From assembly GCF_029227855.1 (NCBI RefSeq), contig NZ_CP074356.1: a stretch of 64,000 nucleotides of DNA; one strand, written 5' to 3'. The notes beneath the pieces are model-generated. The model was not told the origin of the DNA. It searched no databases and worked only from the letters and a program-made list of their open reading frames with translations. Below, in pieces: positions 1 to 64,000 of the stretch (its first letter is position 1; every line of letters begins with the position of its first letter). Both the position numbers and the translations under genes were made by a program. The DNA is from Escherichia coli (lineage in GTDB: Bacteria > Pseudomonadota > Gammaproteobacteria > Enterobacterales > Enterobacteriaceae).

Positions 1-1
1 T

Positions 2-739
2 CGTGTGGGTATGGGGGGCTTCAGTGCTCTGCGTCAGGTGCGTGAAGGGGCGGAATATAAATACGTCACCACCGGAGATAAACAGGCCACTATTGCACTG
101 GCGACCTATGGCGAGCTGTTCAGTATCACCCGTCAGGCCATTATCAATGATGATCTGAATATGCTGACCGATGTCCCGATGAAACTGGGCCGTGCGGCGA
201 AATCCACTATTGCCGATCTGGTTTATGCCATTCTGACGTCTAACCCGAAAATCTCCACAGATAATGTAAGTCTGTTCGATAAAGCGAAACATGCAAACGT
301 ACTGGAGAGCGCTGCAATGGACGTGGCATCGCTGGATAAAGCCCGCCAGTTGATGCGCGTTCAGAAAGAGGGGGAGCGTCATCTGAATATTCGTCCTGCG
401 TTCGTACTGGTACCGACGGCGATGGAGTCTGTTGCTAACCAGGTCATTCGCTCCTCAAGTGTCAAGGGGGCTGACATTAACGCCGGTATTATTAACCCGG
501 TGAAAGATTTTGCGACCGTTATTGCAGAGCCTCGTCTTGATGATAACAGCCAGACCACCTTCTACCTGGCTGCGTCAAAAGGCTCCGATACGATTGAAGT
601 GGCTTATCTCAACGGTGTGGATACGCCATATATTGATCAGATGGAGGGCTTCAGTGTGGATGGCGTGACAACGAAAGTGCGTATTGACGCCGGTGTCGCG
701 CCAGTTGATCACCGCGGTCTGGTGAAATGTACGGCGTAA
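2..739 (+). CDS. Phage major capsid protein, 3' portion (5' end lies upstream of the window)
   Basis: Frame is open from the first base; sits immediately upstream of head-tail joining and tail genes; C-terminal sequence resembles HK97-fold capsid proteins. The ATG at 5 is probably internal. Confidence 0.65.
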   Translation, partial: RVGMGGFSALRQVREGAEYKYVTTGDKQATIALATYGELFSITRQAIINDDLNMLTDVPMKLGRAAKSTIADLVYAILTSNPKISTDNVSLFDKAKHANVLESAAMDVASLDKARQLMRVQKEGERHLNIRPAFVLVPTAMESVANQVIRSSSVKGADINAGIINPVKDFATVIAEPRLDDNSQTTFYLAASKGSDTIEVAYLNGVDTPYIDQMEGFSVDGVTTKVRIDAGVAPVDHRGLVKCTA

Positions 740-763
740 ACGTCGCAGACAACAACTCTGATG

Positions 764-782
764 GCCCGTAAGGGCTTTTTTT
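764..782 (+). terminator. Short stem-loop (GCCC-GTAA-GGGC) plus T-run just after the capsid gene; a second 7-bp stem-loop lies at 793-814
   Basis: Hairpin followed by 7 T residues directly after the capsid stop codon; weak intrinsic terminator or attenuator. Confidence 0.4.
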
Positions 783-825
783 GTACCTGAAATCAGCCCC
801 TGAACGGGGCTGTGCGGAGACAGTT

Positions 826-1149
826 ATGGCAAAGAATTTTGTAGAAGAAGGAAAAACGGTGGCGATTGTTGCCAGTGCAGCCATCAGCAGCGGAGAGCTG
901 GTGCAGGTGGGTGATGTTTTTGCGGTGGCGCTGACCGATATTCCACAGGGTGAAACAGGCGACGGCATGACCGAAGGTGTGTTTATGCTGCCTAAGCTGA
1001 AAACGGATGACATGAAAACGGGTAAGAAGGTTTATCTGAAGTCCGGAAAAGTTCAGCTGACTAACAGCGGCTCTGATCCGCTGGTCGGGGTTGTCTGGGC
1101 AGATGCCGGAACCAGTGCAGAAGAAGTGCCGGTAAAACTCAATGTCTGA
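826..1149 (+). CDS. Small phage head-associated protein
   Basis: 107-aa ORF with a GGAGA Shine-Dalgarno, between the capsid and head-tail genes; the upstream ATG at 781 falls inside a hairpin. Confidence 0.5.
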   Translation: MAKNFVEEGKTVAIVASAAISSGELVQVGDVFAVALTDIPQGETGDGMTEGVFMLPKLKTDDMKTGKKVYLKSGKVQLTNSGSDPLVGVVWADAGTSAEEVPVKLNV

Positions 1150-1417
1150 TCCCTTTTCCCGGCTGGCAGCGCGTATGGATGCGATCACGGTCAGAAAGAT
1201 GGGAAAGACAGCCTCGATTAATGATGTCGATATGACTGTGATCCCGGGAGAAACACTGGCAGAGCTGAATGCTCTGTCCGGACCTGCGGTCTCTCTGGTG
1301 GTGTTTTCTTCGGGATACCGCCCACGGCGCGGGGATCGCGTTGTTTATGACGGACAACAATGGACGGTCACACGGCATGAACGCTTTAACGGTAAGCCAA
1401 TGATCTTTATTGAGTAA
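1142..1417 (+). CDS. Phage head-tail joining/adaptor protein
   Basis: 91-aa ORF whose ATG overlaps the previous stop; position matches lambda FII-type genes. Confidence 0.5.
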   Translation: MSDPFSRLAARMDAITVRKMGKTASINDVDMTVIPGETLAELNALSGPAVSLVVFSSGYRPRRGDRVVYDGQQWTVTRHERFNGKPMIFIE

Positions 1418-1428
1418 AGAGGTGTGGG

Positions 1429-2019
1429 ATGAAGGGGCTTGAGAATGCCATCCGCAATCTGAACAGCCTTGATACCCGTATGGTGCCACAGGCCAGCGCA
1501 TGGGCGATAAACCGTGTGGCACAGAAAGCGGTCTCGGTTGCCACCCGGCAGGTTGCCGGGAATACCGTTGCGGGAGATAACCAGGTGAAAGGGATCCCCC
1601 TGAAACTGGTACGTCAGCGTGTCCGGGTGTTTAAAGCCAGTCCGTCAGGAAAAATGACGGCCAGGATCCGCGTTAACCGGGGCAATCTGCCCGCCATCAA
1701 ACTGAACACAACACGGCGGCGTGCTGGTGAAGGACTGAGAGTGGGAAAATACTTTTTCCGGGGGGCATTTGTTCAGCAACTGGCGAATGGCCGCTGGCAT
1801 GTTCTGAGGCGTCTTCCTGAAGCGCGTTTTGCAACAGGGCATGACCATCAGGGCAGGCCAAGAAAAAATCGTCTTCCTGTGGAGGTAGTGAAAATCCCGC
1901 TGTCCGGACCGCTGACACAGGCATTTGAAGATGCCCGCGACCACATCATTGCTGCGGAAATGCCGAAACAGCTGGGGTATGCACTGAAACAACAACTGAG
2001 GTTATGGCTGACCCGATGA
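1429..2019 (+). CDS. Tail completion protein (lambda gpZ-like)
   Basis: 196 aa, close to lambda Z in size and position; stop overlaps the next start in an ATGA motif. Confidence 0.7.
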   Translation: MKGLENAIRNLNSLDTRMVPQASAWAINRVAQKAVSVATRQVAGNTVAGDNQVKGIPLKLVRQRVRVFKASPSGKMTARIRVNRGNLPAIKLNTTRRRAGEGLRVGKYFFRGAFVQQLANGRWHVLRRLPEARFATGHDHQGRPRKNRLPVEVVKIPLSGPLTQAFEDARDHIIAAEMPKQLGYALKQQLRLWLTR

Positions 2020-2417
2020 ACCGACATACACAAATCCGCCAGGTCGTACTGGCACGCCTTCGGGAACAGTGTGGAGACAGCGCCACGTTTTTTGACGGGC
2101 TTCCGGCATTTATTGATGCGCAGGAACTGCCTGCCGTGGCGGTGTGGCTGAGTGATGCTCAGTACACCGGAAAAATGACGGATGAAGATGACTGGCAGGC
2201 TGTTCTGCATATTGCCGTCTTCATCCGGGCACAGGCACCGGATTCAGAGCTGGATATGTGGATGGAGAGCACCATTTTCCCGGCCCTGAATGATGTACCG
2301 GCACTTTCCGGACTCATCGACACCCTGAACCCACTCGGTTTTAACTATCAACGTGATAATGAGATGGCCACCTGGGCGATGGCGGAAATCACGTACCAGA
2401 TCACGTACACGAATTAA
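2016..2417 (+). CDS. Tail terminator protein (lambda gpU-like)
   Basis: Shares recalled lambda U motifs (ATFFDG, PAVAVWL, PDSELDMWMES, PAL) and ends ITYQITY. Confidence 0.85.
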   Translation: MNRHTQIRQVVLARLREQCGDSATFFDGLPAFIDAQELPAVAVWLSDAQYTGKMTDEDDWQAVLHIAVFIRAQAPDSELDMWMESTIFPALNDVPALSGLIDTLNPLGFNYQRDNEMATWAMAEITYQITYTN

Positions 2418-2427
2418 GGAGGTGGTA

Positions 2428-3171
2428 ATGACCACACCAAATCCACTGGCAAAGACGAAAGGTGCGGGGACGACGTTCTGGATGTATACCGGCAACGGCG
2501 ATGCGTTTGCGAACCCTTTGTCGGACACTGACTGGCTGCGTCTTGCGATGGTGAAGGATCTGCAACCTGGCGAAATGACCGCTGATGCAGAAGATGACAC
2601 TTATCTCGATGATGAAGATGCAGACTGGAAAACGACAACCCAGGGGCAGAAATCCGTTGGTGATACTTCGGCGACGCTGGCCTGGCGTCCGGGTGACAGC
2701 GGGCAGAAAAAACTGGTTCAGTTGTTCGACTCCGGTGAAGTCTGCGCGTTTCGTATCAAATATCCCAACGGCACTGTTGATGTTTTCCGTGGCTGGCTGA
2801 GCTCACTGGGTAAAACCATTGCCTCAAAAGACGTGATGACCCGCACTGTGAAAATCAGCGGTGTGGGGCGTCCGTATCTGGCAGAGGAAGGCACTGAAAC
2901 CGTGAGCGTTACCGGGCTGACAGTATCACCGGCGTCTGCCAGTGTAAAAGTGGGAGCAACCACCACGCTGACCTTTACAGTAAAACCTGACGGAGCCAGT
3001 GACAAAGCGATCAGTGTGCATTCGTCAGATCCACAGACTGCCACGGTTACCCTGAACGGACTTGTGGCCACGGTAAAAGGCGTGAAGCAGGGCAGTGTCA
3101 GCATTGTGGGCATGACCGCTGACGGGAATTTTGTGGCTGTGGCTGCGGTGACTGTCAGCGCCGCAGGTTAA
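2428..3171 (+). CDS. Major tail protein (lambda gpV-like) with C-terminal Ig-like (Big_2) domain
   Basis: ATG at 2428 follows an AAGGAGGTGG Shine-Dalgarno; 247 aa; C-terminus is a Thr/Val-rich beta domain typical of V. Confidence 0.9.
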   Translation: MTTPNPLAKTKGAGTTFWMYTGNGDAFANPLSDTDWLRLAMVKDLQPGEMTADAEDDTYLDDEDADWKTTTQGQKSVGDTSATLAWRPGDSGQKKLVQLFDSGEVCAFRIKYPNGTVDVFRGWLSSLGKTIASKDVMTRTVKISGVGRPYLAEEGTETVSVTGLTVSPASASVKVGATTTLTFTVKPDGASDKAISVHSSDPQTATVTLNGLVATVKGVKQGSVSIVGMTADGNFVAVAAVTVSAAG

Positions 3172-3191
3172 CAGGACGATACTCATCATTT

Positions 3192-3219
3192 GCCCCGGTT
3201 ATCCGGGGCTTTTTTGCAG
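3192..3219 (+). terminator. Intrinsic terminator-like hairpin between V and G
   Basis: GCCCCGG-TTAT-CCGGGGC stem followed by TTTTTT. Confidence 0.55.
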
Positions 3220-3228
3220 GTGGAGAAC

Positions 3229-3618
3229 ATGATGTTTCTGAAACAGGGCACGTTTAATTATGAAAAACAGTCCGTGGTGCTCAGTGAGCTGTCCGGGCTG
3301 CAGAGAATTGAATATCTGGCGTTTGTTCAGCAGCGAACGGCAAAGTTTGATGCCGGTGAGGGAGAACTGCCGGAGGCTGAACGACAGATTGCTTTTCTGC
3401 GGATGGGGATGGATATCAATGCCTGGCTGGTTTCCCGCTCACTGTGGAATGCGGATCAGTCTAAGGATGTAGAGACGCTTTGCGCATCCGTTATTACAAC
3501 ATGGTCGTATGATGCCCTGGGTGCGGGGGCGGAGATGGTTCTGTCGCTGAGCGGTATGGGGGCCATTGATAATGCCGGGGATGATGAGCATGAGGCGCTG
3601 ACGCCGGAAAAGTCCTGA
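3229..3618 (+). CDS. Tail assembly chaperone (lambda gpG-like)
   Basis: 129-aa ORF; GGTGGAG Shine-Dalgarno before ATG 3229; sits before the tape measure gene. Confidence 0.85.
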   Translation: MMFLKQGTFNYEKQSVVLSELSGLQRIEYLAFVQQRTAKFDAGEGELPEAERQIAFLRMGMDINAWLVSRSLWNADQSKDVETLCASVITTWSYDALGAGAEMVLSLSGMGAIDNAGDDEHEALTPEKS

Positions 3619-3956
3619 CGCGGGAAATGCAGTTTGTCATGCGGCTTGCCCGGGAGTTCCGACGGGCAGACTGGCGGCGGATGCTGTCGGAAATGTCGGC
3701 CACTGAGCTTGGTGAGTGGGGCGATTATTTCCGGATGCAGAGCTTCAGTGATGTGTGGATGGATGCGCAGTTTGCCTCGCTGAAGGCATTGATCGTGAGA
3801 ATGGTGTCCGGCAGCAGTGATGCTGCGGTGGCTGATTTCAGCCTTTTACCGGAAGAGAACGGGATACCGGAGCGAACGGACGAAGAACTGATGCATCTTG
3901 GGGAAGGTATTTCCGGAGGTGTGCGTTATGGACCAGATAGCCAACCTGGTCATTGA
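3594..3956 (+). CDS. T-frame extension of the G-T fusion chaperone (reached by -1 frameshift from G)
   Basis: The -1 frame is open from 3594 and overlaps the last 8 codons of G; candidate slip site GGAAAAG at 3606-3612. Confidence 0.65.
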   Translation, partial: GADAGKVLTREMQFVMRLAREFRRADWRRMLSEMSATELGEWGDYFRMQSFSDVWMDAQFASLKALIVRMVSGSSDAAVADFSLLPEENGIPERTDEELMHLGEGISGGVRYGPDSQPGH

Positions 3957-6900
3957 TTTGGGGATTGATGCGGCAGAGTTTAAAAATGAAATCCCCCGTA
4001 TCAAAAACCTTCTGAATGGTGCAGCCAGCGATGCAGAACGGTCTTCTGCCCGTATGCAGCGTTTTATGGAGCGTCAGACTCAGGCCGCCCGGCAGACAAC
4101 GCAGGCGGCGTCTTCGGCTGCAACAGCCGCATCCGTCCATGCGCAGACAGTGGAGAAGAACGCACAGGCTCATGAACGCATGGCCCGCGAGGTGGAGAAA
4201 ACCCGCCAGCGCATGGAGGCGCTGAGCCAGAAAATGCGCGAGGAACAGGCGCAGGCCATGGCTCTGGCGGAGGCTCAGGATAAAGCGGCTGCTGCGTTTT
4301 ATCGTCAGATTGACAGTGTGAAACAGGCCAGTGCGGGGCTGCAGGAATTACAGCGTATTCAGCAGCAGATCCGACAGGCCAGAAACAGTGGCGGGATTGG
4401 TCAGCAGGATTATCTGGCGCTGATTTCTGAGGTTACGGCGAAAACCCGTGTTCTTACACAGGCTGAGGAAGAGGCTACCCGACAGAAAGTGGCGTTTATC
4501 CGTCAGCTTAAAGAGCAGGCAACCCGCCAGAATCTTTCTTCTTCTGAGTTGCTTCGTGCTAAGGCTGCCCAGCTGGGGGTAAGCAGTGCTGCAGAAGTGT
4601 ATATCCGCAAAATGGAGCAGGCAGGAAAAGCCACGCATTCGCTGGGTCTGAAAAGTGCAGCGGCCCGTCAGGAGATAGGCGTTCTGATAGGTGAACTGGC
4701 CCGCGGAAATTTAGGTGCGCTGAGGGGATCCGGAATAACGCTGGCTAACCGTGCCGGGTGGATAGACACATTGATGTCACCGAAAGGCATGATGCTTGGC
4801 GGGGTTATTGGCGGTATTGCCGCGGCTGTCTATGGTCTGGGTAAAGCCTGGTATGACGGTCAGAAGGAGGGGGAAGAATTTAACCGCCAGCTGTCGCTGA
4901 CGGGGCATTATGCCGGAGTCACTGCCGGGCAGCTGTGGACGCTCAGTCGTGCTATTTCCGGGAATGGTATCACGCAACATGCTGCAGCCGGTGCGCTGGC
5001 TCAGGTGGTGGGTAGTGGTGCATTTCGTGGAAACGATATCGGTATGGTGGCGAGAGCTGCCGCACAGATGGAGCGATCGGTTGGCCAGTCGATCAGCGAT
5101 ACCATAAATCAGTTTAAGCGGCTGAAGGATGATCCTGTAAATGCCGCGAAGGCTCTGGACAATGAGCTGCATTTTCTTACTGCCACTCAGCTTGAGCAGA
5201 TACGTGTCCTTGGGGATCAGGGACGGTCCAGTGATGCTGCACGGATAGCCATGTCTGCACTGGCAGAGGAAACCGGTCGGCGTACTGCGGATATTGATAA
5301 TAACCTCAATGCGCTTGGTAGTACGCTGAAGTATCTGTCTGATTTGTGGAGTCGTTTCTGGGATGCGGCCATGAATATTGGTCGTGAAGACTCGCTGGAT
5401 GAACAAATTGCCGCTTTACAGGAGAAAGTGTCGCGGGCGAAAAGACTCCCCTGGACGGCATCATCTTCTCAGGTTGAATACGATCAGCAGCGTCTTAACG
5501 ATCTTCAGGAGAAAAAACGCCAGAAGGATTTGCAGGATGCAAAAGAGCAGGCAGAGCGGAATTATCAGGAGCAACAGAAACGCCGTAATGCTGAAAATGC
5601 TGCACTGAACCGGATGAATGAAACTGAAGCAGCACGGCATCAGCGTGAAATTGCGCGTATTAATGCCATGCAGTACGCCGATCAGGCTGTCAGGGATGCG
5701 GCGATACAACGTGAAAATGAACGTTACGAGAAAGCCCTGGCATCCGGTAAGAAAAAAACACGCGAAACCCGTAATGATGAGGCCACCCGGTTATTGCTGC
5801 AGTACAGTCAGCAACAGGCACAGGTGGAAGGGCAGATTGCTGCTGCAAGACAGTCAGCAGGCATTGCCACTGACAGGATGACAGAAGCGCATAAACAGCT
5901 TCTGGCTCTGCAGCAGCGCATCAGCGACCTGGACGGGAAAAAACTGACGGCAGATGAAAAGAGTGTGCTTGCCCGTAAAGATGAACTGATTCAGGCATTG
6001 ACGCTGCTGGATGTAAAACAGCAGGAGCTTCAGAAACAGACGGCACTCAACGAGCTGAAGAAAAAAACAATTCAGCTGACCAGTCAACTGGCTGAAGAAG
6101 AGCGCGCTCAGCGTCAGCAACATGACCTGGATATCGCCACGGTGGGTATGGGTGATCAGCAGCGGCAGCGATATCAGGTACAACTGAGTCTTCGCCAGAA
6201 ATACCAGCAACAGCTGGAGCAGTTGAGGCGGGATAGTGAGCGGAAAGGGACATATAACACGGATGACTACAGAAAGGCCGAGCAGGCGCTGACGGAGAGC
6301 CTGAACCGACAACTGAGTGAGAATCGCCGTTACTGGCAACAGCTTGAAATTGCTCAGGGTGACTGGAAAAACGGAGTCCTGCGTGCACTCCAGAATGTCA
6401 CTGAGAATGCGGATAACACAGCCGGGACAGTGGAACAGTTGTTCACGTCTGCGTTCAGTAGCATGAGTGACTGGCTGGCGACATTCTGTACTACAGGCAA
6501 ACTCAATTTCAAATCCTTCACCTCTTCTGTGCTGTCAGATATGTCCAGAATCATGGCTCAGATAGCTTTAATGAAAGCGGTAAAAGGCATTGCTTCCGCG
6601 CTGCCTTTTGATTTTGTAGCTAATGCTGATGGCGGTGTTTATCAGTCGGCTGATTTGAGTCGCTACAGTGGCACGGTGGTTAACCGTCCGACGTTTTTTG
6701 CTTTTGCAAAAGGCGCGGGTGTGATGGGGGAAGCTGGGCCTGAAGCCATTCTGCCACTGCGTCGTGGTGCTGACGGTAAGCTGGGGGTTGTGGCGGATAT
6801 TGGTGGTTCAGGTATGGCGATGTTTGCCCCGCAGTACAACATCGAGATCAATAACGATGGCACGAACGGGCAGATAGGTCCGGCTGCCCTGAAGGTGGTT

Positions 6901-6984
6901 TATGACCTTGGGAAAAAAGCGGCAGCGGACTTTATGCAACAGCAGGCCCGTGATGGTGGTCGGTTAAGTGGAGCATATCGGTAA
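3928..6984 (+). CDS. Tail tape measure protein (lambda gpH-like)
   Basis: 1018 aa, coiled-coil rich; N-terminus (MDQIANLVIDLGIDAA) and C-terminus (NNDGTNGQIGPAALKVVYD) match recalled lambda H; GGAGGTG Shine-Dalgarno before 3928. Confidence 0.9.
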   Translation: MDQIANLVIDLGIDAAEFKNEIPRIKNLLNGAASDAERSSARMQRFMERQTQAARQTTQAASSAATAASVHAQTVEKNAQAHERMAREVEKTRQRMEALSQKMREEQAQAMALAEAQDKAAAAFYRQIDSVKQASAGLQELQRIQQQIRQARNSGGIGQQDYLALISEVTAKTRVLTQAEEEATRQKVAFIRQLKEQATRQNLSSSELLRAKAAQLGVSSAAEVYIRKMEQAGKATHSLGLKSAAARQEIGVLIGELARGNLGALRGSGITLANRAGWIDTLMSPKGMMLGGVIGGIAAAVYGLGKAWYDGQKEGEEFNRQLSLTGHYAGVTAGQLWTLSRAISGNGITQHAAAGALAQVVGSGAFRGNDIGMVARAAAQMERSVGQSISDTINQFKRLKDDPVNAAKALDNELHFLTATQLEQIRVLGDQGRSSDAARIAMSALAEETGRRTADIDNNLNALGSTLKYLSDLWSRFWDAAMNIGREDSLDEQIAALQEKVSRAKRLPWTASSSQVEYDQQRLNDLQEKKRQKDLQDAKEQAERNYQEQQKRRNAENAALNRMNETEAARHQREIARINAMQYADQAVRDAAIQRENERYEKALASGKKKTRETRNDEATRLLLQYSQQQAQVEGQIAAARQSAGIATDRMTEAHKQLLALQQRISDLDGKKLTADEKSVLARKDELIQALTLLDVKQQELQKQTALNELKKKTIQLTSQLAEEERAQRQQHDLDIATVGMGDQQRQRYQVQLSLRQKYQQQLEQLRRDSERKGTYNTDDYRKAEQALTESLNRQLSENRRYWQQLEIAQGDWKNGVLRALQNVTENADNTAGTVEQLFTSAFSSMSDWLATFCTTGKLNFKSFTSSVLSDMSRIMAQIALMKAVKGIASALPFDFVANADGGVYQSADLSRYSGTVVNRPTFFAFAKGAGVMGEAGPEAILPLRRGADGKLGVVADIGGSGMAMFAPQYNIEINNDGTNGQIGPAALKVVYDLGKKAAADFMQQQARDGGRLSGAYR

Positions 6985-7313
6985 TGGAGACGTTTCACTG
7001 GAAAGTGCGCCCGGATATGAATGTGGTATCAGAGCCGAAAGTGGTGACAGTGAAGCTGGGCGATGGTTATGAACAGCGTCGTGCGGCGGGACTGAATAAC
7101 CAGTTGTCGACTTACAGCGTGACGATACGTGTTCGTAAATGTGAACACCCATCTTTAAAAGCCTTTCTGGAACGGCACGGTGGCGTCCGCGCATTTCAGT
7201 GGACGCCACCTTATGACTGGAAGCCGATCAGGGTGGTTTGTCGTAAATGGTCGGCAAGCGTGGGGGCGCTGTGGGTAACCATAACGGCAGATTTTGAACA
7301 GGTCGTGGCATAG
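6984..7313 (+). CDS. Minor tail protein (lambda gpM-like)
   Basis: 109 aa, same length as lambda M; start overlaps the H stop. Confidence 0.9.
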   Translation: METFHWKVRPDMNVVSEPKVVTVKLGDGYEQRRAAGLNNQLSTYSVTIRVRKCEHPSLKAFLERHGGVRAFQWTPPYDWKPIRVVCRKWSASVGALWVTITADFEQVVA

Positions 7314-7322
7314 GAGGCCCTG

Positions 7323-8021
7323 ATGCAGGATATTCCACAGGAAACACATCATGAGACGACACGCCTTACTCAGTCAGCCCAGGTGGTGCTCTGGGAAATC
7401 GATCTGACAGAGGTCGGTGGTGAACGTTATTTTTTCTGTAATGAGCAGAACGAAAAAGGTGAGCCGGTCACCTGGCAGGGGCGGCAGTATCAGGTATACC
7501 CTATTCAGGGGACGGGATTTGAACTGAACGGTAAGGGTAGTGCTGCCCGTCCGACACTGACGGTCTCTAACCTGCACGGCATGGTCACCGGGATGGTGGA
7601 AGACCTGCAGAGTCTGGTCGGCGGAACGGTGGTCAGGCGTAAGGTTTACGCCCGTTTTCTGGATGCGGTGAACTTCGTCAACGGAAACAGCGACGCCGAT
7701 CCGGAGCAGGAGGTGATCAGCCGCTGGCGCATCGAGCAGTGCAGCGAACTGAGTGCGGTCAGTGCCTCCTTTGTGCTCTCCACACCGACGGAAACGGATG
7801 GTGCTGTTTTTCCGGGGCGCATCATGCTGGCCAACACCTGCACCTGGACCTATCGCGGTGATGAGTGCGGTTATCATGGTCCGGCTGTCGCGGATGAATA
7901 TGACCAGCCGACGTCCGATATCACGAAGGATAAATGCAGCAAATGCCTGAGCGGCTGTAAGTTTCGCAATAACGTCGGCAACTTTGGCGGCTTCCTTTCC
8001 ATTAACAAACTTTCGCAGTAA
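7323..8021 (+). CDS. Minor tail protein (lambda gpL-like)
   Basis: 232 aa, same length as lambda L; Cys-rich C-terminus. Confidence 0.9.
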   Translation: MQDIPQETHHETTRLTQSAQVVLWEIDLTEVGGERYFFCNEQNEKGEPVTWQGRQYQVYPIQGTGFELNGKGSAARPTLTVSNLHGMVTGMVEDLQSLVGGTVVRRKVYARFLDAVNFVNGNSDADPEQEVISRWRIEQCSELSAVSASFVLSTPTETDGAVFPGRIMLANTCTWTYRGDECGYHGPAVADEYDQPTSDITKDKCSKCLSGCKFRNNVGNFGGFLSINKLSQ

Positions 8022-8025
8022 TCCC

Positions 8026-8769
8026 ATGACACAGACAGAATCAGCGATTCTGGCGCACGCCCGGCGATGTGCGCCAGCGGAGTCGTGCGGCTTCGTGGTG
8101 AGAACGCCGGAGGGGGAAAGATATTTTCCCTGCGTGAATATCTCCGGTGAGCCGGAGGATTATTTCCGGATGTCGCCGGAGGACTGGCTGCAGGCAGAGA
8201 TGCAGGGTGAGATTGTGGCGCTGGTCCACAGTCATCCCGGTGGTCTGCCCTGGCTGAGTGAGGCTGACCGGTGGCTGCAGGTGCAGAGTGATTTGCCGTG
8301 GTGGCTGGTCTGCCGGGGGGCGATTCACAAGTTCCGCTGTGTGCCGCATCTCACCGGGCGGCGCTTTGAGCACGGGGTGACGGACTGTTACACGCTGTTC
8401 CGGGACGCTTACCATCTGGCGGGGATTGAGATGCCGGATTTTACGCGGGAGGATGACTGGTGGCGTCACGGTCAGAATCTCTATCTGGATAATCTGGAGG
8501 CCACAGGGCTGTATCAGGTGCCGTTGTCAGCGGCGCAGCCGGGCGATGTGCTGCTGTGCTGTTTTGGTTCATCGGTGCCGAATCACGCCGCAATTTACTG
8601 CGGCGACGGCGAGCTGCTGCACCATATTCCTGAACAACTGAGCAAACGAGAGAGGTATACCGACAAATGGCAGCGACGCACACACTCCCTCTGGCGTCAC
8701 CGGGCATGGCGCGCATCTGCCTTTACGGGGATTTACAACGATTTGGTCGCCGCATCGACCTTCGTGTGA
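8026..8769 (+). CDS. Tail tip assembly protein (lambda gpK-like; MPN/JAB and NlpC/P60-type domains)
   Basis: HSHPGG motif typical of JAB/MPN; placed between L and I; 247 aa, longer than lambda K, overlapping I by about 100 nt. Confidence 0.8.
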   Translation: MTQTESAILAHARRCAPAESCGFVVRTPEGERYFPCVNISGEPEDYFRMSPEDWLQAEMQGEIVALVHSHPGGLPWLSEADRWLQVQSDLPWWLVCRGAIHKFRCVPHLTGRRFEHGVTDCYTLFRDAYHLAGIEMPDFTREDDWWRHGQNLYLDNLEATGLYQVPLSAAQPGDVLLCCFGSSVPNHAAIYCGDGELLHHIPEQLSKRERYTDKWQRRTHSLWRHRAWRASAFTGIYNDLVAASTFV

Positions 8770-9308
8770 AAACGGGGGCTGAAGCCATCCGGGCGCTGGC
8801 CACACAGCTCCCGGCGTTTCGTCAGAAACTGAGCGACGGCTGGTATCAGGTACGGATTGCCGGGCGTGATACAGGTGAAACGGAATTATCAGCCCGTCTT
8901 AATGAACCGCTGGCAAATGGTGCTGTGATCCATATCGTGCCGCGTCTGGCAGGAGCCAAAAGTGGCGGTGTGTTTCAGGCTGTGCTGGGGGCGGCTGTTA
9001 TGGCGGTTGCTATATGGATGCCGGGGGTAGGAATTATGGCGAGTAATCTGCTGTTTTCTCTCGGTGCCAGTATGACGCTTGGCGGTGTTGCACAGATGCT
9101 GGCCCCTAAACCCAAAACCCCCCGCACACAGACAACGGATAACGGCAAACAGAACACCTATTTTTCTTCACTGGATAATATGGTTGCCCAGGGCAATGTT
9201 CTGCCCGTTCTGTACGGTGAAATGCGCGTGGGATCACGTGTGGTATCTCAGGAGATCAGCACAGCAGATGAAGGTGATGGTGGTCAGGTTGTGGTGATTG
9301 GTCGCTGA
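8667..9308 (+). CDS. Tail assembly protein (lambda gpI-like)
   Basis: 213 aa; N-terminal ubiquitin-like region, hydrophobic Gly/Ala-rich middle, C-terminus ISTADEGDGGQVVVIGR. Confidence 0.85.
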   Translation: MAATHTLPLASPGMARICLYGDLQRFGRRIDLRVKTGAEAIRALATQLPAFRQKLSDGWYQVRIAGRDTGETELSARLNEPLANGAVIHIVPRLAGAKSGGVFQAVLGAAVMAVAIWMPGVGIMASNLLFSLGASMTLGGVAQMLAPKPKTPRTQTTDNGKQNTYFSSLDNMVAQGNVLPVLYGEMRVGSRVVSQEISTADEGDGGQVVVIGR

Positions 9309-9368
9309 TGAAAAACGTTTTATGTGAAACCGCCTCCGGGCGGTTTTATCGTTTATGGAGCATGACGA

Positions 9369-12300
9369 ATGGGTAAAGGCAGCAGTAAGGGGCATACCCC
9401 GCGCGAAGCGAAGGACAACCTGAAGTCCACGCAGCTGCTGAGTGTGATCGATGCCATCAGCGAAGGGCCGGTTGAAGGTCCGGTGGATGGATTAAAAAGC
9501 GTGCTGCTGAACAGTACGCCGGTGCTGGACAGTGAGGGGAATACCAATATATCCGGCGTCACGGTGGTGTTCCGGGCCGGTGAGCAGGAGCAGACTCCGC
9601 CGGAGGGATTTGAATCCTCCGGTTCCGAGACGGTGCTGGGTACGGAAGTGAAATATGACACGCCGATCACCCGCACCATCACGTCGGCAAACATCGACCG
9701 TCTGCGCTTTACCTTCGGTGTGCAGGCACTGGTGGAAACCACCTCAAAGGGGGACAGGAATCCATCGGAAGTCCGCCTGCTGGTTCAGATACAACGTAAC
9801 GGTGGCTGGGTGACGGAAAAAGACATCACCATTAAGGGTAAAACCACCTCGCAGTATCTGGCCTCAGTGGTGGTGGATAACCTGCCGCCGCGCCCGTTTA
9901 ATATCCGGATGCGCAGGATGACGCCGGACAGCACCACAGACCAGCTGCAGAACAAAACGCTCTGGTCGTCATACACCGAAATCATCGATGTGAAACAGTG
10001 CTACCCGAACACGGCACTGGTCGGCGTGCAGGTGGACTCGGAGCAGTTCGGCAGCCAGCAGGTGAGCCGTAATTATCATCTGCGAGGGCGTATTCTGCAG
10101 GTGCCGTCGAACTATAACCCGCAGACGCGGCAATACAGCGGTATCTGGGACGGGACGTTTAAACCGGCATACAGCAACAACATGGCCTGGTGTCTGTGGG
10201 ATATGCTGACCCATCCGCGCTACGGCATGGGGAAGCGTCTCGGTGCGGCGGATGTGGACAAATGGGCGCTGTATGTCATCGGCCAGAATTGCGACCAGTC
10301 GGTGCCGGATGGCTTTGGTGGCACGGAGCCGCGCATCACCTGTAATGCCTGGCTGACCACGCAGCGCAAGGCGTGGGATGTGCTCAGTGATTTCTGCTCG
10401 GCGATGCGCTGTATGCCGGTATGGAACGGGCAGACGCTGACGTTCGTGCAGGACCGGCCATCGGATAAGGTGTGGACCTATAACCGCAGTAATGTGGTGA
10501 TGCCGGATGATGGCGCGCCGTTCCGCTACAGCTTCAGCGCCCTGAAGGACCGTCATAATGCCGTTGAGGTGAACTGGATTGACCCGAATAACGGCTGGGA
10601 GACGGCGACAGAGCTTGTGGAGGACACGCAGGCCATTGCCCGTTACGGTCGTAACGTCACGAAGATGGATGCCTTTGGCTGTACCAGCCGGGGGCAGGCA
10701 CACCGCGCCGGGCTGTGGCTGATTAAAACAGAACTGCTGGAAACGCAGACCGTGGATTTCAGCGTCGGCGCAGAAGGGCTTCGCCATGTACCGGGCGATG
10801 TTATTGAAATCTGTGATGATGACTATGCCGGTATCAGCACCGGTGGTCGTGTGCTGGCGGTGAACAGCCAGACCCGGACGCTGACGCTCGACCGTGAAAT
10901 CACGCTGCCATCCTCCGGTACCACGCTGATAAGCCTGGTTGACGGAAGTGGCAATCCGGTCAGCGTGGAGGTTCAGTCCGTCACCGACGGCGTGAAGGTA
11001 AAAGTGAGCCGTGTTCCTGACGGTGTTGCTGAATACAGCGTATGGGGGCTGAAGCTGCCGACGCTGCGCCAGCGACTGTTCCGCTGCGTGAGTATCCGTG
11101 AGAACGACGACGGCACGTATGCCATCACCGCCGTGCAGCATGTGCCGGAAAAAGAGGCCATCGTGGATAACGGGGCGCACTTTGACGGCGAACAGAGTGG
11201 CACGGTGAATGGTGTCACGCCGCCAGCGGTGCAGCACCTGACCGCAGAAGTCACTGCAGACAGCGGGGAATATCAGGTGCTGGCGCGCTGGGATACGCCG
11301 AAGGTGGTGAAGGGTGTGAGCTTTATGCTTCGCCTGACCGTGGCAGCGGATGACGGCAGTGAGCGGCTGGTCAGCACGGCCCGGACGACGGAAACCACAT
11401 ACCGCTTCAGGCAGCTGGCGCTGGGAAGCTACAGGCTGACAGTCCGGGCGGCAAATGCCTGGGGGCAGCAGGGCGATCCTGCATCGGTATCGTTCCGGAT
11501 TGCCGCACCGGCAGCGCCGTCGCGGATTGAGCTGACGCCGGGCTATTTTCAGATAACCGCCACGCCCCATCTTGCCGTTTATGATCCGACGGTACAGTTT
11601 GAGTTCTGGTTCTCGGAAAAGCGGATTGCGGATATCAGGCAGGTTGAAACTACAGCCCGCTATCTTGGCACGGCGCTGTACTGGATAGCTGCCAGTATCA
11701 ATATCAAACCGGGCCATGATTATTATTTTTACATCCGCAGTGTGAACACCGTTGGCAAATCGGCATTTGTGGAGGCTGTTGGCCAGCCGAGTGATGATGC
11801 ATCCGGCTATCTGGATTTTTTCAAAGGCGAGATAGGGAAAAGCCATCTGGCTCAGGAGCTGTGGACGCAGATTGATAACGGTCAGCTTGCGCCTGACCTG
11901 GCTGAAATCAGGACGTCCATTACGGATGTCAGCAATGAAATCACGCAGACCGTCAATAAGAAACTGGAAGACCAGAGTGCGGCAATCCAGCAGATACAGA
12001 AGGTTCAGGTTGATACAAATAATAACCTGAACAGCATGTGGGCTGTGAAGCTGCAGCAGATGCAGGACGGACGCCTTTATATCGCGGGTATTGGTGCCGG
12101 TATTGAGAATACCCCTGACGGTATGCAGAGTCAGGTGCTGCTGGCGGCGGACAGGATTGCGATGATTAATCCTGCGAATGGCAACACAAAACCGATGTTT
12201 GTTGGTCAGGGCGATCAGATATTCATGAACGAAGTGTTCCTGAAATATCTGACGGCTCCCACCATTACCAGCGGCGGTAATCCTCCGGCATTTTCCCTGA

Positions 12301-12848
12301 CACCGGACGGGCGGCTGACGGCGAAAAATGCCGATATTAGCGGTAACGTGAATGCGAACTCCGGGACGCTCAACAACGTCACGATTAACGAGAACTGCCG
12401 GGTTCTGGGAAAACTGTCCGCGAACCAGATTGAAGGCGATCTCGTTAAAACAGTGGGCAAAGCTTTCCCCCGGGACTCCCGTGCACCGGAACGGTGGCCA
12501 TCAGGGACCATTACCGTCAGGGTTTATGACGATCAGCCGTTTGACCGGCAGATTGTTATTCCGGCGGTGGCATTCAGCGGCGCTAAACATGAGAGAGAGC
12601 ATACTGATATTTACTCCTCATGCCGTCTGATAGTGCGGAAAAACGGTGCTGAAATTTATAACCGTACCGCGCTGGATAATACGCTGATTTACAGTGGCGT
12701 TATTGATATGCCTGCCGGTCACGGTCACATGACGCTGGAGTTTTCGGTGTCAGCATGGCTGGTAAATGACTGGTATCCCACAGCAAGTATCAGCGATCTG
12801 CTGGTTGTGGTGATGAAGAAAGCCACCGCAGGCATCAGTATCAGCTGA
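9369..12848 (+). CDS. Host specificity / central tail fibre protein (lambda gpJ-like)
   Basis: 1159 aa; the first ~800 aa match recalled lambda J closely; the C-terminal ~300 aa differ. Confidence 0.95.
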
Positions 12849-12867
12849 ATTTTATAACCCATATACG

Positions 12868-12892
12868 GGCGCCAGAAATGGCGCCTTTTTTA
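12868..12892 (+). terminator. Intrinsic terminator after J
   Basis: GGCGCC-AGAAAT-GGCGCC hairpin followed by TTTTTTT. Confidence 0.6.
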
Positions 12893-12915
12893 TTGCAGAA
12901 AAGCGAGAGGTAATT

Positions 12916-13515
12916 ATGCGTAAAGTTTGTGCCGCCATTTTTTCCGCAGCCATTTGTCTGGCCGTATCCGGTGCGCCTGCATGGGCATCTGAACATCAGT
13001 CCACGCTGAGCGCGGGGTATCTTCATGCCTCGACGAACGTTCCCGGCAGCGATGATCTGAACGGGATTAACGTGAAATACCGTTATGAGTTTACGGACAC
13101 ACTGGGGATGGTGACGTCATTCAGCTATGCAGGAGACAAGAATCGCCAGCTTACCCGTTACAGCGATACCCGCTGGCATGAAGATTCCGTGCGTAACCGC
13201 TGGTTCAGCGTGATGGTGGGGCCGTCTGTGCGCGTGAATGAATGGTTCAGCGCGTATGCGATGGCGGGTATGGCTTACAGCCGTGTTTCGACTTTCTCCG
13301 GAGATTATATCCGCGTAACTGACAACAAGGGGAAAACGCACGATGTGCTGACCGGAAGTGATGACGGTCGCCACAGCGACACGTCTCTGGCATGGGGGGC
13401 TGGCGTGCAGTTTAACCCGACCGAATCCGTGGCCATTGATATTGCTTATGAAGGTTCCGGCAGTGGCGACTGGCGCACTGACGGTTTCATCGTTGGTGTC
13501 GGTTATAAATTCTGA
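12916..13515 (+). CDS. lom: Lom-like outer membrane beta-barrel protein (Ail/PagC/OmpX family)
   Basis: 199 aa with signal peptide, alternating aromatic beta strands and terminal Phe; sits after J as in lambda. Confidence 0.9.
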
Positions 13516-13541
13516 TTAGCCAGGTAACACAGTGTTATGAC

Positions 13542-13569
13542 AGCCCGCCGGTTCAGGCGGGCTTTTTTG
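13542..13569 (+). terminator. Intrinsic terminator after lom
   Basis: AGCCCGCC-GGTTCAG-GCGGGCT hairpin followed by TTTTTT. Confidence 0.6.
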
Positions 13570-14272
13570 TGCACAGAAAACCCCCAGCTAGGCTGGGGGT
13601 TCCGGAAAGCTTTCAGCTTTGAGCCAGTTATTAAAACCCCTTTTGATTTGTTAAAACACTTTGCGGTCTGGCAACTGCAAGTGTCAAACAAGAAATCAAA
13701 AGGGGGTCCCAATGGGGAACGAAAAGAGCTTAGCGCACACCCGATGGAACTGTAAATATCACATAGTTTTTGCGCCAAAATACCGAAGACAGGTGTTCTA
13801 CAGAGAGAAGCGTAGAGCAATAGGCAGTATTTTGAGAAAGCTGTGTGAGTGGAAAAGCGTACGGATTCTGGAAGCTGAATGCTGTGCAGATCATATCCAT
13901 ATGCTTGTGGAGATCCCGCCCAAAATGAGCGTATCCGGGTTTATGGGATATCTGAAAGGGAAAAGCAGTCTGATGCTTTACGAGCAGTTTGGTGATTTGA
14001 AATTCAAATACAGGAACAGGGAGTTCTGGTGCAGAGGGTACTACGTCGATACAGTGGGTAAGAACACGGCGAAGATACAGGATTACATAAAGCACCAGCT
14101 TGAAGAGGATAAAATGGGAGAGCAGTTATCGATTCCCTATCCGGGCAGCCCGTTTACGGGCCGTAAGTAACGAAGTTGGATGCAAATGTCAGATCGTGTG
14201 CGCCTGTTAGGGCGCGGCTGGTAAGAGAGCCTTATAGGCGCATTTGAAAAACCTCCGGCTATGCCGGAGGAT
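13568..14272 (+). mobile_element. IS200-type insertion sequence (IS200/IS605 family); boundaries approximate
   Basis: About 0.7 kb, a single Y1 transposase gene, left-end hairpin AAAACCCCCAGC-TAG-GCTGGGGGTT and a second stem-loop over the tnpA ribosome binding site. Confidence 0.65.
13712..14170 (+). CDS. tnpA: IS200-type transposase TnpA (HuH Y1 transposase)
   Basis: 152 aa with an HxH-type motif (HIHMLVEI) and the usual IS200 TnpA length. Confidence 0.85.
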   Translation: MGNEKSLAHTRWNCKYHIVFAPKYRRQVFYREKRRAIGSILRKLCEWKSVRILEAECCADHIHMLVEIPPKMSVSGFMGYLKGKSSLMLYEQFGDLKFKYRNREFWCRGYYVDTVGKNTAKIQDYIKHQLEEDKMGEQLSIPYPGSPFTGRK

Positions 14273-14290
14273 ATTTATTGTGGAGTGGAT

Positions 14291-16696
14291 ATGGCAGCAG
14301 TAAAAATCTCAGGTGTGCTGAAAGATGGTGCGGGAAAACCAATACAGAACTGCACTATTCAACTGAAGGCAAAGCGTAACAGCACCACGGTACTGGTGAA
14401 CACGGTGGCTTCTGAAAATCCGGATGAAGCCGGACGTTACAGCATGGATGTTGAGTATGGCCAGTACAGCGTCACCCTGCTGGTTGAAGGTTTTCCGCCT
14501 TCACATGCCGGGACCATTACCGTCTATGAAGGCTCCAGACCAGGTACGCTGAATGATTTTCTCGGTGCCATGACGGAAGATGATGTCATGCCGGAGGCAT
14601 TGCGTCGTTTTGAGGCAATGGTGGAAGAAGTGGCACGCAACGCCGAAGCCGCCTCTCAGAGCGCAGCGGCGGCAAAGAAATCCGAAACTGCAGCGGCATC
14701 ATCAAAGAACGCGGCGAAAACCTCAGAAACGAATGCAGCTAATAGTGCACAGGCGGCAGCGACCTCAAAGACTGCATCGGCAAACTCCGCGACAGCAGCC
14801 AAAAAATCAGAAACCAACGCGAAAAATAGCGAGACAGCCGCAAAGACGAGCGAAACCAACGCAAAGTCCAGCCAGACGGCAGCGAAAACCAGCGAAACGA
14901 ATGCCAAAGCCAGTGAAACTGCGGCAAAAAACAGCCAGGTTGCAGCAGCCCAAAGCGAGAGCGCGGCAGCCGGTTCTGCGACTTCAGCAGCTGGATCAGC
15001 AACTGCTGCGGCTAACAGCCAGAAAGCTGCGAAGACGAGTGAAACTAACGCAAAGTCCAGCCAGACGGCAGCGAAGACCAGCGAAACGAATGCCAAAGCC
15101 AGTGAAACTGCGGCGAAAAGCAGTCAGGATGCAGCGGCCCAAAGCGAGAGTGCCGCAGCCAGTTCTGCAAGCGCGGCGGCTGCTTCTGCCACTGCATCAG
15201 CCAACAGTCAAAAAGCAGCAAAAACCAGTGAAACCAACGCAAAGGCGAGCGAGACTGCGGCGGCGAACTCGGCGCAAGCATCGGCAGCAAGCCAGACAGC
15301 AGCTAAAGCAAGTGAAGACGCAGCCAGAGAGTATGCAAGCCAGGCAGCGGAGCCGTATAAATATGTCTTACAGCCACTGCCTGATGTGTGGATACCGTTT
15401 AACGATTCACTGGATATGATTACGGGCTTTTCGCCATCATATAAAAAAATTGTTATTGGCGACGATGAAATAACAATGCCTGGCGACAAGATTGTAAAGT
15501 TTAAACGCGCATCGAAAGCAACTTACATTAATAAATCTGGTGTGCTGACAGAGGCTGCCATTGACGAGCCACGATTTGAACGTGATGGCCTGCTTATTGA
15601 GGGGCAAAGAACTAACCTGCTAATCAATTCAACAAATCCGACTAAATGGAACAAGTCGTCAAATATGATCTTAAGTGCATCAGGTGTAGATGATTTCGGA
15701 TTCCAGTACGCAAAATTTACATTAAAACCAGAAATGGTAGGGCAAATTTCAGCGATTAACATAGTAACCGTTTCCGGCAGTAAAGGTTTTGATGTAACAG
15801 GCGGAGAAAAGTATGTAACCATATCATGCAGGGTGCAAAGTGGCACTCCAAATTTAAGATGCCGATTACGATTTGAAAACTATGATGGTTCTACCTACAC
15901 ATTCTTAGGTGACGCTTACTTAAATACGACAGATTTATCTATTGATAAGACGGGTGGTGCCGCTAATCGCATTACTGCAAGGGCTGTTAAAGATGAAGCA
16001 AGCAAATGGATCTTTTTTGAGGCGACAATTAAGGCACTTGATACAGAAAATATGATAGGTGGAATGGTTCAGTATGCCCCGGCAAAAGGAGTGGGCACTG
16101 GCGCGGATGATTATATTTATATTGCGACCCCTCAAGTTGAAGGTGGGGCGTGCGCTTCATCGTTTATTATAACAGGCGCATCCCCTGTAACACGCGCCAG
16201 CGATATTGTAACGGTCCCCATTTCTCTAAATTGGTGCAATCCCGCTATTAGTTCATTAGCAGAAGTTAATACCAATTGGGATGAATCGCCAAACAAAGAA
16301 GGTAGCGCACGTATTCTTAATATTTCCACTACGGGAGATACAACTGAAATTGCAGATGAAAGTTATATGTATTTGGGGTATACATCTTTGGGAGCACGCG
16401 CAATCATTACAAATGGTAAAGGCACTAAAATAGAATATAAAAGCGTTATAGAACGACCAGAGAGAAAAAGCATTATCGGCTTTAGATTCACAGAAAGTCG
16501 AGAATTGTGTGTTGTGGTTAACGGTAATATTGGTGCTAAGGTGGTTTCTCCTTATAAAAAACACAAATATACAGGAGGCTTCATTAATATTGGTGGTCAA
16601 TCATCATCCGGCAACCGTCACCTATTTGGACACGTTCGAAATCTGCGTATTTGGCACAAGGCATTGACTGATGCTCAGATGGGGGAGTCAATCTAA
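14291..16696 (+). CDS. stf: Side tail fibre protein: lambda Stf-like N-terminus, Ala/Ser/Thr-rich repeats, divergent C-terminus with LamG/concanavalin-like domain
   Basis: The first ~130 aa match recalled lambda Stf (MAVKISGVLKDG..QNCTIQLKAKRNSTT); the C-terminal region is AT-rich and ends in a LamG-type motif (NLRIWHKALTDAQM). Confidence 0.9.
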   Translation: MAAVKISGVLKDGAGKPIQNCTIQLKAKRNSTTVLVNTVASENPDEAGRYSMDVEYGQYSVTLLVEGFPPSHAGTITVYEGSRPGTLNDFLGAMTEDDVMPEALRRFEAMVEEVARNAEAASQSAAAAKKSETAAASSKNAAKTSETNAANSAQAAATSKTASANSATAAKKSETNAKNSETAAKTSETNAKSSQTAAKTSETNAKASETAAKNSQVAAAQSESAAAGSATSAAGSATAAANSQKAAKTSETNAKSSQTAAKTSETNAKASETAAKSSQDAAAQSESAAASSASAAAASATASANSQKAAKTSETNAKASETAAANSAQASAASQTAAKASEDAAREYASQAAEPYKYVLQPLPDVWIPFNDSLDMITGFSPSYKKIVIGDDEITMPGDKIVKFKRASKATYINKSGVLTEAAIDEPRFERDGLLIEGQRTNLLINSTNPTKWNKSSNMILSASGVDDFGFQYAKFTLKPEMVGQISAINIVTVSGSKGFDVTGGEKYVTISCRVQSGTPNLRCRLRFENYDGSTYTFLGDAYLNTTDLSIDKTGGAANRITARAVKDEASKWIFFEATIKALDTENMIGGMVQYAPAKGVGTGADDYIYIATPQVEGGACASSFIITGASPVTRASDIVTVPISLNWCNPAISSLAEVNTNWDESPNKEGSARILNISTTGDTTEIADESYMYLGYTSLGARAIITNGKGTKIEYKSVIERPERKSIIGFRFTESRELCVVVNGNIGAKVVSPYKKHKYTGGFINIGGQSSSGNRHLFGHVRNLRIWHKALTDAQMGESI
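14837..15214 (+). repeat. In-frame tandem duplication, 2 x 189 bp (63 aa each), inside stf
   Basis: Two near-identical 63-aa units (AAKTSETNAKSSQTAAKTSETNAKASETAAK...ANSQK) within a wider 9-aa periodic region. Confidence 0.8.
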
Positions 16697-16977
16697 TGAA
16701 AGATTTAACACTCAAATTTGCCGACAGGGCCGATTTTTCGGCCTTTATGGGAAGTATTGGCTATTATAATGACGAGTCGATGCAGGATGATATTCTGATT
16801 GATGTGATAGGTAACGTGTACAAAGAAACCGGAGAGCTGACTGAAGATGGCGAACCGGTATGTGTTAAGGAAGATGGATATTTTGTAAACGTGCGCATCA
16901 TTAAGGATACGCAAATATCGTCATTATTCGATGAATACGCGGTTGCTGTTGAGCATCAACTTCGTGGCTGGATGTGA
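16696..16977 (+). CDS. Hypothetical small acidic protein, translationally coupled to stf
   Basis: 93-aa ORF whose ATG overlaps the stf stop (TAATG); AT-rich; no family recognised. Confidence 0.5.
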   Translation: MKDLTLKFADRADFSAFMGSIGYYNDESMQDDILIDVIGNVYKETGELTEDGEPVCVKEDGYFVNVRIIKDTQISSLFDEYAVAVEHQLRGWM

Positions 16978-16986
16978 GGTAGAGAA

Positions 16987-17691
16987 ATGGCTACATCAAC
17001 AGTAATTCCGGGAGACATCACCACGCTGAAGGGAGATGTTAGTAAAGCAAAGGAAGATATTTCCTCTATTAACGGAAAAGTATCAACGCTTCAGACTGAT
17101 ATGGCCAGTGCAAAGCAGGATATCAGCACCAGATACACAAAAACTGAAGTTGATAATAAGCTGAAAAACAAAGTGGAAGTGAACGATCTGGAAAGTGGTC
17201 GTTATGGCGGAGATTTTTACCCGCTGACTGGCCGTGAAGCGTTTTATTTATGGGGATTGGGCACAACTACAGCGGCGGCAAATCTTTATCTTAATCCTGA
17301 CCCTGCAATTTCGTCTGTGCTGCGGTCAACATCGTCTATCCGCTATAAACATTCAGTAGAGACGATAGATTCAGAGCACGCCGATCTCATTTTCAGGATG
17401 CGCCCTGTGTGGTACAGGTCGCAATGCGAAAATGACAGGCGTGACTGGGGATTCTATGGATTGATTGCCGAGGAAGTTGGAGAAATTGCCCCTCAGTTTG
17501 TTCACTGGCGACCAGCCAACGAAGATGATGCACCGGAAACCATTTCCAGCAATGGCCTTGTTGCCGAAGGTGTAATGTACGAACGTCTGGTTGTTCCACT
17601 GATTCACCATATCCAGAAGCTGACTGAAAGAGTTGATGAACTTGAGTCAGAATTAAAGTTGTTATCCGTTTCCCGAAGCGATATCGGATAA
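16987..17691 (+). CDS. Short fibre-like protein: N-terminal coiled coil plus C-terminal intramolecular-chaperone (Peptidase S74-like) domain
   Basis: 234 aa; heptad-like N-terminus; C-terminal region has S-x-x-R-x-K (SSIRYKH), RPVWYR and GLIAEEV motifs resembling endosialidase chaperone domains. Confidence 0.55.
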   Translation: MATSTVIPGDITTLKGDVSKAKEDISSINGKVSTLQTDMASAKQDISTRYTKTEVDNKLKNKVEVNDLESGRYGGDFYPLTGREAFYLWGLGTTTAAANLYLNPDPAISSVLRSTSSIRYKHSVETIDSEHADLIFRMRPVWYRSQCENDRRDWGFYGLIAEEVGEIAPQFVHWRPANEDDAPETISSNGLVAEGVMYERLVVPLIHHIQKLTERVDELESELKLLSVSRSDIG

Positions 17692-17701
17692 AGGAGGCGT
17701 A

Positions 17702-17995
17702 ATGGATATAACACCTTTCCTTCATGCACTTTGTGCTGTGGCTGCGCAGGTACTGGTTGGTCTTTTTACCGGAAACTGGGCTTACGGGGCGATAGCTGGT
17801 TGTACGTTCTTCATTGCGCGTGAACATACCCAGGCAGAATATCGCTGGATTGAAATGTTCGGGCATGGCAAGCGTATGAATATGCCGTGGTGGGGCGGTT
17901 TTGATCCGCGTGCGTGGGATGTGGCAAGCCTGATGGATTTTGCTGTGCCGGTGGTGGCGTGTCTGCTGGTCTGGCTGTTGGTTAATCGTGGGTGA
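17702..17995 (+). CDS. Hypothetical small membrane protein (2-3 predicted TM segments)
   Basis: 97-aa ORF with hydrophobic stretches; GGAGG Shine-Dalgarno upstream. Confidence 0.45.
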   Translation: MDITPFLHALCAVAAQVLVGLFTGNWAYGAIAGCTFFIAREHTQAEYRWIEMFGHGKRMNMPWWGGFDPRAWDVASLMDFAVPVVACLLVWLLVNRG

Positions 17996-18005
17996 AAAAA
18001 GGTGA

Positions 18006-18125
18006 GCTGTATATGCAACGGAGGAAGAAACCTCGTTGCGGGAAGCCTTGAAGAAGTATCGGGTGTTGCTGAACCGTGTTGATACGTCAACTGCACAGGA
18101 TATTGAATGGCCAGCACTGCCGTAG
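18006..18125 (+). pseudogene. tfa: Tail fibre assembly (Tfa) gene remnant: only the conserved C-terminal ~39 codons
   Basis: Translation [29 protein letters not shown] matches the conserved Tfa C-terminus; the frame closes at a stop just upstream at 18003-18005. Confidence 0.55.
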
Positions 18126-18222
18126 GGTAAAACATATAAATTCTATAATTAGATGTATCTTTCCATTTACGGCAAGGAAGGGGGCTTGGAAGACGTAAGG
18201 CATCTCACACCGAGATTATTTT

Positions 18223-18813
18223 TTATATGTCAGGTGTCTGAAGTTTTGCTTTGGCTCTTAAAATGGTTTGCCGCGAGGTTTTGAATTCCCGGGCAATGGC
18301 ACTTATACTTACACCTGACTTAATCCGTTCGAATACCACCTGTTTCTGTTCTTCATTTAACACAGGTGGTCGACCAAAACGTTTCCCTGCGCCCCGGGCT
18401 CTTACTATCCCGGAATGAGTGCGTTCAAGTAAAAGGTCTCGTTCAAATTCAGCGACTGCTGAAATTACTTGCATCATCATTTTTCCTGTTGGACTGGTCA
18501 GGTCAATGCCCCCCAATGCTAAGCAATGCACTCTGATACCTGTTTCGGTCAGTTGTTCCACTGTTTTCCTGATATCCATTGCATTACAACCAAGGCGATC
18601 CAGTTTTGTCACAATCAATTGATCACCACATTTCAGGCGAGCAAGCAACCGGTTAAAACCAGGACGCTCACTGGTTGCTGCTGAGCCGCTAATGTGTTCT
18701 TCGATTATTTGCTGAGGTTTGATTTTAAAACCTGCACTTTCGATTTCCCGGCGTTGATTTTCGGTGGTCTGATCCAGCGTTGATATCCGACAGTAAGCAA
18801 AAATTCGAGACAT
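18223..18813 (-). CDS. pinQ: Serine recombinase / DNA invertase (PinQ/PinR-like)
   Basis: 196 aa; N-terminal catalytic region (YCRISTLDQ) and C-terminal helix-turn-helix; convergent with the tfa remnant, next to ydfK. Confidence 0.85.
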
Positions 18814-19129
18814 AGTGAGACTCTATACGAAATTGGTGTTCATATCATAATGCATCTCAGAAAATAATTTTGATTATTTTTTTGCATGTTTGTATGTACA
18901 CGTTCGAAAATAAACGAATGCGTATGCAACCCCGTAATTTTGGTGAGACCCAAAATCGATTTTGTGAAAAATGGCTTTAACTCGGTTTGTTTTTCGAGTT
19001 CCGGGCGGACTCAAGGAAGAAGAATAGTGTTGCGTGTTATTTTAACCAGATTTCAAGTTGTTTGGTCGTGGAAAAGTGGAGCAAAATGTTGTTAAAGTGG
19101 AAAAATGATAAAAAAGTAAGTTTATTATA

Positions 19130-19363
19130 TTACATTTTACCATTTAAATTTTGGTTGTCTTTAAGAACTGATATCGCTGTTTGTAATAATTCTTTGTTAT
19201 CCAGCCATGATTTGTTCTTTATGTTTCCTTCAATGTAATCAAGCAATGTTCTGGTATTGATAGGTCTTCCCTGTTTTGCTACTTCCACTACAGCATCCCC
19301 TAGGATAATTCTGACTTCAGGAAGCTGCGCAGGGAACCACTTTAGGGTGTCTTTTGATTTCAT
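19130..19363 (-). CDS. ydfK: Small prophage protein YdfK/YnaE-like
   Basis: 77 aa from the internal Met (MKSKDTLKWF...), matching the recalled YdfK length and its position next to pin. Confidence 0.55.
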   Translation of the reverse strand: MKSKDTLKWFPAQLPEVRIILGDAVVEVAKQGRPINTRTLLDYIEGNIKNKSWLDNKELLQTAISVLKDNQNLNGKM

Positions 19364-20147
19364 GAATATATTCCTTAAAATATTATTGATTTTCATTGCG
19401 ATATTGTATGTCTGATTCAGGATATGTTGACTTATACATCGGTTTTGTCTGGGTTATTGGATATGCCAATCCCTAATTTTATTAGAGCATGACTAAAAAT
19501 GCTGAATATGATAAGGAGCGAAGTGATTATCAGTATGCTGTTCATATAGCCTCGAATTAGTAATGTGTTATATATGATATAGTTGACAATTTTTATCCTG
19601 GGTGTTCTTAAAGTTCGTAGATAAACATTGTCGTTTCAGGTATACAGGAATGCTAACAGATGGCGGCAAAAATCAGGCGGTTTATGGCGCAAGCTGAAGT
19701 GGCAACTGCAAACTATCTTATGCAGAGACTCTACACGGATTGGGTTTAAAAGTATACATAGATAACAGTTTTTATCTGAAGAAGAAAAATATCAAGGTGA
19801 TATAGCCTATATGCCTTTGATGCGGAGGAATGAATGTGATGGGAGTGATGTATCTGAATAGTTGAAAAACCGCAGACACGCCTTATGCAAGAACGTGCTG
19901 CGGTTGGCTGGTAAATTTTTCGATAGTGCGAGTATTGAATGATTTCCAGCCGTTATTGATTTTACGCGTAACTCCATGAAAAAACTACTTATCTGTTGAG
20001 GAGTTTTTTGGGGCATATATGGGACAGAAATAGGCCCCAGATAGACACTGAGATCGAACTTAGGATGCTTTTTAAAAAATGCAACTATCTGAAAAAACCT
20101 AGAAAACGCCAAGGAAACCACAGGATGGGAAAAAACACCTGTGAATT

Positions 20148-21431
20148 ATGGATTTCCAGTTATATTCGCTCGGCGCAGCGTTAGTGTTTCATGAAATATT
20201 TTTTCCTGAATCATCAACGGCAATGGCGTTAATTCTGGCAATGGGAACCTACGGTGCAGGTTATGTGGCGCGTATTGTCGGAGCATTTATTTTCGGCAAA
20301 ATGGGCGACAGAATCGGGCGTAAAAAAGTGCTCTTTATTACCATCACCATGATGGGGATCTGTACCACCTTAATTGGTGTGCTGCCGACCTATGCACAAA
20401 TTGGTGTGTTTGCGCCAATTTTGCTGGTGACGCTGCGTATTATTCAGGGGCTGGGGGCAGGCGCGGAAATTTCCGGTGCCGGCACGATGCTGGCGGAATA
20501 TGCACCAAAAGGTAAGCGCGGAATTATCTCCTCATTTGTTGCTATGGGGACTAACTGCGGAACCTTGAGCGCAACGGCAATCTGGGCCTTTATGTTCTTC
20601 ATTCTCAGTAAAGAGGAACTGCTGGCGTGGGGATGGCGTATACCGTTCCTGGCGAGCGTTGTCGTGATGGTCTTTGCTATCTGGTTGCGTATGAATCTGA
20701 AAGAAAGCCCGGTCTTTGAGAAGGTTAACGACAGCAACCAACCGACAGCAAAACCTGCACCTGCTGGTAGCATGTTCCAGAGCAAATCCTTCTGGCTGGC
20801 AACAGGGCTGCGTTTTGGTCAGGCTGGTAACTCCGGTTTAATTCAGACTTTCCTTGCAGGCTATTTAGTGCAGACGTTATTGTTTAACAAAGCAATTCCA
20901 ACAGATGCATTGATGATCAGTTCGATTCTCGGCTTTATGACCATTCCGTTCCTTGGTTGGTTATCCGATAAAATTGGTCGCCGGATCCCGTATATTATTA
21001 TGAATACCTCTGCGATTGTGCTGGCGTGGCCAATGCTTTCTATCATCGTAGATAAAAGCTATGCCCCGAGCACCATTATGGTTGCACTGATTGTGATTCA
21101 TAACTGTGCGGTGCTGGGATTATTTGCTCTGGAAAACATTACCATGGCAGAAATGTTCGGCTGTAAAAACCGCTTTACCCGGATGGCTATTTCTAAAGAA
21201 ATTGGTGGTCTTATCGCTTCCGGTTTTGGTCCTATCCTGGCGGGTATTTTCTGCACCATGACGGAATCCTGGTATCCGATCGCCATTATGATCATGGCAT
21301 ATTCAGTGATTGGTTTAATCTCTGCGCTGAAAATGCCAGAAGTGAAAGACCGTGATTTAAGTGCGCTGGAAGACGCTGCGGAAGATCAACCGCGTGTTGT
21401 CAGAGCTGCGCAACCTTCCAGAAGTCTTTAA
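20148..21431 (+). CDS. ydfJ: MFS metabolite:H+ symporter YdfJ, N-terminally truncated at the prophage junction
   Basis: Frame opens right after a TGA at 20142-20144 and starts within the first transmembrane region, so about 20-30 N-terminal residues are missing. Confidence 0.8.
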   Translation: MDFQLYSLGAALVFHEIFFPESSTAMALILAMGTYGAGYVARIVGAFIFGKMGDRIGRKKVLFITITMMGICTTLIGVLPTYAQIGVFAPILLVTLRIIQGLGAGAEISGAGTMLAEYAPKGKRGIISSFVAMGTNCGTLSATAIWAFMFFILSKEELLAWGWRIPFLASVVVMVFAIWLRMNLKESPVFEKVNDSNQPTAKPAPAGSMFQSKSFWLATGLRFGQAGNSGLIQTFLAGYLVQTLLFNKAIPTDALMISSILGFMTIPFLGWLSDKIGRRIPYIIMNTSAIVLAWPMLSIIVDKSYAPSTIMVALIVIHNCAVLGLFALENITMAEMFGCKNRFTRMAISKEIGGLIASGFGPILAGIFCTMTESWYPIAIMIMAYSVIGLISALKMPEVKDRDLSALEDAAEDQPRVVRAAQPSRSL

Positions 21432-21519
21432 ATCCTCAATCCCTTCTCTTACCGGAGAGGGGATTTTTATTCATATAACAAAACATGTAGCTTGCCATAT
21501 TTATGTTTAAGGAATTGTT

Positions 21520-22980
21520 ATGGGAAATAATTTGTTATCAGCAAAAGCGACACTCCCTGTTTATGATCGTAATAACCTGGCCCCAAGAATTGTTCATTTA
21601 GGCTTTGGTGCATTTCACCGTGCGCATCAGGGCGTGTATGCCGATATTCTTGCTACAAAACATTTCAGTGATTGGGGATATTATGAGGTCAACTTAATCG
21701 GCGGCGAACAGCAAATTGCCGATTTACAACAGCAAGATAATCTTTATACCGTTGCGGAAATGTCGGCCGATGCGTGGACGGCTCGCGTCGTTGGCGTCGT
21801 TAAAAAAGCCTTGCACATACAAATAGATGGCTTAGAAACCGTGCTGGCTGCGATGTGTGAACCGCAAATCGCGATTGTCTCTCTGACAATCACCGAAAAA
21901 GGGTATTTCCACTCTCCGGCGACCGGACAGTTAATGCTCGATCACCCGATGGTCGTTGCCGACGTACAAAATCCCCACCAGCCGAAAACTGCAACAGGGG
22001 TGATTGTCGAGGCGCTGGCTCGCCGTAAAGCGGCAGGACTTCCCGCATTTACCGTCATGTCATGTGACAACATGCCAGAAAACGGTCATGTTATGCGTGA
22101 CGTTGTCACTTCCTACGCGCAAGCTGTTGATGTAAAACTGGCACAATGGATCGAAGAAAACGTGACTTTCCCATCAACAATGGTGGACCGTATTGTGCCC
22201 GCAGTGACAGAGGATACGCTGGCGAAAATCGAACAACTTACCGGTGTGCGCGATCCTGCTGGCGTTGCCTGTGAACCTTTCCGCCAGTGGGTAATAGAAG
22301 ATAACTTTGTTGCCGGACGTCCGGAATGGGAAAAAGCGGGAGCCGAACTGGTTAGTGATGTGCTGCCTTATGAAGAGATGAAGTTGCGCATGCTCAACGG
22401 CAGTCATTCATTCCTGGCGTATCTGGGGTATCTTGCCGGATATCAGCACATTAATGACTGTATGGAAGATGAACATTATCGTCATGCAGCGTATGCCTTG
22501 ATGTTGCAGGAACAAGCGCCGACGTTGAAAGTGCAGGGCGTTGATTTGCAAGATTACGCTAACCGATTAATTGAACGCTATAGCAACCCGGCGCTACGTC
22601 ATCGAACCTGGCAGATTGCGATGGATGGCAGCCAGAAATTGCCACAGCGGATGTTGGATTCTGTTCGCTGGCATCTGGCGCATGACAGCAAGTTCGATCT
22701 GCTGGCGCTGGGCGTCGCAGGTTGGATGCGTTATGTCGGTGGTGTTGATGAACAGGGAAATCCGATAGAAATCAGTGACCCACTGTTACCTGTTATTCAG
22801 AAGGCTGTACAAAGTAGTGCCGAAGGGAAAGCGCGCGTCCAGTCATTGCTGGCGATTAAGGCGATCTTTGGTGATGATTTGCCAGACAATAGCTTGTTTA
22901 CTGCAAAAGTGACGGAAGCGTACTTGTCTTTATTAGCGCATGGTGCGAAAGCGACCGTGGCGAAATATTCCGTGAAGTAA
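21520..22980 (+). CDS. ydfI: Mannitol dehydrogenase-family oxidoreductase YdfI
   Basis: 486 aa with an N-terminal Rossmann fold ([14 protein letters not shown]). Confidence 0.9.
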
Positions 22981-23010
22981 AAAAGCAATGCCGCCATCGG
23001 CGGCATTCAC
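22981..23010. terminator. Bidirectional terminator hairpin between ydfI and ydfZ
   Basis: AATGCCGCC-ATC-GGCGGCATT palindrome flanked by A- and T-rich runs. Confidence 0.6.
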
Positions 23011-23014
23011 ACGC

Positions 23015-23218
23015 TTAGTTCATGCCGAGACGAATCAGGTCCAGAGGTGCCAGTTTCTCTTCACAACCTTCAACAACTACGGTTTTTCCGCGGCGGATTT
23101 GCTCAGCGGTCAGACCTTCAGTATCAATCGACAGGATCTTGCCAGTGTGACCGGTGCCGCTAACCATAACACGGCTGCCAGTGGTGATTGCGTTACGGTT
23201 ACGATCGTAGGTCGTCAT
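23015..23218 (-). CDS. ydfZ: Selenium-binding protein YdfZ
   Basis: 67-aa ORF matching recalled YdfZ ([28 protein letters not shown]). Confidence 0.85.
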
Positions 23219-23394
23219 AGGTGTTTTCTCCTTTCTGATTTACAGTCGAAGCCCACGTAACGGGCGCAATATAAATACTCCTGTCGAGTGAAATATTTTT
23301 TGTTTTTGATCAAGCTCACATCTTTTTTGATGCATGCATGAGCCATAAGGCGGGGGGAAAGACTCTCACCCCGGATGGGATGAGAGGAAATGAA

Positions 23395-24081
23395 TTACTC
23401 TTCGCTAAACCAGTCGCTGTTTTCCTGGCGGATCTGGCGCACGGATTCGCTGATTTCCTGCAAATGTTGCGTCATTGCACGTTCTACCGCATCGCCATCA
23501 CGTTTTTGCAGGGCAGAGAAAATATCAAGATGCTGGCGTAACAGCATTTCTGGTGGAGAAACGTGGTCGAAACTCATATAGCGCACGCGATCAACGGTCG
23601 CTTTCAGGTTCTCAATGGTATCCCACGCCAGTTGACAGTCGGCAATCTGGGTCAGGAGTTGATGGAAGTTGTCATCAAGTTCAAAAAAATCATCCAGTTG
23701 CTTGCGCTCAATGGCAATGCGTTGCTGGTGAAGATTTTGTTCCAGTTGGTAGCACTGGCTTTCGGTAATCATGCTCGCCGCCCGACGCGCCACCGCGCAC
23801 TCAATGGCCTGACGGATAAAACTGCCGTTGCGCACCTGGGCCATGGAAATTTTGTTGACGTAGCTGCCACGCTGCGGACGAATTTGAATCAGGCCGTTTT
23901 CCGCCAGTTTAATAAAGGCTTCACGAACCGGCTGGCGTGACACATTGAAACGAACAGAAACTTCTTTTTCCGACAACGGTGTGCCTGGTGCAATCAGGCA
24001 ATGGACAATGTCGCGACGAAGAATACGATAAATCTGCTGATTGACAGGCTGTGTGGGATTAAGTTGCGTTTCGACGGTCAT
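23395..24081 (-). CDS. ydfH: GntR/FadR-family transcriptional regulator YdfH (RspR)
   Basis: 228 aa with an N-terminal GntR helix-turn-helix and FCD-type C-terminal domain. Confidence 0.9.
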
Positions 24082-24169
24082 TCGTTCTTGCTTGTGAGTG
24101 AGTTAACTGCATGAGTCTACCACTTTTTTGTGACAAGCAATAACCCGGCAGTTACGCCGGGTATAAAAA

Positions 24170-24916
24170 TTACTGACGGTGGACATTCAGTCCGGCATAG
24201 CTTTGGGTAACCGGCATCATTTCCAGGGTATTGATATTGACGTGAGCAGGCAGCGTTGACACCCACCAGACGGCTTCGCTGACATCTTCTGGCGTCAATG
24301 CAACGGTATTTTGATAGGTTTTTTCCGCTTTACCGTCATCGCCTTTAAAGCGGACATTGGAAAACTCGGTGCCACCCACCAGACCCGGCTCGATGTCGGT
24401 GACGCGCACCGCCGTACCATGCAGGTCCGTACGCAGATTCAGGCTAAACTGACGAACAAACGCTTTCGTCGCACCGTAAACGTTACCACCGGCATACGGC
24501 CAGCTGCCTGCCGTTGAGCCAATGTTAATAATATGACCATGATTACGTTCAACCATACCCGGTAAGACGGCGCGCGTCATATATACCAGGCCTTTGTTGT
24601 TGGTATCAATCATCGTTTCCCAGTCTTCAACGCTGGCTTTATGCGCAGGCTCCATGCCCAACGCCAGGCCGGCATTATTTACCAGGATATCAATATTGCA
24701 CCACTCGGCAGGAAGCGATGCCAGCATCTCTTCAATAGCGGCGCGGTTGCGAACGTCCAGTTGGGCGATATAAAGATTATCTCCCAGTTCGTCTTTTAAC
24801 TCCTGCAACCGCTCCTGGCGACGGCCAGTGGCGATAACTTTATGCCCTTGTTGAATAAAACGACGAGTAATGCATTCACCAAAACCTGCCGTTGCTCCAG
24901 TTACTAAAACGATCAT
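24170..24916 (-). CDS. ydfG: NADP-dependent 3-hydroxy acid dehydrogenase YdfG (SDR family)
   Basis: 248 aa from MIVLVTGATAGFGE (TGxxxGxG motif); Shine-Dalgarno upstream of ATG 24916. Confidence 0.9.
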   Translation of the reverse strand: MIVLVTGATAGFGECITRRFIQQGHKVIATGRRQERLQELKDELGDNLYIAQLDVRNRAAIEEMLASLPAEWCNIDILVNNAGLALGMEPAHKASVEDWETMIDTNNKGLVYMTRAVLPGMVERNHGHIINIGSTAGSWPYAGGNVYGATKAFVRQFSLNLRTDLHGTAVRVTDIEPGLVGGTEFSNVRFKGDDGKAEKTYQNTVALTPEDVSEAVWWVSTLPAHVNINTLEMMPVTQSYAGLNVHRQ

Positions 24917-25052
24917 CTCACTGTTCCTCAACGCTTTTGTGTGTCAATAACATAGCACGTGATGCTTAAGAGCGGGTAATACTGGTTTGCAAGATTGCAC
25001 TCCGTTATCAGTAAGCCTACGCTATGGAACACCTCGCGTTCAGGAGAAGAAA

Positions 25053-27098
25053 ATGACAACAATGAATCCTTTCCTTGTGCAAAGCACACTGCCGTATCTG
25101 GCTCCCCATTTTGATCAAATTTCCAATCATCACTATCGCCCGGCATTCGATGAGGGAATGCTGCAAAAGCGGGCAGAAATTACTGCCATCGCGCTTAACC
25201 CGCAAACGCCTGATTTCAACAATACTATTCTGGCACTGGAACAAAGCGGAGAATTACTTACCCGCGTTACCAGCGTCTTTTTTGCGATGACTGCGGCGCA
25301 TACCAATGATGAATTACAGCGTCTTGATGAACAGTTTTCCGCTGAACTGGCGGAACTGGCTAATGATATCTATCTGAACGGTGAATTATTCGCGCGGGTA
25401 GATGCTGTCTGGCAGCGCCGAGAATCCCTGGGGCTTGATAGTGAATCCATCCGCCTGGTGGAGGTGATTCATCAACGTTTTGTCCTTGCCGGAGCCAAAC
25501 TTGCGCAAGCTGATAAAGCAAAATTAAAAGTACTGAATACAGAAGCTGCGACCCTGACCAGCCAGTTTAACCAGCGGTTACTGGCAGCAAATAAATCCGG
25601 CGGTCTGGTTGTGAACGATATCGCGCAGCTGGCAGGAATAAGTGAGCAAGAGATTGCGCTGGCGGCAGAGGCGGCTCGCGAGAAAGGTCTGGATAACAAA
25701 TGGCTGATTCCGCTGCTGAATACCACCCAACAACCGGCGCTTGCCGAAATGCGCGATCGCGCGACGCGTGAAAAACTGTTTATTGCGGGCTGGACGCGAG
25801 CGGAAAAAAATGATGCCAATGATACCCGCGCTATCATTCAACGTCTGGTGGAGATCCGTGCACAACAGGCAACATTACTTGGTTTTCCTCATTATGCCGC
25901 ATGGAAAATCGCCGATCAGATGGCAAAAACACCTGAAGCAGCACTCAACTTTATGCGGGAAATTGTTCCAGCGGCGCGTCAACGTGCGAGCGATGAATTA
26001 GCCTCCATACAGGCGGTTATTGATAAGCAGCAGGGCGGGTTTAGCGCGCAGCCGTGGGACTGGGCATTTTATGCCGAGCAGGTAAGACGTGAGAAATTCG
26101 ATCTCGATGAATCGCAGCTCAAGCCATATTTTGAATTAAACACGGTGTTGAATGAAGGTGTATTCTGGACCGCGAATCAGCTCTTCGGTATTAAGTTTGT
26201 CGAACGTTTTGATATTCCTGTCTACCATCCTGACGTTCGTGTGTGGGAAATTTTTGATCATAATGGCGTGGGGCTGGCGTTATTTTACGGTGATTTCTTC
26301 GCCCGTGATTCAAAAAGCGGCGGTGCATGGATGGGCAATTTTGTTGAGCAATCAACGCTTAATGAAACGCACCCGGTAATTTATAACGTCTGCAATTATC
26401 AGCAACCCGCCGCTGGGGAGCCTGCGTTGTTACTCTGGGATGATGTCATAACCTTATTCCATGAATTTGGTCATACGCTGCACGGCCTTTTTGCCCGCCA
26501 GCGTTATGCCACGCTTTCCGGCACCAACACGCCGCGTGATTTTGTCGAATTTCCGTCGCAAATCAACGAACACTGGGCAACGCATCCGCAGGTATTCGCT
26601 CGCTACGCCCGGCATTATCAGAGCGGGGCAGCAATGCCTGAAGAGCTGCAACAGAAAATGCGTAATGCCAGCCTGTTCAACAAAGGGTATGAGATGAGCG
26701 AACTGCTTAGCGCCGCACTTCTCGATATGCGTTGGCATTGCCTGGAAGAAAACGAAGCAATGCAGGATGTCGATGATTTTGAATTGCGGGCGCTGGTGGC
26801 GGAAAATATGGATCTTCCTGCTATACCGCCACGCTATCGCAGCAGTTATTTCGCCCATATTTTTGGTGGCGGATATGCCGCAGGTTATTACGCTTATCTG
26901 TGGACGCAAATGTTGGCCGATGATGGTTACCAGTGGTTTGTTGAGCAGGGCGGATTAACGCGTGAAAATGGGCGGCGTTTTCGCGAGGCGATTCTTTCCA
27001 GAGGTAACAGCGAAGATCTGGAACGCCTGTATCGACAATGGCGCGGTAAGGCACCTCAGATTATGCCGATGCTGCAACATCGTGGCTTGAACGTATAA
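25053..27098 (+). CDS. dcp: Dipeptidyl carboxypeptidase II (M3 family zinc peptidase)
   Basis: 681 aa starting MTTMNPF; HEFGH zinc-binding motif; AGGAGAA Shine-Dalgarno. Confidence 0.9.
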   Translation: MTTMNPFLVQSTLPYLAPHFDQISNHHYRPAFDEGMLQKRAEITAIALNPQTPDFNNTILALEQSGELLTRVTSVFFAMTAAHTNDELQRLDEQFSAELAELANDIYLNGELFARVDAVWQRRESLGLDSESIRLVEVIHQRFVLAGAKLAQADKAKLKVLNTEAATLTSQFNQRLLAANKSGGLVVNDIAQLAGISEQEIALAAEAAREKGLDNKWLIPLLNTTQQPALAEMRDRATREKLFIAGWTRAEKNDANDTRAIIQRLVEIRAQQATLLGFPHYAAWKIADQMAKTPEAALNFMREIVPAARQRASDELASIQAVIDKQQGGFSAQPWDWAFYAEQVRREKFDLDESQLKPYFELNTVLNEGVFWTANQLFGIKFVERFDIPVYHPDVRVWEIFDHNGVGLALFYGDFFARDSKSGGAWMGNFVEQSTLNETHPVIYNVCNYQQPAAGEPALLLWDDVITLFHEFGHTLHGLFARQRYATLSGTNTPRDFVEFPSQINEHWATHPQVFARYARHYQSGAAMPEELQQKMRNASLFNKGYEMSELLSAALLDMRWHCLEENEAMQDVDDFELRALVAENMDLPAIPPRYRSSYFAHIFGGGYAAGYYAYLWTQMLADDGYQWFVEQGGLTRENGRRFREAILSRGNSEDLERLYRQWRGKAPQIMPMLQHRGLNV

Positions 27099-27107
27099 AC
27101 ACCACCA

Positions 27108-27140
27108 ATGGCTGGCCTGGAGAAATCGCCAGGCCAGCCT
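27108..27140 (+). terminator. Hairpin terminator after dcp
   Basis: GGCTGGCCTGG-AGAAATCG-CCAGGCCAGCC stem-loop. Confidence 0.5.
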
Positions 27141-27461
27141 GGTTATAGCAGTAATTGCAGCAGCTGGGCGAGGGCAAACTTCACCGCTAATGCGAATGCC
27201 GTTTCGCAGTCGCCAGCAAAATTACTTTTTTTGTATACCCTTCCGTTATAATAATTTTCAAATTTATAAATCTGATTGTTCTGAAATATGTTTAAGTCTC
27301 TTTAATCTTCTTCTTACTTTAGTGAGTAAAATTCTCTGAATATTTGACAGCTAGTTGCCTGATTTTAAATGCCTTATAACAATTGCAGTATTCTTATTTG
27401 TCAATTATAAAAATAGCAACCAGACTTAATAAGTCAAACCAAACGCAATTAAGGAGTCAGT

Positions 27462-27854
27462 ATGAAATTTCAGGCCATTGTATTAGCAAGTTTTCTTGTC
27501 ATGCCTTATGCGTTGGCAGATGACCAGGGCGGATTAAAACAGGATGCAGCGCCACCGCCGCCTCATGCAATAGAAGATGGCTATCGCGGAACCGATGATG
27601 CAAAAAAAATGACCGTTGATTTCGCAAAAACCATGCATGATGGCGCTTCGGTTTCACTACGCGGTAATTTGATTTCTCACAAAGGAGAGGACCGTTACGT
27701 TTTTCGCGATAAGAGCGGTGAAATTAATGTTGTTATTCCTGCGGCAGTCTTTGATGGGCGAGAAGTTCAGCCGGACCAGATGATCAACATTAGCGGTAGT
27801 CTGGATAAGAAAAGCGCTCCGGCCGTCGTTCGGGTCACTCATTTGCAGAAATAA
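27462..27854 (+). CDS. ydeI: Periplasmic OB-fold protein YdeI (YgiW/BOF family)
   Basis: 130 aa with signal peptide. Confidence 0.85.
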
Positions 27855-28108
27855 AAATAAATTAGCCTGATGGCCTGAACTACTGGGCCATTAGGTTATT
27901 GGGTTATGCTATTTGTCATCCTTTTAATTGCGATAATGCAGGCTTAATTTACAGAATTAAACACTTTTTTATCCGCTGATTTTGTTTTAAATCACAATGT
28001 TATCTCAGAGATGACTCATAACTTCGGATTTCTATGAAAATATTGACGTAATTTTGCTTTTCTCTCGTTAGAATAGCGCGCACAAGGAACTGTGAAAAAG
28101 GAGTGGCA

Positions 28109-28999
28109 ATGATCAAGAAGACAACGGAAATTGATGCCATCTTGTTAAATCTCAATAAGGCTATCGATGCCCACTACCAGTGGCTGGTAAGTATGTTTCA
28201 CAGCGTAGTCGCGAGAGATGCCAGTAAGCCAGAAATAACGGATAACCATTCTTATGGACTGTGCCAGTTTGGTCGGTGGATTGATCATCTGGGACCACTC
28301 GATAACGATGAATTACCTTATGTTCGGCTAATGGATTCTGCCCATCAACATATGCATAACTGTGGTCGGGAATTAATGCTGGCTATTGTTGAAAATCACT
28401 GGCAGGACGCGCATTTCGACGCCTTTCAGGAAGGGTTGCTTTCTTTTACTGCGGCATTAACCGATTACAAAATTTATTTGCTGACTATCCGTAGCAATAT
28501 GGATGTTTTGACGGGATTGCCGGGTCGTCGGGTTCTTGATGAATCCTTTGATCATCAGTTACGCAACGCTGAGCCTCTGAATCTTTATTTAATGTTGTTG
28601 GATATTGACCGATTTAAATTGGTTAATGATACCTACGGGCATTTAAACGGCGATGTAGTATTACGCACCCTGGCAACTTACTTAGCCAGTTGGACGCGCG
28701 ATTACGAAACGGTTTATCGCTACGGTGGCGAAGAATTTATCATTATTGTCAAAGCGGCTAATGATGAAGAAGCATGTCGTGCAGGTATCAGAATTTGCCA
28801 GTTAGTCGATAACCATGCCATCACACATTCTGAAGGGCATATCAACATTACCGTGACAGCAGGTGTCAGTCGCGCATTTCCTGAAGAGCCTCTGGATGTG
28901 GTCATTGGAAGAGCGGACCGGGCAATGTATGAGGGTAAGCAAACCGGAAGAAATCGCTGTATGTTTATTGACGAACAAAACGTGATTAACCGAGTTTAA
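28109..28999 (+). CDS. dgcZ: Zinc-sensing diguanylate cyclase DgcZ (YdeH)
   Basis: 296 aa from MIKKTTEIDAILLNL; GGEEF motif (YRYGGEEFIIIV). Confidence 0.9.
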   Translation: MIKKTTEIDAILLNLNKAIDAHYQWLVSMFHSVVARDASKPEITDNHSYGLCQFGRWIDHLGPLDNDELPYVRLMDSAHQHMHNCGRELMLAIVENHWQDAHFDAFQEGLLSFTAALTDYKIYLLTIRSNMDVLTGLPGRRVLDESFDHQLRNAEPLNLYLMLLDIDRFKLVNDTYGHLNGDVVLRTLATYLASWTRDYETVYRYGGEEFIIIVKAANDEEACRAGIRICQLVDNHAITHSEGHINITVTAGVSRAFPEEPLDVVIGRADRAMYEGKQTGRNRCMFIDEQNVINRV

Positions 29000-29039
29000 G
29001 CTCCGTTTAACATTCATTGAGAAAACTGATGCTACTGTG

Positions 29040-29147
29040 TCAACGATCCGTTATCAGTGCAGGAAAATGCCTGTTAGCGTAAAAGCAAAACACAAATCTA
29101 TCCATGCAAGCATTCACCGCCGGTTTACTGGCGGTTTTTTTTTGCCG
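29040..29147 (+). ncRNA. mgrR: Candidate MgrR-type small RNA; 5' end uncertain
   Basis: Strong intrinsic terminator (CACCGCCGG-TTTACT-GGCGG plus 9 T) about 120 nt after the dgcZ stop, in the dgcZ-mgtS gap where mgrR is expected. Confidence 0.3.
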
Positions 29148-29217
29148 TCATAAAAATCAGGCCCCTTGTACACAACTGTAACAAGGGGCCGGTTAGGTGA
29201 GGGATTATCTCCGTTCA

Positions 29218-29313
29218 TTAGTCATCCCATTTGTGGCTGAAATACGCGGCCAGAAAACCAGAAAATAAAATTATTCCCAGTACGGCCATAAAAACATTCA
29301 TATTACCCAGCAT
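29218..29313 (-). CDS. mgtS: Small membrane protein MgtS (YneM), 31 aa
   Basis: Hand translation gives MLGNMNVFMAVLGIILFSGFLAAYFSHKWDD with a GGAGG Shine-Dalgarno upstream and a hairpin terminator downstream; not in the supplied ORF track. Confidence 0.8.
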   Translation of the reverse strand: MLGNMNVFMAVLGIILFSGFLAAYFSHKWDD

Positions 29314-29439
29314 TATTTGCCTCCGTTTATGGTGTGGTGTGTTTCCTCGCTTACCTTAATTTTCATCTCAATGAGAAAGATATTAGCAGAGATAACCTAA
29401 ACGAAGGCTGAATTAAATTTTTATTGTGTTCGACTTAAA

Positions 29440-30627
29440 TCAACAAAGCGCGGGCTGCCCCCACGGTCTTGCACGAATTCCTTTTAACATCAGCACCCAC
29501 GCAGCAATAATCACCAACGTTAAGATGATAAACAGCGAGGAAGGCGGCAGGTTGGTTAGCACTACGCCACTCACTAATGGGTTAATCGCGGCACCAAGCC
29601 AGCCTAAAGACTGGGCGGAAAAATAGCTGGCTTTCATTCCTGGCGGCGCAATATGGTCAATCAACATATACTCGCCCGGCGCATAAATGATTTCACCGAC
29701 AGTAAATACCGCAGCTGACATACCCCACAATAGCAGGCTGTTGCCGGAAAAAATAAAACCAACCAGACCGATGACGAAACAGAGGGTGCCTGCTGTCATC
29801 AGCGCGCGGATGTTAGCCGGGTTAAGGCGGCGGCCCACGGAATATTGCAACGTAACTACCATGGCAGCATTCACCGGAAGAACAACCGCAACCACCTTTT
29901 CGGCAAAATCCCCATCAGCAATCACCATCACATATTGTGAAATGCATGAAGCAAATGCGCCGCTAACAAAGGAAGCCAGAAAACCAGAGCAGGTAAACCA
30001 CAACAGTGCTTTATCTTGTAATAAAACTTTCGGCGACCAGGCACTGCCTGTTTCCGTGGCGATGATTTTCTCGCTGCGCTTTACCCAAATTTGAATGAAA
30101 AGCATGGGAAACGCGGAACAGATAGCAGCCAGCCAAAAGGGCAGATTGATGCTCTGCATCACCAACAGCGTGCCGAGCGGCGGACCGATGGTCCAGCCAA
30201 TGTTGAGCATGGTGTAGTTGATTGAGAAGATTTTCGTTTTGCTGGTGGAGGAAAGATTGTCGGCAAACCAGGCTTTCAACACGGTAGCAAAAACGGAATA
30301 GGCGCAGTTAATAAGGGCAAAAAAGAGCACCACCAGCGTCACGTTATTCACTAAAGGAATGGCAATAAAACCGCTGGCGAAGGCGGTAATTGCCAGTAAC
30401 ATATAGCGTTTCTTGTCGAACTTATCCGCCAGGATACCAAAACCGAGACTAAAAACGACGCCAATAGTGAGCGCAATTGTCATCGCATAACCGATTAGAT
30501 CGACACTCAGGTTGTACTGGCGACTCAAGTAAATGGTCATAAACGGCAGCGTAGCGCCGCGTCCGATGGTTAATAACAACGACGAGGCAAGAAGGGCGCT
30601 GGTAGAGCGTCGGAGGGATAAGTTCAT
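29440..30627 (-). CDS. ydeE: MFS transporter YdeE
   Basis: 395-aa, 12-TM major facilitator protein in the expected position. Confidence 0.9.
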   Translation of the reverse strand: MNLSLRRSTSALLASSLLLTIGRGATLPFMTIYLSRQYNLSVDLIGYAMTIALTIGVVFSLGFGILADKFDKKRYMLLAITAFASGFIAIPLVNNVTLVVLFFALINCAYSVFATVLKAWFADNLSSTSKTKIFSINYTMLNIGWTIGPPLGTLLVMQSINLPFWLAAICSAFPMLFIQIWVKRSEKIIATETGSAWSPKVLLQDKALLWFTCSGFLASFVSGAFASCISQYVMVIADGDFAEKVVAVVLPVNAAMVVTLQYSVGRRLNPANIRALMTAGTLCFVIGLVGFIFSGNSLLLWGMSAAVFTVGEIIYAPGEYMLIDHIAPPGMKASYFSAQSLGWLGAAINPLVSGVVLTNLPPSSLFIILTLVIIAAWVLMLKGIRARPWGQPALC

Positions 30628-30821
30628 TTGTCTGTCCGGCAGTGCGTTTCGTTATGTTTTGTTTTAGAGATGTAAAGAAATAGCATGGCAAAAATCCGAA
30701 GTATAGCGACTTATTTGCGCATTAATGCCGTCGTAATCGGCGACTAACGAATCAACTGTTAAAGAAAAGTAAATTCAGCTAAGTTGATTGCTTACAAAAG
30801 ATGAAATTCAGAGGCGGTAGA

Positions 30822-31721
30822 ATGTCGCGAAAAGATGGGGTGTTGGCGCTACTGGTAGTGGTCGTATGGGGGCTGAATTTTGTGGTCATCAAAGTGGGGC
30901 TTCATAACATGCCACCGCTGATGCTGGCCGGTTTGCGCTTTATGCTGGTCGCTTTTCCGGCTATCTTTTTTGTCGCACGACCGAAAGTACCGCTGAATTT
31001 GCTGCTGGGGTATGGATTAACCATCAGTTTTGCGCAGTTTGCTTTTCTTTTTTGTGCCATTAACTTCGGTATGCCTGCTGGACTGGCTTCGCTGGTGTTA
31101 CAGGCACAGGCGTTTTTTACTATCGTACTTGGCGCATTTACTTTCGGTGAGCGGCTGCATGGCAAACAATTGGCGGGGATTGCCTTAGCGATTTTTGGCG
31201 TACTGGTGTTAATCGAAGATAGTCTGAACGGTCAGCATGTGGCGATGCTCGGCTTTATGTTGACCCTGGCGGCAGCATTTAGTTGGGCGTGTGGCAACAT
31301 CTTCAATAAAAAGATCATGTCGCACTCAACGCGCCCGGCGGTGATGTCGCTGGTAATCTGGAGCGCATTAATCCCAATCATTCCCTTCTTTGTTGCCTCG
31401 CTGATTCTCGATGGTTCCGCAACCATGATTCACAGTCTGGTCACTATCGATATGACCACCATCTTGTCTCTGATGTATCTGGCGTTTGTGGCGACAATTG
31501 TTGGTTATGGGATCTGGGGGACGTTACTGGGACGCTATGAAACCTGGCGGGTTGCACCGTTATCGTTACTGGTGCCCGTAGTAGGACTGGCAAGTGCGGC
31601 ACTATTGTTGGATGAACGCTTAACGGGTCTACAATTTTTCGGTGCGGTGCTCATTATGACCGGGCTGTATATCAATGTATTTGGCTTGCGGTGGCGTAAA
31701 GCGGTAAAGGTTAGAGGCTAA
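30822..31721 (+). CDS. eamA: Cysteine/O-acetylserine exporter EamA (YdeD)
   Basis: 299 aa from MSRKDGVLALLVV; drug/metabolite transporter family. Confidence 0.9.
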   Translation: MSRKDGVLALLVVVVWGLNFVVIKVGLHNMPPLMLAGLRFMLVAFPAIFFVARPKVPLNLLLGYGLTISFAQFAFLFCAINFGMPAGLASLVLQAQAFFTIVLGAFTFGERLHGKQLAGIALAIFGVLVLIEDSLNGQHVAMLGFMLTLAAAFSWACGNIFNKKIMSHSTRPAVMSLVIWSALIPIIPFFVASLILDGSATMIHSLVTIDMTTILSLMYLAFVATIVGYGIWGTLLGRYETWRVAPLSLLVPVVGLASAALLLDERLTGLQFFGAVLIMTGLYINVFGLRWRKAVKVRG

Positions 31722-31725
31722 ACCA

Positions 31726-31765
31726 TACGCACAGAATGTGATGCCAGCACTCTGTGCGTATGCTT
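31726..31765. terminator. Bidirectional terminator between eamA and the GntR regulator
   Basis: Perfect 12-bp stem (CATACGCACAGA...TCTGTGCGTATG) with a flanking T-run. Confidence 0.65.
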
Positions 31766-32464
31766 TTATCGCGGGAAAAAGTACTTTACCTGGAACTCGA
31801 AAATATTGCTGTAAAGTAACGAATAATCCAGCGGAATAGAGTTACTGTCCACAGCCTGGGTCTGAATTTTAAGTATGGGATCCCGTGGGCTGATCCGTAA
31901 AATACTGGCGATTTCTGGGGTAGGAAAAGTAGGGGAGAAAGTTTCAAAGGTGCCAATGATTTTGATCCCGCATTCGTTCTCAATATACGAAAATTTGGAT
32001 TTTTGCATATGTGCTACGGTTAAATCAGGAAAACGTGCCACTGACATCCACGTTTCTTCTAATTGTGCTGCATTATCCTCAATGAATCGCAGTCTCTTTA
32101 TGTAATAAACCTGCTCACCAGTCACTAAATTCAGCTCAGTCGCAATAGGGGGAGAAGCATCCTGCACTTCAAATTTCATAATCTGACTTCCTGCCTCCTT
32201 GCCGCTTTTATGCGCAATTTCACTGAAGCTGTTCATGTGATCAATGTGTGCAACAAAATTCTTTTTTTGAATATATGTTCCTGAACCATGCTTTCTATGA
32301 ATAATTCCTTCGCCTTCCAGCAAGGATAATGCCTTACGCAGGGTATTACGCGAAACATTATAACGAACAGCGAGTTCAGCTTCTGACGGCAACAAATCAC
32401 CAACATGCCATGAATAGCCATTGATCTCGGATTTAAGTAAGCGGGCAATCTTTTGAAAAATCAC
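31766..32464 (-). CDS. GntR-family regulator (HutC subfamily, UTRA effector domain)
   Basis: 232 aa; N-terminal winged helix-turn-helix (LPSEAELAVRYNVSRNTLRKAL); divergent from the PTS genes; AT-rich. Confidence 0.85.
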   Translation of the reverse strand: MIFQKIARLLKSEINGYSWHVGDLLPSEAELAVRYNVSRNTLRKALSLLEGEGIIHRKHGSGTYIQKKNFVAHIDHMNSFSEIAHKSGKEAGSQIMKFEVQDASPPIATELNLVTGEQVYYIKRLRFIEDNAAQLEETWMSVARFPDLTVAHMQKSKFSYIENECGIKIIGTFETFSPTFPTPEIASILRISPRDPILKIQTQAVDSNSIPLDYSLLYSNIFEFQVKYFFPR

Positions 32465-32662
32465 TTTTGCACCTTTTAAGAGCCATTGAAAACAAGGAGT
32501 TGAGTCCTGATTGGTTTATCGTATGGCCGAGTCGTTTAATTATTACCCTGATGTTGAACAACTTTATTGCTGTATTACTGTGATCAATGTACCAGGACGT
32601 ATAGCTACTGCGGGATATGATATTTACACAATGTAATCTGTTATATACCAGTAAGGGAAAAT

Positions 32663-32974
32663 ATGAAAAAGATATTGTTAGTTTGCGCTGCGGGCATGTC
32701 AACCAGTATGCTGGTTAAACGTATGATTGATCATGCTAACGCTATTTCACTTGAAGTTAATATTTCCGCATTGGCGATTGCAGAGGCTAAAGGGAAAATT
32801 AAAAATAACGAAGTTGACGTTGTTTTACTTGGCCCGCAAGTTCGCTTTCAGAAACCAGAGATTGAAGCTGTTGCACAGGGGAAAATGCCTGTAGCTGTTA
32901 TCGAGATGAAAGACTATGGCACCATGAACGGACAGGCAGTTCTTGAATTTGCGATGAAACTACTGCAAGAGTAA
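32663..32974 (+). CDS. PTS lactose/cellobiose-family EIIB
   Basis: 103 aa; N-terminal MKKILLVCAAGMSTS with phospho-accepting Cys. Confidence 0.85.
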   Translation: MKKILLVCAAGMSTSMLVKRMIDHANAISLEVNISALAIAEAKGKIKNNEVDVVLLGPQVRFQKPEIEAVAQGKMPVAVIEMKDYGTMNGQAVLEFAMKLLQE

Positions 32975-33088
32975 GAATCTAATATTATTAAACTATTACC
33001 TGAACTAACTTTTCACACATCATAAAATGGATATGGCATACATGCTTTATTGGGATGTATAAATATCCAGAACAACAGGTATAAAAAA

Positions 33089-34411
33089 ATGGGATTAATG
33101 ACCTCATTCGAACGTGGAATGGAACGTTTTCTTGTTCCAGTTGCTATCAAGTTAAACTCACAAAAACATGTTGCAGCGGTGAGAGATGGATTCGTTTTTA
33201 CGTTTCCAATTATCATGGCAAGCTCATTAATTATATTAATAAACTTTGCCATATTATCGCCAGACGGCTTTATTGCCGGACTGCTGCATCTGAACAGCGT
33301 TTTTCCCAACCTTGAAAAAGCACAAGCTATTTTTACTCCGGTAATGAATGGCTCTGTAAATATCATGTCAATTATGATTGCTTTCCTGGTCGCCAGAAAT
33401 ATGGCGATTAGCTATGAGCAAGATGATCTTTTATGCGGATTAACGGCAATAGGAGCATTTTTTATTGTTTATACGCCATATCAGATGATAGATGGGCAAG
33501 CATTCCTGACGACCAAATATCTCGGCGCACAGGGGTTGTTTGTTGCTGTTATCGTTGCATTAATCACCAGTGAAATATTTTGTCGCTTAGCTCGAAACCC
33601 AAAAATCACCATAACGATGCCGGCAGCTGTACCTCCTGCGGTATCGCGTTCATTTAAAGTTTTATTGCCAATATTTTTTGTCATGGTGTTCTTTTCCGCA
33701 CTTAATTATTGCCTGACACTGATATCCCCGGCAGGATTAAACGATCTCATTTACACATTAATCCAGACGCCGCTCAAACATATGGGAACGAATATCTTTG
33801 CGGTAATTATCCTGGGGGCTGTGGGTAATTTCCTGTGGGTGCTGGGGATCCACGGACCTAATACCACCTCGGCAATTCGAGAAACTGTTTTTTCTGAGGC
33901 TAATCTGGAGAATCTCTCCTGGGCCGCTCAACACGGCACTACCTGGGGCGCGCCATATCCGATTACCTGGACTTCTATTAATGATGCATTCGCCAACTGC
34001 GGCGGTTCAGGTATGACGTTGGGGTTATTGTTGGCTATTTTTATCGCGTCTAAGCGTGCGGAATACCGTGATCTGGCAAAAATGTCGTTTATCCCCGGTA
34101 TTTTCAATATCAATGAACCGATAATGTTCGGCCTTCCTATTGTACTTAACCCCATCATGATGGTGCCGTTTATTCTGGTTCCCATTGTTAACTGTGCCAT
34201 TGGTTACTTCTTTGTTTCGATGGAAATTATTCCACCGGTTGCTTATGCCGTGCCCTGGACTACGCCCGGACCTTTAATTGCTTTCCTCGGAACCGGGGGA
34301 AACTGGCTGGCGTTACTGGTGGGTTTTTTATGTTTAGGTGTGGCGACAATGATCTATTTACCTTTTGTTATTGCCGCCAACAAGGTCAATAACTTAACAA
34401 CTAACGGATAA
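33089..34411 (+). CDS. PTS lactose/cellobiose-family EIIC permease
   Basis: About 440-aa polytopic membrane protein; start chosen at an internal Met and could shift by a few codons. Confidence 0.8.
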   Translation: MGLMTSFERGMERFLVPVAIKLNSQKHVAAVRDGFVFTFPIIMASSLIILINFAILSPDGFIAGLLHLNSVFPNLEKAQAIFTPVMNGSVNIMSIMIAFLVARNMAISYEQDDLLCGLTAIGAFFIVYTPYQMIDGQAFLTTKYLGAQGLFVAVIVALITSEIFCRLARNPKITITMPAAVPPAVSRSFKVLLPIFFVMVFFSALNYCLTLISPAGLNDLIYTLIQTPLKHMGTNIFAVIILGAVGNFLWVLGIHGPNTTSAIRETVFSEANLENLSWAAQHGTTWGAPYPITWTSINDAFANCGGSGMTLGLLLAIFIASKRAEYRDLAKMSFIPGIFNINEPIMFGLPIVLNPIMMVPFILVPIVNCAIGYFFVSMEIIPPVAYAVPWTTPGPLIAFLGTGGNWLALLVGFLCLGVATMIYLPFVIAANKVNNLTTNG

Positions 34412-34438
34412 TCCCATTTACACAGGAAGGAGATGTTG

Positions 34439-34750
34439 ATGTTTGCAGATGAAGAACTTGTTATGGAGTTACTGATCAACGCGGGACAGGCACGTTCTGA
34501 TGCGATGGAAGCCATACGTTGTGCCGGGCAAAAAGACTGGCAGGGCGCAACTCAGCTAATGGCCAGTTCGGAATTAGCCTGTCTTCAGGCACATAAAATT
34601 CAGACCGCGTTAATTAGTCAGGATGAAGGTTGTGGCAAAATAGTAGTTAATTTAATTCTGGTTCATGCACAGGATCATTTGATGAATGCAATATTATGCC
34701 AGGATTTAGCCAGGGAAATTATTTCATTAAGAAAAGAGCTCCATGCCTGA
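34439..34750 (+). CDS. PTS lactose/cellobiose-family EIIA
   Basis: About 103 aa, helical; GGAAGGAG Shine-Dalgarno before ATG 34439. Confidence 0.85.
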   Translation: MFADEELVMELLINAGQARSDAMEAIRCAGQKDWQGATQLMASSELACLQAHKIQTALISQDEGCGKIVVNLILVHAQDHLMNAILCQDLAREIISLRKELHA

Positions 34751-34802
34751 TTTTTTCCTCCAGTGCGATAGCTGGAGGAAATTATTACACTCTTAAGGAT
34801 AA

Positions 34803-36473
<1,671 letters not shown>

Positions 36474-36479
36474 TGGTAA

Positions 36480-37943
<1,464 letters not shown>

Positions 37944-37960
37944 GACTTCAGGAAGATATT

Positions 37961-37990
37961 ACGGAGATATCAGGCTCTGTGATCAGAGCC
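37961..37990. terminator. Bidirectional terminator between the glucosidase gene and marB
   Basis: Perfect CAGGCTCTG-TGAT-CAGAGCCTG hairpin. Confidence 0.6.
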
Positions 37991-37999
37991 TGACAATAA

Positions 38000-38218
38000 C
38001 TACATAGCGTGTTGATTATAATAGGGCACGCCGAGCGCATCCGACTTATCACTGCCAGTACCCATGTGATTTAAATCAAACGGTGGTTGTTCCTGCGATG
38101 GGGGAACAACCACGACATTGGCACAGGAAGTAACAACCGGCTGCGTGGTTTGTTCCGCAATGCCCTGCGTGGAAAAGAGAATAAACGCAGCTGCTATTGC
38201 GGATAAAAGTGGTTTCAT
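38000..38218 (-). CDS. marB: Periplasmic protein MarB
   Basis: 72 aa, matches recalled MarB (MKPL.SAIAAA..LFS.QG.AEQTTQPVVTSCANVVVVPP). Confidence 0.85.
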   Translation of the reverse strand: MKPLLSAIAAAFILFSTQGIAEQTTQPVVTSCANVVVVPPSQEQPPFDLNHMGTGSDKSDALGVPYYNQHAM

Positions 38219-38249
38219 GATTGCCTCAGTGACGTTGTCACGTTATCAA

Positions 38250-38633
38250 CTAGCTGTTGTAATGATTTAATGGATGTAAAAAGCGCGATTCGCCCTGCAT
38301 ATTGGTCATCCGGTATTTATGTGGCGGAACATCAAAGTAATTTTTGAAGGTTCGGGTCAGAGTTTGTTGCGACTCGAAGCCATATCGTTCTGCCAGATAG
38401 AGTATCGGCTCGTTACTTTCCTTCAGCTTTTGCGCGATTTCCGTCATCTTACGGCTGCGGATGTATTGGCCTAATGAATGACCGGTTTCTTTTTTAAACA
38501 TCCGTTGCAGGTGCCATTTAGAGTAACCCGAACGCTCTGACACTTTCTCCAGTGACAGTGGCGATTCCAGGTTGTCCTCGATCCAGTCCAAAATGCTATG
38601 AATGGTAATAGCGTCAGTATTGCGTCTGGACAT
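38250..38633 (-). CDS. marA: AraC-family activator MarA
   Basis: 127 aa from [21 protein letters not shown]; two helix-turn-helix motifs. Confidence 0.9.
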
Positions 38634-38653
38634 CGTCATACCTCTTTTTTTGT

Positions 38654-39088
38654 TTACGGCAGGACTTTCTTAAGCAAATGCTCAAGTGTTGCCACTTCGT
38701 CCGCCGTCAGGTTTTTTGTTAATTCTTGATGCAGGTCCTGGCCAACTAATTGATGGCATTGTTCACATATTGCCGCGCCGCTGGTGGTAAGTTTTACCAG
38801 TACGCCGCGCTTGTCATTCGGGTTCGGCAACCTTTCCACCCAGCCTTTACAGACCAGGCGATCCAGCATACGGGTCAGCGCCCCCAGGTCGACCGATAAC
38901 ACTTTTTTCAGTTCAACCGGAGTAATACACGCCGCGCAGCGAATAGAGCAGAGCACCTTAAACTGTGCCGCGGTAATATCCAGCGGAGACAGATACTCGT
39001 TAAGCAGGCGATCTTTCTTCTGATTAACCATATGGATTAAGCGACCCAATGGAATAATTTCATTGAACAGATCGCTGGTACTTTTCAC
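38654..39088 (-). CDS. marR: Multiple antibiotic resistance repressor MarR
   Basis: 144 aa winged-helix repressor directly upstream of marA. Confidence 0.9.
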
Positions 39089-39299
39089 ATTAGTTGCCCT
39101 GGCAAGTAATTAGTTGCAGGGGATAATATTGCCCAGGCAAGTATAAGTCAAATGAATGAATTGACCGATGCCACGTTTTGCTAAATCGGTTCAAATTTTG
39201 GTCAGTGCGATGCAAGGCTAGCTAAAGAGTGACACTTTATCGTTGTTTACCCCTTATACTTTTCGCTGATAACCCAGATACACAGGATAACAACCACCA
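39089..39299. promoter_or_regulatory. marO divergent promoter/operator region with two MarR-type palindromes
   Basis: TTGCCCTGGCAA at 39094-39105 and TTGCCCAGGCAA at 39129-39140, about 35 bp apart, just upstream of the marR start. Confidence 0.7.
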
Positions 39300-39965
39300 A
39301 TGTTAGATTTATTTAAAGCAATTGGCCTGGGGCTGGTGGTGTTACTACCGTTAGCTAACCCATTAACAACTGTCGCGTTATTTCTTGGCCTGGCAGGCAA
39401 CATGAACAGTGCCGAACGTAATCGTCAGTCGTTGATGGCCTCGGTGTACGTCTTTGCCATCATGATGGTGGCGTATTACGCCGGGCAACTGGTGATGGAT
39501 ACATTTGGCATTTCGATTCCCGGTCTGCGAATTGCAGGCGGCTTAATCGTCGCGTTTATCGGTTTTCGGATGCTCTTTCCGCAACAGAAAGCAATTGATT
39601 CACCGGAAGCGAAAAGCAAGTCGGAAGAGCTGGAAGATGAACCCAGCGCCAATATTGCTTTTGTACCACTGGCAATGCCAAGTACCGCCGGTCCGGGAAC
39701 CATAGCGATGATTATTAGCTCGGCGTCCACAGTGCGTCAGAGTTCAACCTTTGCTGATTGGGTACTGATGGTTGCGCCGCCGCTGATCTTTTTCCTGGTG
39801 GCGGTTATTTTGTGGGGAAGTCTACGCAGCTCTGGCGCAATTATGCGGCTGGTGGGTAAGGGGGGCATTGAAGCGATCTCCCGTCTGATGGGATTCCTGC
39901 TGGTATGTATGGGGGTGCAGTTTATTATTAACGGCATCCTGGAAATCATTAAAACGTACCACTAA
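39300..39965 (+). CDS. marC: Inner membrane protein MarC (UPF0056 family)
   Basis: 221-aa polytopic membrane protein divergent from marRAB. Confidence 0.9.
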
Positions 39966-39989
39966 AAAAGGCCCGAATGGGCCTTTCAA

Positions 39990-41180
39990 CTATTGCGTCT
40001 GTTCTTCGAGTGTCACTGGCCAGCGGCGAAATATAATGATTGACCATATTAACGCGGCAAAAGCAGGCACCGCGCCCACATAACCAATCATCGACATTGA
40101 CCAGTGCAGACTCACCTGATTACCTACCAACGCACCCGCCCCGATTCCAATATTAAATATCCCGGAGAATAGCGCCATCGCGACGTCGGTGGCATCTGGT
40201 GCCAGCGCCAGCACTTTAACCTGCATACCAAGCCCGATGATCATCATCGCGATCCCCCAGAAAATACTTAGCACCCCGAGGTGTATTTCACTGTTCGCCG
40301 CAGGTAGCAGCAGTGCGAGGCACACCAGCAACAACGCAATCGCCGTACTCACCAACGCAGACGCATACTGATTACCCAGTTTACCGAAAATCACGCTGCC
40401 AATAATGCCCGCACCACCGAGTAATAACAGTAATGCCGTGGCAAAGTTGGCGCTGAATCCCGCAATGTTTTGCACAAAAGGCTCGATATAGCTGTATGCC
40501 GTGTAATGGGCGGTGACAACCACCACAGTTAACAAATAAATGCTCATTAATGCCGGGCGGCGGAACAATAGCGGGAGGCTTTTCAATGAACCGGAATGCT
40601 CACTGGGCAGCAAGGGAAGTAACTTAATCAGGCACAAAAGGGTAATAAACGCCCCGATACCAATCGCGAAGAAGGTCATTCGCCAGCCAAAATACTGCCC
40701 CACAATGCGCCCGAGAGGTAAACCTAATACCATCGCCAGTGCAGTACCGGTGGCAATTAAACTCAATGCCTGTGCTCGCTTCCCGGCCGGAGCCATACGG
40801 ATCGCCAGAGACGCCGTAATCGACCAGAAAATCGCATGTGCAAAAGCCACACCAATGCGACTGATCACCAGAACGGTAAAACTCCACGATAAAAACGACA
40901 GTACGTGGCTGGCAATAAACACCACAAACAGGCAGATCAGTAATTTGCGCCGTTCAACCTGGCTGGTCATTAACATAAAAGGCAATGACATTAGCGCTAC
41001 TACCCATGCGTAAATGGTCAACATAATGCCGACCTGAGCGGTTTGCATGTGAAAACTTTGCGCAATGTCAGAGAGCAGGCCAACTGGGACAAATTCGGTG
41101 GTGTTGAAGATGAAGGCGGCGACTGCCAGCGTAACGACCCGTAGCCACGCCACTTTGCGGGAAACAGTGTTTGTTGTCAT
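39990..41180 (-). CDS. sotB: MFS sugar efflux transporter SotB (YdeA)
   Basis: 396 aa, 12 TM segments. Confidence 0.9.
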
Positions 41181-41329
41181 AACAGATTATCGGGTGAGTT
41201 GCGAAAAAGTGATGAAATGATCTTAAAACGGTTAATGATGTGAATACAATGCATTTGTGATCTGGATCGCGTTTTCCGTTTCTCTGACGCTGATTCTTTC
41301 ACGCGTCAGAGAGTCGGTCACATCACGGT

Positions 41330-42445
41330 TTAATAACGTTCAGGGAGGTCTGGCGTTTTGGAGGTTGCGGGTATAGGTGGTCTGACAGGGGAGCGAGGCC
41401 TGTTTTTCACCAGGTCTTCATGAGTAACTTTTGGCGGCGTTTCATTTTTTACAAAAAGTTTGAGGGTCTTGCACGCCATATGTTTGATAATTTTATCATC
41501 ACTTAATGATGCTGGCATCAACACGTCAATCAAATCACTTTCATTGGGATTCATAAATTGGTGATAGTGCAATAACATATTGGCGAAAAATAAAAATAAG
41601 TCCTGAAAATGTGGAAAATCTTGTTCTGCTAAAATGGATAAAAAGCAGATGCAGACTTCGGGTAGTACATGTTTGTTAGAACCTAGTGAATCCATCAGAC
41701 TTTGCAATAAATCCTCTTTTAATTCGCTGTCCGTTATGTCGAGAATAGCGGTGAGCAAGTTAGGTTCTTTATTCCCGAACCATCTGTGAACCTCAGAGTT
41801 ATTCCATAATCGGGGGAGTATGACAAAATTACCGCGAGAGATAAAATTCAGGACAAGCAAATCAAACTGGCGTAAGTAATCTGCAGCGGTATGGTGATCC
41901 GGATGCAGGGGTTCAATATGTGGCGTATGCGCTCTTTTGATAGGAACGCCAGGGTTGATCATTGGAAATTGTTCAATAAAATCATTCAGAAACAGAAAGA
42001 GTACACGCTCGACGCCGGTCTGAAATACGCGCCCCATAGTGACAGGCTTTGGGTTGGGAGCGCAAAAAATATTAATTTCCCCATCATGGCGGAAATTATC
42101 TAAATAAATAGGGCTTAAATTTATTACTACCTGAAATTCAATATTTTCTTTGTGTCTTCCATTCCTGGCAGGATAAGTGAGTTTAAATTGAACTTTTTCA
42201 TTGTATAGCGTGTCGTTACCCCGGAAAGAGGTTCTCTGAATATATGATAAGTTATCAAGGTTATTAAATATCTTTTTTGTGGCTGAGCTGATGTTTAAAG
42301 ACGTACGCCACTCTTCATCACATATTATTGTACTTAGCGCATCAATAAAATCCTTTAAAACTTCTTTTACCTGAGGTGCAATATTACGAACGGGAAAATC
42401 ATCAGGAAGAGATATGTAATTGCTGATGCTTACTGGCGTAACCAT
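41330..42445 (-). CDS. yneK: Uncharacterised protein YneK
   Basis: 371-aa AT-rich ORF between sotB and yneJ. Confidence 0.75.
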   Translation of the reverse strand: MVTPVSISNYISLPDDFPVRNIAPQVKEVLKDFIDALSTIICDEEWRTSLNISSATKKIFNNLDNLSYIQRTSFRGNDTLYNEKVQFKLTYPARNGRHKENIEFQVVINLSPIYLDNFRHDGEINIFCAPNPKPVTMGRVFQTGVERVLFLFLNDFIEQFPMINPGVPIKRAHTPHIEPLHPDHHTAADYLRQFDLLVLNFISRGNFVILPRLWNNSEVHRWFGNKEPNLLTAILDITDSELKEDLLQSLMDSLGSNKHVLPEVCICFLSILAEQDFPHFQDLFLFFANMLLHYHQFMNPNESDLIDVLMPASLSDDKIIKHMACKTLKLFVKNETPPKVTHEDLVKNRPRSPVRPPIPATSKTPDLPERY

Positions 42446-42528
42446 ATTTGCCCCATATAGTCATAAGTCATCGGAGCATCACTATATAGAGCATATTAGC
42501 CGCAAGAACTATCAAAAATAGCTCATTG

Positions 42529-43404
42529 CTAACTCTGTTTTGCCGAGTCAGACACATCCAGTAGTTGAATAAATGCCTCAAGCGGACGCGTTTTTGCACC
42601 GCGACGCCAGACCAGCCATGTTGTTAACCAACGCCATTGCTCAGCTAACGGCCACGCCTCAACCTGGTGATGCCCCGGCATACTTTCCAGCATAGAGCGT
42701 GGAATAAGCGCAATGCCTGCTCCTGCGACCACACAGGCCAACATCCCGTGATACGACTCCATCTCGTGAATAGTTCCCGGAGCGGCACCGTCAGCATGAA
42801 ACCAGCTCTCGAAGTGGCGACGATACGAACAATTGGCGCGGAAGGCATAAATGTTACTGCCATTAACCTGACTGGCGCGGGTTACTGGCGCATGTCCTTG
42901 TGGCGTGACGATCATCAGCTCCTCGCGGTACACCGGTATCCCGTCAATGGCAGTATGGTTAATGGGCCCATCAATAAACGCTGCATTCAGTTTTCCCTCC
43001 AGCACACCTTCCAGCATAGTGCCGGAAGGGCCGGTGGAAAGTGAAAACTGAATTTTGGGATAACGACGGTTAAATTCCGCCAGCGTGGCCGGAATGCGCA
43101 CTGCAGCGGTGCTTTCCAGCGAACCAAGAGAAAATAAACCTTGCGGCTCATCGCCAGCGACAACGCTCCGCGCTTCATCCACTAACGCGAGAATTTGTTG
43201 GCTATAGCGTAAAAAGTTATGCCCGGCAGGCGAGAGACGTAAACGCTGATTCTCGCGAATAAACAGATCAACCCCCAGTTCTGTTTCCAGCTGGCGTAGA
43301 CGGGTAGTGAGATTCGACGGCACGCGATGCACTTTTGCTGCAGCCTGGGTAATGCTGCCAGCTTCGGCAACCGCGTTGAACATCTCCAGTTGGGTCAGAT
43401 CCAT
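42529..43404 (-). CDS. yneJ: LysR-family transcriptional regulator YneJ
   Basis: 291 aa; N-terminal helix-turn-helix ([40 protein letters not shown]); divergent from sad. Confidence 0.9.
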
Positions 43405-43504
43405 AATATTCTCGATTCGTGAATAAGTGGCTTAATATTATTCATTTTAAAGCAAGAGTAAATCTGCGTATCTTTTTACCATAACTCATAAAGGAGATAC
43501 CCCG

Positions 43505-44893
43505 ATGACCATTACTCCGGCAACTCATGCAATTTCGATAAATCCTGCCACCGGTGAACAACTTTCTGTGCTGCCGTGGGCTGGCGCTGATGATATCGAA
43601 AACGCACTTCAGCTGGCGGCAGCAGGCTTTCGCGACTGGCGCGAGACAAATATAGATTATCGTGCTGAAAAACTGCGCGATATCGGTAAGGCTCTGCGTG
43701 TCCGTAGCGAAGAAATGGCGCAAATGATCACCCGTGAAATGGGCAAACCAATCAACCAGGCGCGCGCTGAAGTGGCGAAATCGGCGAATTTGTGTGACTG
43801 GTATGCAGAACATGGTCCGGCAATGCTGAAGGCGGAACCTACGCTGGTGGAAAATCAGCAGGCAGTTATTGAGTATCGACCGTTGGGGACAATTCTGGCG
43901 ATTATGCCGTGGAATTTTCCGTTATGGCAGGTGATGCGTGGCGCGGTTCCCATCATTCTTGCAGGTAACGGCTACTTACTTAAACATGCGCCGAATGTGA
44001 TGGGCTGTGCACAGCTCATTGCCCAGGTGTTTAAAGATGCGGGTATCCCACAAGGCGTATATGGCTGGCTGAATGCCGACAACGACGGCGTCAGTCAGAT
44101 GATTAAAGACTCGCGCATTGCTGCTGTCACGGTGACCGGAAGTGTTCGTGCGGGAGCGGCTATTGGCGCACAGGCTGGAGCGGCACTGAAAAAATGCGTA
44201 CTGGAACTGGGCGGTTCGGATCCATTTATTGTGCTTAACGATGCCGATCTGGAACTGGCGGTTAAAGCGGCGGTAGCCGGACGTTATCAGAATACCGGAC
44301 AGGTTTGTGCAGCGGCAAAACGCTTTATCATCGAAGAGGGAATTGCTTCGGCATTTACCGAACGTTTTGTGGCAGCTGCGGCAGCCTTGAAAATGGGCGA
44401 TCCCCGTGACGAAGAGAACACTCTCGGACCAATGGCTCGTTTTGATTTACGTGATGAGCTGCATCATCAGGTGGAGAAAACCCTGGCGCAGGGTGCGCGT
44501 TTGTTACTGGGCGGGGAAAAGATGGCTGGGGCAGGTAACTACTATCCGCCAACGGTTCTGGCGAATGTTACCCCAGAAATGACCGCGTTTCGGGAAGAAA
44601 TGTTTGGCCCCGTTGCGGCAATCACCATTGCGAAAGATGCAGAACATGCACTGGAACTGGCTAATGATAGCGAGTTCGGCCTTTCAGCGACCATTTTTAC
44701 CACTGACGAAACACAGGCCGGACAGATGGCGGCACGTCTGGAATGCGGTGGGGTGTTTATCAATGGTTATTGCGCCAGCGACGCGCGAGTGGCCTTTGGT
44801 GGCGTGAAAAAGAGTGGCTTTGGTCGTGAGCTTTCCCATTTCGGCTTACACGAATTCTGTAATATCCAGACGGTGTGGAAAGACCGGATCTGA
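43505..44893 (+). CDS. sad: NAD(P)-dependent succinate-semialdehyde dehydrogenase Sad (YneI)
   Basis: 462 aa; aldehyde dehydrogenase motifs (ELGGSDP, catalytic Cys in GQVCAAAKR). Confidence 0.9.
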
Positions 44894-44956
44894 CGCTACA
44901 TATTCAGCTCTGATATACTCGCAGGTCTTTTCAGACCTGCGGTCCAGGAGTAGAAA

Positions 44957-45883
44957 GTGGCAGTCGCCATGGATAATGCAATTTTAGAAAACATCTTGCG
45001 GCAAGTGCGGCCGCTCATTGGTCAGGGTAAAGTCGCGAATTATATTCCGGCGCTGGCTACAGTAGACGGTTCCCGATTGGGTATTGCTATCTGTACCGTT
45101 GACGGACAGCTTTTTCAGGCCGGAGACGCGCAAGAACGTTTTTCCATTCAGTCTATTTCCAAAGTGCTGAGTCTCGTTGTCGCCATGCGTCATTATTCCG
45201 AAGAGGAAATCTGGCAACGCGTCGGCAAAGATCCGTCTGGATCACCGTTCAATTCTTTAGTGCAACTGGAAATGGAGCAGGGTATTCCGCGTAATCCGTT
45301 TATTAATGCCGGTGCGCTGGTGGTCTGCGATATGTTGCAAGGGCGATTAAGCGCTCCCCGGCAACGTATGCTGGAAGTCGTGCGCGGCTTAAGCGGTGTG
45401 TCTGATATTTCATACGATACGGTGGTAGCGCGTTCCGAATTTGAACATTCCGCGCGAAATGCGGCTATCGCCTGGCTGATGAAGTCGTTTGGCAATTTCC
45501 ATCATGATGTGACAACCGTTCTGCAAAACTACTTTCATTACTGCGCTCTGAAAATGAGCTGTGTAGAGCTGGCCCGGACGTTTGTCTTTCTGGCTAATCA
45601 GGGGAAAGCTATTCATATTGATGAACCTGTGGTGACGCCAATGCAGGCGCGGCAAATTAATGCGCTGATGGCGACCAGTGGTATGTACCAGAACGCGGGG
45701 GAGTTTGCCTGGCGGGTGGGACTACCGGCGAAATCTGGCGTTGGTGGCGGTATTGTGGCGATTGTTCCGCATGAAATGGCCATCGCAGTCTGGAGTCCGG
45801 AACTGGATGATGCTGGTAACTCGCTTGCGGGCATTGCTGTCCTTGAACAATTGACGAAACAACTAGGGCGTTCGGTTTATTAA
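44957..45883 (+). CDS. glsB: Glutaminase 2 GlsB (YneH)
   Basis: 308 aa, GTG start; serine-dependent glutaminase family. Confidence 0.9.
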
Positions 45884-46242
45884 TGCAGTCTCTCGATCCA
45901 CTCTTCGCGCGTTTATCCCGTTCAAAATTTCGCTCTCGGTTTCGTTTGGGCATGAAAGAGCGTCAGTATTGTCTGGAGAAAGGCGCGCCAGTCATCGAAC
46001 AACATGCGGCGGATTTTGTCGCTAAACGTCTTGCTCCGGCATTACCGGCTAACGACGGTAAGCAAACCCCCATGCGCGGGCATCCGGTGTTTATCGCTCA
46101 GCACGCCACTGCAACCTGTTGTCGCGGTTGTCTGGCTAAGTGGCATAACATTCCGCAGGGTGTTTCGTTAAGCGAGGAACAACAACGTTATATCGTGGCG
46201 GTAATCTATCACTGGTTGATTATACAGATGAATCAGCCATGA
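45883..46242 (+). CDS. yneG: DUF4186-family protein YneG
   Basis: 119 aa; start overlaps the glsB stop. Confidence 0.8.
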   Translation: MQSLDPLFARLSRSKFRSRFRLGMKERQYCLEKGAPVIEQHAADFVAKRLAPALPANDGKQTPMRGHPVFIAQHATATCCRGCLAKWHNIPQGVSLSEEQQRYIVAVIYHWLIIQMNQP

Positions 46243-46380
46243 TAATTGCGGAAAACGATAAAATAGCATTCCCAGGATATCTTTATTTGCCGCCGCTGTC
46301 AGCGAACATGCTATCCTTTATAAGAATTTACTTATTACGTTGAGATAATTGCCACCCGCAATTGTATGGACAGATAATTA

Positions 46381-47799
46381 ATGCATGTACAGCCCATTTC
46401 AACTTTCCGTTTGTTCCAGGAAGGTCATCTGCTACGTAATAGCATCGCTATTTTTGCGCTAACCACGCTGTTCTATTTTATTGGTGCAGAGTTACGGCTG
46501 GTTCACGAACTTTCTCTTTTCTGGCCGCTGAATGGCGTAATGGCGGGGGTGTTTGCCCGCTATGTCTGGCTTAATCGACTGCATTACTATGCGATCAGTT
46601 ATGTGGCAATGCTGGTTTATGATGCCATAACCACCGAATGGGGGCTGGTTTCACTGGCTATCAATTTCTCCAATATGATGTTTATTGTTACCGTCGCCTT
46701 ACTGGTCGCGCGGGATAAGCGTCTGGGGAAAAATAAGTACGAGCCAGTAAGTGCCTTACGGCTATTTAATTACTGTCTGATTGCCGCATTATTATGCGCT
46801 ATTGTCGGGGCGATTGGTTCGGTCAGTATTGATAGTCTGGATTTCTGGCCTTTGCTTGCCGACTGGTTCAGTGAGCAATTCTCAACGGGCGTGTTGATAG
46901 TGCCTTGTATGCTGACGTTGGCAATTCCTGGAGTGCTGCCGCGCTTTAAAGCAGAACAGATGATGCCCGCTATCGCGCTTATTGTGTCGGTTATTGCCTC
47001 GGTAGTCATTGGCGGAGCGGGGAGTCTGGCGTTCCCGCTGCCTGCATTAATCTGGTGTGCAGTGCGCTATACGCCGCAGGTAACATGTCTGTTGACCTTT
47101 GTCACCGGTGCGGTGGAAATCGTACTGGTGGCAAATTCGGTGATTGATATCTCGGTCGGTTCGCCATTCTCCATTCCAGAAATGTTCTCCGCACGTCTCG
47201 GTATTGCCACGATGGCGATATGCCCAATTATGGTTTCTTTTAGCGTGGCAGCGATCAATTCGCTAATGAAGCAAGTTGCGCTGCGAGCCGACTTTGATTT
47301 TCTGACTCAGGTTTACTCACGGTCCGGTCTTTATGAGGCGCTGAAAAGTCCATCGCTGAAACAGACACAACATCTGACTGTCATGCTGCTTGATATCGAC
47401 TATTTCAAAAGTATTAACGATAACTATGGACATGAATGTGGCGATAAAGTGTTAAGCGTGTTTGCAAGGCATATTCAGAAGATTGTCGGTGATAAGGGGC
47501 TGGTGGCACGAATGGGCGGCGAAGAATTTGCTGTTGCAGTGCCGTCGGTGAATCCTGTCGATGGTCTGCTAATGGCGGAAAAAATCCGTAAAGGCGTTGA
47601 ACTGCAACCGTTCACCTGGCAACAAAAAACGCTTTATCTCACGGTAAGTATTGGCGTCGGTAGTGGTCGCGCATCGTACCGAACGCTGACCGATGACTTT
47701 AATAAATTGATGGTCGAAGCCGATACGTGTCTGTATCGCTCGAAGAAAGATGGGCGCAACCGTACCAGCACTATGTGTTACGGTGAGGAAGTTGTCTGA
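46381..47799 (+). CDS. dgcF: Membrane-anchored diguanylate cyclase DgcF (YneF)
   Basis: 472 aa; N-terminal polytopic membrane domain plus C-terminal GGDEF domain (ARMGGEEFAV). Confidence 0.85.
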   Translation: MHVQPISTFRLFQEGHLLRNSIAIFALTTLFYFIGAELRLVHELSLFWPLNGVMAGVFARYVWLNRLHYYAISYVAMLVYDAITTEWGLVSLAINFSNMMFIVTVALLVARDKRLGKNKYEPVSALRLFNYCLIAALLCAIVGAIGSVSIDSLDFWPLLADWFSEQFSTGVLIVPCMLTLAIPGVLPRFKAEQMMPAIALIVSVIASVVIGGAGSLAFPLPALIWCAVRYTPQVTCLLTFVTGAVEIVLVANSVIDISVGSPFSIPEMFSARLGIATMAICPIMVSFSVAAINSLMKQVALRADFDFLTQVYSRSGLYEALKSPSLKQTQHLTVMLLDIDYFKSINDNYGHECGDKVLSVFARHIQKIVGDKGLVARMGGEEFAVAVPSVNPVDGLLMAEKIRKGVELQPFTWQQKTLYLTVSIGVGSGRASYRTLTDDFNKLMVEADTCLYRSKKDGRNRTSTMCYGEEVV

Positions 47800-48025
47800 C
47801 ATCTTTATTCATTCAGAGCGATTTAAATGCAATGTGTTCTACCACTTTATGATCCAAGAAAAGGCGTTTTTCCTCGATTAAACCATGATCCGCGCCACAC
47901 TTTTCTCATAAAACTGCTCATTAATCATCAGGAGTTGATCAAAACAGGGGTTCGGCGTATTAAAGTTTGCTAACCTGTCGTACCAATTCAAACAGGTTGT
48001 ATGACTAATCAGAAGGGAACCCATT

Positions 48026-49477
48026 GTGAAAACACTAAATCGTCGCGATTTTCCCGGTGCACAGTATCCAGAACGTATCATTCAGTTTGGTGAAGGTAAC
48101 TTCCTGCGCGCCTTTGTTGACTGGCAAATCGATCTCCTGAATGAGCACACCGATCTGAATTCTGGCGTGGTCGTTGTTCGTCCGATTGAAACTTCATTCC
48201 CGCCGTCACTGAGCACGCAGGATGGTCTGTATACCACCATTATCCGTGGCCTGAATGAGAAGGGTGAAGCGGTCAGCGACGCGCGTCTGATTCGCTCGGT
48301 TAATCGTGAAATCAGCGTCTACAGTGAATACGATGAATTCCTGAAACTGGCGCATAACCCGGAAATGCGCTTTGTTTTCTCTAACACCACCGAAGCGGGT
48401 ATCAGCTACCATGCGGGCGATAAATTCGATGACGCGCCAGCGGTAAGTTATCCGGCAAAACTGACCCGTCTGCTGTTCGAACGTTTTAGCCATTTCAACG
48501 GTGCGCTGGATAAAGGTTGGATCATCATCCCGTGTGAGTTGATCGACTACAATGGCGACGCGTTGCGTGAACTGGTGCTGCGCTATGCGCAAGAGTGGGC
48601 ACTACCAGAAGCATTTATTCAATGGCTGGATCAGGCTAACAGCTTCTGTTCTACGCTGGTGGACCGTATCGTTACCGGCTATCCGCGTGATGAAGTGGCT
48701 AAACTGGAAGAAGAACTGGGTTATCACGATGGTTTCCTCGACACCGCTGAACACTTTTACCTGTTTGTGATTCAGGGGCCGAAATCCTTAGCGACTGAGC
48801 TGTGCCTGGACAAATATCCACTCAACGTGCTGATTGTTGACGATATTAAACCGTACAAAGAACGCAAAGTGGCAATCCTCAACGGTGCGCACACCGCGCT
48901 GGTGCCGGTGGCGTTCCAGGCAGGGCTGGATACCGTAGGTGAAGCGATGAACGATGCTGAAATTTGCGCATTCGTTGAAAAAGCCATCTACGAAGAAATT
49001 ATTCCGGTACTGGATTTGCCACGCGATGAACTGGAATCTTTCGCTAGTGCAGTCACCGGACGTTTCCGTAACCCGTACATCAAACATCAGTTGCTGTCTA
49101 TCGCCCTCAACGGTATGACCAAGTTCCGCACCCGCATCCTGCCGCAACTGCTGGCAGGGCAGAAGGCAAACGGCACACTTCCGGCGCGCCTGACTTTCGC
49201 ATTAGCGGCATTGATTGCGTTTTATCGCGGTGAGCGTAATGGAGAAACATATCCGGTACAGGACGATGCACACTGGCTGGAACGTTATCAGCAACTCTGG
49301 AGCCAGCATCGTGACCGTGTTATCGGCACCCAGGAACTGGTAGCGATTGTTTTGGCAGAAAAAGACCACTGGGAGCAGGACCTGACGCAAGTGCCTGGTC
49401 TGGTCGAGCAGGTGGCTAATGACCTGGATGCGATTCTCGAAAAAGGAATGCGCGAAGCTGTACGTCCGTTGTGCTAA
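48026..49477 (+). CDS. uxaB: Altronate (tagaturonate) oxidoreductase UxaB
   Basis: 483 aa, GTG start; mannitol dehydrogenase family. Confidence 0.9.
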
Positions 49478-49481
49478 TACT

Positions 49482-49511
49482 CTGAACCCGGTTTCGACCG
49501 GGTTTCTTATT
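49482..49511 (+). terminator. Intrinsic terminator after uxaB
   Basis: AACCCGGT-TTCG-ACCGGGTT hairpin followed by a T-run. Confidence 0.6.
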
Positions 49512-49673
49512 TTACTATATTAGTTACAACATCCTATGTGCCTTTATCATTAACGGGTGCCATATGCCACACCTGTAAATGTTGTAAACTTGTAGGTAAT
49601 TTGTACGTAGCGTCTTGAGAATGTGATCGTAATCACGTTTAATAGGGCGACTTTTCCACGCCTGAAGATAACC

Positions 49674-50588
49674 ATGATTGTTCGTCCACAACAACACTGG
49701 CTGCGCCGTATTTTTGTCTGGCACGGCTCAGTATTATCCAAGATATCCTCGCGCTTACTACTCAATTTTCTCTTTTCTATCGCTGTTATTTTCATGCTGC
49801 CCTGGTACACGCATTTGGGCATCAAATTCACCCTCGCACCGTTCAGCATTCTCGGTGTTGCCATCGCCATTTTTCTTGGTTTTCGTAATAATGCCGGGTA
49901 CGCCCGTTACGTTGAAGCGCGAAAACTTTGGGGGCAGTTGATGATTGCCTCACGGTCGTTACTGCGAGAGGTAAAAACGACATTGCCGGATTCGGCAAGT
50001 GTAAGGGAGTTTGCCCGGCTGCAAATTGCCTTCGCCCATTGTTTACGCATGACATTACGCAAACAGCCACAGGCGGAAGTGCTGGCACATTATCTCAAGA
50101 CTGAAGATCTTCAGCGTGTACTGGCTTCGAACTCTCCAGCTAACCGTATCTTGTTAATAATGGGAGAATGGTTGGCGGTTCAGCGCCGCAATGGACAACT
50201 TTCAGATATCCTGTTTATTAGCCTCAACGATCGGCTTAACGATATTTCAGCGGTTCTGGCAGGCTGCGAGCGCATTGCCTATACGCCAATTCCCTTTGCC
50301 TACACCCTGATTTTGCATCGTACCGTTTATCTGTTTTGTATCATGCTGCCGTTCGCGCTGGTCGTGGACCTGCATTACATGACGCCTTTTATCTCTGTGC
50401 TGATTTCCTACACTTTTATTTCGCTGGATTGTCTGGCGGAAGAACTGGAAGATCCGTTCGGTACTGAAAACAATGATTTACCGCTGGATGCCATCTGCAA
50501 CGCTATTGAAATTGACCTGTTACAGATGAACGATGAAACAGAAATTCCAGCAAAAATTCTTCCCGATCGTCATTACCAGCTGACGTAA
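49674..50588 (+). CDS. yneE: Bestrophin-family membrane protein YneE
   Basis: 304 aa from MIVRPQQHWLRRIF. Confidence 0.85.
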   Translation: MIVRPQQHWLRRIFVWHGSVLSKISSRLLLNFLFSIAVIFMLPWYTHLGIKFTLAPFSILGVAIAIFLGFRNNAGYARYVEARKLWGQLMIASRSLLREVKTTLPDSASVREFARLQIAFAHCLRMTLRKQPQAEVLAHYLKTEDLQRVLASNSPANRILLIMGEWLAVQRRNGQLSDILFISLNDRLNDISAVLAGCERIAYTPIPFAYTLILHRTVYLFCIMLPFALVVDLHYMTPFISVLISYTFISLDCLAEELEDPFGTENNDLPLDAICNAIEIDLLQMNDETEIPAKILPDRHYQLT

Positions 50589-50591
50589 TAT

Positions 50592-51350
50592 TTACTCCGT
50601 ACGCCGGGCAACAATAAACAGACGCGGAAATGCCAGCAGTATCTCTCCGTTCTCTTGCAGTGGATACTGCTCTTCCAGCATCTGATGGTAGCGCGTAAGA
50701 AAATGCTGCTGTTCGCTCTCGGTCAGATCCTGTAACCACGGACGTAATCCAGTGGCGGCCACCCAATCGATAATCGCCTGGTGCGACGGCATCTGGTGAT
50801 AGTAGGTGGTTCGCCAGATATCGACCTCACATCCGGCTTCGCTCAGAATATCGTAGTAAGCATGAACGCCAGCCAGCGGCTCACGCCCGCGATCCGGATA
50901 ATTTTGTTCCCAGGCGACTTCGCGCATGAGCACATGGGTTGGCTCTAGCCAGTTATCTGGCATCTGTACTGCCAACACACCATGCGAATTAAGTAAAGAA
51001 ACCAGATGAGGGAACAATTCGTAGTGGTCGGGCAGCCATTGCAGTGAGGCATTAGCGAAAATCAGATCCAGTGCCTGTTCCGGTTGCCAGTTGCGGATGT
51101 CTGCTTCCACGAACTGGCAGTCTGGCAAAGCACTGCGCGCTTCAGCAATCATCGCCGGAGACGAGTCGATGCCTGTTATCCTGGCCGCAGGCCAACGTTG
51201 ATGCAGCAGGGCGGTGCTGTTACCTGGGCCACAGCCAAGATCGGCAACGTATTTGATATTCTCCAGCGGCACTCTGGCAAGCAGCTCCACCGCCGGACGC
51301 GATCGTTCAGCGGCAAAGTGCAGATATAAAGAGGGGTTCCAGTCAGACAT
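50592..51350 (-). CDS. tam: Trans-aconitate 2-methyltransferase Tam
   Basis: 252 aa; SAM-binding motif [10 protein letters not shown]. Confidence 0.9.
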
Positions 51351-51405
51351 TTTTTACTCCCGTCAGCGCGTTACCCCAATTGTAGATAAAATTGATAAAT
51401 TCGCC

Positions 51406-51696
51406 TCACGGCATCAACCCATTGAACAGACGTTTTTTACGCGGCCCGGTCATTAAAGATTCCAGTTTCGCGACACAGGTTTTGTAGTGGGGCGTGGTTT
51501 TATGGAATGCCACTGCGTCTTCATCTTTATAGGCTTCGTAGATATAAAAGCGCGAATTCACTTCCGGGTCCTGTAAGACATCGAAGCGCAAATTGCCTTC
51601 TTCCTGTACAGAGCCCAGGTGGTTCTGGCGAAAAACTTCGATAAACTCGTCAACCTTGTCTTCATGAACGTTAATTTCAACCAGTGTGACGTGCAT
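51406..51696 (-). CDS. lsrG: Autoinducer-2 processing protein LsrG
   Basis: 96 aa, antibiotic-biosynthesis-monooxygenase fold, last gene of the lsr operon. Confidence 0.9.
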
Positions 51697-51719
51697 AATT
51701 CTTCTCCTTAAATCCGCAG

Positions 51720-52595
51720 TTACTGTTTTTCACTCAGATAGAGTTCATATGCCCGATCAGCCGTTTCGTTATGGTGAACCACCGCCTGTACGGCTTTCAT
51801 CATCGCCACCGGATGGTCAGACTGGAAAATATTACGCCCCATATCCACACCAGAAGCGCCCTGATCGATAGCCTGCCAGCACATTTCCAGCGCCTCGCGC
51901 TCCGGTAGTTTTTTACCGCCAGCAATAACAATGGGTACCGGACATCCGGCAACAATCCGTTCAAAACCTTTTTCGACATAATAAGTTTTGATAATCTGCG
52001 CCCCCATTTCAGCGGCGATTCGAGTCGCGAGCGAGAAATAACGCTGATCGCGCACCATATCTTTGCCCACGCCAGTCACGGCCATGGTCGGCATTCCCAC
52101 TTTCATTCCGGCATCGACCAGCTGAATAATATTTTTGATCGACTGATGTTCATATTCGCTGCCGATATAAACCTGCGCCGCCACCGCGCAACTGTTCAGG
52201 CGCACGGCATCATCCATCGATAACGCCACGGCTTCATTACTTAATTCCGCCAGAATAGAGTTCGCACCAGACGCCCGCAGTACCACCGGCTTATTGGTCG
52301 CCGGGGGGACTACGCTGCGCAAAATGCCGCGCGTACACATTAATACATCGGCATGTTCAAACAGCGGGGCGATATTTATATCAATGCGTTCAAGTCCGGT
52401 AGTCGGCCCCTGAAAATAACCATGATCAAAGGCCAGCATCACGGTTTTACCCGTTTTCGGATTAAATATCCGCGATAAGCGTGACTGCATTCCCCAATCC
52501 AGTGCACCGCAACCTTTCAGGGTAAAAGGGATATTTTGTTGCGGTTGATCGGTACGAAAATCTTTACCATCTTTAATATCGTCTAAATCTGCCAT
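51720..52595 (-). CDS. lsrF: Phospho-AI-2 thiolase/aldolase LsrF
   Basis: 291 aa, DeoC/FbaB aldolase family. Confidence 0.9.
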
Positions 52596-52621
52596 AACGT
52601 ACTCCGGTTAAGTAATGCACA

Positions 52622-53644
52622 TCAGAAATCGTATTTGCCGATATTCTCTTTGTTGAATATCACGCGCTCCGGTAACAGTACGATGCCATTACCATCCGCT
52701 TCGTAGTCATAGCCCTGAACGCTGTTTGGCGAGACTTCCACCTGACCTACGCCCTGAATATCCAGCTTGTCGCCCGTTTTCATTGATCCTTTTTTCAATA
52801 ATTCATCCACGACATAAACTGAAATTTTGCCTTGCTGAACCACATCCCACAGGCCAAATTCTTTCACCGTGCCGCGTTCCACATATGGACGCATCACGTT
52901 TGGCGTACTGAATCCGACAATCGCAACTTTTTCATTTTTCAGGTTTTCTGCGGCTTGTGCGGCAGCGGGCAGGGCATTGGCATCGGGGGCGATAATGGCG
53001 TCGAGATCGCTATACGCTTTTAATATTCCTTCTGCGGTTTGTAACGATTTAGTGGCATCGTTATAGCCAAACTGCGTAGTGACAATTTCCCAGCCTGGAT
53101 GCTCTTTGGCGATTTTCGCTTTCGCCTCTTTCACCCACTGGTTTTGGTCCGTAACGGTGGGGCTTGAGTAGAAAAACGCGACTTTGGCTTTGTCTTTATT
53201 CACCTGACGCGCCGCCATATCCACCAACATACCTCCCAACTGGGCGGGCGTTCCCTGATTAATGTAGTAAGAGCGGCACTCCGGTTTAGTATCAGAGTCC
53301 CAGGTCAGCACTCTCACACCACGTTGCATGGCGCGTTTCAGTGCCGGACACAAGCCATCAGGCGAAACCGCAGAAACGATAATGGCGTTATAGCCCTGAT
53401 TGACGAAGTTATTAATCAACTGTACCTGACCAGAAACACTGGGTTCTGTCGGCCCGTCGTAGGTCACATCAACGCCCAGCTCTTTACCCGCTTGTTGTGC
53501 GCCGTTGCCACCGCTGGTAAAAAATCCCACGCCAACCAGTTTGGGAATAAATGCAATACGCTCTGCGGCCTGCACATTCATAGAGATTGCGGCAATGCCA
53601 AGCGCGCTAAGTAAGGCGATTTTCTTAAAGCGATGAAGTGTCAT
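52622..53644 (-). CDS. lsrB: AI-2 periplasmic binding protein LsrB
   Basis: 340 aa with signal peptide. Confidence 0.9.
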
Positions 53645-53655
53645 GAAGATATCCT

Positions 53656-54648
53656 TTATGGCAATGGGTTATTGGCCCGACGCGCCAGCCACTCTTTAAT
53701 TTGCTGGCGATGCAGGCTAACGGAACGACCTACGACAACGACGATAAGTAGCGCACCGGAAAGGGCGCTGGACACCTGATTTGGCACTCCTGCCATTTGC
53801 AAACCTTGTTGCAAATATCCCACTAATAAAACCGCAATGGCGGTGCCGATAATGGAACCGGAACCACCATAAATATTGGCACCGCCAAGCACCACGGCGG
53901 TGATGGCGGGCATCAGAAACGACGCACCGAGATCGGAACGTGCTGAACCAAAATACGATACCAGCAGCACAGCGGCGACTGCAGACGCCAGCCCCGTCAT
54001 GGCATAGAGCGCACAAAAGGTGCGGTTAACTGGAATCGCGCTATAAAGCGCCACGCGCGGGCTTTGCCCAATCAAAAACACGTTACGTCCGGCATGGGTT
54101 TTATGCAGCCAGAGCCAGAAAACGAGGAGACATATCAGAAAGATAATCAGCGGAACGGGGAGTCCCAGCACATCCAGGTTAGCGAAATCTGTAAACGCCA
54201 TCGGGAATCCACCAATACCTTCGTACCCCGTCGCTCCGGCCATCCCGGAAAGCAGCAGGGCACTTCCGGCAAACAGATACAGCGTGCCAAGCGTAATCAC
54301 CAGCGGGTTAACTTTGGTATAGATAATTAATCCGGCGTTGATCAGCCCGCACAATGCGCCGAGCAGTAAGGTCAGGAGAATCGCCAGCGGCATCGGCACA
54401 CCACTTTGAAACAGTACGCCCAATGCAATGGCGCAGAGGCCGATAGTCGAACCAAACGAAATATCGATCCCGCCACTGACAATCACCATCGTCAGCGGTA
54501 GGGCGACAATGCCAATGCAGATAAAGTCACTGGTGCTGAACAGCAACATATTGAGATCTAACATCCGCGGGTTAATTGCACCAAATGCGACAATCTCAAT
54601 AACGAGCAGTGCGGCAAGAGCCAGTTCCCAACCGTAGCGAATACGCAT
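53656..54648 (-). CDS. lsrD: AI-2 ABC transporter permease LsrD
   Basis: 330-aa polytopic permease. Confidence 0.9.
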
Positions 54649-55676
54649 TATGCGGCCTCCCGTTTTTTACCTGACGAAGCGGGTTTAACGGATGGCGGTG
54701 GCATCATAAAGCGGGCATATTTTTGCCGCCGCAGATTACGTTCCAGCGCACAACGCAGGCGTCCATCAAACACCAGCACCGCCAGCAGAACCAGGCCCGC
54801 GATAAAATCATTCCACCATGCCGGAATGCGCAACAGCACCAGTACACTATCGATCTGCGTCAGGAACCATGCGCCGAGTACCGCACCGATGATCGCGCCG
54901 GAACCGCCGATCAAACTAATGCCGCCCAGCACGCAGGCTGCAATTGCTTTCATCTCCAGCCCGGTACCGGTCTGGTTGGGGATAAAACCAATCTGCGAAG
55001 CAAACACAATCCCCGCCAGTGCCGCCATGCAGCCGTTCAACGAAAATGCCACAATGCGAATGGCTTCCGTACGAACGCCCAGTTGACGAGCGCCCTGTAA
55101 ATTATCGCCCGTGGCATAAAAACTGCGTCCAAACGCCGTCTTCGCCAGCAGCCAGGCCATAAATGCCACCAGAATTATCGTCAACCAACCAATCGCGGAA
55201 ACGCCAAACAGCAGCGGGGCGGAGAGTTGTTTCAGTTCGGCGGGTAATCCCTCAATCCATTTACCGCCAGTCCACAGCAACATGATGCCTCTGTACAACC
55301 CTAACGTGCCAAGGGTGGCAACAATGGCAGGGATCTTTAGCCACGCGACCAGGACACCGTTGAAAAATCCCGCGAGCAAACCAAGCAGTAAAGTCGCGAC
55401 ACAAGCAACAGGTAGTGAATACCCCGCGTTCAGTAACATCCCCAACAGCACCGCGCACATTCCGGTAATCGAACCCACTGAAACATCAATATTGCGCGTA
55501 AGCATTACCAGCGTCGCGCCCATTGCCAGCAGGATCAGGATTTGCGCGCTGCTATATACCATGGTCAGCGTTTGCACACTTAAATACTGGCGGTCGAGAA
55601 AACCGGGTAATACAAACAGCAGCACCACCGCCAGCAGTGCCGTGATTTCACGGTTGTTCTGAATAAATTTCAGCAT
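54648..55676 (-). CDS. lsrC: AI-2 ABC transporter permease LsrC
   Basis: 342-aa permease overlapping the lsrD start. Confidence 0.9.

Positions 55677-64000: not shown

Follow-up and report, generated by a model that had tools for sequence, protein, structure and literature searches.

Positions 46381-47799 of the window, a 64,000-nucleotide stretch of an Escherichia coli genome (NZ_CP074356.1), very probably encode DgcF (YneF), an inner-membrane diguanylate cyclase, in its intact and ancestral form, which combines a putative divergent MASE1 domain with a GGDEF domain; the gene known as dgcF in K-12 is a deletion remnant. We note that the truncation and misannotation of the K-12 gene were already published in 2014 (Richter et al., PMC4287979). 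What we add are the exact breakpoints of the K-12 deletion (46316-46813, 498 bp, with no microhomology in the junction sequence), the frequencies of the alleles, further independent loss alleles, the assignment of the membrane domain to MASE1, and a lead that points to the S-components of ECF transporters. The window strain is simply wild-type for dgcF, and the oddity is K-12.

The dgcF locus in the window

The ATG at 46381 is the first start codon past the in-frame upstream stop in the ORF listing, and it opens a frame that RefSeq/PGAP annotates as WP_123055379.1, "sensor domain-containing diguanylate cyclase", in NZ_AP045174.1, a sequence 100% identical to the window at this locus. The ORF list and this identical call bear out the 472-residue protein put forward in a preliminary description of the sequence. 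The polytopic membrane part of about 300 residues that the same description placed ahead of the GGDEF domain was likewise recovered by hydropathy, by an AlphaFold2 model and by the Pfam placement of GGDEF at residues 303-461. Coordinates of the features discussed here are collected in Table 1.

Table 1. Features of the dgcF region, in window coordinates
Feature	Position	Strand	Details and basis
yneG (DUF4186), upstream neighbour	45883..46242	+	ORF list, annotations
Upstream region lost in K-12	46316..46380	+	promoter-like sites and weak Shine-Dalgarno; consensus scan and sequence reading
Segment absent from K-12	46316..46813	.	498 bp: 65 bp before ATG, codons 1-144 and 1 nt; blastn
Candidate TGaGATAAT	46341-46349	+	consensus match only
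Candidate promoter TTGCCA-18-GATAAT	46349-46378	+	consensus match only; best match, ends 3 nt before ATG
Weak GGA Shine-Dalgarno	46368-46370	+	10 nt upstream of ATG 46381
Full-length dgcF (yneF) CDS	46381..47799	+	472 codons and stop; ORF list
Predicted ten-helix membrane domain, residues ~17-299, divergent MASE1-type	46429..47277	+	hydropathy, AF2, MASE1 profiles
In-frame TTG, codon 158, annotated start of K-12 b1522	46852..46854	+	K-12 CDS begins TTG; alignment offset 157 residues
GGDEF domain, residues 303-461	47287..47763	+	PF00990, 138.4 bits
GGEEF active site, residues 379-383	47515-47529	+	motif scan

The flanking genes, glsB-yneG upstream and uxaB downstream, are those of the dgcF/yneF locus of K-12 (ORF list and annotations). 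The order sad-glsB-yneG-dgcF-uxaB-yneE is common to both K-12 and the 100%-identical annotated strain, which, with the near-identical sequence outside the deletion, identifies the window gene as the orthologue of K-12 dgcF. A 138-bp intergenic region separates yneG from dgcF, and the K-12 deletion has its left end within it. The region between dgcF and uxaB occupies window positions 47800-48025. A simple scan of 46150-48050, for which about two sites are expected by chance, found no intrinsic-terminator-like site after dgcF. We also considered a plasmid-borne dgcF and rejected it: the few "plasmid" records found in PLSDB and among the E. coli genomes are 4.8-4.9-Mb records or non-mobilizable fragments, i.e. 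mislabelled chromosomes or chromosomal contigs.

The deletion in K-12

In MG1655, dgcF (b1522) is annotated at 948 bp, or 315 aa, which agrees with the much shorter K-12 gene that the preliminary description mentioned. Comparison of the window with MG1655 by blastn gave two blocks, which adjoin in K-12 and lie 498 bp apart in the window. The right block (46814-48100, 1,287 bp) is 98.5% identical at the nucleotide level, and the left block (46101-46315) shows 94.9% identity, with 11 mismatches in 215 bp. The left block, immediately left of the deletion, spans the 3' end of yneG and the intergenic region, and the drop in identity there may reflect either the usual divergence of intergenic DNA or a recombination boundary at the site of the deletion.

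Because the deletion took the ATG and codons 1-144, K-12 dgcF is annotated from an internal TTG. Upstream of this TTG the K-12 frame is open for just 29 codons and contains no ATG, so K-12 has no 472-codon frame. The choice first posed between an internal annotated start and a truncated K-12 gene turned out to be no choice, as both are true: the deletion occurred, and the gene was then annotated from the TTG at codon 158. Within the common 315 aa, the window and K-12 proteins differ at three positions (E267Q, R434L and C466R). On the predicted model, the deletion deprives the membrane domain of helices 1-5 out of ten. It also takes out all candidate promoter and ribosome-binding elements that consensus matching found before the ATG. 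The 315-aa "DgcF" of K-12 is a remnant, probably promoterless, that is annotated from an internal TTG.

These observations agree with what has been published. K-12 yneF was described as 5'-truncated by a deletion, with a misannotated start and no expression (Richter et al. 2014, EMBO Mol Med, PMC4287979), and it was the extended yneF of EAEC O104:H4 and EHEC O157:H7 that exposed the truncation (PMC4287979). Full-size yneF showed weak, mainly RpoS-dependent expression, and none was seen in W3110 (PMC4287979). The loss of the candidate promoter and ribosome-binding site, together with half of the sensor domain, is consistent with the published non-expression in K-12.

The membrane domain as a probable divergent MASE1 domain

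The AlphaFold2 model (pLDDT 89.5) predicts ten helices in the membrane domain, at residues 17-37, 49-60, 67-84, 89-111, 122-147, 155-179, 191-210, 219-229, 232-251 and 267-299. With helix 10 running to about residue 299 and the GGDEF match starting at 303, there is essentially no linker. An N-terminal membrane region of about 300 aa with ten helices, followed by an output domain, is within the layout of MASE1 domains (8-10 TM helices). An exhaustive phmmer search with the N-terminal domain returned 406 representative clusters, nearly all with proteins of 460-490 aa, the length of the same membrane-plus-GGDEF architecture. We saw no signal of internal duplication when the N-terminal and C-terminal halves of the domain were compared with hhalign (E = 0.11). 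Searches of the PDB found nothing below E = 0.7 with Foldseek and no relevant chain with a sequence profile.

From profile comparisons, the DgcF membrane domain is predicted to belong to the MASE1 superfamily as a divergent member; the MASE1 domain reportedly goes back to Nikolskaya et al. in 2003. The window protein itself had no MASE1 match in Pfam, at E <= 1 for the full length or at E <= 10 for the N-terminal 300 aa, where nothing meaningful appeared (only SAYSvFN, at E = 0.21), and it did not reach the PF05231 gathering score of 29.8 bits. We then scanned 81 diverse full-length relatives one by one against Pfam, and 61 of them matched MASE1 (PF05231) at E <= 0.1, the best at 3.2e-11. Two relatives with 29-31% identity to DgcF pass the gathering score with near full-length coverage of the model (P0243, 31.7 bits, and P0241, 31.4 bits). 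Of the four that were tested at 32-34% identity, two lie a little under this score (P0151, 26.7 bits, and P0145, 18.6 bits), one is marginal with 12.3 bits and one has no match, and relatives at 39-71% identity gave none. The MASE1 signal thus weakens as relatives approach E. coli DgcF. A MASE-type sensor, which the preliminary description had raised, was missed by the direct Pfam search of the window protein and found, in divergent form, through its relatives and through profile-profile evidence.

Comparison with confirmed MASE1 proteins of E. coli pointed the same way. The MASE1 domains of DgcE, PdeF, UhpB and PdeA were confirmed with Pfam, and an HMM of the family's N-terminal domain reached DgcE residues 1-251 with E = 9.2e-10 in a proteome-sized search. 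Using hhalign, the family profile matched DgcE alone with 88% probability and a profile of the DgcE-family MASE1 domain with 94.1% probability (E = 1.2e-7, 212 collinear columns), which we interpret as homology to a bona fide MASE1 domain. The alignment pairs invariant positions of DgcF and DgcE, namely N98/N97, W162/W159, E165/E163, P175/P172 and WCA/WSA. When the DgcF model was set against a low-confidence model of DgcE, all ten helix boundaries agreed within about 3 residues. Other searches returned less. When the hhalign template was an alignment of four E. coli MASE1 domains that differ greatly from one another, the result was E = 0.12, for which we blame the poor quality of that alignment. 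An HMM built from the top ten family sequences, those closest to DgcF, reached no E. coli MASE1 protein. The family profile does not reach PdeF, PdeA or UhpB, and in reverse phmmer searches the best family match of PdeF had E = 0.15 and PdeA and UhpB had none.

These null results, along with the missing Pfam match of the window protein and of its relatives at 39-71% identity, would fit a domain that forms a separate family with no kinship to MASE1 or to other E. coli proteins, the view stated in 2014 (PMC4287979); the signal in the relatives would then be an artefact of hydrophobic composition. We consider this improbable. Of 189 decoy ORFs, other membrane proteins included, none bettered E = 5 with the family HMM, compared with 9e-10 for DgcE, and the 212 collinear columns match invariant polar and aromatic positions, beyond hydrophobic runs. 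In addition, two relatives pass the curated MASE1 threshold over nearly the whole model, and ten helices in about 300 aa agree with the published description of MASE1. We found no assignment of the DgcF domain to MASE1 in the searched literature, and protein-family databases may already make it, as the PGAP name "sensor domain-containing" hints. Pfiffer et al. (2019) list DgcE, PdeA and PdeF as the only E. coli c-di-GMP enzymes with MASE1, and the size and ten-TM layout that they describe match the DgcF domain.

Ancestry and translation start of the long form

Orthologues of 472-482 aa occur in E. fergusonii, Citrobacter, Enterobacter and Lelliottia, with 72-88% identity over the N-terminal 300 aa (86-88% in E. 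fergusonii, ~83% in Citrobacter, and 72-75% in Enterobacter and Lelliottia). Since full-length orthologues are present in these other genera, the long form of dgcF is the ancestral one.

The opposite history, in which K-12 preserves the ancestral short form and an insertion of about 498 bp gave the window strain a fortuitous long ORF, has nothing in its favour except the bare difference in length, and we regard it as practically inconceivable. Outgroup orthologues of 472-482 aa with 72-87% identity over the full N-terminal 300 aa already refute it. The segment is also present in 77% of complete E. coli genomes, holds the invariant or nearly invariant residues W48, P49, N51, R60, D81 and N98, and is predicted to encode the first five helices of a ten-helix domain, which the model folds as one unit with good confidence. 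Several of the same features bear on where translation begins. The 472-codon ORF could be over-extended, with the true start internal, for example at the K-12 TTG, and the first 157 codons untranslated. The Shine-Dalgarno sequence is indeed weak (GGA, 10 nt before the ATG), and the best consensus promoter match, TTGCCA-18-GATAAT, may not be a real promoter because it stops only 3 nt short of the ATG. An internal start is nevertheless very improbable given the conservation of residues 1-157 as protein across genera at the same N-terminal length (in P0121, residues 7-299 align to 7-299). These residues include the nearly invariant FWPxN, R60, D81 and N98 and are collinear with the N-terminal half of MASE1 in DgcE. 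A protein starting at the TTG would keep five of the ten helices, and PGAP annotates the 472-aa form.

Frequency of intact and disrupted alleles

We found the dgcF locus in 5,414 of 5,426 complete E. coli genomes. The intact 498-bp segment was present in 4,196 of the 5,426 (~77%), and the exact K-12 junction, detected with a 43-mer across it, in 1,216 (~22%). The junction is carried by ATCC 8739, NCTC86 and W3110, among others, and by numerous field isolates. Of the 5,414 genomes that bear the locus, 5,412 are explained by these two alleles; thus the K-12 deletion is one natural allele at a frequency of ~22% and no laboratory artefact.

Other disruptions were also seen. In strain 2018-166 (NZ_CP075632.1, L007 2509-5082), IS1A lies directly 5' of a dgcF copy that has no N-terminus, ptrR, sad, glsB and yneG are missing, and yneK is truncated too; this allele is an independent, IS1A-associated loss of dgcF. 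A 514-aa fusion ORF (P0007) joins the first ~300 residues of DgcF (98% identical) to a HipA C-terminal domain. This dgcF'-'hipA fusion is found at L008 5001-6545 (GCA_001638065.1) and at L009 944-2488, followed by fimbrial genes and not by uxaB, and P0009 (460 aa) is a similar fusion. The fusion implies a ~20-kb deletion between dgcF and hipA in some strains. That about 22% of strains share one loss allele, and that at least two other independent alleles exist, suggests that dgcF is dispensable or counter-selected in some lineages.

The distribution matters for the use of K-12 as a reference. Work that takes b1522 as its basis, be it a knockout, an overexpression clone or a domain annotation, does not reflect the protein of ~77% of E. 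coli. As a reference strain for c-di-GMP signalling, K-12 has a DgcF without its putative promoter and without half of the sensor domain.

The GGDEF domain and function

The C-terminal domain is a full-length match to PF00990 (138.4 bits, against a cut-off of 23.8, with full coverage of the model) and also matches TIGR00254 at 130 bits. In an alignment of 81 family sequences, we took columns of the GGDEF domain with conservation of 90% or more as nearly invariant; among these, the window protein keeps D338, D340, K343, N346, D347, H351, D355, R377, K455 and R459. A full catalytic signature has been listed for yneF (Spurbeck 2012, Table 1; PMC3484386). From these residues and the intact GGEEF motif, the GGDEF domain is predicted to be catalytically competent. 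A motif scan found no RxxD I-site anywhere in the protein, and the sequence before GGEEF is GDKGLVARM. The absent I-site agrees with Richter 2014, where yneF was reported to have a hydrophobic domain of ~300 aa and a GGDEF domain with an intact A-site and no I-site (PMC4287979).

Experiments on full-length orthologues have been published. In Shigella, dgcF increases c-di-GMP as measured by LC-MS/MS, an effect abolished by a GG->AA substitution, and it influences acid resistance and invasion (PMC11327459). In CFT073, the phenotypes of a yneF deletion were complemented by the diguanylate cyclase WspR (PMC3484386). Among four cloned E. coli membrane diguanylate cyclases expressed ectopically, DgcF was the sole one that did not inhibit motility (PMC10127611); if the clone carried the K-12 allele, a defective remnant would fit this result.

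Together, these features suggest how DgcF may work. The MASE1-like domain would respond to a signal at or within the membrane by shifting the last transmembrane helix, helix 10. This helix would set the relative position of two GGDEF domains and so gate productive dimerisation and c-di-GMP synthesis, which would be free of product feedback given the absent I-site. Candidates for the signal are a partner protein, as in the pairs DgcE-RdcA and UhpB-UhpC, and a small ligand embedded in the membrane. We know of no partner of DgcF like RdcA or UhpC. UhpC is the partner of UhpB. For DgcE, the partner RdcA has been described (Pfiffer et al. 2019).

Comparison with known systems

The predicted DgcF model shows a tentative resemblance in fold to the S-components of ECF (energy-coupling factor) vitamin transporters (RibU, ThiT, BioY, FolT, BtuM, PanT and CbiM). 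The resemblance comes from one model and is not localised to either half of the domain. ECF S-components bind vitamins inside the membrane. Pfam may already place some sensor transmembrane domains and S-components in one clan. A sequence profile detected no similarity between the DgcF domain and S-components, and Foldseek likewise returned nothing. DgcF differs from ECF S-components in having ten helices rather than six and in lacking the ECF T and A partners; by sequence family and by T/A partnership it is not an S-component, and the likeness is one of fold only. We tentatively raise the idea, on balance unlikely, that a six-helix core with the S-component fold may lie at the centre of the DgcF domain and, by homology, perhaps of MASE1 domains in general. 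Were this true, DgcF could directly sense a small ligand that is embedded in the membrane or accessible from the periplasm, beyond docking partner proteins. No link between MASE1 and ECF S-components was found in the searched literature.

The DgcF/YneF described by Richter et al. (2014) is the same gene at the same locus, with the same architecture, the same 5' deletion in K-12 and the same misannotated start, and nothing substantive differs between that account and ours. Compared with MASE1 proteins, DgcF shares with the domains of DgcE, PdeA, PdeF and UhpB a length of ~300 aa, ten TM helices and a position N-terminal to a signalling output domain. Unlike them, it fails the Pfam model, and only remoter members of its family match, near the gathering score. 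The closest likeness is to DgcE, with which it aligns at conserved N, W, E and P residues and a WxA motif and agrees nearly exactly in modelled helix boundaries; unlike DgcE, DgcF joins its GGDEF domain directly, with no PAS domains. The MASE1 assignment in this way links DgcF with those of DgcE and UhpB, two systems that have been studied in more depth.
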